From the IMG/VR virus record IMGVR_UViG_3300044961_000667: 64,000 nt of DNA; one strand, written 5' to 3'. The translations under genes were made by a program, and so were the position numbers. Source of the DNA: a virus. Its lineage: Duplodnaviria > Caudoviricetes. Positions 1-64,000 of this stretch are shown here, one piece after another; the stretch's first letter is position 1; each line of letters opens with the position of its first letter. The notes beneath the pieces are model-generated. The model saw only the letters and a program-made list of their open reading frames with translations, did not search any database and had not been told where the DNA came from.

Positions 1-263
1 GTCTTCTTGCTCAGCAGCTTCACCTTCTCGGTGACGATGTCGAACTCCTCCATCGTGAGATCGAACTCGCGAGCGTCGGTCTCGGTCTTCACCCAGTCGG
101 GACGCACGCACTCTGCGCGCACACGGACCCGCACCATCTTGTCGGCGATCTGCCCGAAGTTCCTCTCGTGGTACACGCCCGAGAGCATCCACACCGCCCC
201 CAGGATGCAGAAGACGAACGTCGCCTTCAGAGCCACGACCACCGCGGTCCATGCCTTCGCCAT
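1..263 (-). CDS. hypothetical protein, truncated by window edge
   Basis: AAGGAG RBS then ATG at 263 (MAKAWTAVVALKATFVFC...); frame stays open to position 1. Confidence 0.6.
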   Translation of the reverse strand, partial: MAKAWTAVVVALKATFVFCILGAVWMLSGVYHERNFGQIADKMVRVRVRAECVRPDWVKTETDAREFDLTMEEFDIVTEKVKLLSKK

Positions 264-289
264 GTTGTCTCCTTTGGGGGCCGGCGCCC

Positions 290-580
290 TCAAGCGCTTT
301 GCTTCGCCAGCCATTCCTTGAAGCGCCGCCCGGCCGGACTCAGCGCCTTCACCGAGATGCCGGCTGTTCCGGCGTTCTCGACAACTTCGACCTGGATGTC
401 TCGACCGAAGTCGAACTCCGAGTCTTTGAACTGGTCGGCCGCCGTCCTCATCGCCTTCTCGACGTTGGAACGCACCAGCCGCAGCATCGTCTGCGGGCCC
501 TGGTCCTCACGCACGGCCGACGTCAACAGCTTCTGCTGCTCCACCTGCATCGTCGCCAGAATCTGCTTCACGGTCGGCAT
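290..580 (-). CDS. hypothetical protein
   Basis: 96 aa ORF, TGATG-coupled to the helicase. Confidence 0.65.
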   Translation of the reverse strand: MPTVKQILATMQVEQQKLLTSAVREDQGPQTMLRLVRSNVEKAMRTAADQFKDSEFDFGRDIQVEVVENAGTAGISVKALSPAGRRFKEWLAKQSA

Positions 581-1911
581 CAGAAGGTCACCTCGTCATC
601 ATCGGGCGCACCCTCCTGCGTATGGGTCGGTGCAGTCAACACCTGGGAGGCAGGTCGGAACCCGTCGCTGAAGTCCGAGTCCTGGTACTCAGCCGAGCGT
701 CCCTCTTCGGTGAAGTCCATCATGTCGAAGTCCCATCGCAGGTGGACGTCGAAGCCTTCTCCTTCGCGGAGCTTCATCGGCTTCACCATCATCTTCTTCT
801 CCGCCGCCATGTCGTCGGTCTGCACCATGCCGTACAGGTTGTCGGAGTTCTGGTTGATCGCGTCGGTGAAGCCGACGTTGTCCTGCTCGGCCCCTTCCTT
901 GTCGTTCTTGCTGCCCTTCTTGAACTGCGACGTGAACACGTACGGAATGCCGAATCGTTTCGGCTGCCGCTTGGCCTCGTCCAGCACCTCGGCGACTCGC
1001 GTGTAGCGGTCGTCCTTCTTGCCGCCTCGGGCTCGCTGCTTCATCAGGTAGATGCCGTCGATGAAGACGATCGTCGGCTTCACCTCGCGCACCGCTTCGT
1101 CGACCGCCTCCATCGTCATGTCGAAGTCGCCACCGACGATGTTCAGGTTCGCCTCCTTGATCAGGAGCTTCACCTTCTCCCGCATCGAGTTCTCGACGAA
1201 CTCGCCCAGCTTGCCCTTGCGGAACTGCTTGAACGGCAGCTTCAGGTGCGCGCTGTAGAAGCGCATCGCCATCTTCATCTGGCTCATCTCGGTGGAAACC
1301 ACCAACGGCCTCTCGCCCTGGAGCCACGCCTGCCGCATCATCAGCGTCAGCAGCCACGTCTTGCCGATGCCGGGACGAGCAATCACCCCGACGAGATCCT
1401 CAGGCCAGAAGCCCATCGTCATCTCGTTGATCGACGGCCAGGGAGTCAGGATGCCGTGCGCGCCCGCCTTCATCTTCTCGTAGTGCTCCAGCACCTTCTC
1501 GCCGAGCGCCAGGAGCGACTCGACCTTCGACGCGGTCAACCCCACCTTCCGCGCCGCATCGACGACAGCCAGCATCTCGGTGAAGGCTTCCTGCGGCTTC
1601 CGCTGTTCGAGGCCGACGGTGATCTTCTCCATCCCATCCTGCAGCACGTTGAACAACGCGCGGTTCATCACCTCCTGCTCAAGAAACGGCAGCACCGCGT
1701 CCGACTCGTCGAGGACAATCCCGAGGTTCACCTCGGTCAGCTCCGGGCTCGGCAGCGATCCATGCTCGCCGAGGTACTTCGTCGCCCAGGCGAAGGCCGC
1801 CTTCCCTTCCCCGAAGAGGTGATCCTCGTTGATGCCCACCTTGACGACATGCGCGTACGCCTTGCTGCCGCCCTCCAGCATCTTCCGCACGAACACCTTG
1901 TCGAGGTTCAA
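580..1911 (-). CDS. dnaB: DnaB-like (SF4) replicative DNA helicase
   Basis: Walker A ARPGIGKT, Walker B VFIDGIY, SQF motif, K-x-R (MKLREG); downstream of loader and initiator. Confidence 0.88.
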   Translation of the reverse strand: MNLDKVFVRKMLEGGSKAYAHVVKVGINEDHLFGEGKAAFAWATKYLGEHGSLPSPELTEVNLGIVLDESDAVLPFLEQEVMNRALFNVLQDGMEKITVGLEQRKPQEAFTEMLAVVDAARKVGLTASKVESLLALGEKVLEHYEKMKAGAHGILTPWPSINEMTMGFWPEDLVGVIARPGIGKTWLLTLMMRQAWLQGERPLVVSTEMSQMKMAMRFYSAHLKLPFKQFRKGKLGEFVENSMREKVKLLIKEANLNIVGGDFDMTMEAVDEAVREVKPTIVFIDGIYLMKQRARGGKKDDRYTRVAEVLDEAKRQPKRFGIPYVFTSQFKKGSKNDKEGAEQDNVGFTDAINQNSDNLYGMVQTDDMAAEKKMMVKPMKLREGEGFDVHLRWDFDMMDFTEEGRSAEYQDSDFSDGFRPASQVLTAPTHTQEGAPDDDEVTF

Positions 1912-2597
1912 GAGTCACCTCCACCCAGCAGCCGCGCCAATCGCTCAGCCTCTCGTTCTCGCAAGTCGCTCCCCGAAACCTTCACCGGCAACACGCTGGC
2001 CGTCAGCACCGCGACCATCGACTCGCGGTAGCCACCCTTCGCCGGCTCTACGAAGTCGTCCTGCGTGAGGTTCGTCGTGAGGATCAGAGCCCGCCGCTCA
2101 GCAGAACGCGTGCGCACCACGTCCTCGTACAGTCTTTCGGCGGTACCCTTCACGTCGGACCCCTCCTTGCCGATGTCGTCGATCACCAGCAGGTCCACCT
2201 CGCCAGCACGCTGCTTGACGGTCACGTAGTCGTCGTACATCGCGCCGCTGAAGACCGCGTCTCGAAAGTCGGCCGCCCTCACGAAGAAGGCGCTCTTGCC
2301 CAGCCGCATCGTCTCCTTCGCGATCACCGCGGCGATCGACGTCTTCCCGACACCGTTCTCGCCCCACAACAGCAGTCCGTAGCCCTGGTCGAGCATCATC
2401 GGCAGCGCTTCGAGGTACTTCTTCACCACATCCCGATGCGGACCAGGCTGAACCTCGTCGAAGGTCGACTGCCAGTAGCGCTTCGGAAGACGCAGACGCT
2501 GCAGGTCCGATGCCTTCAACCGGCGCCGCTCAGCCTGGGCCTTCACCACTTGCGGCGCCGCTTCGCTCTTCACGATCTCGTCTGCCATGGCTCTCAC
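1908..2597 (-). CDS. DnaC/IstB-like AAA+ ATPase (helicase loader)
   Basis: GENGVGKT Walker A, LLVIDDIGKE Walker B, LILTTN sensor; lies between initiator and helicase. Confidence 0.88.
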   Translation of the reverse strand: MRAMADEIVKSEAAPQVVKAQAERRRLKASDLQRLRLPKRYWQSTFDEVQPGPHRDVVKKYLEALPMMLDQGYGLLLWGENGVGKTSIAAVIAKETMRLGKSAFFVRAADFRDAVFSGAMYDDYVTVKQRAGEVDLLVIDDIGKEGSDVKGTAERLYEDVVRTRSAERRALILTTNLTQDDFVEPAKGGYRESMVAVLTASVLPVKVSGSDLREREAERLARLLGGGDS

Positions 2598-3721
2598 TTT
2601 CGCTTCGCCCAGCCGATCACCGGCGAGCGTTCAGCGGACTTCTCGTCGAACTCACCCCTCATGCGCCCCGTCTTCTGCTCGGCGCTCTTGTCGCCGAAGC
2701 TGAAGCCCTGGGTCTCGGTGAAGATCGTGTTGCCGAAGCCCATGAGGATCCCGAGCGTCGGGGAACCGGAGACACCCATCCTCGACGAGAGGCTCTCCCA
2801 GTTCTCCACCGCGTACGAGATCCCCTTCTTCACGAGATCGAGCGGGTACTGCTTCAACAGCGTCTTCAGCTGCCCCCGCTCCTTGCCGGTCCACTCGCCG
2901 ATCACCAGCTGCGGGAACTTCGCCTTCAACGCCTGGCGGTAGTGATCCTCGACTTCGATCTCGTCTCGACGCCACGGCTCGACCTCGGCCGGCTTCCCGG
3001 TCTTCTTCCCGCCGCGGGCCTTCTTCGGCTCCGGCTCCGTCCTCGCCCGCTCCAGCAGATCGTGCGCCCCTCTCACGACACGGCGCTCAACCTTGGCCGC
3101 GTGAGCGGCAGCTGTCTGTGCAATCGATTGCGCTTCCGCGGCGCGGAGCCGGGCGTCCCTGTCGTCGGCCGTTGTTGATGCCGAGGGGCCACCGTCACCC
3201 AGGACCTCGGAAGCCAACGGGCCCTGCGAAGCAGGCCCCATTTTCTCTGAGTCTCTTCCCTGATTCTCCTTCAACTGACTCTCTTCCCTTGTCACCCCAT
3301 CCATGAGGTCAGGGTGACCGCGTACGTGCGGTGGGGGTGACCTCACATGTGAGGTGGGGGTGCCATCATCCGTGATGTCAGGGTCCTCCTCGGAAGCTGG
3401 ATCAGCGAACATCCACGGGTGGTCTCGGAACCTGTAGAGACTCGGGAGCCCAGCAGCCTGCCGAAGCTCGACCTGGATCAGTCCGTGGTCCCTCAACTCG
3501 GCGACGTACCTCTGAGCCTGCGCCTCGCTGATCGCCAGCTCACGAGCCAGCGTCTTCATCTTCGGGAACGCCACGCCCTTCCGCCCAGCGAACTGGCACA
3601 GCCTCGCATAGGCCAGCTTCGCTCCAGCCTGGATCTCAGGCCGGCAAAGCAGCCAGTTCGGCACGAACGCGCCGATGAACTGGTTCCACGGGTTGATCAG
3701 TCGTTCCCCATCATTCGCCAT
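2594..3721 (-). CDS. phage replication initiator with N-terminal helix-turn-helix
   Basis: FVPNWLL...AKLAYARL...AFPKMKTLARELAISEAQAQRYVAELRDHGLI is typical of phage replisome-organiser HTH domains; contains iterons; likely start ATG 3721 (ORF track starts at 3766). Confidence 0.8.
   Translation of the reverse strand: MANDGERLINPWNQFIGAFVPNWLLCRPEIQAGAKLAYARLCQFAGRKGVAFPKMKTLARELAISEAQAQRYVAELRDHGLIQVELRQAAGLPSLYRFRDHPWMFADPASEEDPDITDDGTPTSHVRSPPPHVRGHPDLMDGVTREESQLKENQGRDSEKMGPASQGPLASEVLGDGGPSASTTADDRDARLRAAEAQSIAQTAAAHAAKVERRVVRGAHDLLERARTEPEPKKARGGKKTGKPAEVEPWRRDEIEVEDHYRQALKAKFPQLVIGEWTGKERGQLKTLLKQYPLDLVKKGISYAVENWESLSSRMGVSGSPTLGILMGFGNTIFTETQGFSFGDKSAEQKTGRMRGEFDEKSAERSPVIGWAKRK
3241..3383. 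repeat. putative replication origin: four tandem 23-bp dyad iterons (3292-3383) plus a pyrimidine-rich tract
   Basis: Units TCACCCCATCCATGAGGTCAGGG, TGACCGCGTACGTGCGGTGGGGG, TGACCTCACATGTGAGGTGGGGG, TGCCATCATCCGTGATGTCAGGG; adjacent TC-rich stretch at 3241-3291; inside the initiator gene. Confidence 0.75.
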
Positions 3722-3870
3722 GGCCACCTCAGCGCCAGAGTCCCCCTCCGGCAAAGACGGCACCAACCGCTGGCAGCCATCGCTGCCTCAGCCAGCAGGA
3801 AGTGTCGGGAATGAGTCGGCAAGTACCTCACGCCTCAGAGATCGTCAAGAGGATCATGCGGTAAGGCGGA

Positions 3871-4359
3871 TCACTGCTGCGAAACTGCCTCGAAGCCCAG
3901 CTTCACCGCGGTGCCCGACTTGGTGTGCACGAAGCCTTCGCCGTCGCGCCACTGCAGCCCGACGTCTTCACCCAACGTCTTCTGCACCATCGCTCGGGCC
4001 AGCACCGTCACTCGGTGCTTCACCTGCTCGGACTTGTTCGGGTCCTGGTCGCGATGCAGGCTCAGCAGCACGTCCATCTTGTACGGGTGGCTGGATCCCG
4101 CCTTCTTCTCGAACTTCACCGCCACCGCCCATCGACATCTCTCGGGATCGGACGCGTCGAACCTCGGGTCCTTCATGCCCAGCTTCCGCGCCCGCCTCAG
4201 CGTGAACGGCAAGTGCCTCATCACCAACGTGATCCCCGACGGAGCCACGTTGGCCACCGCGGACGGCGGCGGCGCCAGTTCCAGGATGGCCGGGTGCTGT
4301 GCGCCCGCCTTCGCGAACTTCTCGATCAACACCGCCATCAGACTCGCCGACTGGCCCAT
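3871..4359 (-). CDS. hypothetical protein
   Basis: 162 aa ORF with typical codon bias; true start may be ATG at 4338. Confidence 0.6.
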   Translation of the reverse strand: MGQSASLMAVLIEKFAKAGAQHPAILELAPPPSAVANVAPSGITLVMRHLPFTLRRARKLGMKDPRFDASDPERCRWAVAVKFEKKAGSSHPYKMDVLLSLHRDQDPNKSEQVKHRVTVLARAMVQKTLGEDVGLQWRDGEGFVHTKSGTAVKLGFEAVSQQ

Positions 4360-5080
4360 TCGCCTTCTCCCTCTGTTTCGCGCGCCAACGGCGCTTCTCG
4401 ATGTTCGCCTTGTCTCGGAAGACCGGGTCCTCTCGGCGACGTCGCTTCTTGTACTCGTTCTCGCGCTTCCGGTTGTCGCGCGCCCACTTCGCGTCCCGTT
4501 CGCGCTTCTTCTTCACCAGCGCGACCACCCGCGGATCATCGGGCTTCTCTCGCCTCAGCTTCGCCAGCTCCTGACTGCGGCGACGGCCCTGGCACTTCAT
4601 GCACTCGCCACGCGACGCGTGACGCTGGTTCGGAGCCGTGCCGTTGGTGCCGCACACCACGCAGCGATCGTGGTACCGCGACCACCGCACCGTCGGCTGC
4701 CCGTACCTGGACAGGAACACCAGGTCCCGGCCCTCCTGCAGGAAGTCGACAATCTCCTCGAACTGCTCGTCCGAGATGACGTACCGCGTGCCGCCCTTCC
4801 CATCAGCGCGCACCTTCCGCGACTTCGCACGGCGCCACTTCTGGCCCAGCGCCAGCCGCGCTCGCTTCACCTGCTTCCAGTTGTACCCGGTCTCCTTGAT
4901 GATCCGGGCCATCGTCCACGTGCCCTGCCACACGTCGATCCCCAGCGTTCTGCTGCGCGACTTGATGGCCTTCCAGCTTCTCCCAGGCAGCAGCTGCAGC
5001 AGGCGATCTCTCGTCGCACCGCCGGCGTAGTTGAAGAGCAGGTTGTCTTCGGCCTTCGTCCATGACGGCGACTTCGGCAT
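3968..5080 (-). CDS. putative DNA-binding protein (Myb/SANT-like start, CxxC zinc motifs); 3' run-on probably artefactual
   Basis: WTKAEDNLL...LPGRSWKAIKSR, CVVC/CMKC, basic tail; overlaps the next gene by about 390 nt. Confidence 0.55.
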   Translation of the reverse strand: MPKSPSWTKAEDNLLFNYAGGATRDRLLQLLPGRSWKAIKSRSRTLGIDVWQGTWTMARIIKETGYNWKQVKRARLALGQKWRRAKSRKVRADGKGGTRYVISDEQFEEIVDFLQEGRDLVFLSRYGQPTVRWSRYHDRCVVCGTNGTAPNQRHASRGECMKCQGRRRSQELAKLRREKPDDPRVVALVKKKRERDAKWARDNRKRENEYKKRRRREDPVFRDKANIEKRRWRAKQREKANGPVGESDGGVDREVREGGRTAPGHPGTGAAAVRGGQRGSVGDHVGDEALAVHAEAGAEAGHEGPEVRRVRSREMSMGGGGEVREEGGIQPPVQDGRAAEPASRPGPEQVRAGEAPSDGAGPSDGAEDVG

Positions 5081-5083
5081 CGG

Positions 5084-5377
5084 CTACCCCCGAATCACTC
5101 GAATCCTTCCGCAGGAGCACAGCATCCGCACCGAGCCGTCTTCCTGTACCTCGGCGTGCTCAAGAGGCTCACCGCAGCGATCGCATCGGTCCGGCAGGGG
5201 CACCCGCTTCCTCTTCACTTCGAGCGGCCAGAAGAACACGACCTGCACGAAGGCCAGGAAGTGATCTCCAGCGTGACGGGCCACGCTGGAGATCCGCCCC
5301 AGAAAGAACAGCCAGTACACGAAGCCACGGGTGACGTAGAGCACCACGAAGACTCCGAGCGCGATCTTCCAGGCCAT
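5084..5377 (-). CDS. small membrane protein with zinc-finger-like cysteines
   Basis: Two hydrophobic segments followed by CDRC and CSC. Confidence 0.55.
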   Translation of the reverse strand: MAWKIALGVFVVLYVTRGFVYWLFFLGRISSVARHAGDHFLAFVQVVFFWPLEVKRKRVPLPDRCDRCGEPLEHAEVQEDGSVRMLCSCGRIRVIRG

Positions 5378-5421
5378 TCTGAAAGCTACAGCCGGTTTCT
5401 CAGTCGTTGTCTACAGCCGGC

Positions 5422-6210
5422 TCAGAAAGCCTTGTTGCCGTGCTTGAAGCCGCGCGCCCGGTTCTTCTCCAGCTTGGCCGCCACGATGCTCCACATGCGG
5501 TTGGCCGGGTCGAGCTTGTCGCACAGCGCCTCGCAGTCGACGATCAGCCGACCGAACTCTCGCTGCATCTCCTGCGCGTTCGGCGTCTCCGGCTTCCGGT
5601 ACGCCTCCATCAGCCGGAACGACGGCATCACCACCAGCCGCATCACCTGGGCGTAGAAGTGCTCCATCGAGAAGAGCCGCAGGTCGCGCTCCACCTTGTG
5701 CACCCCGACTCGCGTCAGCCCCGTGATGTTGTAGTACGCCAGCTGCGGATTCATCTCCAGCTTCCGCATCAGGTGCAGCACCCGAATCACCACGTCGGCG
5801 AACTCGATCTGCATCCGCTTCACCCACTCCGCCGTCGGCACCGGCTCACCATTCTCGCCGACCTGGCCGACCTCGAACTCCTCGCACGCTTCCGACGCCT
5901 CGCTGGCGCACAGGGCGAACTTCATCCCCAGCTCCAGCTTGTTGCTGAGATCGATGGTCCACCCGTTCATCTCGTTCACTTCCGTCACTTCGTTCGCGAT
6001 CTCGACGAGATTCACGCCAACGGTCGATTCGTTCTGCACTGGCACCTCCAGAGGATGTTGGACTTCCCACGGGAAACAACGAGCCAGCTGCGGGAAGGTC
6101 AGCCGGCTCAACATCTCGTTCTGTTGAGCCCTGCTGCTCCGCGAGTACAGGAGCTTCAGCTGCTCATCCGAGACTGCGCTCAGGTCCTGGGAAGCGTCTT
6201 CTTGGCCCAT
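5422..6210 (-). CDS. MazG-like NTP pyrophosphohydrolase
   Basis: SEASEACEEFE...EFADVVIRVLHL acidic motif; degenerate second half. Confidence 0.7.
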   Translation of the reverse strand: MGQEDASQDLSAVSDEQLKLLYSRSSRAQQNEMLSRLTFPQLARCFPWEVQHPLEVPVQNESTVGVNLVEIANEVTEVNEMNGWTIDLSNKLELGMKFALCASEASEACEEFEVGQVGENGEPVPTAEWVKRMQIEFADVVIRVLHLMRKLEMNPQLAYYNITGLTRVGVHKVERDLRLFSMEHFYAQVMRLVVMPSFRLMEAYRKPETPNAQEMQREFGRLIVDCEALCDKLDPANRMWSIVAAKLEKNRARGFKHGNKAF

Positions 6211-9080
6211 GGCCCGTTGACGACTACGGAATCCTCCGCGCTGTCAACGTCCTCGGGAGCCTCCGCATCAGCCATCTGCTCGTGCAGCTGGCCGAGGACT
6301 TCCGGGTCGAACGCCTCCGCGAGGAAGCGCGAGGGCTCGATGAAGCGACCGAACTTCTCCTGCACATGGGACAGGTGGACCTTGTCCTTCGCCCGCGTGA
6401 TGGCCACGTAGGCCAGCCGCCTCTCTTCCTGAATCTTGTCGGCCGCCATCGACTTGATGTGCGGCAGCATCCCTTCGCCCCAGCCCACGCCGAACACCCA
6501 CGTGAACTCCAGGCCCTTGGAGCGGTGGATCGTCATCAGCTTCACGGTGTCGCTGGAGAGCTGCGCCTCCTTGTCCTTCACCGTGCTCGCCTCGGCGATG
6601 AACTCCATGAACTCCTCGTACGTCCCGTACTGGCGAGCGATCTCAATCAGCTCCCGCACGTTCTCCGCCCGGTCGCTCACCACCTCGCCGCCCCGTTCCT
6701 CCGGCCGCTCGTAGTGCTGCTGCAGCGTCTGGTCGGGGTGCACCGTGCCGCGAACGTCCAGGATGTCCTCGATGATCTCCACCGGCGTCATCGCCTTCAA
6801 CGAGCGCAGGTGGGCGATGTCGTTCGCCAACGACCTGGCGCCACGCTCCATGTACGGCCGGCTGAAGCGACCGTTCAGCGTGCGCAGGGCATCACCGGTG
6901 CGCCCCTTCGCCGCCCGGTACTCGTTCCACCACGCCTTCCCGAGGTACCGCGGCGGCGTGTTGTACGCCCGCTCCAGCGCATCGTCGTCGTTCGGGTCGC
7001 CGATGAGCTTCAGGTACGCCACCACGTCCATGATCTCCGCCCGCCCGAAGAACGGCGCCGAGCCGTAGATGATGTACGGGATCCCCGTCTTCCGGAGCGC
7101 ATCCTCCACCGGCGCCGACTGGTAGTTGCTGCGGTACAGCACCGCGAAGTCCTTCGGCTTCATCCCGGCGTCGAGGCCAGCCTTGATCTGGTCCTTCACC
7201 CACTGCGCCTCAGCCCCGGTGTCTCGGTGAGACACGATCACCGGCTGCACGCCCTCCTCCCGCTGGGTGAACAGCTCCTTCGGGATGCGCTCGGTGTTCT
7301 TCTCGATCAGCCGATTGGCAGCCCGAACGATGACGTTCACCGAGCGGTAGTTCCTCGCGAGGAACAGCTTCTCGACGTTGGGCCGCTCCGCGAACTCCAG
7401 CATGAACTGCGGGACCGCGCCGCGCCAGGCGTAGATGCCCTGGCAGTTGTGCGTCACAATGCCGTCGGCCACGTAGGTGTGATCATTCTCAACCGTCAAC
7501 GAGTACACCGGGCCGCTGTACGACTCGTGCCTGATGACGAACGGAACGTACAAACTTCCGGTCACCCTGCTTCCATCCACCGACACCGCTTTCGACAGCG
7601 GCAACATCTCCATCCCGTCGAACAAGTTAACAGCCCGAACCACAGTGGGTCGGCGCGTCTGCAGATAGGCTTCGCCTTTCTGCCAGAGCGGATAGTTCAC
7701 ATCCTTGCGGTGGGCCGTCAACGCAGCCGCCGCTGCGTTCCGGTTGCTGCCCAGTTTCGACCAGAAGGCATCAAGCTGATCTTGGCTCAGTCGCAGATCG
7801 TTGGTGCTCGCCCTGAAGCACAAAGTCGGAACACCGAACGACCACGCTGTAACCATCTCGGCGAGAGCCGCCTGGTCTCTCGTGTCGTGAACGCTGAGAA
7901 TCCAAACCGCATCAGCCTTTTCCTGGTTGGCCCGGAGAACCACTCCAATGCGCTTGTGCTGGCTGGCCATTCGACCACTGGTGATGCCGATCCGGTAGTC
8001 GTCGCCGCGCCGCATCATGTAGACAACGTGTTTCTTCAACAGCTCGTCGCCAAACCGAACAACGCAGTGATGGTTCGGCGTGTACCGAGACTCCAACCCG
8101 TCCGGCGTACGAACAACAACCAACTCGCCGACGTGAGGCTTCACCATCACCCTCGACACCACGGAACCAGTTCTACGCAGATGGCTGTGCGCCATATCGT
8201 AGCTCACTACAACGTCTCCCTCGCGCACCTGCTCGATTGGCACCTGCTTCATCTCCGTTGGAACACCTTGCTTTCCCCGTCCCAGCGACTTGTACCGCTG
8301 CGTCACCACCGTCACCATCGTCCCCGGCGGCTGGCAGTCGTCGCCGATCATCATCAGGTTGCCGTCCTTCGTCGCCACCAGCTGAGCCAGCTCGATCTGC
8401 GCCTTGTTGTTGTCCTGGCACTCGTCGACCATCACGTAGCGGTAGCGCTCACGGACCTCCGCCCGCAGCCGCTCGTTCGACGAGAGCAGCTTCCACGCGT
8501 AGTAGAGCATGTCGTCGAAATCGAGCACCCGCTCTTCGTTCTTCCGCTTCTCGTACAGCGAGTAGAAGTCCGACATCGACGTCGCCTGGTGGTCGGACAG
8601 CAGCTGCTGCCGCATCTCCTCCGGGCCCATCAGCGAGTTCTTCGCCTTCGCGATGGCGATGATCACGTCCTCCGGCAGCCACTCCTCCGTGCGGTAGCCG
8701 AGGTCCTTGATGACGTTGATGATCATCGTCTTCTTGTTCTTCAGCACCGTGTAGCCGCCGTACCCGTTGTTCCGCAGCAGCGAGAAGCCGAAGCTGTGGA
8801 ACGTCGAGATCGTCGGCCGGCGCCCTCTCACGCCGAGGTTCTCCATCAGGTCGTCGAGGCGACCGTTCATCTCCTCCGCGGCGTTCTTGGTGAACGTCAC
8901 GGCGAGAATCTGGCTGTCGGGGATGCCGCGGGCGAGGAGAGCCACCACGCGGTGGATCAAGCACCTCGTCTTCCCCGCGCCTGGGCCGGCAATCACCAGG
9001 CACGGTCCATCGAAGTGCTCCGCCACCTTCTGTTGGGCCTCGTCGAGACCCGACAGAACCTTCTGCAGATCGTTGCTCAT
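6180..9080 (-). CDS. UvrD/PcrA/Rep family SF1 helicase containing an intein
   Basis: AGPGAGKT, VTFTKNAA, TFHSF, VDECQD, GDD/CQGIYAWRGA, NYRS, VLYRSN, TIHRSKGLEF, EERRLAYVAITRAK; RBS before ATG 9080. Confidence 0.93.
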   Translation of the reverse strand: MSNDLQKVLSGLDEAQQKVAEHFDGPCLVIAGPGAGKTRCLIHRVVALLARGIPDSQILAVTFTKNAAEEMNGRLDDLMENLGVRGRRPTISTFHSFGFSLLRNNGYGGYTVLKNKKTMIINVIKDLGYRTEEWLPEDVIIAIAKAKNSLMGPEEMRQQLLSDHQATSMSDFYSLYEKRKNEERVLDFDDMLYYAWKLLSSNERLRAEVRERYRYVMVDECQDNNKAQIELAQLVATKDGNLMMIGDDCQPPGTMVTVVTQRYKSLGRGKQGVPTEMKQVPIEQVREGDVVVSYDMAHSHLRRTGSVVSRVMVKPHVGELVVVRTPDGLESRYTPNHHCVVRFGDELLKKHVVYMMRRGDDYRIGITSGRMASQHKRIGVVLRANQEKADAVWILSVHDTRDQAALAEMVTAWSFGVPTLCFRASTNDLRLSQDQLDAFWSKLGSNRNAAAAALTAHRKDVNYPLWQKGEAYLQTRRPTVVRAVNLFDGMEMLPLSKAVSVDGSRVTGSLYVPFVIRHESYSGPVYSLTVENDHTYVADGIVTHNCQGIYAWRGAVPQFMLEFAERPNVEKLFLARNYRSVNVIVRAANRLIEKNTERIPKELFTQREEGVQPVIVSHRDTGAEAQWVKDQIKAGLDAGMKPKDFAVLYRSNYQSAPVEDALRKTGIPYIIYGSAPFFGRAEIMDVVAYLKLIGDPNDDDALERAYNTPPRYLGKAWWNEYRAAKGRTGDALRTLNGRFSRPYMERGARSLANDIAHLRSLKAMTPVEIIEDILDVRGTVHPDQTLQQHYERPEERGGEVVSDRAENVRELIEIARQYGTYEEFMEFIAEASTVKDKEAQLSSDTVKLMTIHRSKGLEFTWVFGVGWGEGMLPHIKSMAADKIQEERRLAYVAITRAKDKVHLSHVQEKFGRFIEPSRFLAEAFDPEVLGQLHEQMADAEAPEDVDSAEDSVVVNGPWAKKTLPRT
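7446..8336 (-). mobile_element. intein (297 aa) with GIY-YIG-like endonuclease in helicase motif III
   Basis: Starts CQPPGT, ends VYSLTVENDHTYVADGIVTHN, followed by Cys; internal VVYMMRRGDDYRIGIT; AT-richer codons. Confidence 0.9.
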
Positions 9081-9163
9081 TTGCTCTCCCTTGGTGCCAC
9101 CTGTTGCCCGTTGAGTGTCGGGGTCACCACCAAGCAGATGAAACCACCGTTTCTCCTGCTTTG

Positions 9164-10027
9164 TCAAGAGGAAGGCGGCTCCGGCGGCTTGTAGTTCAGC
9201 ACCACGATCTCCTCGACATCTCCGCGCTTCTCGTAGTGCGTGTTGATCGACCGCGGCGCCGTCACCGTCCGCACCTCGAACTTCGAGTACAGCGCCTTCA
9301 CCTTCGGGTGACTGCTGTTCGACAGCATCACCTTGACGCCGCGGTCCGTCAGGCGGGAGTACGTCTCCGCCAGCTTCTTGTGGTCGAGCAGCGAGAACTC
9401 ACCCGCGGTGTACGCCGTGAAGCTCGACGTCTTCGACACCGGAAGGTACGGCGGGTCCATGTAGACGAAGTCGCCTTCCTCCGCGTGCGTCAGCACCGCC
9501 TGGTAGGTCACCACGTCCAGCATCGTCCCCCGCAGAGCCTCGGAGCACGCCCGCAGGTTGTCGCGATCGCACACGGTCGGACGGTTCTTGAACTTGCCAG
9601 GCGGGACGTTGAAGCGGCCCTTGTCGTTGACCCGGTACAGGCCGTTGTAGCCCGTCTTGTTCAGGAAGATCATCCGCGCCGCACGCTGCTCTTCGGTCAA
9701 CGACCGCGGCATCTGCTCGCGCACCGAGTAGTAGTACTCGTCCCCGCCGGCAGTCCACGCCTGGTCGTGCTCGTCGAGCCGCTTCACCACGTCCTCGACC
9801 CGGTCTCGCACCATCTTGTACGACCAGATCAGCTCCTCGTTGACGTCGGAGAGCACCACCCGCTTGGCCGCCTTGAGCTTCCCGGCCGCAGCCAGCGAGT
9901 AGAACATCGCCCCTCCGCCGAGGAACGGCTCCATGTACGTGCCGAACTCGGCAGGTAGCATCCCGGCCAGGGTCTCCAACAACGCACCCTTGCCACCAAC
10001 CCACTTCAGAAACGGTCTCGCGCTCAA
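9164..10027 (-). CDS. dam: DNA adenine methyltransferase (Dam/D12 family)
   Basis: PFLKWVGGK, EPFLGGGA, DVNEELI, FLNKTGYNGLYRVN, YMDPPY. Confidence 0.92.
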   Translation of the reverse strand: MSARPFLKWVGGKGALLETLAGMLPAEFGTYMEPFLGGGAMFYSLAAAGKLKAAKRVVLSDVNEELIWSYKMVRDRVEDVVKRLDEHDQAWTAGGDEYYYSVREQMPRSLTEEQRAARMIFLNKTGYNGLYRVNDKGRFNVPPGKFKNRPTVCDRDNLRACSEALRGTMLDVVTYQAVLTHAEEGDFVYMDPPYLPVSKTSSFTAYTAGEFSLLDHKKLAETYSRLTDRGVKVMLSNSSHPKVKALYSKFEVRTVTAPRSINTHYEKRGDVEEIVVLNYKPPEPPSS

Positions 10028-10566
10028 GCTGGAATTCCTCCTTCGGCAGCTCTGTACCCCTCTCGCACCTTCGTCAAGATGTCAGGCTCCAATCGCCACA
10101 ACTTTTGGTAGCCGCGACACTTCACCGGCTCGATGGGACGCAGATCGGTCAACAGCCACCCGAACGGACCCACGAACCACTCCAGATCCATCTCCGTCGG
10201 CTTGAAGCCCTCCAGCAGCTTCACCTCCATGACGGTCTCGTCCTCGCTGACCCAGCGCTTCGTGTTGTCCAGCATGTCGGGCGAGTCCACCTCCGTCACG
10301 CAGCCCACGAGACGGCCAACGCCGATGATCGCCGAGTCGACGTGCGTCGCGTCCCTCCGCAGGATGTCTCGATGGGGCCCATTCGCGACAAACTGCTCCG
10401 CGTCAGGGTCCCACGCCTTCCCCGCGTGAATCGCGATGTGCTTCCCGTACATCCAGGATGGCGGCGTCCACGGCCTGTTCTCGATGCGCTTGAAACCCTG
10501 GGCCACCCAATGCGCCCAGGGCCGCCACAGCGTGAGGCCCATGATCGACGGATACAGAACGCTCAT
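10024..10566 (-). CDS. ASCH domain protein
   Basis: LTLWRPWA...GFKRIENRPW...IAIHAG and C-terminal PVKCRGYQKLW. Confidence 0.85.
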   Translation of the reverse strand: MSVLYPSIMGLTLWRPWAHWVAQGFKRIENRPWTPPSWMYGKHIAIHAGKAWDPDAEQFVANGPHRDILRRDATHVDSAIIGVGRLVGCVTEVDSPDMLDNTKRWVSEDETVMEVKLLEGFKPTEMDLEWFVGPFGWLLTDLRPIEPVKCRGYQKLWRLEPDILTKVREGYRAAEGGIPA

Positions 10567-11600
10567 CGCGGGAACTCCTGGATCTGAAGCTCGGCCGGCC
10601 ACTCAGCCGGAACGGCACCGTGGTGCTCCTTGAAGAGCACCGAGAAGTACGTCGGCTGGTCCTTCAACGCCTTGCCGTGCATCGGGCCCATGCGCCCGCA
10701 CAGATCGGAGTCGACGTTGCTGATCGGGTTGTCGCCCATCTGCTTCACGAAGGGCGTCACCTTCGCGGCCCTGCACTGCTCGACGATGGAGCGCGCCCAC
10801 GAGAGATCGAACGCTCTCGCCTTCGAGCCGCTCTCGCCACCGACGATGACCCAGTGCAGGCCCTGGCCCATCTTCACGTTCGGCACGAACTGGGCGGTCT
10901 TGTCCGCGCACGACGCGCAGAAGCTCTCGCTCTGCTTCGCCGTGGTGTTCGCCGCCTTCCAGTCGTACGCGCACTTCGAGCACTTCCACAGCTGCCCGAG
11001 CCACTTCGACAGGTCCAGCGGTCCCAGCAAGGGCTCGCACGACAGGAACCGCACCGCCGCGGGGACCGACAGCAGCAGCGGGATCCGGACGTCGGCAGCC
11101 TCCTGGTTCTCCACCGTCGTCCCGAGCCACACGTTGGGCGGCGGCGTTCCATCGACCCACGCCTGCAGCCAGTCGACGGTCTCCATCGGCACATCAGGAG
11201 TCCTGACGAACGCGTCGATCGCAGCCGACAGGTGGCGCTTGATGTTCTGCGGCCTCTTCGTCAACAAGAGCCAGTCCAGGTTGGGCGTGCTCCTGATCAG
11301 GTGGAACAGCTCCAGCCTCCACACGTCGGAGACTTCCTCGTCGAACACGTCGGAGAGGGACGAGCAGAAGACCCTGGGCCTCGTGCCGGCGAGCTTCGCC
11401 TTGCGATCCCACGACAACGGCTTCCGCCAGTTCGACGCGACCGTCCTTCTCCGCGGCGCTCCCTTGCCCCAGTTGCCGCCGTCGAACCGCTTGTTCCGCG
11501 TCTCGGCGTAGCAGTTCGTGCACCCGGCCGAGACCTTCGTGCACCCCTCCCATCCGTTGAACGTGGCATCGCACCAACTGATCGCAGTCGTGTCACCCAT
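10563..11600 (-). CDS. DUF5131 / phage Gp37Gp68 family (radical-SAM-like) protein
   Basis: TAISWCDATFNGWEGCTKVSAGCTNCYAE, VFCSSLSDVF, LLLTKRP, RFLSCEPLLG, WVIVGGESG, FVKQMG. Confidence 0.9.
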   Translation of the reverse strand: MGDTTAISWCDATFNGWEGCTKVSAGCTNCYAETRNKRFDGGNWGKGAPRRRTVASNWRKPLSWDRKAKLAGTRPRVFCSSLSDVFDEEVSDVWRLELFHLIRSTPNLDWLLLTKRPQNIKRHLSAAIDAFVRTPDVPMETVDWLQAWVDGTPPPNVWLGTTVENQEAADVRIPLLLSVPAAVRFLSCEPLLGPLDLSKWLGQLWKCSKCAYDWKAANTTAKQSESFCASCADKTAQFVPNVKMGQGLHWVIVGGESGSKARAFDLSWARSIVEQCRAAKVTPFVKQMGDNPISNVDSDLCGRMGPMHGKALKDQPTYFSVLFKEHHGAVPAEWPAELQIQEFPR

Positions 11601-12984
11601 GCAGTTTCTCCATCCTGGTTTTCAAGTCCTCGTACCGCGCCATCCATCGGGCTCGCGTTTGCCGCCAGTCGGGCCACTCCGAGACATCCAGGCCGGGCAC
11701 CTGCTGACCGGTGCCCTGCCACTTCTCGGGACGCTCCTCGATCGGGAACATCACCGTCGCCTCGGTGCCGAACACGTCCATGTCGGCCGTCTTCACGACG
11801 CCATTCATCGGCCATCGGAAGCGGAACTGCTGCGCCAGCGCGTTCATCAGCTTGTCTTCGAGCGGCGCGTACAGCGGCTTGAGCAACATCTTCACCGGAC
11901 TCGGGATGTCCTTCAGCCCGAGCCCCTCGGAGGCGTCGTGGAAGAGGCCGTCCCACGCGCACAGAAGACGCTCCACCTCATCCTTGCCGGCGAGCTGCTC
12001 CGCCCACAGGCTGACGTTGATCGAATGCTGCGCCACTGAGTTGTGGGCCCCGAACCCATCGGCGAAATACGTCCTCGTTGACGTCTCCATTGCGACTACC
12101 GGACCTGGCGAAAGCTCCTCCGCCGCCACAACCTCTAACGTCTCGATGCTCGGAAACTCAAAGGGCGCCGACCCGGCCTTCAGCGCCGTCTGCAACTTCT
12201 GCATGAGACGCACCGGCTTGATGGTCCCAAACAGCCGAAAGACCTCACGCCACCCGCCAAGGACTCGCAGATTCATCACACCAGTCTTCTTGGACTTCGG
12301 GTCGATGCGACAAGCAAATCCGGCCTGTCGAAGAAGACCGCTGGCCGCGTCGAGAACAACACCCGGCTTCTGAGCAAATCCAGTTGTCGTGCCACGCGAC
12401 CTGGACCCGGTCGTAACATGACCCTCCCCGTCAAAGATTCCAGCAAGGTATCCGGTCTCGTAGGTACGAACCGTCTTCCATGGAGTAGCAAATCTCAGCA
12501 TGTGAACCCGAAGCCCACCAAGCACAGCGTCGGCTATCTGCCTGGCCGTTCTCCACCTTTGGTTTCTCGACTGCCGCATGGCGATAAGCCATGGGTGCTC
12601 CACCGACGTCGTAAGACTCGCTCCATCAGACAGCCACAGCCTCACCCTCGGTCGGATGATGATCTCGTGACGGAGAACGTTCGCCAAACGAAGACGACGA
12701 CGCGGCTTTGGTCCTCTTCGTTTCGTCGGGAACTCATCGAAAGCAATCAGCCCAGCCCCTGTAGACAGGTCTCCAGCTGGAACCCACCCGAAATCAGAAG
12801 TCAGAACCAACGACTCCGGAGACACACAGTACGGGTACGGCGCCTGCCCTCCGTACCGGGGCTCGATCGACAACCCGTGAGCGATCTGCTCCGCAGTGAA
12901 CTCCCCCGGCCTCGGGTCCGCGGGGAAGAACATCCCCGAGTTGAGCAACTGGCACCACGGACCTCTCGAACCCTGAAGCGGCAT
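11593..12984 (-). CDS. HD-domain 5'-deoxynucleotidase (YfbR-like) containing an intein
   Basis: IAHGLSIEPRYGGQ...Y/SVAQHS...GLFHDASEG...DIPSPVK...KTADM. Confidence 0.85.
   Translation of the reverse strand: MPLQGSRGPWCQLLNSGMFFPADPRPGEFTAEQIAHGLSIEPRYGGQAPYPYCVSPESLVLTSDFGWVPAGDLSTGAGLIAFDEFPTKRRGPKPRRRLRLANVLRHEIIIRPRVRLWLSDGASLTTSVEHPWLIAMRQSRNQRWRTARQIADAVLGGLRVHMLRFATPWKTVRTYETGYLAGIFDGEGHVTTGSRSRGTTTGFAQKPGVVLDAASGLLRQAGFACRIDPKSKKTGVMNLRVLGGWREVFRLFGTIKPVRLMQKLQTALKAGSAPFEFPSIETLEVVAAEELSPGPVVAMETSTRTYFADGFGAHNSVAQHSINVSLWAEQLAGKDEVERLLCAWDGLFHDASEGLGLKDIPSPVKMLLKPLYAPLEDKLMNALAQQFRFRWPMNGVVKTADMDVFGTEATVMFPIEERPEKWQGTGQQVPGLDVSEWPDWRQTRARWMARYEDLKTRMEKLHG
12040..12828 (-). mobile_element. 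intein (263 aa) with LAGLIDADG endonuclease
   Basis: Starts CVSPESLVLT, contains YLAGIFDGEG, ends VVAMETSTRTYFADGFGAHN, followed by Ser. Confidence 0.9.
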
Positions 12985-13013
12985 CAGATCTCCCTCTCAG
13001 CTATGGTCGACCC

Positions 13014-13571
13014 ATGCGAGTCGCCGTCTACGACAAGAACCCCGGTGCAGGCTTCTCTCAGCGCTTCCTGGCCTTCACCTGGCTGGTTGGCTGCTTCCTT
13101 CACAAGCTGTTCGGCAAGCTCGACGACTACAAAGCCTGCTCGTCCTGGGACGAGGCCATCGGCTGGCTGCTCTCCCGCGAGGGAACCCTCACCTCGATCC
13201 AGTTCTGGGGGCACGGAAGCCCCGGCGCCCTCTGGAACAACGGCAAGGCCGCCTACGAGAGCACCTTCCTCAAGCTGAAGCCCAAGGTCACCCGTGAGTC
13301 GATCATCTGGTTCCGCGCCTGCAGCGTCTTCCAGGGCCAACGAGGCTGGGACTTCTCGCGTACTCTGGCCAACGGCCTCGGCTGCACCGTCGCCGGGCAC
13401 ACCCGCATCATCGGCCTTCTCCAAGGCGGGCTTCACACCCGCCAGCCCAACCAGTCTCCGATCTGGCCCATCACCGAGGGCGAGCTGTCGGGTCCGCTCG
13501 CCAAGAGCGGCATGGCGTTCGGCAACAAGACGATCTTCTGCCTCCGCGCCACCGTGCCTCCCGGCTGGTAA
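13014..13571 (+). CDS. hypothetical protein with His/Cys pair (DUF4347/clan CD peptidase-like)
   Basis: Counter-oriented ORF with good codon bias; IQFWGHGSPG and WFRACSVF; TATGGT 6 nt before ATG with no SD. Confidence 0.6.
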   Translation: MRVAVYDKNPGAGFSQRFLAFTWLVGCFLHKLFGKLDDYKACSSWDEAIGWLLSREGTLTSIQFWGHGSPGALWNNGKAAYESTFLKLKPKVTRESIIWFRACSVFQGQRGWDFSRTLANGLGCTVAGHTRIIGLLQGGLHTRQPNQSPIWPITEGELSGPLAKSGMAFGNKTIFCLRATVPPGW

Positions 13572-13579
13572 CTGCCTCG

Positions 13580-15374
13580 TCAGGCCCTACGCCCTTCTCC
13601 TGGGAACAGGATGTCGCTGGCCCTCATGGTGGCGTGGTGCTCTTCATCGATGAGGCCAGCGCGGCGGAGTGACGACAGGTAGTCGGCGAACGTTCCACCC
13701 GACACCTCCATCTCAACCATCTCGGCGAGTTCCTCTCGCGTCATCCAGCTCGGGTACGACGCGACCAGCACGTTCAGCATCTTCCTCGCGCCAGCCTTCA
13801 GGTTCCGGCTCCACATGCTCACCAGCTCGTGAGTCGAGGCCGGCGCCGATCGGGCCGCGGGTCCCAGGAACTGCATCCCGGACGCGGAGATCTTCAGCGA
13901 CTGAGCGTTCTCCTCCACCAACCCAGCCCGACGGAGCGCCGAGAGGTAGTCGGCGAACGTCCCGCCCGACACCGCCATGCCAACCAGGGTGGCCAGCTGC
14001 GGCCTGGTGGTCCACGCGCCCGGTCGCGCCGAGAGAGCGATCAACATCTCCTTCGCCCCCTTCTTGATCGTCACGTCGCCGATCGCCTGCGGTCCCGGCC
14101 GCGCGTACTGCGCGAGAGCCTTCTTCACCGACTCCGGCAATAGACGAGGCTCCGGTGCGCGGGGGCATCGGGTTGTGCGGCGGGTAGAGCCCCGGTCCGA
14201 TCACCTCATGGGGGTTGAAGGCCGGCATCGCCGGTTCGACGTGAGGGCGACCGATTGAACGTGCAATCGATTGCGCAGCATCCTTCGTGTCGGCAGCCGC
14301 ACCGGCCAGCTTCTCCGCCGCCTTCTCCAGACGCTTCAGCTGCTTTTCGGTCAACACCGGAACCTCCTTCACGACTTCCTTGATCTGCACCTTCGTTTCG
14401 GTCGGCCGACTCTTCAGCTCGCCTTCCAGCTGAAGAATGCGACGCTTCAGGAAGTCGGGGTCTGCCTTCTCGGCGTCCTCCACCATCGACTTCAACGACT
14501 CACGCAGCTTGGCGACGTCCACCGCGGCCAGCCTCTTCGGCTCGACGAACTCCTCGCCGAACTCCGGCGTGGCCGACGAGTCGAACGTCAGCTTCCGGTT
14601 CACCTTCACCGTCCGCGACACCTTCAGAAACGACGGGCTCCACAGGTGCGCCATCCCCGTGTCGAGCCCTGGCAGGGTGTCAACCAGACTCAGTTCTTCC
14701 GCCTTCGTCACCTTGTCGCTGACCCACGCGATGATCGCCTTCTTCTCGTGGCTGCCGATCGTGCGGTGAGCGAGCACTGTCCCTGCCTGGTTCAACACCC
14801 GCTTGTGCACCGCCTGCGGCTGCTGAGTGATCAAGGACCAGCCGACGCCGTAGTTGCGCCCGAGCTTCAACAGCCGCTCAACTCGGTTGAGCATGACGCC
14901 TTCGTCCTTCTCGGGCGTCTGAGGGGCGAACGTCTGCGCTTCCTCCCAGAAGACGTGCACCGGCGACTTCGACTTCTTCTTGGCCTGGAAGAACGCCTCG
15001 GCGAAGTCTCGAACGAACCGCTTCGTCTCCGCCGTGGTGAACTCCGACACGTCGAGCACCGCGGAGATCTGCTTCTCCACGAGCACGCTGGCCATCAGCC
15101 CGCCCTACTCTGGCGTGAGCGGCAGATCGCCATGCTCCCCGCCAAAGACTGTGATCGCGAACCCATCCTTCTTGCCGTCCGCAGAGCTTCGCAGCCCCCA
15201 CCAGACGCCCACGGGATCAAGAGCGCCAACCTGCGCCCCGACCTCCAGCATCAGCTCGGCCAACTTGGTCGCGGAGTACGTCTTGCCGCCGCCGCTTTGC
15301 CCCAGGAAGGCGAACTTCTGCGTCACAGCTGCCAGCGGCAGCCCCAACCCATCTGCAAACGCGAGCGTCTTCAT
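13580..15374 (-). pseudogene. HerA/DUF87-like ATPase with C-terminal winged-helix repeats, broken by an in-frame TAG and a frameshift
   Basis: GQSGGGKTY, LDPVGVWWGL, VFWEEAQTFAP, GRNYGVG, ITQQPQ; TAG at 15105-15107; frame change near the G5 run at 14161-14165; two SGGTFADYLS.LRRAGL repeats. Confidence 0.75.
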
Positions 15375-15380
15375 CGAACC

Positions 15381-15584
15381 TCAGGTGGCGCCGTTCTCGT
15401 AGTAGCAGCCTTGGCCCTTCGACCACGTCCTGTTGAGCCCGGCCTCGGCGAGGATCCTCTTGACACAACTCGGCGAGAGACGGAATCGCTCAGCGAGCCT
15501 CGACACTGACAGCTCCTCGTCCTTGCTTGCGACCATGACGATCCTGTCGACCAAAAGCTCCCTCTCTGCCTTGCGAAGACCCAT
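15381..15584 (-). CDS. small HTH DNA-binding protein
   Basis: LSVSRLAERFRLSPSCVKRIL; first gene after a promoter. Confidence 0.6.
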   Translation of the reverse strand: MGLRKAERELLVDRIVMVASKDEELSVSRLAERFRLSPSCVKRILAEAGLNRTWSKGQGCYYENGAT

Positions 15585-15681
15585 GCGTTGAACCCTCCGT
15601 GCGCGGCGCGCGTCACGGAGAGGACAACGGAACTAACTACTTTGTCAAGAGGAGCACACACAGTCTCCTGACAAAACAGCC

Positions 15682-17043
15682 TCAGTTGAGGATGTCGGAG
15701 AGCCGGGCGGCGGGCGGCGTGGTGCCGCGCTCCACCAGCGACATCACGATCGTCGACCACATCTCCTCGATCACCTTCTGGTGCTCGATCGTGGCGTCGC
15801 CAGACTTGCTGCGCTCGTGAGCCATCTCGTGAACGAGCGTCTCCAGCGTGTCCTTCACGGTCTTCAGCATCTGACGACCGACCAGGATGTGCTCGTTCTC
15901 GCGCAGCCCGTGCAGCGACGGGTCCTTGAACTCCGCGATGCGGAACCGGCTGAGCGGCACGTCCGGCGCCCCGAGCGAGGCGAGAGCGAACGCCTTGAGG
16001 AACACATCGCTTTCCTCGGTCGTCAGGTCGCTGACGCCGAAGGTCGCCGAGATCAGGTTCTTCGAGTCCGACTTCACCGTGTTGATGGTGCCGGTCTCCT
16101 CCTTGAGCACCTCCAACATGGCCTCAGGGACGACGATGCCGCGCTTCCCGTAGAATGCAGCCTCCTCCATCTCCTGCGGCTGACGGACCGGGATCGCGTT
16201 CTCACCGAACGTCTCCCGGAAGCGGGCGGCCATCTTCTCGCGGAGCTTGTTGCCGGTGTTCCACGTGTACCGGAGGTGCTCGACGTCGGGCTTGTTCTCG
16301 CGCATCAGGCGGTCGACCATCTCGATCAGATCCGGCCGCAAATCGACGGCCTCGTTCCAGATGGTCGCGGTCACGTTCGAGAGATCCCAGCCGTCGATGA
16401 GCCGGCGGTCGCGGTCGATCTTCGCCACGTTGGGCGGCAGGTCGTAGCCGCAGACGTAGTTGCCCACCTGCTGGACGAAGATGCCGCCCACGTAGATGTG
16501 CCCACGCTTCGACTCGTCGAAGATCACCGCGCCCTTGCTCGTGGCCACCGTGTCAGTCGCCGCCAGCAGGAACAGCAGCTTCCGCTGCAGCGACTCCCAG
16601 TCGGCCGGCTCGACGTCAGCCACCTCGATCTCGATGGCGTTGCGCTCCTTCACGACGCCCTTCTGCACGTCGATGACGAGCACCATCTCGCCGCCGAACT
16701 TCTCCGAAGGGGCGACCTCGGGCACCCACTTGTCGGCGCCAGTGCGGATCACCGTGCGATGCCCACTGTTCACCAGCGCCAGCAACGCCAGCTTGTAGCC
16801 CTCGCCGAAGCGGCCGAGCTGGTCGGTGCGACCCCGCTTGGACGTGTACCCGACGAGCAACGTCCGCGGCTCCAGCGTGGCCCCCTTGGTCACCAAGCGG
16901 ACCATCTTGTCCTTCTCGACGTAGGTGACGGAGAACTCGTGCCCGTCCTTCTTGGCATCGAGGCCGTTCTGCATCAGCTCGCGGATCGCCTCCCAAAGGG
17001 ACCAATCAACGTAGTTCTTGCCAATGGTCATTTCGATTTTCAT
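15682..17043 (-). CDS. GHKL-type ATPase (MPN635-like) with C-terminal HEXXH
   Basis: EAIRELMQNGLD, GYTSKR, GRFGEGYKLA, TLVHEMAHE; true start 17043 in an ATGA overlap. Confidence 0.75.
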   Translation of the reverse strand: MKIEMTIGKNYVDWSLWEAIRELMQNGLDAKKDGHEFSVTYVEKDKMVRLVTKGATLEPRTLLVGYTSKRGRTDQLGRFGEGYKLALLALVNSGHRTVIRTGADKWVPEVAPSEKFGGEMVLVIDVQKGVVKERNAIEIEVADVEPADWESLQRKLLFLLAATDTVATSKGAVIFDESKRGHIYVGGIFVQQVGNYVCGYDLPPNVAKIDRDRRLIDGWDLSNVTATIWNEAVDLRPDLIEMVDRLMRENKPDVEHLRYTWNTGNKLREKMAARFRETFGENAIPVRQPQEMEEAAFYGKRGIVVPEAMLEVLKEETGTINTVKSDSKNLISATFGVSDLTTEESDVFLKAFALASLGAPDVPLSRFRIAEFKDPSLHGLRENEHILVGRQMLKTVKDTLETLVHEMAHERSKSGDATIEHQKVIEEMWSTIVMSLVERGTTPPAARLSDILN

Positions 17044-17651
17044 CTTCGTCCTCTCTTGTTCAGCCCGCGCACGCGAGCCATCAGGTCCTTCACTTGAAGC
17101 CGCAACAACGGAACACCATCTTCGAGACGAGTCCGACAGAACCCAAGAACGATGCTGGCAACATCTCGCTTCACCACCAACAGATTGCCTACCGCCGACA
17201 AGAATCCACCAACCTCCTGCGCCGTGTGGAGCTGCCAAACGAAGCAGTCTCGTTGCTTCTTCTTCTTGTTGGGCCTGAACCCGATCGTCCCGACACCCAC
17301 AAGGGCGACTAGCTCCTCCTGCATACATCTTGTGGCGCTCGCCACGCTGACCCTCGGATTGACCCAGCGCTCGCCGTGCTTACCCAGTCCGACGTATCCC
17401 TCCCCGTCCACGATTCCGGCCACCCACCCGAGCTTCTCTTTCGGAAGCCCACGCAAGCGACTTTCAAGTTCGGCCCAAGCGCGCTGTCGAACTCCGTTCC
17501 GAAGTCCTCTGACGATGAGCCAGAAAGCGCTCTCGCTGCACTTGAACCGTGAAACGATCTCGCCGTGATGGACGCCAGACTCGTAGAGCCGTCGGATTTC
17601 TGACTTCTGCTCCTCCGTCAGCCTGGTCTGGAAACCTTTGCTGTTTCCCAT
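17040..17651 (-). mobile_element. free-standing LAGLIDADG homing endonuclease with N-terminal HTH
   Basis: WVAGIVDGEGYV; HTH-like LTEEQKSEIRRLYESG; AT-richer codons; TTGAC upstream. Confidence 0.85.
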
Positions 17652-17680
17652 GTCTCAGACTAGCACAAAAGTCAACAGAT

Positions 17681-17752
17681 TCAATTGCTTGCGCCCTCCC
17701 ACAGGCCCCAGTCCACGTAGTTCTTCGCCACCGACAACTCGATCTTCGCCAT
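17681..17752 (-). pseudogene. orphaned original 5' end of the GHKL ATPase gene
   Basis: RBS + MAKIELSVAKNYVDWGLWEGASN*, versus MKIEMTIGKNYVDWSLWEA at 17043. Confidence 0.85.
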
Positions 17753-17812
17753 CTTCGTCTCCTCCTCACATCGCGTTTCAATCGTTCACCGGCGGGAACC
17801 GCCAGCGGTACT

Positions 17813-18853
17813 TCAGAAGGGAATCTCCTCCTCCGACATCTGGCTCAACGTCGCCGCCGCTTCCTCCCGCGGCTTGCTCTCAACCGGCTTGACCGGCGCC
17901 GCCTGGGCAACCAGCCCCAGCCGCTTGAAGATGTCCTCGATGATCTCGACCTGCCGCGCCGTCAGCGGCTTCGACTGGGTCTTGAACTCCTGGAGCATGT
18001 CCTTCTGCTTCACCGAGAGCCGCCCGCTGCCGAGCAGCGCCACCAACTTCTCCTTCGGGCCCGCCACCTGCGCCACCGCCGCCGTCGGCTTGGCTCCGAG
18101 GTAACGCTGCTCCAGCTCGGTCACGATCTCCAACTGCTTCGGAGAGAGGCTGCCACGGTCACCCAGCTGAACTGCGAAGCTCTCCACCATGTCGGCTGCC
18201 TTCGCCGTCATCTTCCCCGTGGCCTGGAGAAGCGCATTCATCCGATTGAGGAGATCCGGACCCGACTCGTCCATGTCCCGCTCTTCCTTCGAGAGAACTC
18301 GTTCGGCGATGGGCGCCTTCTTCGTCGCCTCCGCCTCCAAGGCATCCCAGTCGGTTTCGGCAATCATCCCCGTCGCCACCTCGATCTGCTTCACGGTGAG
18401 CCGGCGACCCTGCTTCAGCTGGGCCAGGATGGAACTGGCGAACCGATGCCACGGCCGAAGAGTGACGTACCGTTCGAGCATCGTCGGGAGCGTCTTCTTC
18501 GCCTCCTCCTGCTGCCTGGCGATGAAGTCCTTCGCCATGCGCTTCCACTCTGCCTTCGAGGTCTCCTTCTTCTTCGACTCGATCTCCGCCGCCGTCATCT
18601 GACGACCGAGCTGGCGCTCGAAGTCCGCCTGCATCTGCGTCCAGTACGCCTCCGACCAGCTGGCCTGCACCAGCGTTGGTCCGCAGGTGCTGCCGACCGG
18701 GCGCGTCGCCTCCCGATCGTCCAGCGGGTGCACGTGGTACTCGTACCTGAGAGGGGAGCCGCAGATGCTGCACCGACCGCTCATGCTGCCGAGGTCAGTG
18801 ACTGATTCGATCGTCCAGCGCCCCTGCTTCGCCAGCTTGCTGATTGCGTCCAT
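17813..18853 (-). CDS. hypothetical protein with N-terminal zinc finger
   Basis: CSICG...YEYHV...VGSTC; repeated LSxKQ.E helices. Confidence 0.7.
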   Translation of the reverse strand: MDAISKLAKQGRWTIESVTDLGSMSGRCSICGSPLRYEYHVHPLDDREATRPVGSTCGPTLVQASWSEAYWTQMQADFERQLGRQMTAAEIESKKKETSKAEWKRMAKDFIARQQEEAKKTLPTMLERYVTLRPWHRFASSILAQLKQGRRLTVKQIEVATGMIAETDWDALEAEATKKAPIAERVLSKEERDMDESGPDLLNRMNALLQATGKMTAKAADMVESFAVQLGDRGSLSPKQLEIVTELEQRYLGAKPTAAVAQVAGPKEKLVALLGSGRLSVKQKDMLQEFKTQSKPLTARQVEIIEDIFKRLGLVAQAAPVKPVESKPREEAAATLSQMSEEEIPF

Positions 18854-19005
18854 CGTTCCTCTCCTTGGTCCCCCTGGGTTGGGGGAGGCGGTTGGTGTGA
18901 TTCTAGAGTGACACCGGTCTTAGGTTTCGTCAAGAGGCGTGCGACGGGCCATGTCTTTTTCGTTGGAATCTTGACAAAGCACACAATGACGGGGACTCTT
19001 GCTTC

Positions 19006-19076
19006 GTGGACCAAGGGGTCCCCCCCTCCCCTCCTTGGTTGACAGAAGGGCCCCGCGTTGGGGCCCTTCTCATTTC
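19006..19076 (+). ncRNA. candidate small RNA with C-rich loop
   Basis: TTGACA-17-GACTCT at 18971-18999; stem-loop 19010-19039 with loop TCCCCCCCTCCC; terminator hairpin 19044-19070. Confidence 0.4.
19044..19070. terminator. 11-bp hairpin, probable intrinsic terminator
   Basis: AGAAGGGCCCC-GCGTT-GGGGCCCTTCT immediately after the Pol X stop. Confidence 0.7.
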
Positions 19077-19078
19077 CA

Positions 19079-19582
19079 TCACCTGTCGGTCGGCTCCACC
19101 CACGCCATGCCGATCGCGTCCAACACCTCCCGCTCCGTCTTCGACGCGACGAGACGATCGCCCTCGAAGAGGCCGTGCTGACTCAGCTGGAGTCCGCGAG
19201 CGATCGCAGCCTGCCGGCACTTGATGTTGAACAGCTTGCTTCCGGTGCAGTGCAGCATCGCCGACCCGAGCTGATGCGGCTCGACCAGGGTGATGTCCAC
19301 CTGAACGCCGTCGTGCAGCAGCTGCATCTTCGGCTTGCCGTTCTTGGCGCTCCCGCAGCGATCACGGAGCCACTGTTCCGTGTCCATCACCTGCTTCAGA
19401 TCCGCCATGGACACCACGACAACGAGATCGACGTCGCCGCAGGTCGGCTGCAGGCGCCGAATACTCCCGGCGACGTGCACCGACACTCCCAGCTTCTGCT
19501 CCATCTCGCCGCGAATCGCCTCTGCGATCTGAGACGCGTCGTGATTGCTGACACGACGTCCACCCAGCGACTTGCCTCCCAT
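19079..19582 (-). CDS. polX: minimal family X DNA polymerase (palm and thumb only)
   Basis: AGSIRR...GDVDLVV, QVDI, TGSKLFNIKCRQAAIARGLQLSQHGL, TEREVLDAIGMAWVEP; 167 aa. Confidence 0.85.
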   Translation of the reverse strand: MGGKSLGGRRVSNHDASQIAEAIRGEMEQKLGVSVHVAGSIRRLQPTCGDVDLVVVVSMADLKQVMDTEQWLRDRCGSAKNGKPKMQLLHDGVQVDITLVEPHQLGSAMLHCTGSKLFNIKCRQAAIARGLQLSQHGLFEGDRLVASKTEREVLDAIGMAWVEPTDR

Positions 19583-19640
19583 ATCCGCTCCGTTCTCCCG
19601 GCCACTGGCCGGGCGTTGGTGAGGATGGAAAGCTACCAGC

Positions 19641-20318
19641 TTACGCTAGTTTCGTCAAGAGGAAGGCATCGAGAACGCGCGAGTGCACGTCGTCGAACTC
19701 TCCCATCGCGTTGACGACAGTCCACTTCGTATTCACCTCGATGCCGCCCAGCTGAGACTCCATCTTGAACAGCGCGAGGTAGTTCTCCCTCACGCGCTCC
19801 AGCAGGCCAGGCTGCTTCTCGTACCTGTCTCGTCGCTCCGGACGGCGACGCACCGACTCTGCCGGCGGGATGTCCATCAGAACGACGAAGTCGGGCTCGG
19901 GCAGGAGATCGTGGATCTGCCTGAGCCACTTCGCGTCAATCCCGTCGGCCGCCCCGTAGGCAAACCCCGACGGCCAATACCGATCGAGCACCACGTCGTG
20001 GTCCTCCATCAGCGCCTTGTAGATCTTGTGGACCGCCTCGAAGCGATTCACCGTCATCATGCACTGGAACATGAGCGGGTCGAGCTTCGACGGGTACTGC
20101 GGCGCTCCCTCTTCGTTGGTCGAGAACGCCTTCCACTGCTGCGTCAGGTGCTGCTTGATCGCCTGGCCGAGGGGCGTCTCGTAGTCGGGGAAGCTGAAGA
20201 GCTGCACCTTGCGGCCCCGCATCTTCAGATCCTCGACGAACTTCTTCGAGTGACTGTTCTTGCCCGACGCGTCGATGCCCTCGAACACGTACATCCGGCC
20301 TCTGCGATCTTCGCTCAT
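19641..20318 (-). CDS. tmk: thymidylate kinase
   Basis: FEGIDASGKN P-loop, FSFP, LDRYWPSGFAY, PDFVVLMDIP; start 20318 or TTG 20333. Confidence 0.9.
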   Translation of the reverse strand: MSEDRRGRMYVFEGIDASGKNSHSKKFVEDLKMRGRKVQLFSFPDYETPLGQAIKQHLTQQWKAFSTNEEGAPQYPSKLDPLMFQCMMTVNRFEAVHKIYKALMEDHDVVLDRYWPSGFAYGAADGIDAKWLRQIHDLLPEPDFVVLMDIPPAESVRRRPERRDRYEKQPGLLERVRENYLALFKMESQLGGIEVNTKWTVVNAMGEFDDVHSRVLDAFLLTKLA

Positions 20319-20354
20319 CCGGACTTCGTGCAATCGATTGCGCCCTCCGTCAAG

Positions 20355-20561
20355 CTACAGCTTCTCGGCTTCGGCGAGATCGTGGAGCGCCTTCGCGGCG
20401 TCCATGAACTCCTGCATCGACGACTGGATGAGCCCGGCTTCCGCCGTTTCGTCATCCAGGATGTCCTCGACGAACTCCACCAGCAGCCTGCACTCCGACT
20501 GCCCAGACTGACGCAGCTCCTCCAGCTTCTTCTCGAACGCCGCGGTCGACTTGATTGCCAT
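20355..20561 (-). CDS. hypothetical protein
   Basis: TGATG-coupled helical ORF. Confidence 0.55.
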   Translation of the reverse strand: MAIKSTAAFEKKLEELRQSGQSECRLLVEFVEDILDDETAEAGLIQSSMQEFMDAAKALHDLAEAEKL

Positions 20562-20782
20562 CACTGTCCTCTCTGTTCCGGCATCGGCCATTCGATGCCC
20601 ATCTTCGCCAGCTCTTCGCGCGCCTCCGGACTGCCGTTCAGAAAGTCGGTCAGCGCCTGGATGGCCGTGGTGCTCTTGTCCGCGGGCCGCCCAGGAAGTC
20701 GGCGCGTCGGCGCGGGTGGGTCGTACCGGTGCTTCTGCACCAACGCGTTACCCAGCATCATCATCGTCTTCTTCAGATCCAT
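20561..20782 (-). CDS. hypothetical protein
   Basis: MDLKKTMMML..., RBS present. Confidence 0.5.
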   Translation of the reverse strand: MDLKKTMMMLGNALVQKHRYDPPAPTRRLPGRPADKSTTAIQALTDFLNGSPEAREELAKMGIEWPMPEQRGQ

Positions 20783-21137
20783 CTTCGTCCTCTCTCGGTA
20801 CGGGCTGCTCGTCCTTGCCCAACAGGAAGCGCAGGAACCCGGTCGTCGACAGCACCTTGTTGATGTTCTCGACGGGGTACGCACGCGGGAAGTCGACCAC
20901 GCACAGGTTCTTCGCCCAGTCGGCGAGACCGGCCTTCAGCATCTTCTGCCGCTCTTCCTTCGCCCAGGCGTGCACGCGCTCGGGGCTCCCGTGCTTCCGC
21001 ATCGAGTACGACTCGGCGTCGTAGGCCACGGAGACCGTGTCGCACATGTACAGGGTCTCCAACCGCTCCCCAGTCTCGTAGTTCACCTCGACGAGGTAGT
21101 ACGAGCCGTGCTCGAAGACGTACTGGTTCTCTCGCAT
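20748..21137 (-). CDS. hypothetical protein
   Basis: 129 aa ORF with acidic tail. Confidence 0.6.
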   Translation of the reverse strand: MRENQYVFEHGSYYLVEVNYETGERLETLYMCDTVSVAYDAESYSMRKHGSPERVHAWAKEERQKMLKAGLADWAKNLCVVDFPRAYPVENINKVLSTTGFLRFLLGKDEQPVPREDEDGSEEDDDDAG

Positions 21138-21139
21138 CG

Positions 21140-22993
21140 TCAGTCCGCTGCCTCTTTCAGCTTGCTGAGCTTCTTCAGCAGCAGCTGCAGTTCGTTCTGC
21201 TGCGGCTTTGCGGCAGCCGGCGGCTTGCGTGGAACCATCTTGATCGGCTGCGGAACAACCTTCGGTGCAGGCGCCGCCATGCCGCGCTGCTTCAGGTACG
21301 CCTCCGCGAGCTTCTTGATGTTGTTCTCACCGACGTCCAACTGCTCGATCAACGCCCCCGCGGGGTCGCGCATGCCTTCGATCTGCTGACGCTTCAACCC
21401 CAGGACGTCCGCGACCACCGGATCCGAGCCACTGTCGGACACCAGGAAGTACGCTACGCACGGTTCATCCTGCCCATCACGGTGGACGCGACCGATGCAC
21501 TGCTCGTGGACGCCTGGACTCCAGTCGAGTTCGCCGAACACCACCGTCCGCGCATGGCCCTGGAGGCCATCCAGGCCAGCGCCGGCTCGAAGCGACATCA
21601 TCAACACCTGCGAGTCGCCCTTGGTGAACCTCTCGACAGCTTCGAGCTTCTGCTTCACCGACTCGGAGCCCGTGTACATCACCGGGTTGAACTCCTTCAG
21701 CCGCTCGTGCCAGATGCTGTACACCTCTCGGTGCCACCCGTAGAGCACCACCTTCTCGCCGTTGCCGACCAGCAGCCGGACGAATTCAGCCACGTACGGC
21801 GCCTTCGCGATGCCCGTGGCCTGGCGCAACATCCACGACAGCTCTTCCGCGGCCCGGAGCTTCTCACCCCGCTTCTGCCCACCCTGCTGCAGGATGATCT
21901 GCGCCAGCTCGATCGCCTTCCCGCCGACCCTTTCCAGGGCCTCCATGTCGGCATCGACGTGATGCGGAACCCTGGTGAGCGCAGGCAGCTCTCGACCAAC
22001 GTCTTTCCGCGTCCGGCGCAACATCAGCCCGGCCTCGCGCATGTACAAGCCGAACGCCTTCGGGTCCTTGATGCTGTGCTGCTCGTTCCCGCCCATCGAG
22101 GCCGCGTTGCACCACTCTCGAACAAACTCATCGTAGGTGCCAAGCGCGAGCGGCTTCAGCACCGTCAGCACGTTGTAGATCTCGGACCCGTAGTTGAAGA
22201 TCGGGGTCGCCGACAGCCCCATCTTGAAGTCGGCGCCGTTCGCGATGTGTTTCGCACCCGCGTACTTCGCCGTCCCTCCATGGCGTAGCTCCTGGATCTC
22301 GTCGAACACCACGGTTCTCACCTTGCCGGCGAGCACGTCAGCCCACCCCGCCAGCTTGTGGTAGTTCGTGACGATCACATCAGGGAACGGCACGTCGACC
22401 TCTCTGCGCCCACGCTTCTCCACCGTGAGCGGGTACGGCGTTCCCTTCTTCACGATGTGAACCCGCGTCTCCGGGATGAACTTCTGGATCTCGCGCTTCC
22501 ACTGCTCAGGCAGAGACGTCAGCGTCACGACCAGCGCGGGCAGCGCCATCTTCTCCGTGAAGAGGCAGATCGCCGAGGCGGTCTTGCCCAAGCCCAGGTC
22601 GTCAGCCAGGAGAAGCGCCCCACCCTGAAGCGTCGCCTCCGCGGCGAGCGCCTGGTACGAGCGCGGCGGCAGCGCCATCTTGAACTCTCGGGCCTGGAAC
22701 TTGCCCTCGATGATGTCGCTCAGGCGCTCGGAGTGATCGATGTACTCCTGCGAGCGCCGGTCGAGGTACGCCCTGTCGTCGGGCGACATCTCCAGCGGAT
22801 AGCGATCGATGAACCACTTCAGCTCCCGGCAGTTCTCCGTGGTGTCGCTCAGGATCACCAAGTCGTGCTGCCGCGTGTCGATCTTCTGAAAGAAGCGCTT
22901 CAACCGGATCATCACGTGGGGCTCGCACTCGATGCCCCAGATCCGGTTCGAGCGCCGCACGCGCCCGAATGTCCTCACAACATCGACTCCCAC
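21140..22993 (-). CDS. SNF2-family (SF2) helicase
   Basis: LADDLGLGKT, VFDEIQ, LSATPIFN, MSLRAGAGLDGLQ, EQCIGRVHRDGQ. Confidence 0.9.
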   Translation of the reverse strand: MGVDVVRTFGRVRRSNRIWGIECEPHVMIRLKRFFQKIDTRQHDLVILSDTTENCRELKWFIDRYPLEMSPDDRAYLDRRSQEYIDHSERLSDIIEGKFQAREFKMALPPRSYQALAAEATLQGGALLLADDLGLGKTASAICLFTEKMALPALVVTLTSLPEQWKREIQKFIPETRVHIVKKGTPYPLTVEKRGRREVDVPFPDVIVTNYHKLAGWADVLAGKVRTVVFDEIQELRHGGTAKYAGAKHIANGADFKMGLSATPIFNYGSEIYNVLTVLKPLALGTYDEFVREWCNAASMGGNEQHSIKDPKAFGLYMREAGLMLRRTRKDVGRELPALTRVPHHVDADMEALERVGGKAIELAQIILQQGGQKRGEKLRAAEELSWMLRQATGIAKAPYVAEFVRLLVGNGEKVVLYGWHREVYSIWHERLKEFNPVMYTGSESVKQKLEAVERFTKGDSQVLMMSLRAGAGLDGLQGHARTVVFGELDWSPGVHEQCIGRVHRDGQDEPCVAYFLVSDSGSDPVVADVLGLKRQQIEGMRDPAGALIEQLDVGENNIKKLAEAYLKQRGMAAPAPKVVPQPIKMVPRKPPAAAKPQQNELQLLLKKLSKLKEAAD

Positions 22994-23349
22994 AGAACGA
23001 CAGCCCGCACGGGCTTTCCGCTCATCTCGTTCGGCAAGTTGGTCAACCTCATTCTCGTCGCGACCAGCAGCACGCCAGTGACGCTCGGATGCTGCAGGTA
23101 CCGATGGATCTGCCTCGTCTCCTTCGACAGCGATCCACCAATCTTCACCTCGATCACCGTTCCCCCAACCATGAAGTCGGCGATGTCGGTGGCGCTCAGG
23201 TACACCTCGCGCTGGAAGTCGATGCCGCGGACCAGCTTCGCTGCCAGCAGCACCTGCTCGATGCCAGCCTGCAGCTCCTTCTCGTTCACGTAGGAGTACC
23301 GGTGCGAGCGAATCAGCTCGGCCAGCGCCCCGAGATCCAGGCCGCTCAT
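22975..23349 (-). CDS. PD-(D/E)xK nuclease-like protein
   Basis: EKELQ...FQREV...ADFMV...IEVK...QIHRY. Confidence 0.65.
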   Translation of the reverse strand: MSGLDLGALAELIRSHRYSYVNEKELQAGIEQVLLAAKLVRGIDFQREVYLSATDIADFMVGGTVIEVKIGGSLSKETRQIHRYLQHPSVTGVLLVATRMRLTNLPNEMSGKPVRAVVLWESML

Positions 23350-23359
23350 CGCAGTTTCA

Positions 23360-23719
23360 CTACCAGCACTTGTACTCGGAGTACACGGCCACCATACCGC
23401 CCGGCAGGAACTTGTGCGACACGATCGAGTCGCCTCCATGGAAGAACTCGCACCAGTAGAAGGCGTCCATCATCAACTCCTTCGACACGAGAAACTCCAG
23501 GCTCTTGTACTGGCGCGACGTCCTGCCGAACGTCTCGCTCACCGCCACGAAGTGACGAAACGGAGCCCCATCAACCGGCGCCTGCGCCTGCTGCTCGCGC
23601 ATCATCCGGTGAAACTCCTCCTCCGTGAGCTTCTTGGCCGGCGGTCGCGTCGGCTCCGAAACCGAGATCGCCACCTTCTGGCCGCCATCCATCTCAAGCA
23701 CTCCGAGCTGCTTCATCAC
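23360..23719 (-). CDS. hypothetical protein
   Basis: 119 aa ORF, RBS present. Confidence 0.6.
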   Translation of the reverse strand: MMKQLGVLEMDGGQKVAISVSEPTRPPAKKLTEEEFHRMMREQQAQAPVDGAPFRHFVAVSETFGRTSRQYKSLEFLVSKELMMDAFYWCEFFHGGDSIVSHKFLPGGMVAVYSEYKCW

Positions 23720-24062
23720 GTGACTCCTCCTTCGGCCAGAAGTCGCTGCAGAGCGGCGTGCACACGTGCCCCTTGTCGAGAACGTACAGCCTGGCCCTGC
23801 GGTTCTTGAAGTTCGACTCGATGCCGTACAGGCCGTACGGCGCCATCTCGTTGCTGATCGCGATAGCGCTCACCTTCGGGAGCCTCAGCTCGCGAATGCA
23901 CTCCTTGATGTTCTCTCCCGGCATCATCCCGACCACCAGCGCCTTTTCATCTGGGCCAGGGATTCTCTGCCACTCCATCGCCTCGATGGCCTTGAGCACC
24001 TCCGCGCGCTGCTTCTCAGTCGCCGTGTGCTCCGCCCCGACCTTCATCCACGTCCGCTGCAT
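23694..24062 (-). CDS. hypothetical protein
   Basis: 122 aa ORF. Confidence 0.6.
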   Translation of the reverse strand: MQRTWMKVGAEHTATEKQRAEVLKAIEAMEWQRIPGPDEKALVVGMMPGENIKECIRELRLPKVSAIAISNEMAPYGLYGIESNFKNRRARLYVLDKGHVCTPLCSDFWPKEESRDEAARSA

Positions 24063-24063
24063 C

Positions 24064-24435
24064 TCACTCTCCGTTCAGTCTGCGGTACTCGGCGTTGATC
24101 GCGTTCAACAGTCGCTTGAACCGGATCATCAGCCCCATCGCCTGGATCCTGCTGGCGTCGTCCTTCAGCAACGACGAGATCTCCAGGATCTTGCACATCG
24201 TGTCGATCTCTCCGAACGAGAGCCGATGATCGAAGTCCGGCACGTTCGCGACGCAGCCGCTGATCTGGAACAGGAAGCCGCCCTCCTGGCCGGCCGCCTT
24301 GCACTTCCAGTCGTAGTGCACCGACGACAGGTGCAGGAGCAGCGCGATCTCCGGCTGCTCGAACCGCTCCCGCACCCTCACTTCGTAGTCGAACTGGACC
24401 GGCTTGAAGCCGAGGCGCTTCTCCTCCGCGGGCAT
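24064..24435 (-). CDS. hypothetical protein
   Basis: 123 aa ORF. Confidence 0.6.
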   Translation of the reverse strand: MPAEEKRLGFKPVQFDYEVRVRERFEQPEIALLLHLSSVHYDWKCKAAGQEGGFLFQISGCVANVPDFDHRLSFGEIDTMCKILEISSLLKDDASRIQAMGLMIRFKRLLNAINAEYRRLNGE

Positions 24436-24438
24436 CCA

Positions 24439-25089
24439 TCAGTAGCCCCACCCGCTCCGGCGCTCTCGATCCCGACGGTACCGCAGGGTCTCCTCTTCCC
24501 AGCAGCCCATCCACGGCTTCAAGCCCTCGCCCTTGTTCAGGCGGTGCGTGAAGACACGCTTCAGCTTCGACATCTGTTCGAGGTTGTCCTCGCAGACGGT
24601 CGGCCAGATGTCGAAGTACGCCGAGTCGTACTTCGTGGTGGTCGGCGGCTTCCAGGTGAGGATGTCCTCACACACCACCTTCAGCTTGGCTGCCTCCGGC
24701 AGCGTCGCCTGGAGCGATGGCAGCACCACGTCGATGACGTCCTGGTACTTCTCGACGACGGTGACCGACTTCACGTCGGGCTTCTGCAACACCGGGATCA
24801 ACACCATCCCGATGCCGAGACCGCCGATGAGCGCGTCGCCCTTGAGCTGGCGGACCGCGAAGCTGTTCGACCGCCACTCGAACTGAGTGTCCGTCATCAT
24901 CAGGACACCGTTCACCGAAAGCCGGGCGTATGTCCCAGGCTCGACGAAGTCGTTGGGGTGGCCGAACGACGCACGCAGCCTCGTCCGGTCAGAGTCCTGC
25001 TTGGTGACCTCGAAGTGCTCGACCTTCGCGCTGCCCTTCTGTCCGGGCATCACGTACTTCGCCACGCTGGGCTTTTCGATTCGCATCAT
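24439..25089 (-). CDS. class I SAM-dependent transferase, spermidine-synthase-like fold
   Basis: LIGGLGIGM, VTVVEKYQDVI, YDSAYFDIWP. Confidence 0.75.
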   Translation of the reverse strand: MMRIEKPSVAKYVMPGQKGSAKVEHFEVTKQDSDRTRLRASFGHPNDFVEPGTYARLSVNGVLMMTDTQFEWRSNSFAVRQLKGDALIGGLGIGMVLIPVLQKPDVKSVTVVEKYQDVIDVVLPSLQATLPEAAKLKVVCEDILTWKPPTTTKYDSAYFDIWPTVCEDNLEQMSKLKRVFTHRLNKGEGLKPWMGCWEEETLRYRRDRERRSGWGY

Positions 25090-25161
25090 CCGCTCCTTGT
25101 TGGCCCCATGGGGTTGGGGATTCTGTGAAGCTACCTCACTGAATCTGTTTCGTCAAGAGGC

Positions 25162-25572
25162 TTAGTCTTCTTCCGGCAGCATCAGCGTCACCGCCGGCTC
25201 GCCGCGATCGTCTGGCCCCACATGCAGCTTGAACACGAACTTCTTCTGCCGCCCGACGCCGGCGATCAGCACCTCGAAGAACCGAGCGTCAGGACCGGCA
25301 TCCATGCCTCGGAGCCGCACGGGCATCGCCCGCGCCATCCACAGCATGTCGTGAACGACGCCGTCGACGCTGTTCATCGCCCGCTTGTTGGCGACCGCCT
25401 TCTCGATGATCGACCACACGGCCGAAGTACACACCACGCTCCGGCCAGGGTGATGCTGGCGGCACACGTCAGGCGCCAGAGCCACGAGATCGACGAGGTG
25501 GCCGTCTTCGATGGCCTGCGCTCGCGTGTACACGCTGATCGGCTTTCCGAACACCTCTTCGAGACTTCCCAT
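25162..25572 (-). CDS. DUF6573-like phage protein
   Basis: YTRAQAIEDGHLVDL...DMLWMA...TLMLPEED. Confidence 0.65.
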   Translation of the reverse strand: MGSLEEVFGKPISVYTRAQAIEDGHLVDLVALAPDVCRQHHPGRSVVCTSAVWSIIEKAVANKRAMNSVDGVVHDMLWMARAMPVRLRGMDAGPDARFFEVLIAGVGRQKKFVFKLHVGPDDRGEPAVTLMLPEED

Positions 25573-25891
25573 CTTCGTCCGTCCTTTCATCGAAAACGCC
25601 TGGCAGGAGAGTCCATCTCGTCCCGCCCTTGAGTACCTGCGCCGGCTCGTACAGCGCGAACAGCGTCACCTCTCCATCGAAGCTCTCCGGCAGCTCAAAC
25701 CCGGCCTTCAACGCCTCAGCCCTGGCGAACTGCCTCTTCGATGTCACCTTGGCCTGCTGCTGCTGCGACAACGCCTTCCACGCGCGACGGACTGCGGCTC
25801 TGCCGCGACGAATCTCTCGCTCGGAGACGTTCAACCACGCGTTGGAGAGCCACTCCCCTCCAACGGATCTGAATCGCACCTGCAAGGCCAT
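25469..25891 (-). CDS. hypothetical protein (3' end uncertain)
   Basis: TGATG-coupled start; runs about 100 nt into the next gene. Confidence 0.5.
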   Translation of the reverse strand: MALQVRFRSVGGEWLSNAWLNVSEREIRRGRAAVRRAWKALSQQQQAKVTSKRQFARAEALKAGFELPESFDGEVTLFALYEPAQVLKGGTRWTLLPGVFDERTDEDGKSRRGVRKADQRVHASAGHRRRPPRRSRGSGA

Positions 25892-26358
25892 CAGCTGACG
25901 CGAGCCTCCCACTTCATCTCTTCCTCGGCTTCCTTGGCGAGCACCGCCGCGCACGCCGAGCAGACGTTGGTGCCCGTCCGCCCCTCCATCAGGCACTTCA
26001 GCTTGGCGCCGTGCCCGTCAGTGCGCCCCTCGGGAGCGACCTTCGCCTCGAACGCCTTCAACTCCTCTTCAGTGGCGACAGCGACCAGGCCAGGAGAGAC
26101 GCGCCAGCCGCCGGGGAAGCCCTTCACGTCGACCGTCACCGTCTTCGTGTTGACCGACTTCACCTTGCCAACGAGGCTCTGCCCGCGGCCCTTGAACTTC
26201 ACCGCCTGCCCAGGAAGAAGGCGCTTCTCCGCCATCAGCTCCTGCGCCGCTGTCGCGCTCACCTGATTCCACCGCTGACGAAGAGCGTCGCTCACGCGCT
26301 TCAGATCTTCGTGGGTGCTGATCTTCGCCAGTGCATCAATCGCCTCTCGAACCGACAT
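25891..26358 (-). CDS. hypothetical protein, SH3/KOW-like beta domain
   Basis: GQAVKFKG...GKVKSVNTKTVTV. Confidence 0.6.
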   Translation of the reverse strand: MSVREAIDALAKISTHEDLKRVSDALRQRWNQVSATAAQELMAEKRLLPGQAVKFKGRGQSLVGKVKSVNTKTVTVDVKGFPGGWRVSPGLVAVATEEELKAFEAKVAPEGRTDGHGAKLKCLMEGRTGTNVCSACAAVLAKEAEEEMKWEARVS

Positions 26359-26376
26359 CTCCGTCTCCTTCGGGGA

Positions 26377-26784
26377 TCAACCCCACGTGATGACTCCGTC
26401 GCCAGCCTTCTCGGCCAGCTCCAACAACTGCTTCGTCTTCTGTCGCAGGTAGCCGGGAGGACGGCCGCCGAAGATGACTCGCGGGCCGGGCTCGCCAGCA
26501 ACCAGGCGCTGGGAACCATCCGGCTCAATCACGAAGAGTCGATTCTCTCCGCTGTCAGTCGCTGCCAGCCCTTCGTCGTGATTCTGAGGGATGTCCCACA
26601 AGCGCCGGCGACACCGAGCAGCAAGCTCTCGGGCGCTGATGCTGCCGAGCAGTCCATCAGGTCCATCCAGCGGGATGTCGAGCCAGCGAAGGATGTCGCA
26701 GGCATTCACGTTGCTGACGTTGATCTGCCCCTCCCCGGTTTCAACGTCCGATGGGATGCTGGGGCTCTCGAAGGTGACCGACAT
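26377..26784 (-). CDS. hypothetical protein
   Basis: First gene after promoter 26859; strong RBS. Confidence 0.65.
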   Translation of the reverse strand: MSVTFESPSIPSDVETGEGQINVSNVNACDILRWLDIPLDGPDGLLGSISARELAARCRRRLWDIPQNHDEGLAATDSGENRLFVIEPDGSQRLVAGEPGPRVIFGGRPPGYLRQKTKQLLELAEKAGDGVITWG

Positions 26785-26873
26785 TCACTTCCTCCTGGTT
26801 CCCGCCTGGGTTGGCGGAGGTGGATTGTCAGAACATCATGCCAGACGATGCGTGTTTCGTCAAGAGGCCGCGC

Positions 26874-27086
26874 TCACTCCCACTGAATGTCGCCCGGCTC
26901 AACCTTCACCGACCCGCCCTGCTGGCAGTGCCTGCAGAGGAAGTCGACGATGAACGGCGCTTCGTCGGCCTGCGTGGCCGACGTTGGATCTGCCTCGTGC
27001 TTCCCGTCGACTGCGACCTGGCAGTGCTCGTAGCAGGGAGGGGACTTCTTGCAGACCTTGCACTTCGCCTCGCTCTTCTTGCCCAT
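26874..27086 (-). CDS. small Cys-rich protein
   Basis: CKVC, C..HC, CRHC. Confidence 0.55.
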   Translation of the reverse strand: MGKKSEAKCKVCKKSPPCYEHCQVAVDGKHEADPTSATQADEAPFIVDFLCRHCQQGGSVKVEPGDIQWE

Positions 27087-27096
27087 GGTCGTTTCT

Positions 27097-27163
27097 CCGG
27101 GTGTAGCGGTATTCAGGCTCGGACGTTCGCTCGTGGGCGGCTCTGTGCGGCAACGTCGCGCAA
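27097..27163. repeat. dispersed ~70-bp intergenic element, copy 1
   Basis: 20-bp exact match CCGGGTGTAGCGGTATTCAG plus TTCGCTCGT and CGTCGCGCA shared with 30532-30598. Confidence 0.7.
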
Positions 27164-27185
27164 CCGTGCAATCGATTGCGCGACT

Positions 27186-27201
27186 CGTTCCACGTGGAAC
27201 A
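27186..27201. promoter_or_regulatory. parS-type ParB binding site
   Basis: CGTTCCACGTGGAACA (reverse complement TGTTCCACGTGGAACG); intergenic; fits the bacterial parS consensus TGTTNCACGTGNAACA at 15/16. Confidence 0.7.
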
Positions 27202-27204
27202 GCC

Positions 27205-27591
27205 TCAGTTGAAGTAGTCGCCGCCGGTCGCGAGCTTCATCTTCTCGGCGGCCTTGGACAGGACCCCGCTCAGCTCCGAGAAGACAGTCTCGTACTCGTC
27301 GCCGTAGATGACAGCGACGGCCGAGCCGTCGTTCGGCCCGATAGACGGCGCCGTACAGTACTCGCTGCCGCTCAGCTGCCCTTCGGCGTCCGCGTACTGG
27401 TCCGGCGTGACGAGGAAGCTGCCACACGCCCCGCGGTGCCAGAGATCCGAGCCCACCGTGCCGCTCGACATGCCGTAGGCGTTGAGGAACGCCTGCACGT
27501 CGGGATCCTGGAGCACCTCTTTCGGGAACCAGTGGATCACGCTGCTGCTGTTGGTGATGAAGCCCACGTTCACAACAAGTCGCATCTGCAT
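27205..27591 (-). CDS. hypothetical protein with GFITNSSS motif
   Basis: GF(V/I)xNSSS N-terminal motif, which I associate with phage proteins found beside radical SAM genes. Confidence 0.6.
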   Translation of the reverse strand: MQMRLVVNVGFITNSSSVIHWFPKEVLQDPDVQAFLNAYGMSSGTVGSDLWHRGACGSFLVTPDQYADAEGQLSGSEYCTAPSIGPNDGSAVAVIYGDEYETVFSELSGVLSKAAEKMKLATGGDYFN

Positions 27592-27593
27592 CG

Positions 27594-28958
27594 TCAGTCC
27601 TCTCTCTCCGTCCTCATCACGAGAGCGAATCTCTCGCTGAACGGCTTGTTCTCTTCCTCGGTCAGCTTGCGGCCGAGCTTCTTCTCCAGATCCGTCATCT
27701 CCTTGATGACCTGGCGCATCTCCACGTCACGCTTGGCATCGGCCGTCAACGGCGGCTGGCCTCCGTTGTGCTCCGCGAAAGCGCAGGCGAAGTAGTGGTG
27801 CTTGCTCGGCGTCGCACACCGGTTGCGTTCGGCGCAGTCGTAGCACCGGCCTCCGTGTGCCTCTCCAGTGCGGAACCCGAAGCCCTTGTTCCAGACAGCC
27901 TGCAGCGACTCTCCTTCGAGCACCGACTTCGGGAGGAAGCGGCGCTCCTCCGGCGTGTCGTCAGGCTGCGGCTTGGCCGGCGGGTCGAACGAGCTGTGAC
28001 TCATCCGCCCACGCGGGTCGACGTACGCCGAGAACAGGCCCTCCGAGCGCGAAGCGAAGGTGGTGCTCACACCAATCTCCGGGCGGCTGATGAAGTACGG
28101 CAACAGCCCTTCGGAGAACGCGATCCGCATCTTCGCGTCGATCGCCCTCTTGAGCGCGTCCGGCAGCAACTTGCCGTACACCTCCTTCGACATGATGCGG
28201 CTCAGCGTGCCTCGCCCGACGTCGGGGTAGTACGCAAGCAACACCACGTTCAGCAGGCCGACCTTCTTCTGGAGGTCGACCAGGAGGTCGATGTTCTTCG
28301 CGACATCGCAGTCGGCGATCACGTGGACGTTGACCTGCACCCGAAGCGCCTTCCGCAGACGCGCGTAGTGCTCCTCGAACCAGGCGATGCCGCGGTGCGC
28401 ATGGAACGTCATCGCGATGCCGCCGCACACCTCGTTCGTGGCGTCGATCACGTCCTGGCGGAACAGGTGCCCCGCCGTCGTGTAGTTCGGGACCGTCCCC
28501 AACTCGCGAGCGCGGAAGAGCATCTCCGGGAGATCCGGGTGAGCCGTCGGCTCTCCACCGCCGATGGCGATCTGGTAGGGCGCGTGGGCGAACGACTTCA
28601 GCACGGTCTCGATGATCGACTTGGGCGCGTGCTTCTGGCGAGCCGTCGAGTCCTGGTAGCAGTACGTGCAGCCGAAGTCGCACCAGTCGGTGATGCTGAT
28701 GTCCAGGGTCTCAGGCGAGGGCGAAAACGCTTCCTCTCTCCACCCGAACTTGGCCTCCCACGCCTTCCGCAGACCCTCGTCGTACTCGCGACCGCCGAGC
28801 TTCCGGAACAGCTCGCTCCTCATCGTGTCGCCGTACGAGCGCCTGGTCTTCGGCTGGGCGAAACTCCGCACCAGCGTCCCCGTCGAGGGATCGAACGTCG
28901 ACTGGTAGAACACGACGCCCCGGAACTCGTTCTTCATCGACCGCAGCTTCGACATCAC
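27594..28958 (-). CDS. radical SAM enzyme with C-terminal Cys cluster (SPASM/twitch-like)
   Basis: CDFGCTYCY, IAIGGGEPTAHP, YVDPRGRM, CYDC...C...C. Confidence 0.88.
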   Translation of the reverse strand: MMSKLRSMKNEFRGVVFYQSTFDPSTGTLVRSFAQPKTRRSYGDTMRSELFRKLGGREYDEGLRKAWEAKFGWREEAFSPSPETLDISITDWCDFGCTYCYQDSTARQKHAPKSIIETVLKSFAHAPYQIAIGGGEPTAHPDLPEMLFRARELGTVPNYTTAGHLFRQDVIDATNEVCGGIAMTFHAHRGIAWFEEHYARLRKALRVQVNVHVIADCDVAKNIDLLVDLQKKVGLLNVVLLAYYPDVGRGTLSRIMSKEVYGKLLPDALKRAIDAKMRIAFSEGLLPYFISRPEIGVSTTFASRSEGLFSAYVDPRGRMSHSSFDPPAKPQPDDTPEERRFLPKSVLEGESLQAVWNKGFGFRTGEAHGGRCYDCAERNRCATPSKHHYFACAFAEHNGGQPPLTADAKRDVEMRQVIKEMTDLEKKLGRKLTEEENKPFSERFALVMRTERED

Positions 28959-29158
28959 TTCCTCCGTTCCACTTCCTCGACAGCCGACGTGAGAAACGCG
29001 AAGCAGGCGTGCTCCGGCCGCACGTAGAACATCGCGTACAGCTTCCTCACGTTCACCAGCACGTCAGACGATCCGCCGTGCTTCTCCACCAACGCCTTGA
29101 CCCTCACGACCAACGCGTCGACTTCCTCCTGACGTACGATCTGAGGGACGAAGTCCAT
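28955..29158 (-). CDS. hypothetical protein
   Basis: 67 aa coupled ORF. Confidence 0.5.
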   Translation of the reverse strand: MDFVPQIVRQEEVDALVVRVKALVEKHGGSSDVLVNVRKLYAMFYVRPEHACFAFLTSAVEEVERRK

Positions 29159-29598
29159 CAGCCGACCTCGAACGAGACCGTCTCCTCGCCGTCAGGCGGC
29201 TCCATCATCGAGCCCCCGGTCTGCCAGGAGTCGATGGTGAAGGTGCCAGCTCTACCGTCCGTCGTAGAGCACCTCACTGAGAGCTTGAACGACGAGCCGC
29301 GGAACGACGTGGAGTACTGGCAGTCCTTCACCTCCAGGACCTGCAGCGGCGTCGGCAACTGCTCGACGTCAGGATCTGCCTCGTTCCAGTCCTTCACCGC
29401 CCTCACCACCTCCTGCAACGCGACATCGGGCTGACGAAGCCTCTCCTGCTCCTGGACGCGGTCCTTCTCCATCTCGTCCATGAAGTCGCCCATCAGCTCC
29501 CCACCGGATCGGCCTTGGCCCTCCTTCTCGGCCTCAGCAGCCCAGAACTCGGCGGTCGTCATCACCTTGCATCCCGTCACTGGATCGATCTTCGGCAT
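29158..29598 (-). CDS. hypothetical protein
   Basis: 146 aa ORF. Confidence 0.6.
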   Translation of the reverse strand: MPKIDPVTGCKVMTTAEFWAAEAEKEGQGRSGGELMGDFMDEMEKDRVQEQERLRQPDVALQEVVRAVKDWNEADPDVEQLPTPLQVLEVKDCQYSTSFRGSSFKLSVRCSTTDGRAGTFTIDSWQTGGSMMEPPDGEETVSFEVG

Positions 29599-29607
29599 CG
29601 TCTCTCC

Positions 29608-30213
29608 TCAGTCGTCGTCTTCTTCGCGCTCGCGGTCGCCGTACCAGTGGTTCTCGCGGATGTACTTCACCGCCGCCTCCGCCGAGGTGAAGGTCTTCAC
29701 CTCGTTCTCGCGCTTCGTCAGCACCAGCTCGGACAAGTCGGGCTTCGCCCGCAGCTCGAACGAGCCGAACCGCGAGAGCGAGTTCTCGAAGATGGCGAAC
29801 CACACATACCCGTCTTCGTGCGGCGTCATCAGCGGCGCGAAGTGCTTCACGCCGGCGAGGTTCATCTGCTCGCTCTTGTCCGTGCGCTCGACCTTGAGCT
29901 TGACCGACGCCTCCATCGTGTCGGACCAGTAGCCTGAGTGCCACATGTCGAACTCCTCGCGGAGCCGCTTCTCGAAGTGGCGGTACAGCAGCATCGACCC
30001 GCCGCCACCCTCCGCCAACTCCTTCAGCATCGTCTTCCAGTCGGGCCCGCTGCCATCGGCCAGGCGCAGCTGATCGCGCCGCTCCTCCAGCTTCCGGATC
30101 TCGTCGTAGAGCACCACAGCCTTGTCCTGTAGCGGCTTCATCTGCTCGAAGAGCGCGTTGCGTTCCTCGGACAGCTTCTTCATCTGCTGTTCGACCTGCT
30201 CGGCCTCGTTCAA
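29608..30213 (-). CDS. hypothetical protein, coiled-coil N-terminus
   Basis: 201 aa ORF. Confidence 0.6.
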   Translation of the reverse strand: MNEAEQVEQQMKKLSEERNALFEQMKPLQDKAVVLYDEIRKLEERRDQLRLADGSGPDWKTMLKELAEGGGGSMLLYRHFEKRLREEFDMWHSGYWSDTMEASVKLKVERTDKSEQMNLAGVKHFAPLMTPHEDGYVWFAIFENSLSRFGSFELRAKPDLSELVLTKRENEVKTFTSAEAAVKYIRENHWYGDREREEDDD

Positions 30214-30227
30214 ATTCGTCTCCTGGC

Positions 30228-30256
30228 AAAGGCCAGGGGGAGAGATCCCCCCGGCC
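30228..30256 (-). terminator. GC-rich hairpin with short U tract
   Basis: GGCCGGGGGG-ATCTCT-CCCCCTGGCC-TTT on the minus strand. Confidence 0.45.
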
Positions 30257-30267
30257 TCGCCGAGTCG

Positions 30268-30387
30268 TCAGCGGGTGGTGACAGCGAAGAGCTGCCCCAG
30301 CACCAGCTCTCTCACGAGGTGGGCTGCGGGGCGTCCCGCGTTCTGCTCACGGAAGCCCTCCGGGTCTGCTTCAAAGATGGCTGACAT
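30268..30387 (-). CDS. small hypothetical protein (39 aa, not in ORF track)
   Basis: AAGGAG RBS; MSAIFEADPEGFREQNAGRPAAHLVRELVLGQLFAVTTR. Confidence 0.4.
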   Translation of the reverse strand: MSAIFEADPEGFREQNAGRPAAHLVRELVLGQLFAVTTR

Positions 30388-30531
30388 CAATCGCTCCTTG
30401 GTTGGGGAACATGCGCTTCCTCCTTCGTCTCCTCCATGGATTTGGGGGGAGGGGAGATTCTTAATCTACCAGACTGGCAGAGTTTGTCAAGAGGAAAGAG
30501 CGTCGACACGCCTCTGGTGGCAGAGCGTTTG

Positions 30532-30598
30532 CCGGGTGTAGCGGTATTCAGCTCGTGTCTTTCGCTCGTAGGCGCTCAAATGCGAACGCCGTCGCGCA
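30532..30598. repeat. dispersed ~70-bp intergenic element, copy 2
   Basis: See copy 1 at 27097. Confidence 0.7.
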
Positions 30599-30605
30599 GC
30601 TCGCG

Positions 30606-31130
30606 TCACCGATACGTCTTCCCCGACAGCACGTCGCTGACCACCGACTGACTGACCCCGAACCTGTCGGCTAGCTCCCGCTGCAGAACGTCTCCGGCTC
30701 CATACAGCCGCCGGATGTTTGCGACGTCGTCAAACGACAACTTCGACTCGTAGTGCTCATGCCCACGAGAGGCCGACATCAGTCTCACGGCGGTCAGCGC
30801 GTCGCCTCTTGCTTGTCGCCCCTTCGACACCATGTCACGAACATTGTCAGCTTGGGTTCCGTCGAAGAGGTGCCTGACGCAAAGCGGACGATCACAGGAG
30901 TGAAGAATCTGAACGCCACGCCCGATCGGACCGTGCTCTAGCTCCCAGGCGAACCGGTGAGCGTAGACGTGATCCTTTCCGTCCCAGAACATCCCGTACT
31001 TCAGAGAACTGCCACCAACCGATTTTGCGATCCAAAGCCAACACGACGACCCAAGCACCGGATGAACCGGTCCATTCTTGTCGACCTTCGACCAGAACCT
31101 TTCTCGTGGGTCTTTCGGTTTCGGAGCCAC
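30606..31130 (-). mobile_element. HNH homing endonuclease with C-terminal HTH
   Basis: RFWSKV, CWLW, YAHRFAW, ILHSCDRPLCV..HL..GTQADN, LADRFGVSQS; AT-richer codons. Confidence 0.88.
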
Positions 31131-32279
31131 TCACACCCTCATCGGCATCACTATATAACACATGTCGCCCGACTTCATCCTCGCCGGGGCGTGTTCGTCG
31201 TCGACGGCCAAGGAGATCTCGTCGCCTTCGGCTGACTTCGGCAGGTGCTTGCAGGCATCGAGCAGGTACATGACGTTGAAGCCAGCGGTCACCTCCGTCG
31301 ATCCATCGATCTTCTTCCGGATGGAGGCATCGACCTCCTGGCTCACCTCTCCGATGTCGGGGTCGTTGGTGTCGAGACGCAGCGCGCCGTTGATGCACAC
31401 CTTCACCCCGTGCGTCTTCGTCATCGACGCCGCCAACTTCAGCGCCTTCTCGAAGCGCTTCCTGTCGACCTGGACGACGAACTCGTCCCGATCGTCCTTC
31501 GGCACCACCTGCTGGTACTCCGGGAACTGCCCGTCGATGCACCGGAACGTCAGCCGCGCAGGCCCCACCCGGAACTTGCCGAGCATCGGACCAGGTTCCG
31601 GCTTCCGCTTGCCGTCCCCGCGTCCATCGTCGAAGCCGGCGCTGATCGTGCGCTTGGGGAACTTCTTCTCCATCTCGCTCAGCACGATCGCCGCCTTCGT
31701 CGGCATGACGATGTGCGTCTCCTTCGGAACGCTGCCCACGTACAGCTCCGGCGTCGGAATCACCGCGAGCCGGTGCCCGTCGGTCGTCACCAGCCGCGTC
31801 GCATCGGCACCGCGGTCGTACAGCACGCCGTTCAGCACGAACCTGGTCTCGTCGGTCGACGCAGCGAACATGACGGCCCGCATCGCTCGAACGAAGCCAG
31901 CCGTCGTGTCCTTCACCTCGATCATCCGCATCGGCACCGGCATGTCGGCGACGTTGCCTGGGGTCTGGAACTTGGCTGGACCGACCGAGACCTTCCCCTT
32001 CTCCGGGCCCTCGATGACGATCTCCTCGTCCTCCAGCGCACGCACGACGTTGAGCAGCGTCTTCGCCGGCATCAGCACCGCCCCCTCCACCTCGATCTTG
32101 GGTGAGGGCACGAACACGATCAGCTCCAGATCGAGATCGGTCGCACGCAGGGTGACGCCACCCTCTTCGGTGCTCAGCATCACGCTGGACAGAATCGGAA
32201 GCGTCGTCTTCGCCTCCACCACCTTGCAGATCAACTCCACGGCCGGCAGCAGCTCAGCCTTGAACACAGTCGCCTTCAT
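31131..32279 (-). CDS. dnaN: DNA polymerase III beta sliding clamp
   Basis: TTLPILSSV, ATDLDL, ASTDETRFVLNGV, TTDGHRLA, IDGQFPEY, GFNVMYLLD, IVMPMRV. Confidence 0.92.
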   Translation of the reverse strand: MKATVFKAELLPAVELICKVVEAKTTLPILSSVMLSTEEGGVTLRATDLDLELIVFVPSPKIEVEGAVLMPAKTLLNVVRALEDEEIVIEGPEKGKVSVGPAKFQTPGNVADMPVPMRMIEVKDTTAGFVRAMRAVMFAASTDETRFVLNGVLYDRGADATRLVTTDGHRLAVIPTPELYVGSVPKETHIVMPTKAAIVLSEMEKKFPKRTISAGFDDGRGDGKRKPEPGPMLGKFRVGPARLTFRCIDGQFPEYQQVVPKDDRDEFVVQVDRKRFEKALKLAASMTKTHGVKVCINGALRLDTNDPDIGEVSQEVDASIRKKIDGSTEVTAGFNVMYLLDACKHLPKSAEGDEISLAVDDEHAPARMKSGDMCYIVMPMRV

Positions 32280-32289
32280 CGAACCTCCA

Positions 32290-32580
32290 TCACGCGGTTG
32301 CGGCCTTCGCTTTCGGTCGGCCAAGGAACTTCCCATTCCGGTACAGCACTCCATCCACTGAGTCGTGGACATCGATCCCGAGGATGCCCAACACGTGCTT
32401 TAGCACGCAGGCTCGGTGCCCACGCACGATCAACGTGGGGCCGTCGATCACATAGGAGGCGCTGTTCGCCTCCTGCTGGTCGGCCGGCTCGGGGATTCTG
32501 GCGGCGTGCGCCCGCTCGCCACACACGCCACATGTTTCATCACGTTGGCAGCGGTAGACGAGGGCACGCAGCGGCTTCAT
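32290..32580 (-). CDS. hypothetical protein
   Basis: ATGA-coupled; Cys/His motifs. Confidence 0.5.
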   Translation of the reverse strand: MKPLRALVYRCQRDETCGVCGERAHAARIPEPADQQEANSASYVIDGPTLIVRGHRACVLKHVLGILGIDVHDSVDGVLYRNGKFLGRPKAKAATA

Positions 32581-33044
32581 CGCTTCTTCAGTCTGTCGAG
32601 GTCCTTCTTCGCCTTCCACTTCAGCTGGTCGGCGGTCAGCAGATCCTTCGGCTTCTCCTCGAAGGGACGCTGCTTCGACCTGCCGTCGAGCGACGCCTCG
32701 CTGACGAGGCGCTCATCGAACCCGAACGGGAACCGGAAGGACTCGAACACCCACAGGTGGTACTGGTTCGAGCCGTCGACCAGCCGCGACTCCGCAGGGT
32801 ACAACTCGATCCCCTCCGCCTCAGGGGACACCAGCTCGTTCTTGATGCGCTGCAGGTCTCGCCAGTCGTGCACCGCCTCCTTGTCGAGGCGCTTCACCGA
32901 CAGGTGCCACAGGGGCCCGAAGCCACCTGCACCGACGAACCGCTTGATGACCTGGTAGCGACTGTTGGTGAACACCTCGCCTTCGAGGCCGGCGGGCAGT
33001 TCAGCTGAGACCTTCTGGAAGCTCGTCCATTCGAGTGTCGACAT
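32577..33044 (-). CDS. conserved phage protein (DUF7694-like)
   Basis: HLSVKR...HDWRDLQRIKNELV..E.EGIELYPAESRLVDGSNQYHLW. Confidence 0.7.
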   Translation of the reverse strand: MSTLEWTSFQKVSAELPAGLEGEVFTNSRYQVIKRFVGAGGFGPLWHLSVKRLDKEAVHDWRDLQRIKNELVSPEAEGIELYPAESRLVDGSNQYHLWVFESFRFPFGFDERLVSEASLDGRSKQRPFEEKPKDLLTADQLKWKAKKDLDRLKKR

Positions 33045-33055
33045 CGACGTCTCCC

Positions 33056-33676
33056 TTACATGCACAGGCGGGCGAAGAGCGTCGTGATGGCGGTCGTTCC
33101 GACCATCACCTTGTTGGTGGCGGGGGCGCGGTAGCCCAGCCCCAACCCCTCGATGATGAGGTTCAGCTTCGCCGACACCTTCGTCCGAATGTCGTCCACC
33201 CAGACCTCCTGGCGGGAGACGATCTCCTTCATCTCGTCGGCGTCGCGTTCAACTTCGAGTGCGATCTGCTGGTACTCCTTCAGCTGGCTTTCGATGGCCT
33301 GCTTGAACTCGTTCACCAGCTCCCTCGCTTCCGCCGAGGTGAGGACGATCGGGTACTTGTGGGTGCGGAGCTTCACCTGCCGGCTGTCGGCGGGCGCCTT
33401 CTGCCCCGGCTTGAGGAAGAGGTCTCCCAGGGTGCCGAACACCGACTTCCCCTGGTTCATCTCCCGGAAGCGCTTCGCCTTCTCCTGCGCCTCCCCGGTC
33501 AGCTCCTTCTGCAGCTGCTTCTCCATGTAGAGGTAGCGCGGGAGGCAGCCAGCCCCTCGCTGGATAGCCGCCTCCACCTTGTTCTCCGCCGACACCTTGC
33601 GGTCGTACGGGTTCGGCTTGGTGCCCTTGATGCGGACCGTCTGCTTGGGAGCTTCGTTCGTGTTGGTGTTGCCCAT
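33056..33676 (-). CDS. hypothetical protein
   Basis: First gene after promoter 33744; GGAGG RBS. Confidence 0.65.
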   Translation of the reverse strand: MGNTNTNEAPKQTVRIKGTKPNPYDRKVSAENKVEAAIQRGAGCLPRYLYMEKQLQKELTGEAQEKAKRFREMNQGKSVFGTLGDLFLKPGQKAPADSRQVKLRTHKYPIVLTSAEARELVNEFKQAIESQLKEYQQIALEVERDADEMKEIVSRQEVWVDDIRTKVSAKLNLIIEGLGLGYRAPATNKVMVGTTAITTLFARLCM

Positions 33677-33781
33677 GGTTTCCTCCGGGGTGGTGAGGTG
33701 GGTGGTGATGCTGAGAACAATCATGCCACCTGTCCGCTGGTTCGTCAAGAGGAAACCAATGGTCCTGTCGTTTTCGCGCAC

Positions 33782-34651
33782 TCAGCCAGTCTGGTCGGCG
33801 CCAACTGACTGCGCCTCGCGATCCGAGCGAACGCGAACGAAGCGCGCTGACCTGGCGGACCCGCTCTTGAAGCGCTGGAACGCCATCACCTCGACCACGG
33901 TCTTGCCGTAGTTCTCCGGCTTCAACAGCGCCTCCGGAACACTGCAGATCAGGCACCGTCTGAAGTCGCGCTTCGTCTCATCCCAGAGCCCGAGAACGCC
34001 CGTCTTCTGTTTCAGCTTGGGAGTCAGCTCCTCGCCGATCAGCACGTAGTCGTACGTCGACTCGACCTTGCACTTGAACCACGCATCGATCTTCCCGCTC
34101 AGCCTGGTCGGCTCGGCCGAGGACGCCACCCGCTTGATGATCAGCCCTTCGCCACCGCTGGCCATCACCTCGTCGAAGTACGCCTTGAAGCCCGACCTGC
34201 GGAACGGCGTCAGCTCGACCCGCTGCTTGGCATCTGCCGACAGCTTCGAGTGCCACTCTTCGAGGATCTCACGGCGCTTGTCCCACGGCGACCGAGCCAC
34301 CGGCTCGCCCGCGGCCCGAAGGATGTCGTAGACATACAACTTGCGGTACCCACGCGCGACCACCGCTTCCGTGGCGGCCTGAGAGGCAGCCTCCAGCTCG
34401 CCGATCACCACCGTGCCCGGCGCCCAGAGCAGCAGCTTCTCGATGCCACCGGACCGCTCCCCGTCGATGATCCTCCCCTCCAAGGTGTCTCGACTCCGGA
34501 GAACGTTGCCCCACTCTCCGACCTCCAGCGAGGCGAACATGCCATCCCACTTCGGCTCGGCGATGTGCGCGCCGTCCTCAAACTGGGCCAGGTTGGCCGG
34601 CGAAACGCTCTCGCCGGCGCCCACGTAGAACTTGCTCCGCCGCACCGGCAT
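33782..34651 (-). CDS. lig: ATP-dependent DNA ligase (minimal)
   Basis: EPKWDG, VIGEL, YVYDIL, EGLIIKR, WFKCK, OB-fold ARFVRVRSDR. Confidence 0.88.
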   Translation of the reverse strand: MPVRRSKFYVGAGESVSPANLAQFEDGAHIAEPKWDGMFASLEVGEWGNVLRSRDTLEGRIIDGERSGGIEKLLLWAPGTVVIGELEAASQAATEAVVARGYRKLYVYDILRAAGEPVARSPWDKRREILEEWHSKLSADAKQRVELTPFRRSGFKAYFDEVMASGGEGLIIKRVASSAEPTRLSGKIDAWFKCKVESTYDYVLIGEELTPKLKQKTGVLGLWDETKRDFRRCLICSVPEALLKPENYGKTVVEVMAFQRFKSGSARSARFVRVRSDREAQSVGADQTG

Positions 34652-35148
34652 CAGGAGCCCTCCTCTTCGTTGGTCGGCTTCTTCTTTCGGAGCACTGCCG
34701 CCAGTTTGCAGACGGCCTCCACCTCGTCGTCGGCAATGTCCTCCAGCTTGTCCTGGGCGAGGTTCTTCGCCAGTCGGCTGATCGACTCAACCTCCGTCCT
34801 GTCGAACGACCGCAGGTGACAGGCCGGATCGTGGAAGCGAACCTCCTCGCCGGTCAGCGTCGACACACCACACAAGCCGCTGCAGCAGTCCAACCGCTCC
34901 ACCTTCTGTACGTGCATCAGGTCGAACATCTTCGCCTTCAGGCGCTCACCGGCCTCCTGCATGCGCTCACGGTCCTTGGCGCGCTTCTCTGCGTTCTTCG
35001 CTCGCGACAACAGGCGGTAGACCTGCTCCCACACCTTGTCGGGGCTGCCACTGAGGAGGACATCCACCTCCTCAGAGCGGATCGGATCATTGGCGATGCG
35101 CTGCTCTCTGAACGACATGTCCGACTGCGAACGCTTCTGGGTCAACAT
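34651..35148 (-). CDS. hypothetical protein
   Basis: AGGAG RBS before MLTQKR. Confidence 0.55.
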   Translation of the reverse strand: MLTQKRSQSDMSFREQRIANDPIRSEEVDVLLSGSPDKVWEQVYRLLSRAKNAEKRAKDRERMQEAGERLKAKMFDLMHVQKVERLDCCSGLCGVSTLTGEEVRFHDPACHLRSFDRTEVESISRLAKNLAQDKLEDIADDEVEAVCKLAAVLRKKKPTNEEEGS

Positions 35149-35159
35149 GGTGTGCTCCT

Positions 35160-35438
35160 TCAGGCTTCGGGTGAGAGCAGGTCGAGGTACCTCGACAGCT
35201 CGGGCTTCACTTCCAGCAGGGCCGACAGGCCGAATCGCCTGATCTGCCCCTCCACGTCGGTCCGGCACTCCAGGAAGACGTCCGTCTTCCCGTCCCGGCC
35301 GACCAACCCCTCGATCTCCGCCACGGGACTGGCTCGCCACGTCATCGCCTCCGGCGGAGGAATGGCGGTCTGAACCTCTCTGGCGGCCACCAATGAGGCT
35401 GCCAAACCCTCTCTGACTGTCAGCTTGCGTGCGTCCAT
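35160..35438 (-). CDS. hypothetical protein
   Basis: First gene after promoter 35519. Confidence 0.55.
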   Translation of the reverse strand: MDARKLTVREGLAASLVAAREVQTAIPPPEAMTWRASPVAEIEGLVGRDGKTDVFLECRTDVEGQIRRFGLSALLEVKPELSRYLDLLSPEA

Positions 35439-35725
35439 CCCTGCTCCTTCTGTCGCCCACTGGGCAACTGGTTGGGGTGTGAGTGATGGAAAGAAGCCTA
35501 CCTCACGACGCTGCGTTCGTCAAGAGGATGAACGCATTTCTCGACTTCAAGTCCCTGTATCTCCAGATCGTTTCCGAATTTTCTGGGGAATTCCCACATG
35601 CAGCCCTCCGAGGGGAGGTGCTGGGGAGATGCGGGCGGGCTCGACACCACCCACCGCGGCAGGCCACCACCCATGGGACGGGCTGATCAACGGCTTCTCA
35701 CCACCCACGGCAGGGCCCTGGCGGG

Positions 35726-35998
35726 CTACGCCTGGGGCATCTCCTTGTCCACGCAGTAGAAGAGCACCATGGCGGTGTTGGCCTTCTCGATGGGCGTGGA
35801 GGACGCTGGGAGGAGCCTCTCGCTGTGGTTGCAGGCCGGGCAGGAGGCGACGTCAGGCATGCCCTTCTTGGTGGCGATCTCCACCACAGCCGGGAAGTGG
35901 CACTTCCTGCACCAGTAGAGCCTGGCGAAGAATCTGATCAAGGTGGGGAAGCCTCGCCCGGCGGCTTTCTGGGCGACCGGGTGGGCGTCTTCATACAC
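35726..35998 (-). CDS. zinc-ribbon protein
   Basis: CRKC...CPAC. Confidence 0.5.
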   Translation of the reverse strand: MYEDAHPVAQKAAGRGFPTLIRFFARLYWCRKCHFPAVVEIATKKGMPDVASCPACNHSERLLPASSTPIEKANTAMVLFYCVDKEMPQA

Positions 35999-36016
35999 CG
36001 CGCTGCGAGCCTGGAG

Positions 36017-36355
36017 TCAGGGGATCAGCGAAACGGGGACGGGCTCTCCGGCTCCGGCGAGCTTGGCCGTCACCACGTAGTCGTACCGATCGTTGACGGT
36101 GAGGCCCGACAGTCCGCCGAGCATCATCACGACCGAGATGATGGAGGCGTTGCGCAGCGGGTGCTTGAAGACGGGCAGCACGCCTGGGCCGGGCGTCTCC
36201 AGCCACACGTAGTCGCCGGGCCGGTTGAACCGAGACTCGGTCATCAGCTTGCCGTCCACGAAGACCAGGTGCCGCGGGTGGGTGCGCCCTTCCTTGGCCG
36301 GATCCATCGCCGACGCCACCAGCTCCGTCCACTTCTTCTCCCAGGCTTCGTTCAT
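36017..36355 (-). CDS. hypothetical protein
   Basis: MNEAWEKKW... good codon bias. Confidence 0.55.
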   Translation of the reverse strand: MNEAWEKKWTELVASAMDPAKEGRTHPRHLVFVDGKLMTESRFNRPGDYVWLETPGPGVLPVFKHPLRNASIISVVMMLGGLSGLTVNDRYDYVVTAKLAGAGEPVPVSLIP

Positions 36356-36393
36356 GGCCCAGGTGAAGCGCGGATGGCCATCTCTGGCAAGGG

Positions 36394-36687
36394 TTACGCG
36401 CCGAGGCGGACGGGAATCAGCTGCCGGGCGTCTTCGAGCAAGGTCCAGCTGACGCGAGGGCGCTCCGGATCCTCCCACCGCACCACGCAGCGCCCATCGA
36501 GGCCGACGCCGTCCGAAACGATCTCCCCGCGGAGCCCGGCTTCGTCCGGCTTGGGCCGCGAGTACTGAACTCGGACGCCCTTCGCGAGCGGGGTGGCGTC
36601 AGGGCCTGACACGTTCATCACGACGCGCTTCTCCTCTTCGGCAGGCTCACGGGTGAGCCGTTCTTGTCCCAGCTGTGACTCGATCAC
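36394..36687 (-). CDS. hypothetical protein
   Basis: 97 aa ORF; start uncertain. Confidence 0.45.
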   Translation of the reverse strand: MIESQLGQERLTREPAEEEKRVVMNVSGPDATPLAKGVRVQYSRPKPDEAGLRGEIVSDGVGLDGRCVVRWEDPERPRVSWTLLEDARQLIPVRLGA

Positions 36688-36985
36688 CGACGGTCTCCAT
36701 CAGCTTGATCAGCTCTGCACGGTGGACTGCCCTGGCCTTCTCCAGAGCGGCCTGCGCAGCATCGCACCACTCCGGCTCCAACAGAGCAACGTCACGGTGC
36801 CGCACGAGGTTGCGGTACATCCGGAACAGGGTGCGCTCGGTGCGCTCCAGGTCGATGCGGTTCTCGCTGCCGACCTTCAGCTTGGTCGACATGTCGCTGA
36901 TGACCGACAGGATGAGCGTCAGCTCGAATGCGTCGGCCAACCTGGCAACGAGCGCTTCCTTCGCTGCCTCATCGACAGCCGGCAT
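36647..36985 (-). CDS. hypothetical protein
   Basis: Helical ORF of about 112 aa. Confidence 0.55.
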   Translation of the reverse strand: MPAVDEAAKEALVARLADAFELTLILSVISDMSTKLKVGSENRIDLERTERTLFRMYRNLVRHRDVALLEPEWCDAAQAALEKARAVHRAELIKLMETVGDRVTAGTRTAHP

Positions 36986-37212
36986 CACTTGTCCAGGGAG
37001 CCGTACTTGCGGTGGAGCAGCTGGTACAGCGCCCGGCCCTCGTCGTACGGGAGCGAGAGGCCAACGACTTCCTTCGACTTGATGCGACCGAAGCGGCCCA
37101 CGGTGAGATTCACGCGGTCGGGGAGCACCTTCACGACGAGACGCTCCTCCTGCTTGGTGAGCGGGTGCTTCACCAGCACGTCCAGCTCCGTCTCGTTGTT
37201 CTTGACGATCAC
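36985..37212 (-). CDS. hypothetical protein
   Basis: AAGGAG + GTG at 37212. Confidence 0.55.
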   Translation of the reverse strand: MIVKNNETELDVLVKHPLTKQEERLVVKVLPDRVNLTVGRFGRIKSKEVVGLSLPYDEGRALYQLLHRKYGSLDK

Positions 37213-37226
37213 CCGCGCTCCTTCAC

Positions 37227-37453
37227 TCAGTTGAACTCTGACTTCGACGGACGAGGATCTCGCCCGAGCTTCGTTGGCTTCAGCCGCACCGCCGAGCCGT
37301 CGATCTGCAGCAACGACATCCACTCCTTGCGGCAGTGCACGCACCGCATCGGCACCTCGCAAGTCCAACCAGGGGCCAGGAAAACGTACTCGAAGTCCAT
37401 CTCACCGGCATCCCGTCGACAGAACGGGCAGATGATCCCGTGATGGACTTCAA
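37227..37453 (-). CDS. zinc-ribbon protein, probably with a 1-nt frameshift near its start
   Basis: CPFC...CVHC; TTG at 37453 overlaps the upstream TGA; one extra G at 37437-37439 gives MKSITGIICPFC. Confidence 0.45.
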
Positions 37454-37707
37454 CGCGGGACTTCCCCTTCTTCCCCGTCGTCCTCTGTTGCTCGCTCGGC
37501 TTCGTCACCGCCGACTTCTTGGGGCCACGACTCTTCCCAGCGGCGCTGCGCTTCGCTGCGGTCAGCCGGCGGAACCCACCCTTCTGGAGCAACACTCTTG
37601 AAGTCCTCCATCGCGTCCGACTGCTCGTCTTCGCCCACCAGCGCCGGATGCGTCAGCAGCAGATACGCGATCCGATCTGCGGCCTTCAACCGGTCGTCCT
37701 TCGTCAA
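37450..37707 (-). CDS. hypothetical protein
   Basis: 85 aa ORF with acidic tail. Confidence 0.5.
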   Translation of the reverse strand: MTKDDRLKAADRIAYLLLTHPALVGEDEQSDAMEDFKSVAPEGWVPPADRSEAQRRWEESWPQEVGGDEAERATEDDGEEGEVPR

Positions 37708-37749
37708 GCCTCATCCTCACAAATTCCGAATCGTTTCGCCTGTCAAGGT

Positions 37750-38409
37750 CTACCCAGCCAGCTCCTCTTGGGGAACCGCGCTCACATCCACCACCGCTCC
37801 TTGGGCCTCACGCGCCGCTGCGCTGGCCAAAGCGTCCGCCCGCTCGTTGCCTGGCGTCCCAGCGTGCCCTCGAACCCACTCAAAGGCCACCTTCCTGACT
37901 CGCATCTCCTCGATGATCGCCTTGATCAGCTCGACGTTGGCCGCTGGCGCCCCGCCGGCGGTCTTCCAGTCGTTCTTCATCCAGCTCTTCCACCACACGG
38001 TGAGCGCCTTGATGGCGTACTCGCTGTCGGTGAAGACGCGAACCTTCACCGAGGTCGGGCTCGCCTTCAACCCTTCCAGGATGGCCGTCAGCTCCATCTT
38101 GTTGTTCGTCGTCTGGGGGTTGTTCCCCGACATCTCGCGGATCTCCCCGCTCTGGGGCACCAGCACGACGCCCCATCCTCCAGGGCCGCCAGGGTTCACG
38201 AGGCACGATCCGTCGGTCCACACGTGAAGATCGTCGCCAGTCGGCCGCTGGATTTCACCAGCAGGCTTGGCCTCGACCTTCTCCGCGGTGGGAGCCGAGC
38301 CGTCGGCCGACACGAGTTTCATGCCCAGGCCGGCGGCGAGCGCCTCCGCCAGCTTGAGCCGATCCTTCTCGGGCAGGCCGAGGACCTTGAGCAGCAGATC
38401 CCCTTTCAC
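37750..38409 (-). CDS. rnhA: ribonuclease HI with N-terminal extension
   Basis: WTDGSC..NPGGPGGWG, TTNNKMEL, FTDSEY, ANVEL, EWVRGHAG..GNERADALA. Confidence 0.93.
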   Translation of the reverse strand: MKGDLLLKVLGLPEKDRLKLAEALAAGLGMKLVSADGSAPTAEKVEAKPAGEIQRPTGDDLHVWTDGSCLVNPGGPGGWGVVLVPQSGEIREMSGNNPQTTNNKMELTAILEGLKASPTSVKVRVFTDSEYAIKALTVWWKSWMKNDWKTAGGAPAANVELIKAIIEEMRVRKVAFEWVRGHAGTPGNERADALASAAAREAQGAVVDVSAVPQEELAG

Positions 38410-38411
38410 GG

Positions 38412-38678
38412 CTACAGCTGCACCTTGATGTGAGGCCCCGTCTGATCGAGCACCTCGTTGCCCTTGCGGTTCTGGATGTCGACCACGGTGTCGGCGAGGA
38501 CGAACGACGTCTTCCTGCCGCACCCGGTGCACTCCAGGTAGAGCCGCTGAACCCCGCGACGAGGGCCAGGGCCGATGGCGACCCTGAAGGAGTAGTCGCG
38601 ACCGCACCCTCCAGCCTTCTCAGGGCAGCGCAGGCTGGGGACCGACACGACGTTCGGCTGCTTCAACGCTTCAGGCAT
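38412..38678 (-). CDS. zinc-ribbon protein
   Basis: CPEKAGGC...CTGC. Confidence 0.55.
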   Translation of the reverse strand: MPEALKQPNVVSVPSLRCPEKAGGCGRDYSFRVAIGPGPRRGVQRLYLECTGCGRKTSFVLADTVVDIQNRKGNEVLDQTGPHIKVQL

Positions 38679-38728
38679 GCTGTTCTCCTTGCCTCGGGCT
38701 GAACATCTTTCCCGATCGCTGGCAACCG

Positions 38729-39280
38729 CTACCGCTTGGACTTCTTGCCGGTGGACGCTTCGAGCAGCGCCTTCACGGGCTCGGGCTTCTCGATGATGAG
38801 GCTCCAGCTCTCCTTCTTGAGCTTGCGGATCTCCTCGTTCGTCACCTTGCCCTTCTGCACGAGGAACTCCAGCTTCGCCGGGTTCTGCACGAGCGTCTTC
38901 ACCTCGTCGAAGACCTCCTCGATCTTGATGTTCTTCGACCGGAGCAGATCCTTCAGCCCTTCGTCGTCGGGCTGGCTGGCCACGCTCTTCTGCAGCTTGA
39001 GCGGGATGCCGTACTCGGGCGTGTACGTCTTGTGCCCCTTCTCCTTGTCCTTCTCCTCGACCACGCCCTCCTTCTCGATGATCGCCTTCAGGCGCGGCTT
39101 GACGTCTTCGAGGCGCTTCTTCGCCACCTTCTCGATCGCGTCGAGCATGGCCGCGGCGTAGTGCGCCTCCTGCAGCGTCAGGTCGTCGACGGCCTTCGAC
39201 ATCAGGTCGTGCGTGGTGAGGTGCACGCCCTCGTCGATGATGGCTTTCGACAGACTCGATTCCGACTTGGATCCCGACAT
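38729..39280 (-). CDS. hypothetical coiled-coil protein
   Basis: Lys/Glu-rich, strong codon bias, AAGGAG RBS. Confidence 0.65.
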   Translation of the reverse strand: MSGSKSESSLSKAIIDEGVHLTTHDLMSKAVDDLTLQEAHYAAAMLDAIEKVAKKRLEDVKPRLKAIIEKEGVVEEKDKEKGHKTYTPEYGIPLKLQKSVASQPDDEGLKDLLRSKNIKIEEVFDEVKTLVQNPAKLEFLVQKGKVTNEEIRKLKKESWSLIIEKPEPVKALLEASTGKKSKR

Positions 39281-39321
39281 GTGCTTCTCCTTGTTGATGC
39301 TGCGGTGAACTGCGAACTCGA

Positions 39322-39624
39322 TCACCAGCCGTAACGCTGGTGCGTGAACGTCTCCTCGGCCAACGCCTGCTTCTGCTCGAAGGAGAGCTGACGCCAGAGC
39401 TTCTCTTCGTCACGCGTCATCCCGCCGTTGGACTCGAACTGGTCGATCGACACCTCGACAACGTCGGCGCGGGGCATGATCGGCTCCTCCCCCATCTCCT
39501 GCATGTTCCGCAGGATGTCGCCGGCGATCGTCTGCCAGCAGCGGTTGAGCTTCTGCTTGAAGAGCGCCGACTGCGCCTGAGAGAGAACGATCGGCTGGGA
39601 CTTGGGCTTGATGCTTGCGACCAT
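39322..39624 (-). CDS. hypothetical protein
   Basis: First gene after promoter 39681. Confidence 0.65.
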   Translation of the reverse strand: MVASIKPKSQPIVLSQAQSALFKQKLNRCWQTIAGDILRNMQEMGEEPIMPRADVVEVSIDQFESNGGMTRDEEKLWRQLSFEQKQALAEETFTHQRYGW

Positions 39625-39697
39625 GCGCTTCCTCCTGGGTGAGAGGTGATGGTCGAGAATCTACCTGAGACCCCTAGTTTGTCAAGAGGAAAGAGCG

Positions 39698-40159
39698 TCA
39701 GACGCTTCCGTCATGAGGGACGTACGCGCACCGCACTTCGTTGATCGGCTGGTAGCCGAACGCGACTCTGCATCCACCGAGGCTACGAATCCCGAGGTGC
39801 CTGAAGTCCAGGGAGACGACCACCATGTTCGGCTTCATCATCTGGTTCTCGTAGAAGCGCTGGATCTCCTCCGAGGCAGCCCGGACGAGGTTCTTCAGCA
39901 CCTCGTCGGCGCCCTCGGGTGGATCGTAGACAGTGTGCGAGAACTGGCTGTCCTTCATCGACTTCCAGTCCCAGTCGCTTCCGTCGATCGCCTCGACGAG
40001 TTCCGCCCCGCCGGTGAACAGGATCTTCCCGTTCCCCAACCCCATCGCGAAGATGGCGCTCTGCTCGCGTCTCGCACCCTCGGTCGTCAACTGCACGACC
40101 TGACCAGGCGCCAGCACGATCTCCTGCGCTGGCGTCTTCGGCTTCTCCGCATCGCTCAC
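39698..40159 (-). CDS. hypothetical protein
   Basis: GTG start overlapping the upstream stop. Confidence 0.55.
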   Translation of the reverse strand: MSDAEKPKTPAQEIVLAPGQVVQLTTEGARREQSAIFAMGLGNGKILFTGGAELVEAIDGSDWDWKSMKDSQFSHTVYDPPEGADEVLKNLVRAASEEIQRFYENQMMKPNMVVVSLDFRHLGIRSLGGCRVAFGYQPINEVRCAYVPHDGSV

Positions 40160-40365
40160 GACTTCTTCTCTCCCTCCGGAGGACGCTCGTTGCGAATCTC
40201 TGCGTCCTTCATCCCGACGAAGTCGGAGACCTGGCTCATGGCCCGCTGGCGGCTGTGCGACTTCATCCACTCGTCGCGATGCGCCTTGCACGATGGACCA
40301 AGCAACGGGTCGATCTCCGTCGCCACAACCTTGCACGCCGACACGATGCACTTCTGCTGAATCAT
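40156..40365 (-). CDS. small Cys-containing protein
   Basis: MIQQKCIVSAC...SCKAH. Confidence 0.4.
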   Translation of the reverse strand: MIQQKCIVSACKVVATEIDPLLGPSCKAHRDEWMKSHSRQRAMSQVSDFVGMKDAEIRNERPPEGEKKS

Positions 40366-40433
40366 GCTCGCGATGAAGCCCGCGTTCGGGCCGCTGTCAA
40401 CCAGCTCGCCTGTGCAATCGATTGCGCGTGCGC

Positions 40434-40838
40434 TCAGCCCGCGACGCGAGCGATCCGCACGATGATCGACTCGGGCCACGCGCCGTACGACTTCGGCGTC
40501 TTGGCCACCGGCTGCTCCAGGCCCTTCTGCACCATGAAGTCCGCCGCCTGCTGAACCGCGTCCGACGCCGCGGAGACGACTTCGAGGGCGTCATCCTGCC
40601 CGAGGTGCAGCGCCGACTTGGCGGCGAGATCCAGCTCCTTCAGCACCTTCATGGCCGACGCCTGGTCCCGCACCGGCAGCGCCGACTTCACCTTCCGCGC
40701 GTCCACGGTGAGGCCGCCGTCCAGGAGAGCTTCGACGGCCTGGAGCGCCATCTTCTGCGCGTTCGCGTACGGGCCGGTCGCTTCCTTCAGCTCCGACTTC
40801 ACGGACTCCAGCAGCGAGTTGATGCGCTTCAGGTTCAT
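40434..40838 (-). CDS. hypothetical protein
   Basis: 134 aa, strong codon bias. Confidence 0.65.
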   Translation of the reverse strand: MNLKRINSLLESVKSELKEATGPYANAQKMALQAVEALLDGGLTVDARKVKSALPVRDQASAMKVLKELDLAAKSALHLGQDDALEVVSAASDAVQQAADFMVQKGLEQPVAKTPKSYGAWPESIIVRIARVAG

Positions 40839-40847
40839 GGATCGACT

Positions 40848-41063
40848 CTACGCGGCGCGAGGCCGCAGAACAACCTTCGTTCCGTCAGCGATCTTCTTGC
40901 AGAGCTTGCAGTTGATGTTGCTGACGCGCGCCGCAGCACCGACTGTCACCACGCGGTGCCCGCACAGAGTCTCATCCGAGCCGCGCTCCGCGGCATGGAC
41001 ACGGATCCCCGCGGCGTAGACCGCCACCAGATCCTTGGCTTTCTGCTCCGTTGTCTTCCCCAT
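40848..41063 (-). CDS. small zinc-finger-like protein
   Basis: H...TLCG...CKLC; follows promoter 41145. Confidence 0.5.
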   Translation of the reverse strand: MGKTTEQKAKDLVAVYAAGIRVHAAERGSDETLCGHRVVTVGAAARVSNINCKLCKKIADGTKVVLRPRAA

Positions 41064-41170
41064 GGCCTTGCTGCCCCTAGCTTCGATTCCCGCCTCTGAC
41101 AAGACGTCCATACCCATAGAGCTTGACGCCCTATGGGTCAATTTGTCAAGAGGACCACCGGAAAACCGGC

Positions 41171-41653
41171 TCAGAACAGCTTGGCCAAGGACTCCAGCTC
41201 CTGGTGGAGCTTGGTGGCCGCCGCCTCCACCTTCGACTTGTGCAGGTGGTGCAGGTCCATCAGCGCCGCCTCGAACTTGTGGCGTGCCTCCGTCGCACGG
41301 CCCAGGCCCTCGGTCATCTTGGCCCGGTTCTCCTGCGTCGGCGGCAGCGCCCGCGCCGCGAGCATCGCCGTGTTGTGCAGCTCGCCCAGCTTGCCGAGCA
41401 GGTGCTTCGACTGGTGGAGGTTCACCTCCAGGGCCTGACTGATCACCTTCGCCTGGCGCTTCATGCCTTCGACGGCATCGCGGACATGGGCGGTGTCGCC
41501 GTTGGCGACGGCCGCCTCTTCCTCAGTGCGCATCTCCACGCGACGCATCGCTCGCTTCTGCTCGACCTTCCTCTTCCGCTCGGTCTCGCTGAAGCTCTCG
41601 GAGAGCGTCTTCCCGGCCTTGCCCAGCTTCTTCAGGTTCTCGTTCAGGTTCAT
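41171..41653 (-). CDS. coiled-coil hypothetical protein
   Basis: 160 aa ORF. Confidence 0.65.
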   Translation of the reverse strand: MNLNENLKKLGKAGKTLSESFSETERKRKVEQKRAMRRVEMRTEEEAAVANGDTAHVRDAVEGMKRQAKVISQALEVNLHQSKHLLGKLGELHNTAMLAARALPPTQENRAKMTEGLGRATEARHKFEAALMDLHHLHKSKVEAAATKLHQELESLAKLF

Positions 41654-41924
41654 CTCGCAGGCTCCTCTTGAGGCCGCCGGCTGTCCGGAAGCCGATGGTC
41701 TTCGTCATCTCCAGCTGCATCAACTCCCGCGTTTGCGGGTTCCGAATCTGCCTCGACTTCCGGCTCCTCACCGAGAACACCCCGAAGTCGGGCCAGGCTG
41801 CTCGACCATCCTTCCGAACTGCCGCCGCCAGTTCCTCGAAGAGGATGTCGGCGAACTCCTCGGCGTCCTTCTTCGTCAGCCGAGCGCGGGTCGCGAGGCG
41901 CTCGACGATCTCCTTCTTGGTCAT
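41523..41924 (-). CDS. hup: HU/IHF family DNA-binding protein (C-terminal run-on)
   Basis: MTKKEIV..LA....LTKKDAE, FGVFSVRSRKSRQIRNPQT, IGFRTAGGLK. Confidence 0.88.
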   Translation of the reverse strand: MTKKEIVERLATRARLTKKDAEEFADILFEELAAAVRKDGRAAWPDFGVFSVRSRKSRQIRNPQTRELMQLEMTKTIGFRTAGGLKRSLRDEPEREPEEAGQGREDALRELQRDRAEEEGRAEASDASRGDAH

Positions 41925-42502
41925 CCTTCCCGACCCGGAGCGAGATCGGCGCCCAGCTGGTGCGCGATGTTCAACACCAGCGCCTTGCCGCTCTGCGAGT
42001 GAGGCAGCCACCCCTCGTTGTACTGGCCATCGTCCCCCAGCCCCTCCTCGACCGGCACCGAGGGCTGCAACGACGTGTTGGCCGGCTGCCCCTGCCACGC
42101 GAACAGGCTGGCTGCTGGCGTGTACGCGTGGACGACGAAGCCTGACGACCCCTCGCCCGCGGTGGTCACCGCGACCATGTTGCCGTCGCCGGTCGTCACG
42201 GCCGGGACGCCACCCGACTCGCCCAACTTGAGAGCGGGGTACCGCGCCAGCACGTCAGCGATGATGTCGGCAGCCATCTTCGTGGCCACGGCTTCCGACT
42301 CGGTCGGCCCCAGCGGCTCACGCAGAGCGCCAAACTCCGGCTTGCGGTGGCCCAGGGCGGCAGAGCCGTTGTTGGTCTCGACCAGGGATCGCTTCACCGT
42401 CTCCAACAGCTCGTTCGTCCCGCGCAGGAAGCTCTTCGGCGGCCGACCCTTGAGCATCATCGCTGCGTCTTCGAGGGTCTCGTTCAGCTTGCGGATGTCC
42501 AT
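41921..42502 (-). CDS. hypothetical protein
   Basis: RBS before MDIRKLNETLED. Confidence 0.6.
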   Translation of the reverse strand: MDIRKLNETLEDAAMMLKGRPPKSFLRGTNELLETVKRSLVETNNGSAALGHRKPEFGALREPLGPTESEAVATKMAADIIADVLARYPALKLGESGGVPAVTTGDGNMVAVTTAGEGSSGFVVHAYTPAASLFAWQGQPANTSLQPSVPVEEGLGDDGQYNEGWLPHSQSGKALVLNIAHQLGADLAPGREG

Positions 42503-42590
42503 CGTGTTCCCTTCCTGGTCGGCGGTGCCTCGCGGAACTGTACCATACGCTCTGAGGCCAGAAGCCTTCCAGGATGTCAAGCCGTCGACG

Positions 42591-42619
42591 TTGCCAACAC
42601 CGACACCTACCCGTACGCT
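42591..42619 (+). promoter_or_regulatory. sigma70-type promoter for the plus-strand gene
   Basis: TTGCCA-17 bp-TACGCT upstream of the AAGGAG RBS. Confidence 0.5.
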
Positions 42620-42660
42620 GCCACACACTTTCAGCAGTACCACTCAAGGAGAACAGTCCG

Positions 42661-43332
42661 ATGGCCCGTCGCTTTCAGAAGAAGGTCCAGTCCGCGTACC
42701 TGATCGCCACCGACGGCGAGATCGCGGGCCCTGATGTTTCCATCGTCGTCGGCAGCAAGTGGGCCGGCTACGTCCCCGACCTCCTCACCGAGATCGAGCC
42801 CGACGACACGATCGCCGAGGAGTCCGAGAACGCCGCGGTCAATGGCCTGGGCGTCGAGGTCTTCACCCCCGCCGCGAAGCCGGCCATCACCGGCGAGTCG
42901 CTGGGCACCGGCAACGGCGTGCTGACGACCTTCACGGACACGGCCGCGTCCCTCCCCGTCAAGCGTGGCTCGGTGAAGGTGTACGTCAACGCCGTGCTCC
43001 GCGCGACCGACGACGGCAAGGGCGTCGTGTCGGGTTCCGGCGTCACGGGCACCATCAACTACGCCACCGGCGCCCTGTCGGTGACGTTCTCGGTCGCCCC
43101 GACCAACACGCACCCGCTCGTGTGGGACTACGAGGGCGTGTCGAAGCTCACCCTCTCGGGCACCCCGGTCACCACCGCGGCGGCGAAGCTCAAGGTGTAC
43201 AAGAACGACGTCGCCATGGTCGAGGGCACCGGCGCCGGTCAGTACCGCGTGAGCGGTCCCAAGGAGATCACCCTCGGCACCGGCGCCAACGGCACCGACA
43301 AGTACCTGGTGGCGTACCTCACCGCGGCGTAA
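42661..43332 (+). CDS. virion structural / beta-sandwich decoration-type protein
   Basis: AAGGAG RBS; Gly/Thr/Val-rich; GESLGTGNG, ATDDGKG...GTINYATGALSVTFSVAP; very strong codon bias. Confidence 0.65.
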   Translation: MARRFQKKVQSAYLIATDGEIAGPDVSIVVGSKWAGYVPDLLTEIEPDDTIAEESENAAVNGLGVEVFTPAAKPAITGESLGTGNGVLTTFTDTAASLPVKRGSVKVYVNAVLRATDDGKGVVSGSGVTGTINYATGALSVTFSVAPTNTHPLVWDYEGVSKLTLSGTPVTTAAAKLKVYKNDVAMVEGTGAGQYRVSGPKEITLGTGANGTDKYLVAYLTAA

Positions 43333-43344
43333 CAGCCCGGCTGG

Positions 43345-43866
43345 TCACGCAGACGGCCCGGTCGGCGCAAGCTGGCCGGGCCTTTTCTTTGGTGCAGGGC
43401 GCTTCGACCCGGCGAACTCAACGGCGTCCGCTCGTTTGATCGACTTCACCTCGGAACGTTGAACCTGGGTGGCCAGTCGACAGCCGACTCTGAGGAACTC
43501 GTTGTACCAACGCCCGAGGAACGGCCTCAGCTTCCGGTGGTGCTTCTTCACCAGCTCGTACACCCGCTTCGGTCGCGACTTCTTCTTGGTGAGCCCCAAG
43601 CCGCACCGCTCCACGAACGCAGCGAAGGTCTTGGTCTCAAGGAGGACAGCCTCGTCGGCGAGCAGCGAGCCCAGCACCTGCTCAATCCGCGGCGGCTCCC
43701 CGGCAGGCGTGTAGTAGTCGAACGTCGCCTTCTTCGCGTCGCAGAACAAGCGGACCTTGTAGCCCGCCCACGCGCCAAACTCCGGAGAAGGCTTCGCGCG
43801 GCGGAGGACTTTCGCCCTCACATGCCTGCGCTTCACCAGCTGTTGCAGCTCAACCACGGCATTCAT
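43345..43866 (-). CDS. hypothetical basic protein
   Basis: After promoter 43897; convergent with the structural gene. Confidence 0.55.
   Translation of the reverse strand: MNAVVELQQLVKRRHVRAKVLRRAKPSPEFGAWAGYKVRLFCDAKKATFDYYTPAGEPPRIEQVLGSLLADEAVLLETKTFAAFVERCGLGLTKKKSRPKRVYELVKKHHRKLRPFLGRWYNEFLRVGCRLATQVQRSEVKSIKRADAVEFAGSKRPAPKKRPGQLAPTGPSA
43355..43390 (+). terminator. intrinsic terminator
   Basis: GGCCCGGTCGGC-GCAA-GCTGGCCGGGCC-TTTTCTTT. Confidence 0.85.
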
Positions 43867-43905
43867 GGCCTCGTTGGAAGCCGGATGCCGTCTTGCGTCA
43901 AGAGG

Positions 43906-44181
43906 CTACTTGATGCCGCTCGTCTCCCAGTCGACCTCGTTCGGCGACTGCAGCTGGTAGGCGCCGCCGCCTGACGGAGCGAACCAGAACGTCCACTCGC
44001 TCGTGTCGCCGCCGTTCTTGAACTTCGTCAGCGCTTCGACACGCCGGCCGCCGTTCAGATTGGAGCCACCGTACACGATGTCGATCTTCACCTTGCTGGT
44101 GTCGGGCTCCAAGTACGGGTTGTTCTTCGGCGGCATGCCTTCGCACACCGCGACATCGCCGATCTTCACCTTCTGGTTCAT
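43906..44181 (-). CDS. hypothetical protein
   Basis: GAGGAG RBS before MNQKVK. Confidence 0.55.
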   Translation of the reverse strand: MNQKVKIGDVAVCEGMPPKNNPYLEPDTSKVKIDIVYGGSNLNGGRRVEALTKFKNGGDTSEWTFWFAPSGGGAYQLQSPNEVDWETSGIK

Positions 44182-44423
44182 CACGCTCTCCTCAGCTGGT
44201 CTTTCCAGTGTGGCGGATCGTCCTCCGAAAGCATCTCCGCTTCCTCGATGGGCTCTCGGTCGGCGACGAAGATCATGTGCCCCTCGGCGCACCGGTACCT
44301 GTCGGTTTCCGAGTCCCACCGGCCCTCGACGTCGCAGATGCCGATGGACCCGATGAACTCCAACGGGGTCCCGTCGCTCGGGCACACGCCGCCAGCCTTC
44401 TTCGTCTGCTTCTTCTGCCCCAT
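44181..44423 (-). CDS. small zinc-finger-like protein
   Basis: CPSD...C..GH. Confidence 0.5.
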   Translation of the reverse strand: MGQKKQTKKAGGVCPSDGTPLEFIGSIGICDVEGRWDSETDRYRCAEGHMIFVADREPIEEAEMLSEDDPPHWKDQLRRA

Positions 44424-44630
44424 TCACCACCTCGTGCGAAGGCGCGGCGCCGTGAGGAGCCTGGCCTGGTTGCCCTGCGAATCGATCAGCCTGAGCCCGC
44501 CCTGACGCACATCCTCCCAGCGCATCGCGAACTCGGTCTTGGCTTCGGCCTCGGAGCCCTCGAAGACGACACGCCAGAGATCGTCAGCTCGTCCGCCGTG
44601 GCGTTCAACGCGCCACTTCTCTTCGCTCAC
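44424..44630 (-). CDS. hypothetical protein
   Basis: 68 aa coupled ORF. Confidence 0.5.
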   Translation of the reverse strand: MSEEKWRVERHGGRADDLWRVVFEGSEAEAKTEFAMRWEDVRQGGLRLIDSQGNQARLLTAPRLRTRW

Positions 44631-44998
44631 AGCGTTCTCGTGGCGTCATCGGCGATGTACTCGTCACCGCCGTTGTGACGAGCGATCTCGAAGCCGTGAT
44701 TCGAGATCGTGTTGTACATGTCGGCGCCGTCGGACATCAGATCCTTGGCGGTGTAGTGCGGGTGGTCCGGATCGTCGGCCGAGTAGTCGCCGTTGAAGTC
44801 GTCGGCGCACCCCTGGAAGAACTGCTCCAGCGTGCAGCCGAAGTGCTTCTCGGCTTCGACACGGAAGCGTTCCTGCGCTTCCTCCAGCGTCTTGGCGCCG
44901 GCGATCACGACCAGTGCGCGCCCGGTTGTCTTCATCAGCACGAACTTCGGCTTCACACCCACGAGGACGCCGGGGATCTTGAACTTGGTCCAGCCCAT
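44627..44998 (-). CDS. hypothetical protein
   Basis: AAGGAG RBS. Confidence 0.6.
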   Translation of the reverse strand: MGWTKFKIPGVLVGVKPKFVLMKTTGRALVVIAGAKTLEEAQERFRVEAEKHFGCTLEQFFQGCADDFNGDYSADDPDHPHYTAKDLMSDGADMYNTISNHGFEIARHNGGDEYIADDATRTL

Positions 44999-45079
44999 CT
45001 CTCTCTCCTTTGGTAACTCTTCATTCGCTGGCGACGATGGCTGCTCGCCAGATGCTTCAACTGGCCAGGAATGGGAGAG

Positions 45080-45295
45080 CTACCTCCCGAGGAACTCCGG
45101 CGTGTAGAGCATGCGCGTCTTGGCCGGGAACACGGCGTAGTAGTCGCCGTCGGCGTACTTCGTCATCTTCGTGCCGTTGGACGTCTTCTCGTTCCAGATC
45201 TTGTCGGCCTCAGCCCTCGATAGCGGCCCCGACACGTCGATCCACCCGTCAAACATGTCCCACTGCCGCACGATGAACAGTGGCTGACTCACCAC
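45080..45295 (-). CDS. hypothetical protein
   Basis: GAGGAG + GTG start. Confidence 0.5.
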   Translation of the reverse strand: MVSQPLFIVRQWDMFDGWIDVSGPLSRAEADKIWNEKTSNGTKMTKYADGDYYAVFPAKTRMLYTPEFLGR

Positions 45296-45726
45296 AGACA
45301 CTCCTCGATCTTGGAGTACGGGATCGTCTCGCTCGTGATGTAGATCTCGCAGTGCTTCGGGATGGTCGTCCAGCGGACGCCATCCTCCGTGATGACCATC
45401 TGATCGCACTCAGTGCGCTCCCCGTCGTTGTCGCCGGGGTCCCAGTCGGTCTGGGCAGCCTCGCCCTGATCGACTTTCTCGGTCTCCTCGTCCGGCGGCA
45501 CCCCGTACTGGAAGTACCTGGCGTGGTGATCGCCGAAGTACATCTCCCAGAGCGGGTTGCCCCAGTCTCGCCCCTCGGCCTTCTTCTCTTCCTCGTTCGC
45601 CTTCAGGAAGAGCTTCCGCCGGCGGAGGATCGTCTTGGCCAGCTCGGGGCCGACGTCGACCCAGACGTAGTCGATGTCCGCGTTGTAGTTCTCGTTGTTG
45701 CTGTACCCACGCATCAGGAACTTCAT
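45289..45726 (-). CDS. hypothetical protein
   Basis: GGAGG RBS directly after a palindrome copy. Confidence 0.6.
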   Translation of the reverse strand: MKFLMRGYSNNENYNADIDYVWVDVGPELAKTILRRRKLFLKANEEEKKAEGRDWGNPLWEMYFGDHHARYFQYGVPPDEETEKVDQGEAAQTDWDPGDNDGERTECDQMVITEDGVRWTTIPKHCEIYITSETIPYSKIEECLW

Positions 45727-45766
45727 GGCGCCTCCAGGTTGGGGTGCAATCGATTGCGCATGCGGC

Positions 45767-46105
45767 CTACAGCCCCTTCTTCGAGCGGATGCGCACCGCG
45801 ATCTGGGTAAACGGCTTCTTCGGAGTGATGTCGCAGACGCCGATCTTTGGGTCCTCGAAGTCGATCCTCGTGTCGACGATCTCGCCCTTGGCCGACGTCA
45901 GGCCATCGCCATCACCGGCGCCAAAGCCGCGGTTGACGATGATGTGCGCCCAGTACGTGCCGTCGTCGCAGCGAGCCACCTCGATCGCCCCGCCGGGAAA
46001 CTCGATGATGTGCTGCGACGACTCGATCTTCTTCGTCTTGTCTCCCAGCAGCTTCACCTTCCTGGGCGCCTTGTCGATGGTCCAGTTCTTCGCCGTGTCA
46101 GCCAT
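45767..46105 (-). CDS. hypothetical protein
   Basis: AGGAG RBS; HIIEFPGGAIEVARC. Confidence 0.6.
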   Translation of the reverse strand: MADTAKNWTIDKAPRKVKLLGDKTKKIESSQHIIEFPGGAIEVARCDDGTYWAHIIVNRGFGAGDGDGLTSAKGEIVDTRIDFEDPKIGVCDITPKKPFTQIAVRIRSKKGL

Positions 46106-46598
46106 GTTCGCTCTCCTGTTTGGTCGCCCAATTTTCTTTCGACAGCACTCTCTGGACCTGGGTGTGACTGACGCCAAACTCTCGTCCAAGACTGGCCATC
46201 GAACGACCGCCCAGCCCGTAAAGCAGCCTGACCCGATCAACATCGGCCGCCGCCAATTTGGCCCGTCCATTGGCTTCACCCGGAGACGGTCTTCCGGCCT
46301 TGGTTCGCCCTTTCCTGTTTCGATCTGCGGCGTTGTCGGCCTTCGACCCAAGGAAGAGGTGTCTCGGATTCACACATGGCCTGTTGTCGCAACGATGAAG
46401 CACGCAAAGGCCGGGCGGAATCTCCCCATTCGACAAACGCCACGCGACACGATGCGCATACTCCCACCCGCTTCCGGCTGGGCCCTTGCCGATCTTCCCG
46501 TAGCCGGTGGACTTCTGAATCGAACCAGTCCACAGCCAGCATTCATCAATGCCGCGACGGACGAACTTGGCCTCGAACCTCTGAGACAGATTCGTCAT
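46098..46598 (-). mobile_element. HNH homing endonuclease with C-terminal HTH
   Basis: CWLWTG, YAHRVAW, VLHRCDNRPCVNPRHLFLGSKADN, LGREFGVSHT. Confidence 0.9.
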
Positions 46599-47149
46599 CC
46601 TGGCTCTCCATCCTCAGTTAAGATGTCGATGTACTCCCAGATGTCGGCCGACTCGGGCACCGGATCGATGCCGACGTCCTTGTACGGCCCCGAGGCTCGC
46701 AGGATGTTCACCAGCGGGCTGTCGGGATCGCACTCGACCTTCTTGCCACTCGCCATGGCAGGGAACAGGTAGGCCAACTGCATCGCCAGCGACGAGGAGC
46801 CTGGGCCGCGAGGATGCACCTCTTCAGAGAACGTCTCGGTGTTGTCGTAGAACCACTGACTCCACCGAGCGATCAGCTCCATCCTCTCTGAGGCCGACCT
46901 GTCCTCGATCTGCTCGTAGCCTGGGAGCACCGGCTTCTTCTCAGCCGGCTCTTTCTCGGCAGTCGTCATCCTGCCCGGCCCCTTCTTGAAGAATCGCTCG
47001 CGGCACGCAGCCGAGCAGACGCCGACAACGACCACCTGCCTGGTCTCGTCATCGACCGCCTCCCCGTAGAACCACCCCTCGGGGACGAAAGTCATCCGCC
47101 TGCGGCGTCCTTCGGTGCCACAAACCTCGCACTTGAAGTCTTCGCTCAC
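46595..47149 (-). CDS. hypothetical protein with zinc finger
   Basis: CEVC...CSAAC. Confidence 0.6.
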   Translation of the reverse strand: MSEDFKCEVCGTEGRRRRMTFVPEGWFYGEAVDDETRQVVVVGVCSAACRERFFKKGPGRMTTAEKEPAEKKPVLPGYEQIEDRSASERMELIARWSQWFYDNTETFSEEVHPRGPGSSSLAMQLAYLFPAMASGKKVECDPDSPLVNILRASGPYKDVGIDPVPESADIWEYIDILTEDGEPG

Positions 47150-47382
47150 GCTGCCTCCTGGGCCTCCGACGGCTTGATGGTGTGGACGACAGCGCCGCTG
47201 ATGCGACCGCTGCTGCCGGAGAACGTCATCATCCAGATGCTGACGCCCTCGCCGTCATCGAACTCGTCCGCGAGATCCAGCGCCTCGCTGTACCGGAGGG
47301 GCTTCTCCTGCGTCAGCATCGTCCCGGCGGGGGCACCTGACTGGTGAATGCGTCGAATCTCGAACCACGTGATGTTCGCCAT
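47146..47382 (-). CDS. hypothetical protein
   Basis: First gene after promoter 47450. Confidence 0.55.
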   Translation of the reverse strand: MANITWFEIRRIHQSGAPAGTMLTQEKPLRYSEALDLADEFDDGEGVSIWMMTFSGSSGRISGAVVHTIKPSEAQEAA

Positions 47383-47450
47383 CGTCGTCTCCTTGGTGGC
47401 CAACCTGGGTTTGGTTGGTGAGTCTAGAGTGACAGGAGACTCGCCGTTCG

Positions 47451-48041
47451 TCAAGAGGAATAGCGGCTGCCGTTCATTTTCAGGTGCTCCTCGACCAGGA
47501 GGATCGCCTCTCGCACGATCAGCGGAGCGACTCCGTCCGGGGGCATCTCGCCGTACGGCTTCATCATCACCGCGGACAGCATCTGATCCGCGCCTCGGCG
47601 TGCCTGGCCGGCTTCCGACTGGTGGAAGGAGTAGGACAGGTCGCCGTTCGCCTTGAGGCAGCCGTTGTTGGCCTCGGTCTCGGCCAAGAGCTGCTTCAGG
47701 GTGTCCAACACCTTCAGCAGCGAGACAGACACCTCGATGTAGAAGATCTGCGCCGCCACCACCGCGCGCTTGAGATCGACCTCCGTCTCACACAGCTCGC
47801 GGTTGATGTCGCCCTCACAGTACGTCAGGAGCGCGAAACGTCCGTCGCTCAGCTTGCCGTAGCTCACCTGGCAATAGGGCTCCTGGTTCGTCTCGATCGA
47901 GCCCAGTCGGGCCGCCTTCTCCCAGCCGAACCAGAAGTCGTGCGACCCGAGGCCGTCGCAGACGAAGCCCCTCTCCAGCTTGTTGCCGACGAGCGTCCGA
48001 CGCCCGGTGTCCTCGAACTTCACGTTCACGTTCAGCTTCAT
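47451..48041 (-). CDS. hypothetical protein
   Basis: MKLNVNVKF... good codon bias. Confidence 0.6.
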   Translation of the reverse strand: MKLNVNVKFEDTGRRTLVGNKLERGFVCDGLGSHDFWFGWEKAARLGSIETNQEPYCQVSYGKLSDGRFALLTYCEGDINRELCETEVDLKRAVVAAQIFYIEVSVSLLKVLDTLKQLLAETEANNGCLKANGDLSYSFHQSEAGQARRGADQMLSAVMMKPYGEMPPDGVAPLIVREAILLVEEHLKMNGSRYSS

Positions 48042-48051
48042 GCGCAGGCCC

Positions 48052-48243
48052 TCACAGCGGTGACTTTGCCTTCCTCTCGATCTTGGTCTCGACGCCAATC
48101 GTCGACGCACAGCTGCAGTGCCTCAGCTCCAGCTTGTAGTGCTCGGCGTCTTCCTCGGTCAGGATCTCCCCGCAGAGCGGCAGCTTCAGCCACTCCTCTT
48201 CGGAGAACGTCCTGCCGCAGCTGCACGTCTTGAACGTCTTCAT
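48052..48243 (-). CDS. small zinc-finger protein
   Basis: CSCG...CSC. Confidence 0.55.
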   Translation of the reverse strand: MKTFKTCSCGRTFSEEEWLKLPLCGEILTEEDAEHYKLELRHCSCASTIGVETKIERKAKSPL

Positions 48244-48266
48244 CGAAGAGCCCCCTTCCATCGAAG

Positions 48267-48384
48267 GATCACCTGCCGATTTGAACGGCAGTCCCCACCC
48301 AGTTGGGGCGATTTCGAGGGCGCCTGACCACTGGGAAAGGGCGCTCCCCTACTCTCACGGATGTCCACTCCGTCTTCGGTGATC
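48267..48384 (-). ncRNA. tRNA-like structured RNA (not a canonical tRNA)
   Basis: 7-bp acceptor-like stem GATCACC/GGTGATC stacked on a 5-bp T arm TGCCG-TTCAAAT-CGGCA; D-like arm; two further hairpins whose loops (CCCAGT, ACTGGG) are complementary. Confidence 0.55.
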
Positions 48385-48398
48385 ATTTTCAGCCAGCC

Positions 48399-48872
48399 TC
48401 AGAAGTCGGCCTCGCGGGCCTCGTCGATCTTCGAGTCGATGTAGTCGTCGTACGCGGCCTCGGCTGCTTCCTGGGCCGCTTCGATCGCACGCTCCTGCAT
48501 CTCCTCCAGCAGCTTCTTGGGCGTGTTCTTCTCCAAGTCCTCACGCCGGCGCACGCGCACGTACTTGCCGCGGCGGTTCGACGGGATCAACCCCGCGTTC
48601 TCCGGCGGCACTGGGAAGCTGGCCTCCGGAGACTCGTACCTCGGGGTTGGCGAGGGCACGAACTCCAGCTGCCAGATCCCCGTGATGTCGACATCATCGG
48701 GCTCAGGCGGGTAGCAGTCCTCAGGCGGACCAGACGTTCGACCCGGCGAGCCAAACGCCACGTCGGCTTCGACCTCCAGCTCGACCTCCACCATCTCGCC
48801 GTTCACCGTCTCCTCGATGGTGGTCGAGAACTCGACGCTGTGGCTCCCCTTGCGCTGGAACTTCTTCACCAT
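48399..48872 (-). CDS. acidic hypothetical protein
   Basis: GSPGRTSGPPEDCYPPEP motif. Confidence 0.6.
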   Translation of the reverse strand: MVKKFQRKGSHSVEFSTTIEETVNGEMVEVELEVEADVAFGSPGRTSGPPEDCYPPEPDDVDITGIWQLEFVPSPTPRYESPEASFPVPPENAGLIPSNRRGKYVRVRRREDLEKNTPKKLLEEMQERAIEAAQEAAEAAYDDYIDSKIDEAREADF

Positions 48873-48900
48873 GGCTCTCTCGCTCTCTGATTGAGGAACT

Positions 48901-49578
48901 TCATTCTGCGCGGGACGATGCCTCGCCCGCGGCAGTCTCGACTTTCGTTGGAGGTGGGAGAGCCTGGACGCCGAACAGCGTCGCCATGCCGGCGTACTCC
49001 TCGTACCCCACGAAGAAGAAGAAGCCGTTGTCCAACTCCAGCCAGCCGACGGCTTCCATGTCGTGCTTGGACGCTGGATCGAGGGCAGCCGAGAAGCCGC
49101 AGCCTCGCTTCAGTTCGATCTTGTCGAGCGCCAGCTCGCGAATCCGATCGGGCACTTCCGCCTGATGCTCACGCCGGCAGATGACGTAGACGACAGCGTC
49201 CTCCTGTCGCCCAGGCTTGGTCTTCTTCGCGCGTGGCGGCTTCTTGCCCACCGCCTTGAACTTCTGGATCTCCAGCCGCCGAGCCTGACGTGCCATGTGC
49301 TCGTGCGCCCAGTTCGCCTTGATCTGCGAGCGCTTCAGCTTCAGCTCGAAGGTGACGAGCTTCTCGTGATCGTTGTGCAACGCCCCGAGGCACTCTGGGA
49401 TCGTCCCGAACTCGTACTCCGCGGCGCCCATGTAGTGGAGGTTGCACACCGACTGGATGGCCTCCCACCCGGCCTTCGACATGGCGATCATCCCGCCGCC
49501 GAAGACCCGACTCATCTGCGCGTGCCACTCGCTCTCCGGCTTTCGATCCAGCCGCTGCGCAAGGTACGTCTCCTTCAC
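48901..49578 (-). CDS. conserved phage protein
   Basis: HYMGAAEYEFG...GWLELDNGFFFF. Confidence 0.65.
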   Translation of the reverse strand: MKETYLAQRLDRKPESEWHAQMSRVFGGGMIAMSKAGWEAIQSVCNLHYMGAAEYEFGTIPECLGALHNDHEKLVTFELKLKRSQIKANWAHEHMARQARRLEIQKFKAVGKKPPRAKKTKPGRQEDAVVYVICRREHQAEVPDRIRELALDKIELKRGCGFSAALDPASKHDMEAVGWLELDNGFFFFVGYEEYAGMATLFGVQALPPPTKVETAAGEASSRAE

Positions 49579-50303
49579 GCTGCCTCCCTCTTCGCTCGCA
49601 TCTCGTTGTCGATCGGCACGAGCCCCAGCGCCTTCGCCTTCTTCAGCGCCTGGTAGATGCGATGAGCCCGTCCGTCGTAGTCGTCGTACGGCAACGTGGC
49701 CAACCAGTGCGCCTGCGGCCACGTCAGCTTCTTGCCGAGCTTCACTGGGCTGAACTGCGCCTTCACGAACTGGGCGTCGTCGGCCGACAGGTGCTTCAGC
49801 ACGTCGAACTTCGCCTCGTCATCACCAGCCTCGGGCGGAGGTCGCTTCTGCGAATGGCCGAACTTGTTGCCACCCTCGTCGTACGGCCACATGCAGAACT
49901 TGCAGGCGTTGAAGAACCCACCGCTCTCGTGCTCGCAGTCCAGGTGGCCACAGGTGGTGCAGACCATCCCGTCATCGTCCGGCTGGAAGTCATCGCAGAT
50001 CTCAGCATCCGCTTCCGAGCCGACGAAGATGTACGGCTTCTTGTCCTCGAACACCCATCGCGTGGGGTCGACGACGGTCTCTCCGTCGTCCAGCAACACC
50101 CACCCGTGGTTGCAGAAACTCATTCCTGCGCGGTCGCCGAAGTACGACGACGGCTGGATGATGCCCGTCCAATGGCCGTACACAGCGCGGCCCTTCGCCA
50201 CGCCGTGCTTCACCATCAGCGAGGCGATCTCGAAACACCGCCCCTTCCACTGCTGCGCCGGAATCCCGATTGCTGCTTCCACTTCAGTGACGTCGATCCG
50301 CAT
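49575..50303 (-). CDS. hypothetical protein with Cys/His cluster
   Basis: CTTCGH..CEH...CKFC. Confidence 0.65.
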   Translation of the reverse strand: MRIDVTEVEAAIGIPAQQWKGRCFEIASLMVKHGVAKGRAVYGHWTGIIQPSSYFGDRAGMSFCNHGWVLLDDGETVVDPTRWVFEDKKPYIFVGSEADAEICDDFQPDDDGMVCTTCGHLDCEHESGGFFNACKFCMWPYDEGGNKFGHSQKRPPPEAGDDEAKFDVLKHLSADDAQFVKAQFSPVKLGKKLTWPQAHWLATLPYDDYDGRAHRIYQALKKAKALGLVPIDNEMRAKREAA

Positions 50304-50374
50304 CTCCCGTTCCTCCTGGTCTAGAGGTTGATGCTGAGAACATCTTGTCTCACGGACACTGTTTCGTCAAGAGG

Positions 50375-52549
50375 TTAGTCCTCTTCGGTGTCTTTTCGCT
50401 CGACCAGCCTCTTCTCAGGCAAGCCCAGCTCCTTCCTCTTCTGGTGGAAGCACGACTTGCAGGTCGACAGCAGTACTCCCGGCGAGAGCGTCGACCACGG
50501 GTTGTGCAGCACCCAGTCAGACGGCTCGATGCGGTCCAGGATGCTGTTGCCCGAGTACGGCTCATCGACGAACCAGTTCTGCCAGCCGAAGTGCAGGTCC
50601 TCCACCTTGCACCCGAGCACCGCGGCGATGCCCTGCGGGCACGTCACCTTGAATCCCGTGTGCACGGTGGCGATCACATCGGGGTGGTTCACGCAGAAGA
50701 CGGAGCCGGTCGAGTACCAGTGCTTCGACGGATCCTTCCACTCGTACCCGCGGCGTGGATTCTCGAACTTCTTCTCATTCCCGCCGTTCAGCTCCACCTC
50801 GCTGTAGAAGCCGCTGCCCCACTTGCTCTTCAGCGCCTTGTACACGCGCTTGTGGACACCCTGGGTGACGCAGTTGCCCGTCTTCGTCGTGTAGTACCCG
50901 ACCTCGAACGACGTCCGTCGATCCTCCCACGTGCTGAACCTGGGGATCAGCAGCTCTCCTTTCGCGGCGGCAGCCTGCAGGGCCGGCATGTTCTCCTTCG
51001 CCGCCTTGCGCAGCCACTCCAGCGCCTCCTCCTTCTTCTCGGCGAACTCCTTCTGCGCCAGCCCCTGGACGTACTTCATCTTGTTGACGCGGCCAGCCCA
51101 GGCGCGGTCCCGCTCCAGCTTCTCTTTCGTTCCGAACGTCACCGGCGACAGCGTCTCGAAGTTGCCGAGCGTGAGCGAGCCCCGCCGGTGATCCCCCGTC
51201 GCCGGCAAGTTCTGGTTCTCCCAGCTCGCCTGCAGCAGCTTCACCGCCGACTGGCCGACAGGGTTGAGGAACCGCTCCGGCACCTGCTCCCCGTACCGTT
51301 TCTCCATCCAGGAGTTGAAGCCCGTGCCGCCCTTGAACGACCACTGCTCCTTCGTCTCCTCCAGAGACACCGCCTTCAGGTCGAGCGGCGGCACGATCAG
51401 CGGCGTGTACTTGTTCGCCAGCTCGATCGACGCACCTGAATCGATCAGCGCCATCGGCCGAACCACCATCTCGCCGGTGTAGCTGAGCTGCTTCAGCTTC
51501 GGGTTCTTCCTCCAGTACTTGTCGCGAATCAGGTCGAACATCAGCACCAACCACACGAACTGCTCCGGATGCAGCTGGCCGATCTCCTTCAGCGGAACGG
51601 CGTTCGCGTTGTACGGCACCATCTGCTCTCGCTGCTCCGCGTAGAGCCTTCCATCCTGGGTCACCTTTAGTCCGAGCAGCTGGTACGGGAACCAGTGCTT
51701 CCCCGCTCTGCTCTCCAGATTGCGATCGGGCCGCCGCGACATCCGGTTGTACGCAGGGTGCGGTCCCTCTTCGCGATCGGTCAGCACCATCAGCGTCTCG
51801 CCGTTGCGAATGGCGAACACGAAGAAGCTGGCCAGCTCCTGCTCCGGGTCTCGAATCAGGCACAGCGAGATGCCGGCGACGCCCTGGTTCATCATCGTCT
51901 GCAGCAGGCTGTTGACGTTCCAGAACTCGAAGACCTGGCGGTTGTACTTCAGGCTCGACGGGTCTGGGTCGCCGTGGGTGAACTGGTGCGCCTCCAGCTT
52001 TTTGATGGAAAGCAGCGCGTCCCTTCGCACGTAGGCGAGCTGGTACTTGTCTTCGAGCAGCTCGTTCAGTGCCTTGTTCTTCTTGCCGCCGGGCACCCCG
52101 TAGTGCTCAGCCGCTTCGCGCAGCTGATCGACGAAGCCGTCCATCAGATCGACGTAGTCGGGCGATTCGACGAGGTCGCGCAGCGCCGCCATCGCATCGA
52201 TCTGCGACTTGCACCGATCCGCCGACAGCAGGAGATCGAAGGCCGTGAACGGCGTCGTCTTGAGGTGGTGCTCCGTCAACCCACGAAGCATCATCAACGT
52301 CGTCAGCCCAGTCGGGTCGAGATCGCGTGACTCGTTCAAGGCGTCAAGATGCTTGGCCAGCGTGTACTGATCGAACGGCTCCAGCTGGCTTCCGCCCTCC
52401 TGCACCGTCAGACGGATCGTGAACCCACGCTTGTTCGGGTTCGCGCCCGTGACGTCAGCCCAGCGCTTCAGGGCTTCGTTCACGAGCTGATTCACCGTGC
52501 CGAAGGCAGGCTTTGGCGCCTCAACTCGCTCGACTTTCTCAGCACCCAT
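50375..52549 (-). CDS. large hypothetical protein (724 aa)
   Basis: Long ORF with strong codon bias; no motif recognised. Confidence 0.75.
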   Translation of the reverse strand: MGAEKVERVEAPKPAFGTVNQLVNEALKRWADVTGANPNKRGFTIRLTVQEGGSQLEPFDQYTLAKHLDALNESRDLDPTGLTTLMMLRGLTEHHLKTTPFTAFDLLLSADRCKSQIDAMAALRDLVESPDYVDLMDGFVDQLREAAEHYGVPGGKKNKALNELLEDKYQLAYVRRDALLSIKKLEAHQFTHGDPDPSSLKYNRQVFEFWNVNSLLQTMMNQGVAGISLCLIRDPEQELASFFVFAIRNGETLMVLTDREEGPHPAYNRMSRRPDRNLESRAGKHWFPYQLLGLKVTQDGRLYAEQREQMVPYNANAVPLKEIGQLHPEQFVWLVLMFDLIRDKYWRKNPKLKQLSYTGEMVVRPMALIDSGASIELANKYTPLIVPPLDLKAVSLEETKEQWSFKGGTGFNSWMEKRYGEQVPERFLNPVGQSAVKLLQASWENQNLPATGDHRRGSLTLGNFETLSPVTFGTKEKLERDRAWAGRVNKMKYVQGLAQKEFAEKKEEALEWLRKAAKENMPALQAAAAKGELLIPRFSTWEDRRTSFEVGYYTTKTGNCVTQGVHKRVYKALKSKWGSGFYSEVELNGGNEKKFENPRRGYEWKDPSKHWYSTGSVFCVNHPDVIATVHTGFKVTCPQGIAAVLGCKVEDLHFGWQNWFVDEPYSGNSILDRIEPSDWVLHNPWSTLSPGVLLSTCKSCFHQKRKELGLPEKRLVERKDTEED

Positions 52550-52931
52550 AGCGCTCGCAGTACCGTCTCTCGCGGTTATTGGCGGCCTCCGCCTCGACGA
52601 AGTCGTTGAACTTCTCCAGCAGCTCCGGGCTCTGAGCCTCCAGCGCCTGGACGTCGACGACGGCGACCACTTTCTCGCCGCCGCACACGGTGCACGTGAC
52701 GTCGTACTTCCCCGTCATGTACGCCTCGCGCTCGTCATCGTCCCAGTCCGCCCACTCCGACGCCGTGATGCCGTTGCCGTCGATCGCACGGTTGGTGTGG
52801 CGACCATGGCCACCACACTCGTCGCAGACCTCGTGCTTGCCTGGCAGGAGGACGGACACCTCTTCGCCGTCGTCGTCCTCGTAGGCGAACTCGATCTCTC
52901 CCGACGGCGACAGCTTCTTCCCGATGCCCAT
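52539..52931 (-). CDS. protein with DnaJ-like CxxCxG zinc motifs
   Basis: CDECGGHG, CTVCGG. Confidence 0.6.
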   Translation of the reverse strand: MGIGKKLSPSGEIEFAYEDDDGEEVSVLLPGKHEVCDECGGHGRHTNRAIDGNGITASEWADWDDDEREAYMTGKYDVTCTVCGGEKVVAVVDVQALEAQSPELLEKFNDFVEAEAANNRERRYCERYGC

Positions 52932-52934
52932 CGC

Positions 52935-53267
52935 TCAGCCCTCGTAGACCGCGCTGTACCAGCTGGTGCACTGCTCGGCGTAGACGCCCATCTTCTTCAG
53001 GTCGCCCAGCATCTGCCGGTGGAAGTCGTACTGCTCATACGCGTAGTTGAACGCGCCGGCGTGATCTCCGCCGTCGTGCACGACGATCAGCAGGGAGTCG
53101 CAGCCGTACTGCTCACCGCGCTCCTTCCACTGCTCCGGCGTGTAGAAGACCTTGCAGCCGCCCGAGTACAGCCGATCCTTCGACTTCAGAAAGGCGATGA
53201 TCCTCTCGGCCGCAGCCCGCCCCTTCGGAGACAGGCCCTCCGGGATCTCGAACCCCTTGGCCTCCAT
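52935..53267 (-). CDS. hypothetical protein
   Basis: TGATG-coupled. Confidence 0.6.
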   Translation of the reverse strand: MEAKGFEIPEGLSPKGRAAAERIIAFLKSKDRLYSGGCKVFYTPEQWKERGEQYGCDSLLIVVHDGGDHAGAFNYAYEQYDFHRQMLGDLKKMGVYAEQCTSWYSAVYEG

Positions 53268-53908
53268 CACTGCACCTCGAAGTACTTCATGGCGACGGCC
53301 AGGAGGTTGCTGTAGTCGCCGCCCGTCATCTCCTTCTGCACCGCGTCGATCTTCGACTGCTCCCAACCGGCCTTCTTCGCCGCCTTCAGGCACTTGCCGA
53401 TGATGAGGAAGGCGTTGCCATCGAAGCCGAGCAGCTCCACCACCGGCTTGTCGTCGTGCTCGCCGTCATTGCCGCTGGATTCCAGCCGCTCTTCGATCTC
53501 GTCCTCCTCCGTCCGAACGGACTCGACCGACGCCTCCACTTCCTTCACGTAGATCCGCTGGTGCGCAGTGCCGTCCCACTCCACCTTGATGCAGGGGAAG
53601 GCGCCGAACTCGGCCACGATCGTCTTCCCCACCTCCACCACCTTCTGCTCATCGTCCGACGGGTGGCCGAACGCGAGGTGAAGCCCCTTCGGCTTCCCAC
53701 GGAAGCGGCGCTCCGTGAACACCTCCGCGTCCTGCTTGTGGAAGAAGACGATGCCGGTCGGCTTCAGCCCCTTCTCTCTGATGTCGCTGGCGATGCCCGC
53801 CCAGCCGCACCCGCCACAGCACATGTAGCGCTGTCGGGCGATGAAGCCCTTCTTGCGCAGGTTGTCGAACGCCTTCGAGAGAGCCGCCTTCAAGTCGCCG
53901 TTCTGCAT
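53267..53908 (-). CDS. two-domain protein (DUF6891-like plus a small helical domain)
   Basis: FDNLRKKGFIARQRYMCCGGCG...VFFHKQD; C-terminal GFDGNAFLIIG...GGDYSNLL. Confidence 0.6.
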   Translation of the reverse strand: MQNGDLKAALSKAFDNLRKKGFIARQRYMCCGGCGWAGIASDIREKGLKPTGIVFFHKQDAEVFTERRFRGKPKGLHLAFGHPSDDEQKVVEVGKTIVAEFGAFPCIKVEWDGTAHQRIYVKEVEASVESVRTEEDEIEERLESSGNDGEHDDKPVVELLGFDGNAFLIIGKCLKAAKKAGWEQSKIDAVQKEMTGGDYSNLLAVAMKYFEVQ

Positions 53909-54021
53909 CGTCCATCTCCTGTCCAGCTGGGTTGCTGGTGGTTGGGGTGATTCTCAGAAACTACCAGCAGTCCGCCTGTTTCGTCAAGAGGTATGGCGAC
54001 ACGCCTGTCGTTTACGCCTCA

Positions 54022-54207
54022 TCAACCGCGGGCGCGGCGATGCCGCACGAGACGCAACATCGGCTTCTCTTGGGTGGGAGTGTCTGCCGGCTTTTGCAAC
54101 TCCCGCCCGACCTCTTCGTCAAGCAGCTGGTGCAGCCGTTCTGCTGGCTCCTTCGACGTCAGTACGTCGAGGATGAACTTCACGTCGAAACGGGTCTTCT
54201 TGGGCAT
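54022..54207 (-). CDS. hypothetical protein
   Basis: AGGAG RBS. Confidence 0.45.
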   Translation of the reverse strand: MPKKTRFDVKFILDVLTSKEPAERLHQLLDEEVGRELQKPADTPTQEKPMLRLVRHRRARG

Positions 54208-54476
54208 TGACTTTCTCCTGCCCCTTCATTCGCACCCCAGGGCGGAAGTTCGACAGGCCCCATCGCGTGTCCCGTCGTGCTGCTGATGCTGAGCCACCTG
54301 GCCTTGCACCTGGGGCATCGGATCTCCGATCTGGAGGGCACCGGGGCGCCATCCGGGTACTGCAGCAGGACGCTCAGAAACCTAGCCCTCGGCTCGATGT
54401 CCACCGCAGCGATGAACATCACCGCCTCACACCTGAGGCAGGTGATCGGATCGCCCTTGCTCAAACCCTCAGCCAC
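54180..54476 (-). CDS. zinc-ribbon protein
   Basis: CLRC...CPRC; GGAGG RBS after a palindrome copy. Confidence 0.55.
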   Translation of the reverse strand: MAEGLSKGDPITCLRCEAVMFIAAVDIEPRARFLSVLLQYPDGAPVPSRSEIRCPRCKARWLSISSTTGHAMGPVELPPWGANEGAGESQCPRRPVST

Positions 54477-54513
54477 ACGGCCTCCACGTGCAATCGATTG
54501 CGCATTACAAGGG

Positions 54514-54861
54514 CTACGCGTCTGGGAGCAGCCCGAAGTTGTCGATCTCCACCCTCAGCTCGGGGGGCATGGGCTTGGCCAAGCGGTACCGGCGCTCGAC
54601 GTTCACGACGTGGTGGCCGGCAATGCCTTCCATGACGAAGAGCGAGTAGTCGTCCGGGCTGTCGCACTCCATCATCTCCAGCTCGTCCTTCGTCGGGCGG
54701 TCGTCCTCGGGAAGCTCGTCGTAGGGCACGTCCGTTCCAACGACTGCGAACATCGTGTCCCACTGGCCTTCCCTGTACAGCTGCCACGACTCTTCGTTGC
54801 TGATCGGCGTCAGGGGCCCGTACTTCCCGATGAACTCCGCCAACTCCCTCTTGTCAGCCAT
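54514..54861 (-). CDS. acidic hypothetical protein
   Basis: GAGGAG RBS. Confidence 0.6.
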   Translation of the reverse strand: MADKRELAEFIGKYGPLTPISNEESWQLYREGQWDTMFAVVGTDVPYDELPEDDRPTKDELEMMECDSPDDYSLFVMEGIAGHHVVNVERRYRLAKPMPPELRVEIDNFGLLPDA

Positions 54862-54891
54862 GTCTGTCTCCTCTTCGGGTTTGAACTGCAT

Positions 54892-54951
54892 CCCTTCCCA
54901 CCCAACGAAGCCTCTCGCTGCAAACGAGCGACTTCGTCCTGGGTGGGAGGG
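54892..54951. other. 60-nt intergenic stem-loop
   Basis: CCCACCCA/TGGGTGGG, ACGAAG/CTTCGT and TCGCT/AGCGA nested pairings. Confidence 0.55.
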
Positions 54952-55413
54952 CTACTCCAACAGCTTCGCCGCGGTGGCCTCCATCTGCCGCCGGTAGGCC
55001 GCGAGGTCCTTCGCCGGCTCCACCTCGTACACGTCCCAGCCCTTCTTGGCCGCGCTCTCCACCTCAGCGATGAACTGGCTGATGGTGCGGCCGTGCTTGT
55101 CGTCGGCGGGCTTGTTCGTGAACCGGCAGTCCTCGACTTCGTGCCAGCAGTGATCGTCCTCGTTCGACGGGTACTCTCCGTCCCCGAAGAGGAACACCGA
55201 CGGCACCCTCACCTGCTCCGCATTGAAGAACTCGCCACTGTCGCAGGCCGCCTCCAACCGGCTCCACTCGTCTTCGCTGATGCGCCCGGCGAAGACGACT
55301 GTTCCAAACTGCTTGTAGTTGCTGGCGTCGCGGTACAGGTAGCTGAACTCGGTGTTCGGCCGCTTCAGTTCGTCCTGCTTCTTCAACTCCGACTTCCGGG
55401 CAAGAGCCTTCAA
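54952..55413 (-). CDS. conserved hypothetical protein
   Basis: YLYRDASNYK...FNAEQV...DDHCWHE. Confidence 0.65.
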   Translation of the reverse strand: MKALARKSELKKQDELKRPNTEFSYLYRDASNYKQFGTVVFAGRISEDEWSRLEAACDSGEFFNAEQVRVPSVFLFGDGEYPSNEDDHCWHEVEDCRFTNKPADDKHGRTISQFIAEVESAAKKGWDVYEVEPAKDLAAYRRQMEATAAKLLE

Positions 55414-55482
55414 TCACGCCTCCATGGGTTTGGGGTCGATGCTGAGAGGATCATGTCTCACTGACGCAGTTTCGTCAAGAGG

Positions 55483-55689
55483 TTAGTTCGGAAGTAGGGC
55501 CACTGCACGGAAGGCGTGAAGCTGCCACCACCGCAGCTGCTCGGCGAAGCGCTTCATCGTGCTGAAGACGGGATCGCTGGGTGCTGGAGCGCCGAGACCA
55601 AGGCACATCTCCATCGGCCGGCCACAGGCAGTGCACCTGGGCAAGTCGTACCGCAGCGGTTGCTTACAGACTGCGCACCATTCAGACAC
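55483..55689 (-). CDS. small zinc-finger protein
   Basis: CAVC...CTAC. Confidence 0.4.
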   Translation of the reverse strand: MSEWCAVCKQPLRYDLPRCTACGRPMEMCLGLGAPAPSDPVFSTMKRFAEQLRWWQLHAFRAVALLPN

Positions 55690-55758
55690 CGGTTCCTCCG
55701 ACCCCCTCCAGGAGTCGAGGCATCGACGCTGATTGTACAGTGGATCTGACCCGTTACG

Positions 55759-55968
55759 TCAAGAGGTGACAGGTTCCAGCGTCAGTCGCACCACGATGAC
55801 CGGACTGATCGACCAAATCGTCTTCGTGACTCTGTACAGGCCCGGCTCAATCCGGTTCGCATGCGGAACTTCGTTGAAGTCCCACCTCAGGTAACTGCCG
55901 ACCTCCGGCACCGGCATGTCGAGCGACAACTCTCGCTCTGCCTCTGGCGTCTCGAACACAAAGTGCAT
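55759..55968 (-). CDS. hypothetical protein
   Basis: 69 aa coupled ORF. Confidence 0.5.
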   Translation of the reverse strand: MHFVFETPEAERELSLDMPVPEVGSYLRWDFNEVPHANRIEPGLYRVTKTIWSISPVIVVRLTLEPVTS

Positions 55969-55977
55969 CGACGTTCC

Positions 55978-56214
55978 TCAGCACTCGAACAGGATGTGGA
56001 TGCGCTCGGCCGGGTGCTGATCGCACGGGCACGGGTTCGGCTGGCCAGTGCGGAAGCCCTCCTTCGACACCGTCCACCCCGACTTGATGCCGGTCGCCCG
56101 CACGACGTTCGCGTACTCGGCGGCCTCCTCAGGCTTCATGTCGGTGCACACGCTCATGTAGCAGATGCCGTCGCTGTACACCTCGAACACTGCTTCCTTG
56201 TCCTTCGCTGCCAT
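55978..56214 (-). CDS. small Cys-rich phage protein
   Basis: TGIKSGW...FRTGQPNPCPCDQHP..RIHILFEC. Confidence 0.6.
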   Translation of the reverse strand: MAAKDKEAVFEVYSDGICYMSVCTDMKPEEAAEYANVVRATGIKSGWTVSKEGFRTGQPNPCPCDQHPAERIHILFEC

Positions 56215-56216
56215 GT

Positions 56217-57356
56217 TCACCCCACGACTCGAATCGGGTTGGACTCCTCGACTTCCATGGGACCGCGCCAGAACGGGTTGATCCACATGAGCTTCCTCAG
56301 GCTGTGCTTCGGCCCGTGCGTCTGGTTGCGCCAGTGCCCCTGCACCAACGTCCGCACGTGGAGCGGACGGCTTTCGCCAGTCCCCTCAGACATGCGCTTC
56401 ACGCCACGGCCCAAGTAGATCCGCCGGCGAGGGTCGACGCCCTTCAGCTCCTCGCGGAGCCGGTCTTTCTTCTGACCAGGAGGCAGCTTGTCGAGCCGCG
56501 CCTTCATCTGACGCCACTGCTTGTTGCTGGCCTCCTCGAAGACGTCGGCTTCCGGGTGGTGCGTCGCGTAGAGCACCACGTTCATCGCCAGCATGAACAG
56601 CTGCTGCCACTTCGGCGCCAACCCATCCTGAGCGCGGTAGATGTACCGCAGCTCCTCGGGCATCTGCTGATCGAGGAACTCCTGCCGGTCGTCGAGGCAC
56701 TCCGTCACCTTCTTCCCCGGCGTCAGCAGCAGGTCGAAGGTGAACGTGAGCCAGTTCGGCAACCCGTCACTGAGGTACCCATCGGGCTCGCCAATGGCGC
56801 ACAACCGCCACGAGCGCCCGTTCCGCTCCGAGCCGTCCATGTTGAGCGACCTGGGCGACTCCGTGATGTACATCCCGACGAGCCCGCACTTCTTGCTCCC
56901 GTCGTAGAAGAAGTCGGCGCCTGCCTGCGGCGGCACCGCGATGTAGATGTTCGAGTACGGCAGCCGCAGGTCGTCCGAGGACACCCCACGCAGCTCCGTG
57001 TACTTGAAGCAGTCGGCCAGCCCTTCCGACAACTCGTAGACGCGACGCCCCGTCTTCCGGTGGCACAACCGCTGCCAGTTCTCCCCCATCGTCGAGTTGG
57101 CACCCGACTGCCCCACCAGCCTGACGATCTGCTGGTAGAACGCGTTCAGCTTCTTCGAGTGCATGATCATCCCTTCCAGGAAGAGGTGATCGACGCCTTC
57201 GGCAGCCGCGTCGAACATCGCGTCGAGCGTGGCCTGGAACTGGCGCGGGTTGGCGACCTCCAACACCGGCATGTCAGACGCGGCGATGCGCCGACCAACA
57301 GCACGGAACGGTGCGATCGTCTCTTCCATGCACTCGGAGTGCGTCTTCAAGCTCAT
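56217..57356 (-). CDS. conserved phage protein
   Basis: C-terminal VQGHWRNQTHGP...RKLMWINPFWRG. Confidence 0.7.
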   Translation of the reverse strand: MSLKTHSECMEETIAPFRAVGRRIAASDMPVLEVANPRQFQATLDAMFDAAAEGVDHLFLEGMIMHSKKLNAFYQQIVRLVGQSGANSTMGENWQRLCHRKTGRRVYELSEGLADCFKYTELRGVSSDDLRLPYSNIYIAVPPQAGADFFYDGSKKCGLVGMYITESPRSLNMDGSERNGRSWRLCAIGEPDGYLSDGLPNWLTFTFDLLLTPGKKVTECLDDRQEFLDQQMPEELRYIYRAQDGLAPKWQQLFMLAMNVVLYATHHPEADVFEEASNKQWRQMKARLDKLPPGQKKDRLREELKGVDPRRRIYLGRGVKRMSEGTGESRPLHVRTLVQGHWRNQTHGPKHSLRKLMWINPFWRGPMEVEESNPIRVVG

Positions 57357-57912
57357 TCGGGTCTCCTCATCAGGTACAGCATCCGCGCCAGCAGCCTGGC
57401 CGCGCTGTTCGCGTCATCGACACCGCGGTGGTGCGTGCCCTCCATGAGCAGCCCCAGCCGCGGCAGAGCCTGCTCAAGGCCGCACTCCTTCTCGCCGGTG
57501 AAGAGCGCGAACAGGTTCTTCAGGTTGAGGTGCGTCGGCCCGAACGGGTACTTGATGCCCTCGTCCCGGCACTGACGCTCCATCTGCCGGCGGTCGTAGT
57601 CGCCCCAGCTCGCCCACGTCATCCCGAAGTTGATCAGCGGGGCAACGTCCCCGAGCGCCTCCTTCAGCATCGGCCGGTCAGCCACCATCTCCGGCGTGAT
57701 GGTCGTCAACCTGGTGCAGAATTCGCTCACCTCAGTCGTGGTCGGCTTCACCAAGATGCCCGCGGCTCCGACAACCCGCAGGGTCTTCGTGTCCAGCACC
57801 GCGACGCCGATCTCGATGATCTCCCCTTCTTTCGCTCGGGGTACGTCTCGTCGTTCTCCCAGCAAGTCGCCTCAAGATCGACCACGCCGATCCGGCTCGT
57901 GTCTCTAGCCAT
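57353..57912 (-). CDS. DEDDh 3'-5' exonuclease (ERI-1/KapD-like), 1-nt frameshift near the 5' end
   Basis: VVDLEATCW in one frame; EIIEIG, WASWGDYD, HLNLK, HHRGVDDA in another; frames join with one extra G at 57823-57826. Confidence 0.8.
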
Positions 57913-58573
57913 TGTCGTTCTCCTTGTTCTGCAGCTCTCGCTTCAGCAGAAACCCGATGGCCATGTTCAACGGCATCGTCTCGTCCTTCTGACGCTGGAA
58001 CCAGGCGAGCACGACCTCAAGCCTCTCCGGCGGCAGGTACTCCTTCATCTTCAGGATGATGCGCGTCAACAGAGCCCGGTCGACCGTCCACGCCTGCCTC
58101 GACTTGTCGACGGCAGACGCCTCGCACGCCTTCACGTCGAAGCTGAACGCCCCCACGCAGGCCATCGGCCGCTTCTTGTAGATGCGGCACCGCCCGTTCT
58201 CCCCGAGGAAGATGCACTTCATCATCGGGTGCCCGGTCTGGTCGGAGACATCCGGCTTGCCGGCCTCAGCGATGGCCCAGTCTGCGTGCGCCAACGCCTT
58301 GTTGAGAACGTCGCCCAGCGACTTGTCTCTGGAGCACAGCTCGACCAGCGCCGTCGCCTCCATGGGCGTCAGCCAGGGTTGATCGTGGGTGCAACACCAC
58401 GTGCAGCCAGCGCGACAAGCGGGCCTGACGCCCAGCCTCTTCTTCGCCAGCTCGTGGGCGTACTCGAAGTTGTTCCGCGTCTCCAAGTACACCTGCAGGT
58501 TCGACGACGGCTCCTTCGTCGTGAAGTCGATGATGTCGCCGTTCTTCGGCAGCCTGTCGAGCGGGCTACTCAT
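57905..58573 (-). CDS. YkgJ-family cysteine-cluster protein
   Basis: CRAGCTWCC...CIFL...GRCRIYKKRPMAC. Confidence 0.8.
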   Translation of the reverse strand: MSSPLDRLPKNGDIIDFTTKEPSSNLQVYLETRNNFEYAHELAKKRLGVRPACRAGCTWCCTHDQPWLTPMEATALVELCSRDKSLGDVLNKALAHADWAIAEAGKPDVSDQTGHPMMKCIFLGENGRCRIYKKRPMACVGAFSFDVKACEASAVDKSRQAWTVDRALLTRIILKMKEYLPPERLEVVLAWFQRQKDETMPLNMAIGFLLKRELQNKENDNG

Positions 58574-58748
58574 GGCGGTCCTTCACCGTCTGCATCGCCG
58601 CCAGCACGGTCGCCTCATTCACCTTCGCGTCCCTGCCGCGCTGCCGCCTGTGGATCTCCAGCATCAACTCCTTGGCGTCGAAGCCGGCCAAGCGAGTTGC
58701 GATCTTGAACATGTCCTCGGCGTTTCGGCTGCCCCATCCTGCCGTCAT
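58566..58748 (-). CDS. hypothetical protein
   Basis: AGGAGG RBS; follows promoter 58823. Confidence 0.5.
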   Translation of the reverse strand: MTAGWGSRNAEDMFKIATRLAGFDAKELMLEIHRRQRGRDAKVNEATVLAAMQTVKDRHE

Positions 58749-58798
58749 CGACTCCTCCTGTTTCCCGGCTGGGTGGCCGGTCATTGAGTCTGGAGGAA

Positions 58799-59125
58799 TC
58801 ATGGCACAAGGCCATCTGGTTCGTCAAGAGGATTTCGCCGGCGCGCCGGGTTGTACTCGTCTCCCTCGGTGACCATGTGGAACGGATCGAACGTCTCGAC
58901 GGTGACCCAGAAGCACTTGCCCTTCGACGGCTTCACCTGCTTGCCGTCCGGCCCCACCACCTTCACGCGCTCCGGCAGCTTCACCCACTGAGAGTCTGCC
59001 TTGCCGACGCTGATGCCTTCCTGGATCTCCAAGACGTCGCGGCCAGACAGCTTCACCTTGACGCACGCCCATGGACGACCCAAGGCGGTGACTCCGTAGA
59101 CTTCACTCTTTCGCAGGAAGTGCAT
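58799..59125 (-). CDS. hypothetical protein
   Basis: 108 aa ORF; start uncertain. Confidence 0.5.
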   Translation of the reverse strand: MHFLRKSEVYGVTALGRPWACVKVKLSGRDVLEIQEGISVGKADSQWVKLPERVKVVGPDGKQVKPSKGKCFWVTVETFDPFHMVTEGDEYNPARRRNPLDEPDGLVP

Positions 59126-59205
59126 TCAGGAAAAACCAACTCACTCGGACGCGCGGCGATGCCGCACTCCGACAGTCAGCTCTCTCTCGTTGTGGTGGGA
59201 GACTT

Positions 59206-59424
59206 CTACTTCGCCTGGCCGAGCTGCATCTCCAGCTCGGCGACCCTGGCCTTCAACCGCTCGTTCTCGACGACCAGGTCGACTACCTCGGAGCCGTCGC
59301 CCGGCAACACGAAGTTCGCCTGCAGCCCGTCGGAGAACAGCTCCTGCTCGATGGTGCCCTGGTACGCCTTCAACTCCTCGGCGGTCGCGTACCGCGCCTT
59401 CAGCATCTTCTCGCCTGGCATCAA
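59206..59424 (-). CDS. hypothetical protein
   Basis: Coiled-coil tail. Confidence 0.5.
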   Translation of the reverse strand: MMPGEKMLKARYATAEELKAYQGTIEQELFSDGLQANFVLPGDGSEVVDLVVENERLKARVAELEMQLGQAK

Positions 59425-59696
59425 GGCTCCTTCGGACGAATGGCCTTCAGGTACACCCGCACAGCCTCCGGCGGATTCCCGCCCTCCGTCAATCCGCGTC
59501 GTCGAATCTCCACCACCAGCTCAGCCTTCGAGTGCACGACGGTGCACGTCTGCAGGTTCCGAAGGCGATGTCCCACGGCCGTCATCAGCTCTTCTTCGAG
59601 TGCTTCCCCGTCGACCAGCACGCGCTCCAAGACGTGGTTGAGCCACCACATCTCGACGAGCTGCTCATCGGTGACCGGTACGCGGAGCGGGGCCAT
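59421..59696 (-). CDS. hypothetical protein
   Basis: 91 aa coupled ORF. Confidence 0.5.
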   Translation of the reverse strand: MAPLRVPVTDEQLVEMWWLNHVLERVLVDGEALEEELMTAVGHRLRNLQTCTVVHSKAELVVEIRRRGLTEGGNPPEAVRVYLKAIRPKEP

Positions 59697-60357
59697 TCGG
59701 AGATCTCCGCGGCCATCCTACCTCCGGCTTCTGGAACAGAAACCTCATGGACCGCTCGCTGACGACCTGATCAACCAGATTGAAACTGACCGACCCAGCC
59801 TGAACGATCTCCTCGCGCGTGTGCCAGCGGAACATCGACACGTCGTAGTCCCCACGCATCGCCTGCAGGTGGAGCACTCGCCTCCCGAGGAAGCCCGACG
59901 CTTCGACGTACCGCACGCCGCCGTGCCGGTACGTCTTGAGGCTCCACTTCGGCCGACGGAACGCGTTCAGGACGAACCTTCCTCCTGGCTTGAGGAGGCG
60001 CTCGACAGCAGCGAACGTCTGAGCGAGGTCGAGGTAACCGATCGCCTGCCGGCAGGCGACCAGGTTGAACTTGGGCGTGTACCGCAGAGCGCCGAACGCG
60101 CTGATCGCCTCCTCGGCCCGCCCTCGAACGCAGATGACATGCTCGTCATCGCACCGAGGGTTGAGATCGAGCAGCCACGCCACCTCTTGGCCACGCCTGA
60201 TCGCTTCTTTGGCCACTGCTCCGGTGCCACCGCAGAGGTCCAGGAGGTAGTCGCCGCCGACGTCGAAGTGCGCGAAGTCGAGCAACTCGCCCGGCTTCTC
60301 CAGCCACTTCGCGTACAGCACCTCGTACGTCTCGGTCGTGCACGCCAGCCGCATCAT
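59665..60357 (-). CDS. class I SAM-dependent methyltransferase
   Basis: LLDLCGGTG, LLDLN, GRAEE, FNLVAC, LLKPGGRFV. Confidence 0.85.
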   Translation of the reverse strand: MMRLACTTETYEVLYAKWLEKPGELLDFAHFDVGGDYLLDLCGGTGAVAKEAIRRGQEVAWLLDLNPRCDDEHVICVRGRAEEAISAFGALRYTPKFNLVACRQAIGYLDLAQTFAAVERLLKPGGRFVLNAFRRPKWSLKTYRHGGVRYVEASGFLGRRVLHLQAMRGDYDVSMFRWHTREEIVQAGSVSFNLVDQVVSERSMRFLFQKPEVGWPRRSPNGPAPRTGHR

Positions 60358-60965
60358 TCACGCACCGCCTTCTTCAAGAACTCGGTCGGATCGAGCAACC
60401 CCTGCGGGCGAGGCATCGTGAGACGCCACCACACCGGCTCGACCACGTCCGGCGCGTACAGCTCCAAGTGCAGCATGTCCATCGGCAGCCCCTTGTCGTG
60501 CACCAGCACCCTGGCCACCTGCCCGACTCGGTCTCCACGTCGAACGCGATCGCCGACACGAGCCGTCTTGCCGATCTCGACCTCTCCGTAGCAGACGACG
60601 CCGGAAGCGCCCTTCACCAGCACAGCGGCAGTGTCGTGCCACCACGGCGACTCGGCATCGATCCCGGTGAAGTCGACAACGGCTACCACCACGCCGTCCT
60701 CCACGGCCAACACCGGCTCGCCGAGGCGGCAGTACAGATCGACACCAGTGTGCACGTCGTACTTCCGCTGCGCACCGAAGGCCCCCTGGTGCGTCCCCTC
60801 GGGGACTTCGGGCTTCGACTCAGCCAGTGGCCACCGCCACTCGACGGCAGCGCTCGGCGTCCGCGTGGGGAGGTGTCGGGATTGGATACCCGAGGCGTTC
60901 ACCGACTGGCTCCCGGTCTCTGCCGCCGGGGCACCTTCCGCGCCTGACTTGACGCTTCCCATCAC
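60354..60965 (-). CDS. M23 family metallopeptidase
   Basis: HTGVDL, PVLAVEDGVV, GDRVRRGDRVGQV, MLHLELY. Confidence 0.85.
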   Translation of the reverse strand: MMGSVKSGAEGAPAAETGSQSVNASGIQSRHLPTRTPSAAVEWRWPLAESKPEVPEGTHQGAFGAQRKYDVHTGVDLYCRLGEPVLAVEDGVVVAVVDFTGIDAESPWWHDTAAVLVKGASGVVCYGEVEIGKTARVGDRVRRGDRVGQVARVLVHDKGLPMDMLHLELYAPDVVEPVWWRLTMPRPQGLLDPTEFLKKAVRE

Positions 60966-61000
60966 GGACTCTCCTTGTGAAACACGCCTCTCAACGAGCG

Positions 61001-62254
61001 TCAAAAGGCATCGACGTCGTTGGAGTTCAGCACCGCCACGAAGCCGTGGCCCTCGATGTTGAAGGCGTGCCGCGGCAACGGGCGCTGGTTGTCCCGGAAC
61101 GTCGACGGCGGAGCGTACGGCTCCGTCGGGCACTGGTTCTCACCCAGCGGCTCTCCCGGAGCAGGGGCCTTCGTCTGGTACAGCATCTCGTGCAGGTGCA
61201 GGACGGCGTCGCCCTTGTGCTTGAACATCTCCAGCATGCGCACCATCAGCGGAGCGTTGAGCGACGGCTTGTTGCCACGGAACGTGTACGTCACCCCGGC
61301 TTCGTGATCGACGCGAGAGACGAACACGCACTCGTTCGCCGTCCACAGCCGCCCCTTCTCCCTCGGCGACACCAGAAAGCCACTCTCTCCCACGCGCACG
61401 GCGATGCCGCCGAAGACACGACTCGTCGTCCCCATTGGGTGGGAGAAGCGATCCCGGTACTTCTCGATGATGCGCTCCATGCGCTTCACCGCCGCCTCCA
61501 TTTCAAACCAGGGTGGGTCCTTCGGGTTCGGCTCCGCCTCAGTGCGGTAGAACCTGTCATTGATGGTAGCTTCGAGGTCCGAGTACATCCGGTCGAACCC
61601 CGCCACGTCTCCGATGCAGATCTCCGCGTCAGCCCGGTAGATGTCGCTGTGACCGTCCGGATAGATCAGCCGTTTCTGCCGGAGGTCGGAGAAGTCGTTC
61701 GCCACCACCACGTTGCAGTGCGCCTTGAAAAGCGTCTGGTACGCAGCGGCCAGTGTCTCCTGCGTCGTTGAGCCGGAGGTCATCTTGCAGCCGATGAGCG
61801 TGAGCTTTGGGTTCAGCTTTTTCATCCGGTCGATGACGCGCGGTACGAGGATGAACGGGATGAGCTGCTCCGCTCCTTCGGTGAAGCCCTCGGTGGGCAT
61901 CTTCCCCTTGAAGGGTGCCTTCGGAATCCAGTTCACGACGGCAGCGGCCATCACGGCGGCGTCCACCTTCGGTGCCAGCTCGTAGCACTGCTCCGCGTAG
62001 GACTCGTAGCCGGTGTGAATCTTCCGATGGAACAGAGCCGAGACCGGTGCGCGGTGCGCGCGGTACTCCGCCCCCATCCGTTCGTTCACGGTCGCCTTGT
62101 CGAGGGTGTCCGGAAGCAAGAGTGTCACTTCGTGGTTCCGAGCGTGCAACCACGCGGCGAACTTCACCGCCCAGATGCCTCTGATGCGGTTGCCGACGAG
62201 CTTGTTGTCGTCGAGCTTCCCGTACACCGTTCCTGCCGTCACCAGCACTTTCAT
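61001..62254 (-). CDS. CoaB (phosphopantothenoylcysteine synthetase)-like domain fused to a class II aldolase-like domain
   Basis: VLVTAG...LD...VGN..RG, EVTLL, AAAVVNW, IGCK, VVVAND; then GGIAVR, FLVSP, KPSLN, AVLHLH, GHGFVA. Confidence 0.7.
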   Translation of the reverse strand: MKVLVTAGTVYGKLDDNKLVGNRIRGIWAVKFAAWLHARNHEVTLLLPDTLDKATVNERMGAEYRAHRAPVSALFHRKIHTGYESYAEQCYELAPKVDAAVMAAAVVNWIPKAPFKGKMPTEGFTEGAEQLIPFILVPRVIDRMKKLNPKLTLIGCKMTSGSTTQETLAAAYQTLFKAHCNVVVANDFSDLRQKRLIYPDGHSDIYRADAEICIGDVAGFDRMYSDLEATINDRFYRTEAEPNPKDPPWFEMEAAVKRMERIIEKYRDRFSHPMGTTSRVFGGIAVRVGESGFLVSPREKGRLWTANECVFVSRVDHEAGVTYTFRGNKPSLNAPLMVRMLEMFKHKGDAVLHLHEMLYQTKAPAPGEPLGENQCPTEPYAPPSTFRDNQRPLPRHAFNIEGHGFVAVLNSNDVDAF

Positions 62255-62257
62255 GAC

Positions 62258-62521
62258 CTACTCCTCGAACTCGTCGTGAAGCTGCTTCAGCGTGGCCCCC
62301 AGCGTGTCGCCGGGGATGTACGGCAGGTCGTGCTCGCCCTCGATGAACTCGGTCGTGCCGTCCTCGAAGACGATCGAGTGAAGCTGCAACACGAGCGTGT
62401 CGTCGCCGAAGTCCGACGAGATCGAGCACTCGATGCGCTTCACCTTCTTCCCGTACAGCTTCTCCAGATCGATGTTGCTGTACCGATCTCCGGGCTGAAC
62501 CTGGATGTCGACGAGCTTCAC
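62258..62521 (-). CDS. hypothetical protein
   Basis: GTG start overlapping the upstream stop. Confidence 0.55.
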   Translation of the reverse strand: MKLVDIQVQPGDRYSNIDLEKLYGKKVKRIECSISSDFGDDTLVLQLHSIVFEDGTTEFIEGEHDLPYIPGDTLGATLKQLHDEFEE

Positions 62522-62814
62522 GACGCGGCCTCCTGCCGGCAGACCTCTTCGACGTGCTCGCGGAACTCCGCCTCGGGCGGGCAGAACTTCTGCTTGGCGA
62601 CGGGGCCGTACCAGTACCCGATTTCCAGGATGTCGACCTCCACCGGGCTCGACTTCAGCTCCTTCGGGAAGTGCTTCTCGCCCCACTGCTTGTACTCGTC
62701 GACGTCGAAGCGACGGATGTCGAGGAAGCACGTCGGCACGACGCCGAAGGGAACCCCCTTGGCGTCGACGTCCATGTCACCGTGGCTGTGGATGATGAAG
62801 GCTGGCTTGCTCAT
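62518..62814 (-). CDS. hypothetical protein
   Basis: 98 aa ORF. Confidence 0.55.
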   Translation of the reverse strand: MSKPAFIIHSHGDMDVDAKGVPFGVVPTCFLDIRRFDVDEYKQWGEKHFPKELKSSPVEVDILEIGYWYGPVAKQKFCPPEAEFREHVEEVCRQEAAS

Positions 62815-62823
62815 GTTCGTCTC

Positions 62824-63123
62824 CTAGATCTTGTCTCTCTTGCGTTGCGATGCGACCGCCAACCCCTGGCGGTAGTACTGACCGTCGAGAGGATCGAGCC
62901 ACCGCACGTTGTCTCCGGCGGGCTGATCCTCGAACACGTGAGGGATCCACTTGGCCGCGTGCAGGTACTCCGCCTCTGCGGCGAGCAGGCGTCCGGCTGC
63001 GTTGATGACGCTCCGGCCGACGGTTTCGCACCACGGCTGGTGCTCACCGATGACGTAGCTGTTGCACGACGAGCACAGCGACTTGTGATCGAGCTTGAAG
63101 TTCTTCGGGCGGTCCATCAGCAC
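62824..63123 (-). CDS. hypothetical protein
   Basis: CSSC...HQPWC. Confidence 0.55.
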   Translation of the reverse strand: MLMDRPKNFKLDHKSLCSSCNSYVIGEHQPWCETVGRSVINAAGRLLAAEAEYLHAAKWIPHVFEDQPAGDNVRWLDPLDGQYYRQGLAVASQRKRDKI

Positions 63124-63308
63124 TCTCTCAGCCAGTCCCTCGTCTGCTCGAAGGCTTGGCGCTTCTCCGGGTTGATGTTCGGGTACTTCTTCAGGTTCGC
63201 GTCGATGCGATCCGCGAACTCCTGCGCCGTCGACTTCGACAGCGCTGCGAGCGCAGCCGCCGCGCAGAACTCGTCCGACAGGACGTCCAGCCCCTTCTTG
63301 TCGCTCAT
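63117..63308 (-). CDS. hypothetical protein
   Basis: TGATG-coupled. Confidence 0.5.
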   Translation of the reverse strand: MSDKKGLDVLSDEFCAAAALAALSKSTAQEFADRIDANLKKYPNINPEKRQAFEQTRDWLREC

Positions 63309-63673
63309 CAGTTTCTCCGAGAGAGGATCTCCGCCGCCTTCATCACCCCGCGAGCAGTCGGCGTGACGATCGTCTTCAACCCCTGGTTCATCAGCATCGC
63401 CGACACCACGTTGCACACCCAGTCGACCTCGGCGGCAAACGTGATCGACCGCCAGATGTCGGCGTCGGTTGCACCCTGGACCATGAAGCGCATGCGGTGC
63501 TCTGCCTGGCGAGCCTCGTCAAGCAGGACGCCGAGGTTCTCAGGCGACTTCCGCCGGCACGCCTCGAAGCCCGCCAGCGCCCCCGCCCGACGAGCCTCGT
63601 CGTTGGCGTAGTCGACGTTCACCGCGCGAATTCCGTCCTCGATCAGGTGCTGCAGGAACTCTTCGTAGGTCAC
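63308..63673 (-). CDS. hypothetical protein
   Basis: 121 aa ORF. Confidence 0.6.
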   Translation of the reverse strand: MTYEEFLQHLIEDGIRAVNVDYANDEARRAGALAGFEACRRKSPENLGVLLDEARQAEHRMRFMVQGATDADIWRSITFAAEVDWVCNVVSAMLMNQGLKTIVTPTARGVMKAAEILSRRN

Positions 63674-64000
63674 GCGTTCTCCAGCGTCTTGTGGGGCCAG
63701 TACCTCGGGATGGACTGCGTCTGAGCGCGAAGCGTCATCGACTGCCGCTCCACCGTCCCCGCGGGCACCCCGTGGATGCCGCGCGCCGCAGCCACAGCCG
63801 GGGCGACGTCGAGAGTGACGATCTGCAGCGTGTGCCCGAAGGCGACGGCCAGGGCTGCGTATGGCGCCAGCTCGGCCACCGACGTGTTCGTGTTGTCGAC
63901 CACCAGCACGTCGACATCACCCGGCGATGCAATCGATTGCGTGTACCGCCGCAGGCAGTCCGCGTGCGCGTCGCTGAGTCGCGTGGCGTCGAACTTGTAC
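63670..64000 (-). CDS. AAA_33-type P-loop kinase, C-terminal part (5' end outside window)
   Basis: FDATRLSDAHADC...VLVVDNTNT..ELAPY...RGIHGVP. Confidence 0.75.
   Translation of the reverse strand, partial: YKFDATRLSDAHADCLRRYTQSIASPGDVDVLVVDNTNTSVAELAPYAALAVAFGHTLQIVTLDVAPAVAAARGIHGVPAGTVERQSMTLRAQTQSIPRYWPHKTLENA

Follow-up and report, generated by a model that had tools for sequence, protein, structure and literature searches.

The 417-aa gene described here is a genuine fusion of a CoaB-like ligase domain and a metal-binding, aldolase-like domain, and its family is found mostly in uncultured huge phages. Together with a SAM methyltransferase encoded close by, the fusion very probably constitutes a real, near-obligate module of three activities. 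Positions refer to the window, the whole 64,000-nucleotide stretch of phage DNA that was analysed. The initial annotation had given the boundaries of the gene correctly; the gene is read from the minus strand (Table 1). It had also proposed a CoaB-like N-terminus and a class II aldolase-like C-terminus, and had named failure of profile searches to recover either as an outcome that would count against it: profile searches and an AF2 model of the protein (pLDDT 94.2, pTM 0.92) recover both.

Table 1. Features of the fusion locus in the window
Feature	Position	Strand	Basis
Class I SAM methyltransferase, 230 aa, ATGA overlap with the M23-like gene	59665..60357	minus	profile, linkage
M23-fold Zn protein, accessory	60354..60962	minus	profile, alignment
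Fusion ORF P0001, CoaB-like and class II aldolase-fold domains, 417 aa	61001..62254	minus	sequence, Pfam, AF2 model
CoaB/PPCS-fold domain, residues 1-236	61547..62254	minus	Pfam, profile, Foldseek, structure match
Truncated class II aldolase-fold domain, residues ~245-417	61004..61522	minus	structure match, family alignment
GAGGAG ribosome-binding site (6 nt 5' of the start); stop codon of the preceding 87-aa gene (3 nt 5' of the start)	62255..62266	minus	sequence

The window appears to be part of a large phage: its genes lie nearly all on one strand and include those for DnaB, a DnaC-like loader, UvrD, a Dam-type methylase, a sliding clamp and a ligase. An Rfam search of the window gave no match, and promoter and terminator scans gave hits at chance level only. 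Among its other minus-strand genes, the UvrD helicase gene (6180-9167) probably contains an intein (weak Intein_splicing match, residues 276-544), a 216-aa protein (24439-25089) has a methyltransferase-like glycine motif and is without Pfam match, and a 379-aa protein (56217-57356), adjoining a DEDD exonuclease, is AcrVA2-like (PF26125) according to the contig record and had no match in our Pfam scan.

The N-terminal domain of the fusion matches Pfam DFP (E 5.8e-14), the family profile matches 2gk4, 4qji and 5int, and every top Foldseek match is a CoaB/PPCS structure; residues 1-236 of the model superpose on 2gk4 with a Z-score of 22.8 (rmsd 3.4, 203 residues aligned). A CoaC flavoprotein part is absent, as the initial annotation had stated. 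In an alignment with M. smegmatis CoaB, the domain retains the loop lysine K118, K157 and the AND motif (N186-D187). The catalytic Asn of CoaB is strictly conserved (human N59; PMC12985681) and is kept as N22 in 117 of 118 clade A sequences, where it aligns with the Asn of the NRSSG motif of M. smegmatis 4qji. Equally strictly conserved in CoaB is the metal-binding Asp (M. smegmatis D281, PMC7794376; human D183, PMC12985681), and this position is Asp in 10/10 canonical phage CoaBs, but Asn (N108) in all 199 aligned family sequences (118/118 of clade A and 81/81 of clade B); NTP activation itself is therefore uncertain. M. smegmatis R207, the Arg needed for the cysteine step of CoaB, is altered too: its equivalent is K18 in 118/118 clade A sequences, a conservative change. 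The SSGK stretch, which in CoaB holds the phosphate of the substrate, has changed, in a different way in each clade; NxSSGK reads NRxRGxW in the fusion. Judged from the alignments, the active-site Asn, the lysines and several family-specific pocket residues are invariant or close to it among the 118 sequences, which share about 45-60% identity. The fusion stays below the NCBIfam cut-offs for CoaB/CoaBC (46.7 against 265, 39.4 against 217 and 37.1 against 220); this equivalog test is harsh on phage proteins, since a canonical-looking phage CoaB (L136) misses it as well (142 against 265). Taken together, the ligase site is conserved but altered: the domain would act like CoaB at most and does not belong to CoaB. 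Literature searches gave no second activity for the CoaB fold.

The C-terminal domain spans about 170 aa rather than the 145 aa first assigned to it. Residues 248-417 of the model match the fuculose-phosphate aldolase FucA (2opi) with a Z-score of 13.9 (rmsd 2.8, 146 aligned), and PF00596 is matched by 24 of 44 family domains, the domain of the window protein itself having no Pfam match. The His triad H353/H355/H403 is invariant in the family, and so are R298, K300 and D388. In FucA, Glu73 and Tyr113 are both essential (PMC11841055). In profile alignments, the Glu73 position is occupied by N333, a deletion of about 25 residues removes the Tyr113 segment, and the C-terminal helices are missing as well; of the FucA phosphate pocket (N29/T43/G44/S71/S72), a Ser/Thr at S71 is all that clade A retains. 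With both catalytic residues and most of the phosphate pocket lost, FucA chemistry is unlikely, and the ordinary action on sugar phosphates that the initial annotation associated with this fold is not supported here; in space, another residue may stand in for the Glu, as in POD. Three-His class II folds without a sequence-conserved Glu73 do non-aldol chemistry (PMC11841055); since decarboxylases and an Fe(II) dioxygenase are built on this fold, a metal-dependent non-aldol step is inferred for the fusion as well. Flavoprotein-aldolase fusions of Bacillota are structural neighbours of the domain in the Atlas.

The methyltransferase is the one fixed partner of the fusion. It is present in 53 of 71 clade A locus groups, always on the same strand and in 46 cases within 1 kb, and in 31 of the 32 groups that have at least 2 kb of sequence on both sides; all 18 intact clade B loci have it adjacent or fused, the triple-domain fusions being P0319, P0323, P0325-P0327, L180 and L181. 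Reciprocally, 14 of 15 viral methyltransferase loci carry the fusion and the remaining locus ends 0.4 kb downstream, while 18/18 related phage records without the fusion also lack the methyltransferase. Pairwise distances of the ligase domain correlate with those of the methyltransferase (rho 0.85 overall; 0.50 and 0.61 when each clade is taken alone), to which shared descent contributes. The enzyme has a class I fold with an acidic residue after strand 2 in addition to motif I; its closest folds are CypM (Z 21.8, rmsd 2.1, 197 aligned), YunM, CcbJ and DesVI, not those of the DNA type, and the pocket residues Y11, Y15, Q104, Y108, E152 and H163 are conserved across the clades. A tightly linked methyltransferase of small-molecule-type fold supports the small-molecule pathway that had been suggested from the sequence. 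Complex prediction for fusion and methyltransferase gave a score of 0.00, which counts neither for nor against an interaction.

All neighbours named in the initial annotation exist, but neither the YkgJ protein (3/32 loci) nor the P-loop kinase (1/32) recurs as a conserved neighbour, and the M23-like gene between fusion and methyltransferase had been overlooked. The latter is found in 9/32 clade A loci (7/24 genomes) and was rejected as a core part of the module, as were the YkgJ protein, the kinase and an SDR (2/32 loci). In all ten aligned M23-like proteins the zinc ligands (HxxxD and HxH) are invariant and both catalytic His are replaced, by Glu and Met (YGE, MxH), the roles of these residues being those of LytM. 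M23-like domains also occur fused to a Nudix-like domain (L103:1868-2890), to the methyltransferase (L001:11168-12271) or to a Cys-rich C-terminal domain (L201:2675-3805), and may be something other than a lysin. A different neighbourhood recurs within 10 kb of the fusion in L003, L006, L033, L012 and others, an island with PncB-, NadE- and PncA-like genes that also carries vWA, PP2C-like and kinase genes (those three identified by eye).

In total, 274 close homologues of the fusion were found, of which the best 120 are nearly all full length; in the 50% library, 215 representatives have E < 1e-30. The family has two clades: A, with the window protein, and B, which includes the triple fusions. 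In an unrooted tree without cellular CoaBs, a long branch (support 100/100) separates both from the canonical CoaBs of phages. Clade A was found in 14 IMG/VR and 78 metagenome loci and in one of 185,579 GTDB genomes, on a 3.6-kb contig; clade B adds 19 further viral loci. Atlas clusters of the family are 86-96% viral, and the longest fusion-bearing contig has 200,091 bp. No cultured phage has the fusion, the sole full-length INPHARED match being the uncultured LR745208; PHROG has no family for it and BFVD no full-length match. A search for longer fusions (773-2205 aa) found none, which is weak evidence. In agreement with the initial annotation, which knew of no described enzyme with this fusion, literature searches, with subscription journals outside their coverage and including a term search of a jumbo-phage review (PMC7824862), returned no description of the fusion or of the pair.

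Some loci depart from this pattern. In L013/L014/L089:10001-10828 the fusion gene breaks after about 72 codons and enters an unrelated membrane-protein frame, with the methyltransferase and M23-like genes upstream looking intact, and in L038:3610-5435 it is split by an insertion of about 680 bp that contains two frames and may be an intron or a mobile element. A different type of CoaB-like and class II aldolase fusion, of 420-470 aa, is encoded in L147:946-2214, L160:15365-16702, L205:3041-4441 and L206:3489-4772. In these proteins the metal Asp is present and the catalytic Asn motif is missing, and none is linked to a methyltransferase of the family described above.

None of the 28 viral records that carry the fusion has CoaC (13 of them are at least 90% complete; the window's own genome is not among them), and CoaE is present in only one of 13 carrier genomes. 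Canonical CoA synthesis is therefore unlikely, although CoaC could come from the host. Given also the replaced metal Asp and the missed NCBIfam cut-offs, the original statement that the gene does not serve CoA synthesis stands, but it cut the link to CoA too fully, as domain shuffling repeatedly ties the module to CoaB, CoaC and CoaD. CoaD-like genes neighbour the fusion in just two of 32 loci; CoaD or CoaD/CoaE-like genes lie near it in L011, L062 and L096, and the CoaD of L011, 0.2 kb downstream, is above the TIGR01510 cut-off. In L062:3985-5196 and from L096:20662 onward, a CoaD-like nucleotidyltransferase is fused to a weak CoaE-like kinase domain. In L162, an M23-like gene, the methyltransferase and a canonical CoaB precede a fusion in which the aldolase domain (40% identity to that of the window) stands behind CoaC; L162 is a single genome, possibly a recombinant of no significance. 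The upstream gene, considered as a split-off domain of the fusion type, proved to be the canonical CoaB. Since L162 carries both, plain substitution of the aldolase domain for CoaC was rejected. In comparison with the syntenic phage L096, CoaB and CoaC::aldolase (L162:9291-11068) take the place of an SDR and the usual fusion. Elsewhere, CoaC fused to an M23-like domain lies beside canonical CoaB in seven phages, and an M23-like gene lies near CoaB in two more; this set is possibly a CoA salvage or repair module, and papers describing it were not found. The seven, with replaced catalytic His in the M23-like domain, are L129, L136, L142, L144, L145, L146 and L152 (at about 8600-10600 in most); L135 and L159 were also noted for a canonical-looking CoaB with an M23-like module. 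CoaC is present in 9/10 phages with canonical CoaB.

The reading that we favour, tentatively and at somewhat less than even odds, is that fusion and methyltransferase make or remodel a methylated relative of a pantothenoyl amide or of pantetheine, as a side branch of CoA metabolism and not CoA itself. Judging by its fold and the residues kept, the CoaB-like domain would use CTP or ATP to activate an acid that is anionic and probably phosphorylated, and would then form an amide; since its acid and metal sites are rebuilt, the substrates would not be the canonical ones. The three-His domain may then carry out a non-aldol step (decarboxylation, elimination or oxidation) on the substrate or product of the ligase, held by the invariant Arg/Lys residues, and the methyltransferase could add a methyl group to that molecule, at an amine or a thiol. 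The purpose, at a guess, might be cofactor-level take-over of the host or counter-defence. A bolder version, which we regard as possible but doubtful, is that huge phages use an Asp-less CoaB-fold ligase and a minimal three-His domain with new chemistry to produce a methylated analogue of CoA or pantetheine, or a related new metabolite, that counters cofactor-directed host defence or redirects host acyl metabolism. Two analogies were also considered, a de novo route to pantoate (aldolase, C-methyltransferase and SDR) and an ergothioneine-like logic, either of which the module might conceivably follow. Against a CoA side branch, NAD-salvage genes are commoner neighbours of the fusion than CoA genes.

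Those neighbours would be explained if the module processed a metabolite or immune signal derived from NAD or ADP-ribose, which is unlikely on balance. The CoaB-fold domain would then bind a dinucleotide instead of an NTP-metal complex, which would account for the change from Asp to Asn, the metal domain would cleave or rearrange the ribose, and the methyltransferase would cap the product. In 12-14 of 53 fusion loci, from both clades, NadE, PncA and PncB are encoded no more than 10 kb away, compared with one of 34 control loci that are not lineage-matched, and genes for macro-like, ADP-ribosylglycohydrolase and KptA-like proteins recur nearby. However, about three quarters of the loci, including that of the window, are without NAD-gene neighbour, and there is no enrichment at the genome level, NAPRTase being present in 9/18 fusion genomes and 7/12 others; the proximity may reflect a shared accessory island. 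Synthesis of a modified nucleotide or DNA base, as proposed in the initial annotation, is improbable, even though the family is mostly phage-borne, TK, dNK and NT5C lie near some loci and CoaB folds bind CTP. DNA-modification genes do not recur as neighbours, HMUDK was found in 1/18 genomes and QueC-profile matches in 4/18, two of them at NadE positions (these searches cover only two known pathways), the methyltransferase fold is not a DNA-type one, and one triple fusion sits on a bacterial-looking 303-kb contig. We assign a comparably low probability to modification of a macromolecule, whether tRNA, peptide or protein, for instance through ligation of a small acid and N-methylation: the top fold matches of the methyltransferase include the peptide N-methyltransferases CypM, YunM and CgnL, and RtcB and RNA ligase genes lie near some loci, but the loci show no linked precursor peptide, RNA or target gene that is conserved, and many small-molecule enzymes belong to the same fold class.

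Two further readings concern the ligase domain itself and are both very improbable. If the protein were an ordinary CoaB that raised CoA synthesis and its metal domain acted in the stead of CoaC, this would fit the Pfam DFP match above cut-off and the lack of CoaC in fusion genomes when compared with phages that have canonical CoaB; such a role is at odds with the replacement of both the metal Asp and the Arg207 equivalent, with the low NCBIfam scores, with the long, fully supported branch, with the single chain of L162 that contains CoaC as well as the metal domain, and with a methyltransferase that would be superfluous to CoA synthesis. The universal loss of the metal Asp and the exchange of the domain for CoaC in L162 could suggest a non-catalytic binding or scaffold domain, leaving the metal domain and the methyltransferase as the only enzymes, but the near-invariance of its active-site Asn, lysines and pocket residues argues against this.

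Whatever the product, this large and strongly conserved family, with its rebuilt active site and single constant partner, offers a clearly delimited place to look for new enzyme chemistry, and phage genes of this kind that are labelled 'DFP' or 'phosphopantothenate-cysteine ligase' should be left out of counts of CoA auxiliary metabolic genes. Should the product be a cofactor analogue that serves in phage-host conflict, the idea of NAD reconstitution would extend to another cofactor.

All parts of the module are known folds. With CoaB/PPCS (PF04127; monofunctional S. pneumoniae 2gk4, M. smegmatis 4qji/6th2, yeast Cab2) the fusion shares the fold, the catalytic Asn, the KxK-loop lysine, the PK and GxK motifs of the eukaryotic/streptococcal type and the AND motif; it differs in the metal Asn, in Lys for Arg207, in the rewritten SSGK and in falling below equivalog cut-offs, and, in genomes without CoaC, it carries a metal domain and is closely linked to a methyltransferase. 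The phage module of CoaB and CoaC::M23-like has a CoaB-fold ligase and the M23-like family in common with the fusion module and has recombined with it in L162, but has canonical CoaB residues and CoaC, and the partner methyltransferase in 0/9 genomes. The class II aldolase/adducin family (PF00596: FucA, MtnB, OtnC/YgbL, HMPD decarboxylase, pyruvic oxime dioxygenase) has the same three-His site and PY-x-x-x-GT loop, with Z-scores of 11.5-13.9 to FucA, YgbL, 2irp and 2z7b; in the fusion, Asn stands for Glu73, the Tyr113 segment (about 25 residues) and the C-terminal helices are gone, and invariant Arg/Lys residues replace the phosphate pocket. The partner methyltransferase, which has no NCBIfam or PHROG family match, has the beta-sheet cap and N-terminal tyrosines of CypM, YunM, CcbJ, DesVI/TylM1 and PsmD (Z 19-22), yet shares only 16-21% identity with them and has a conserved pocket of its own.
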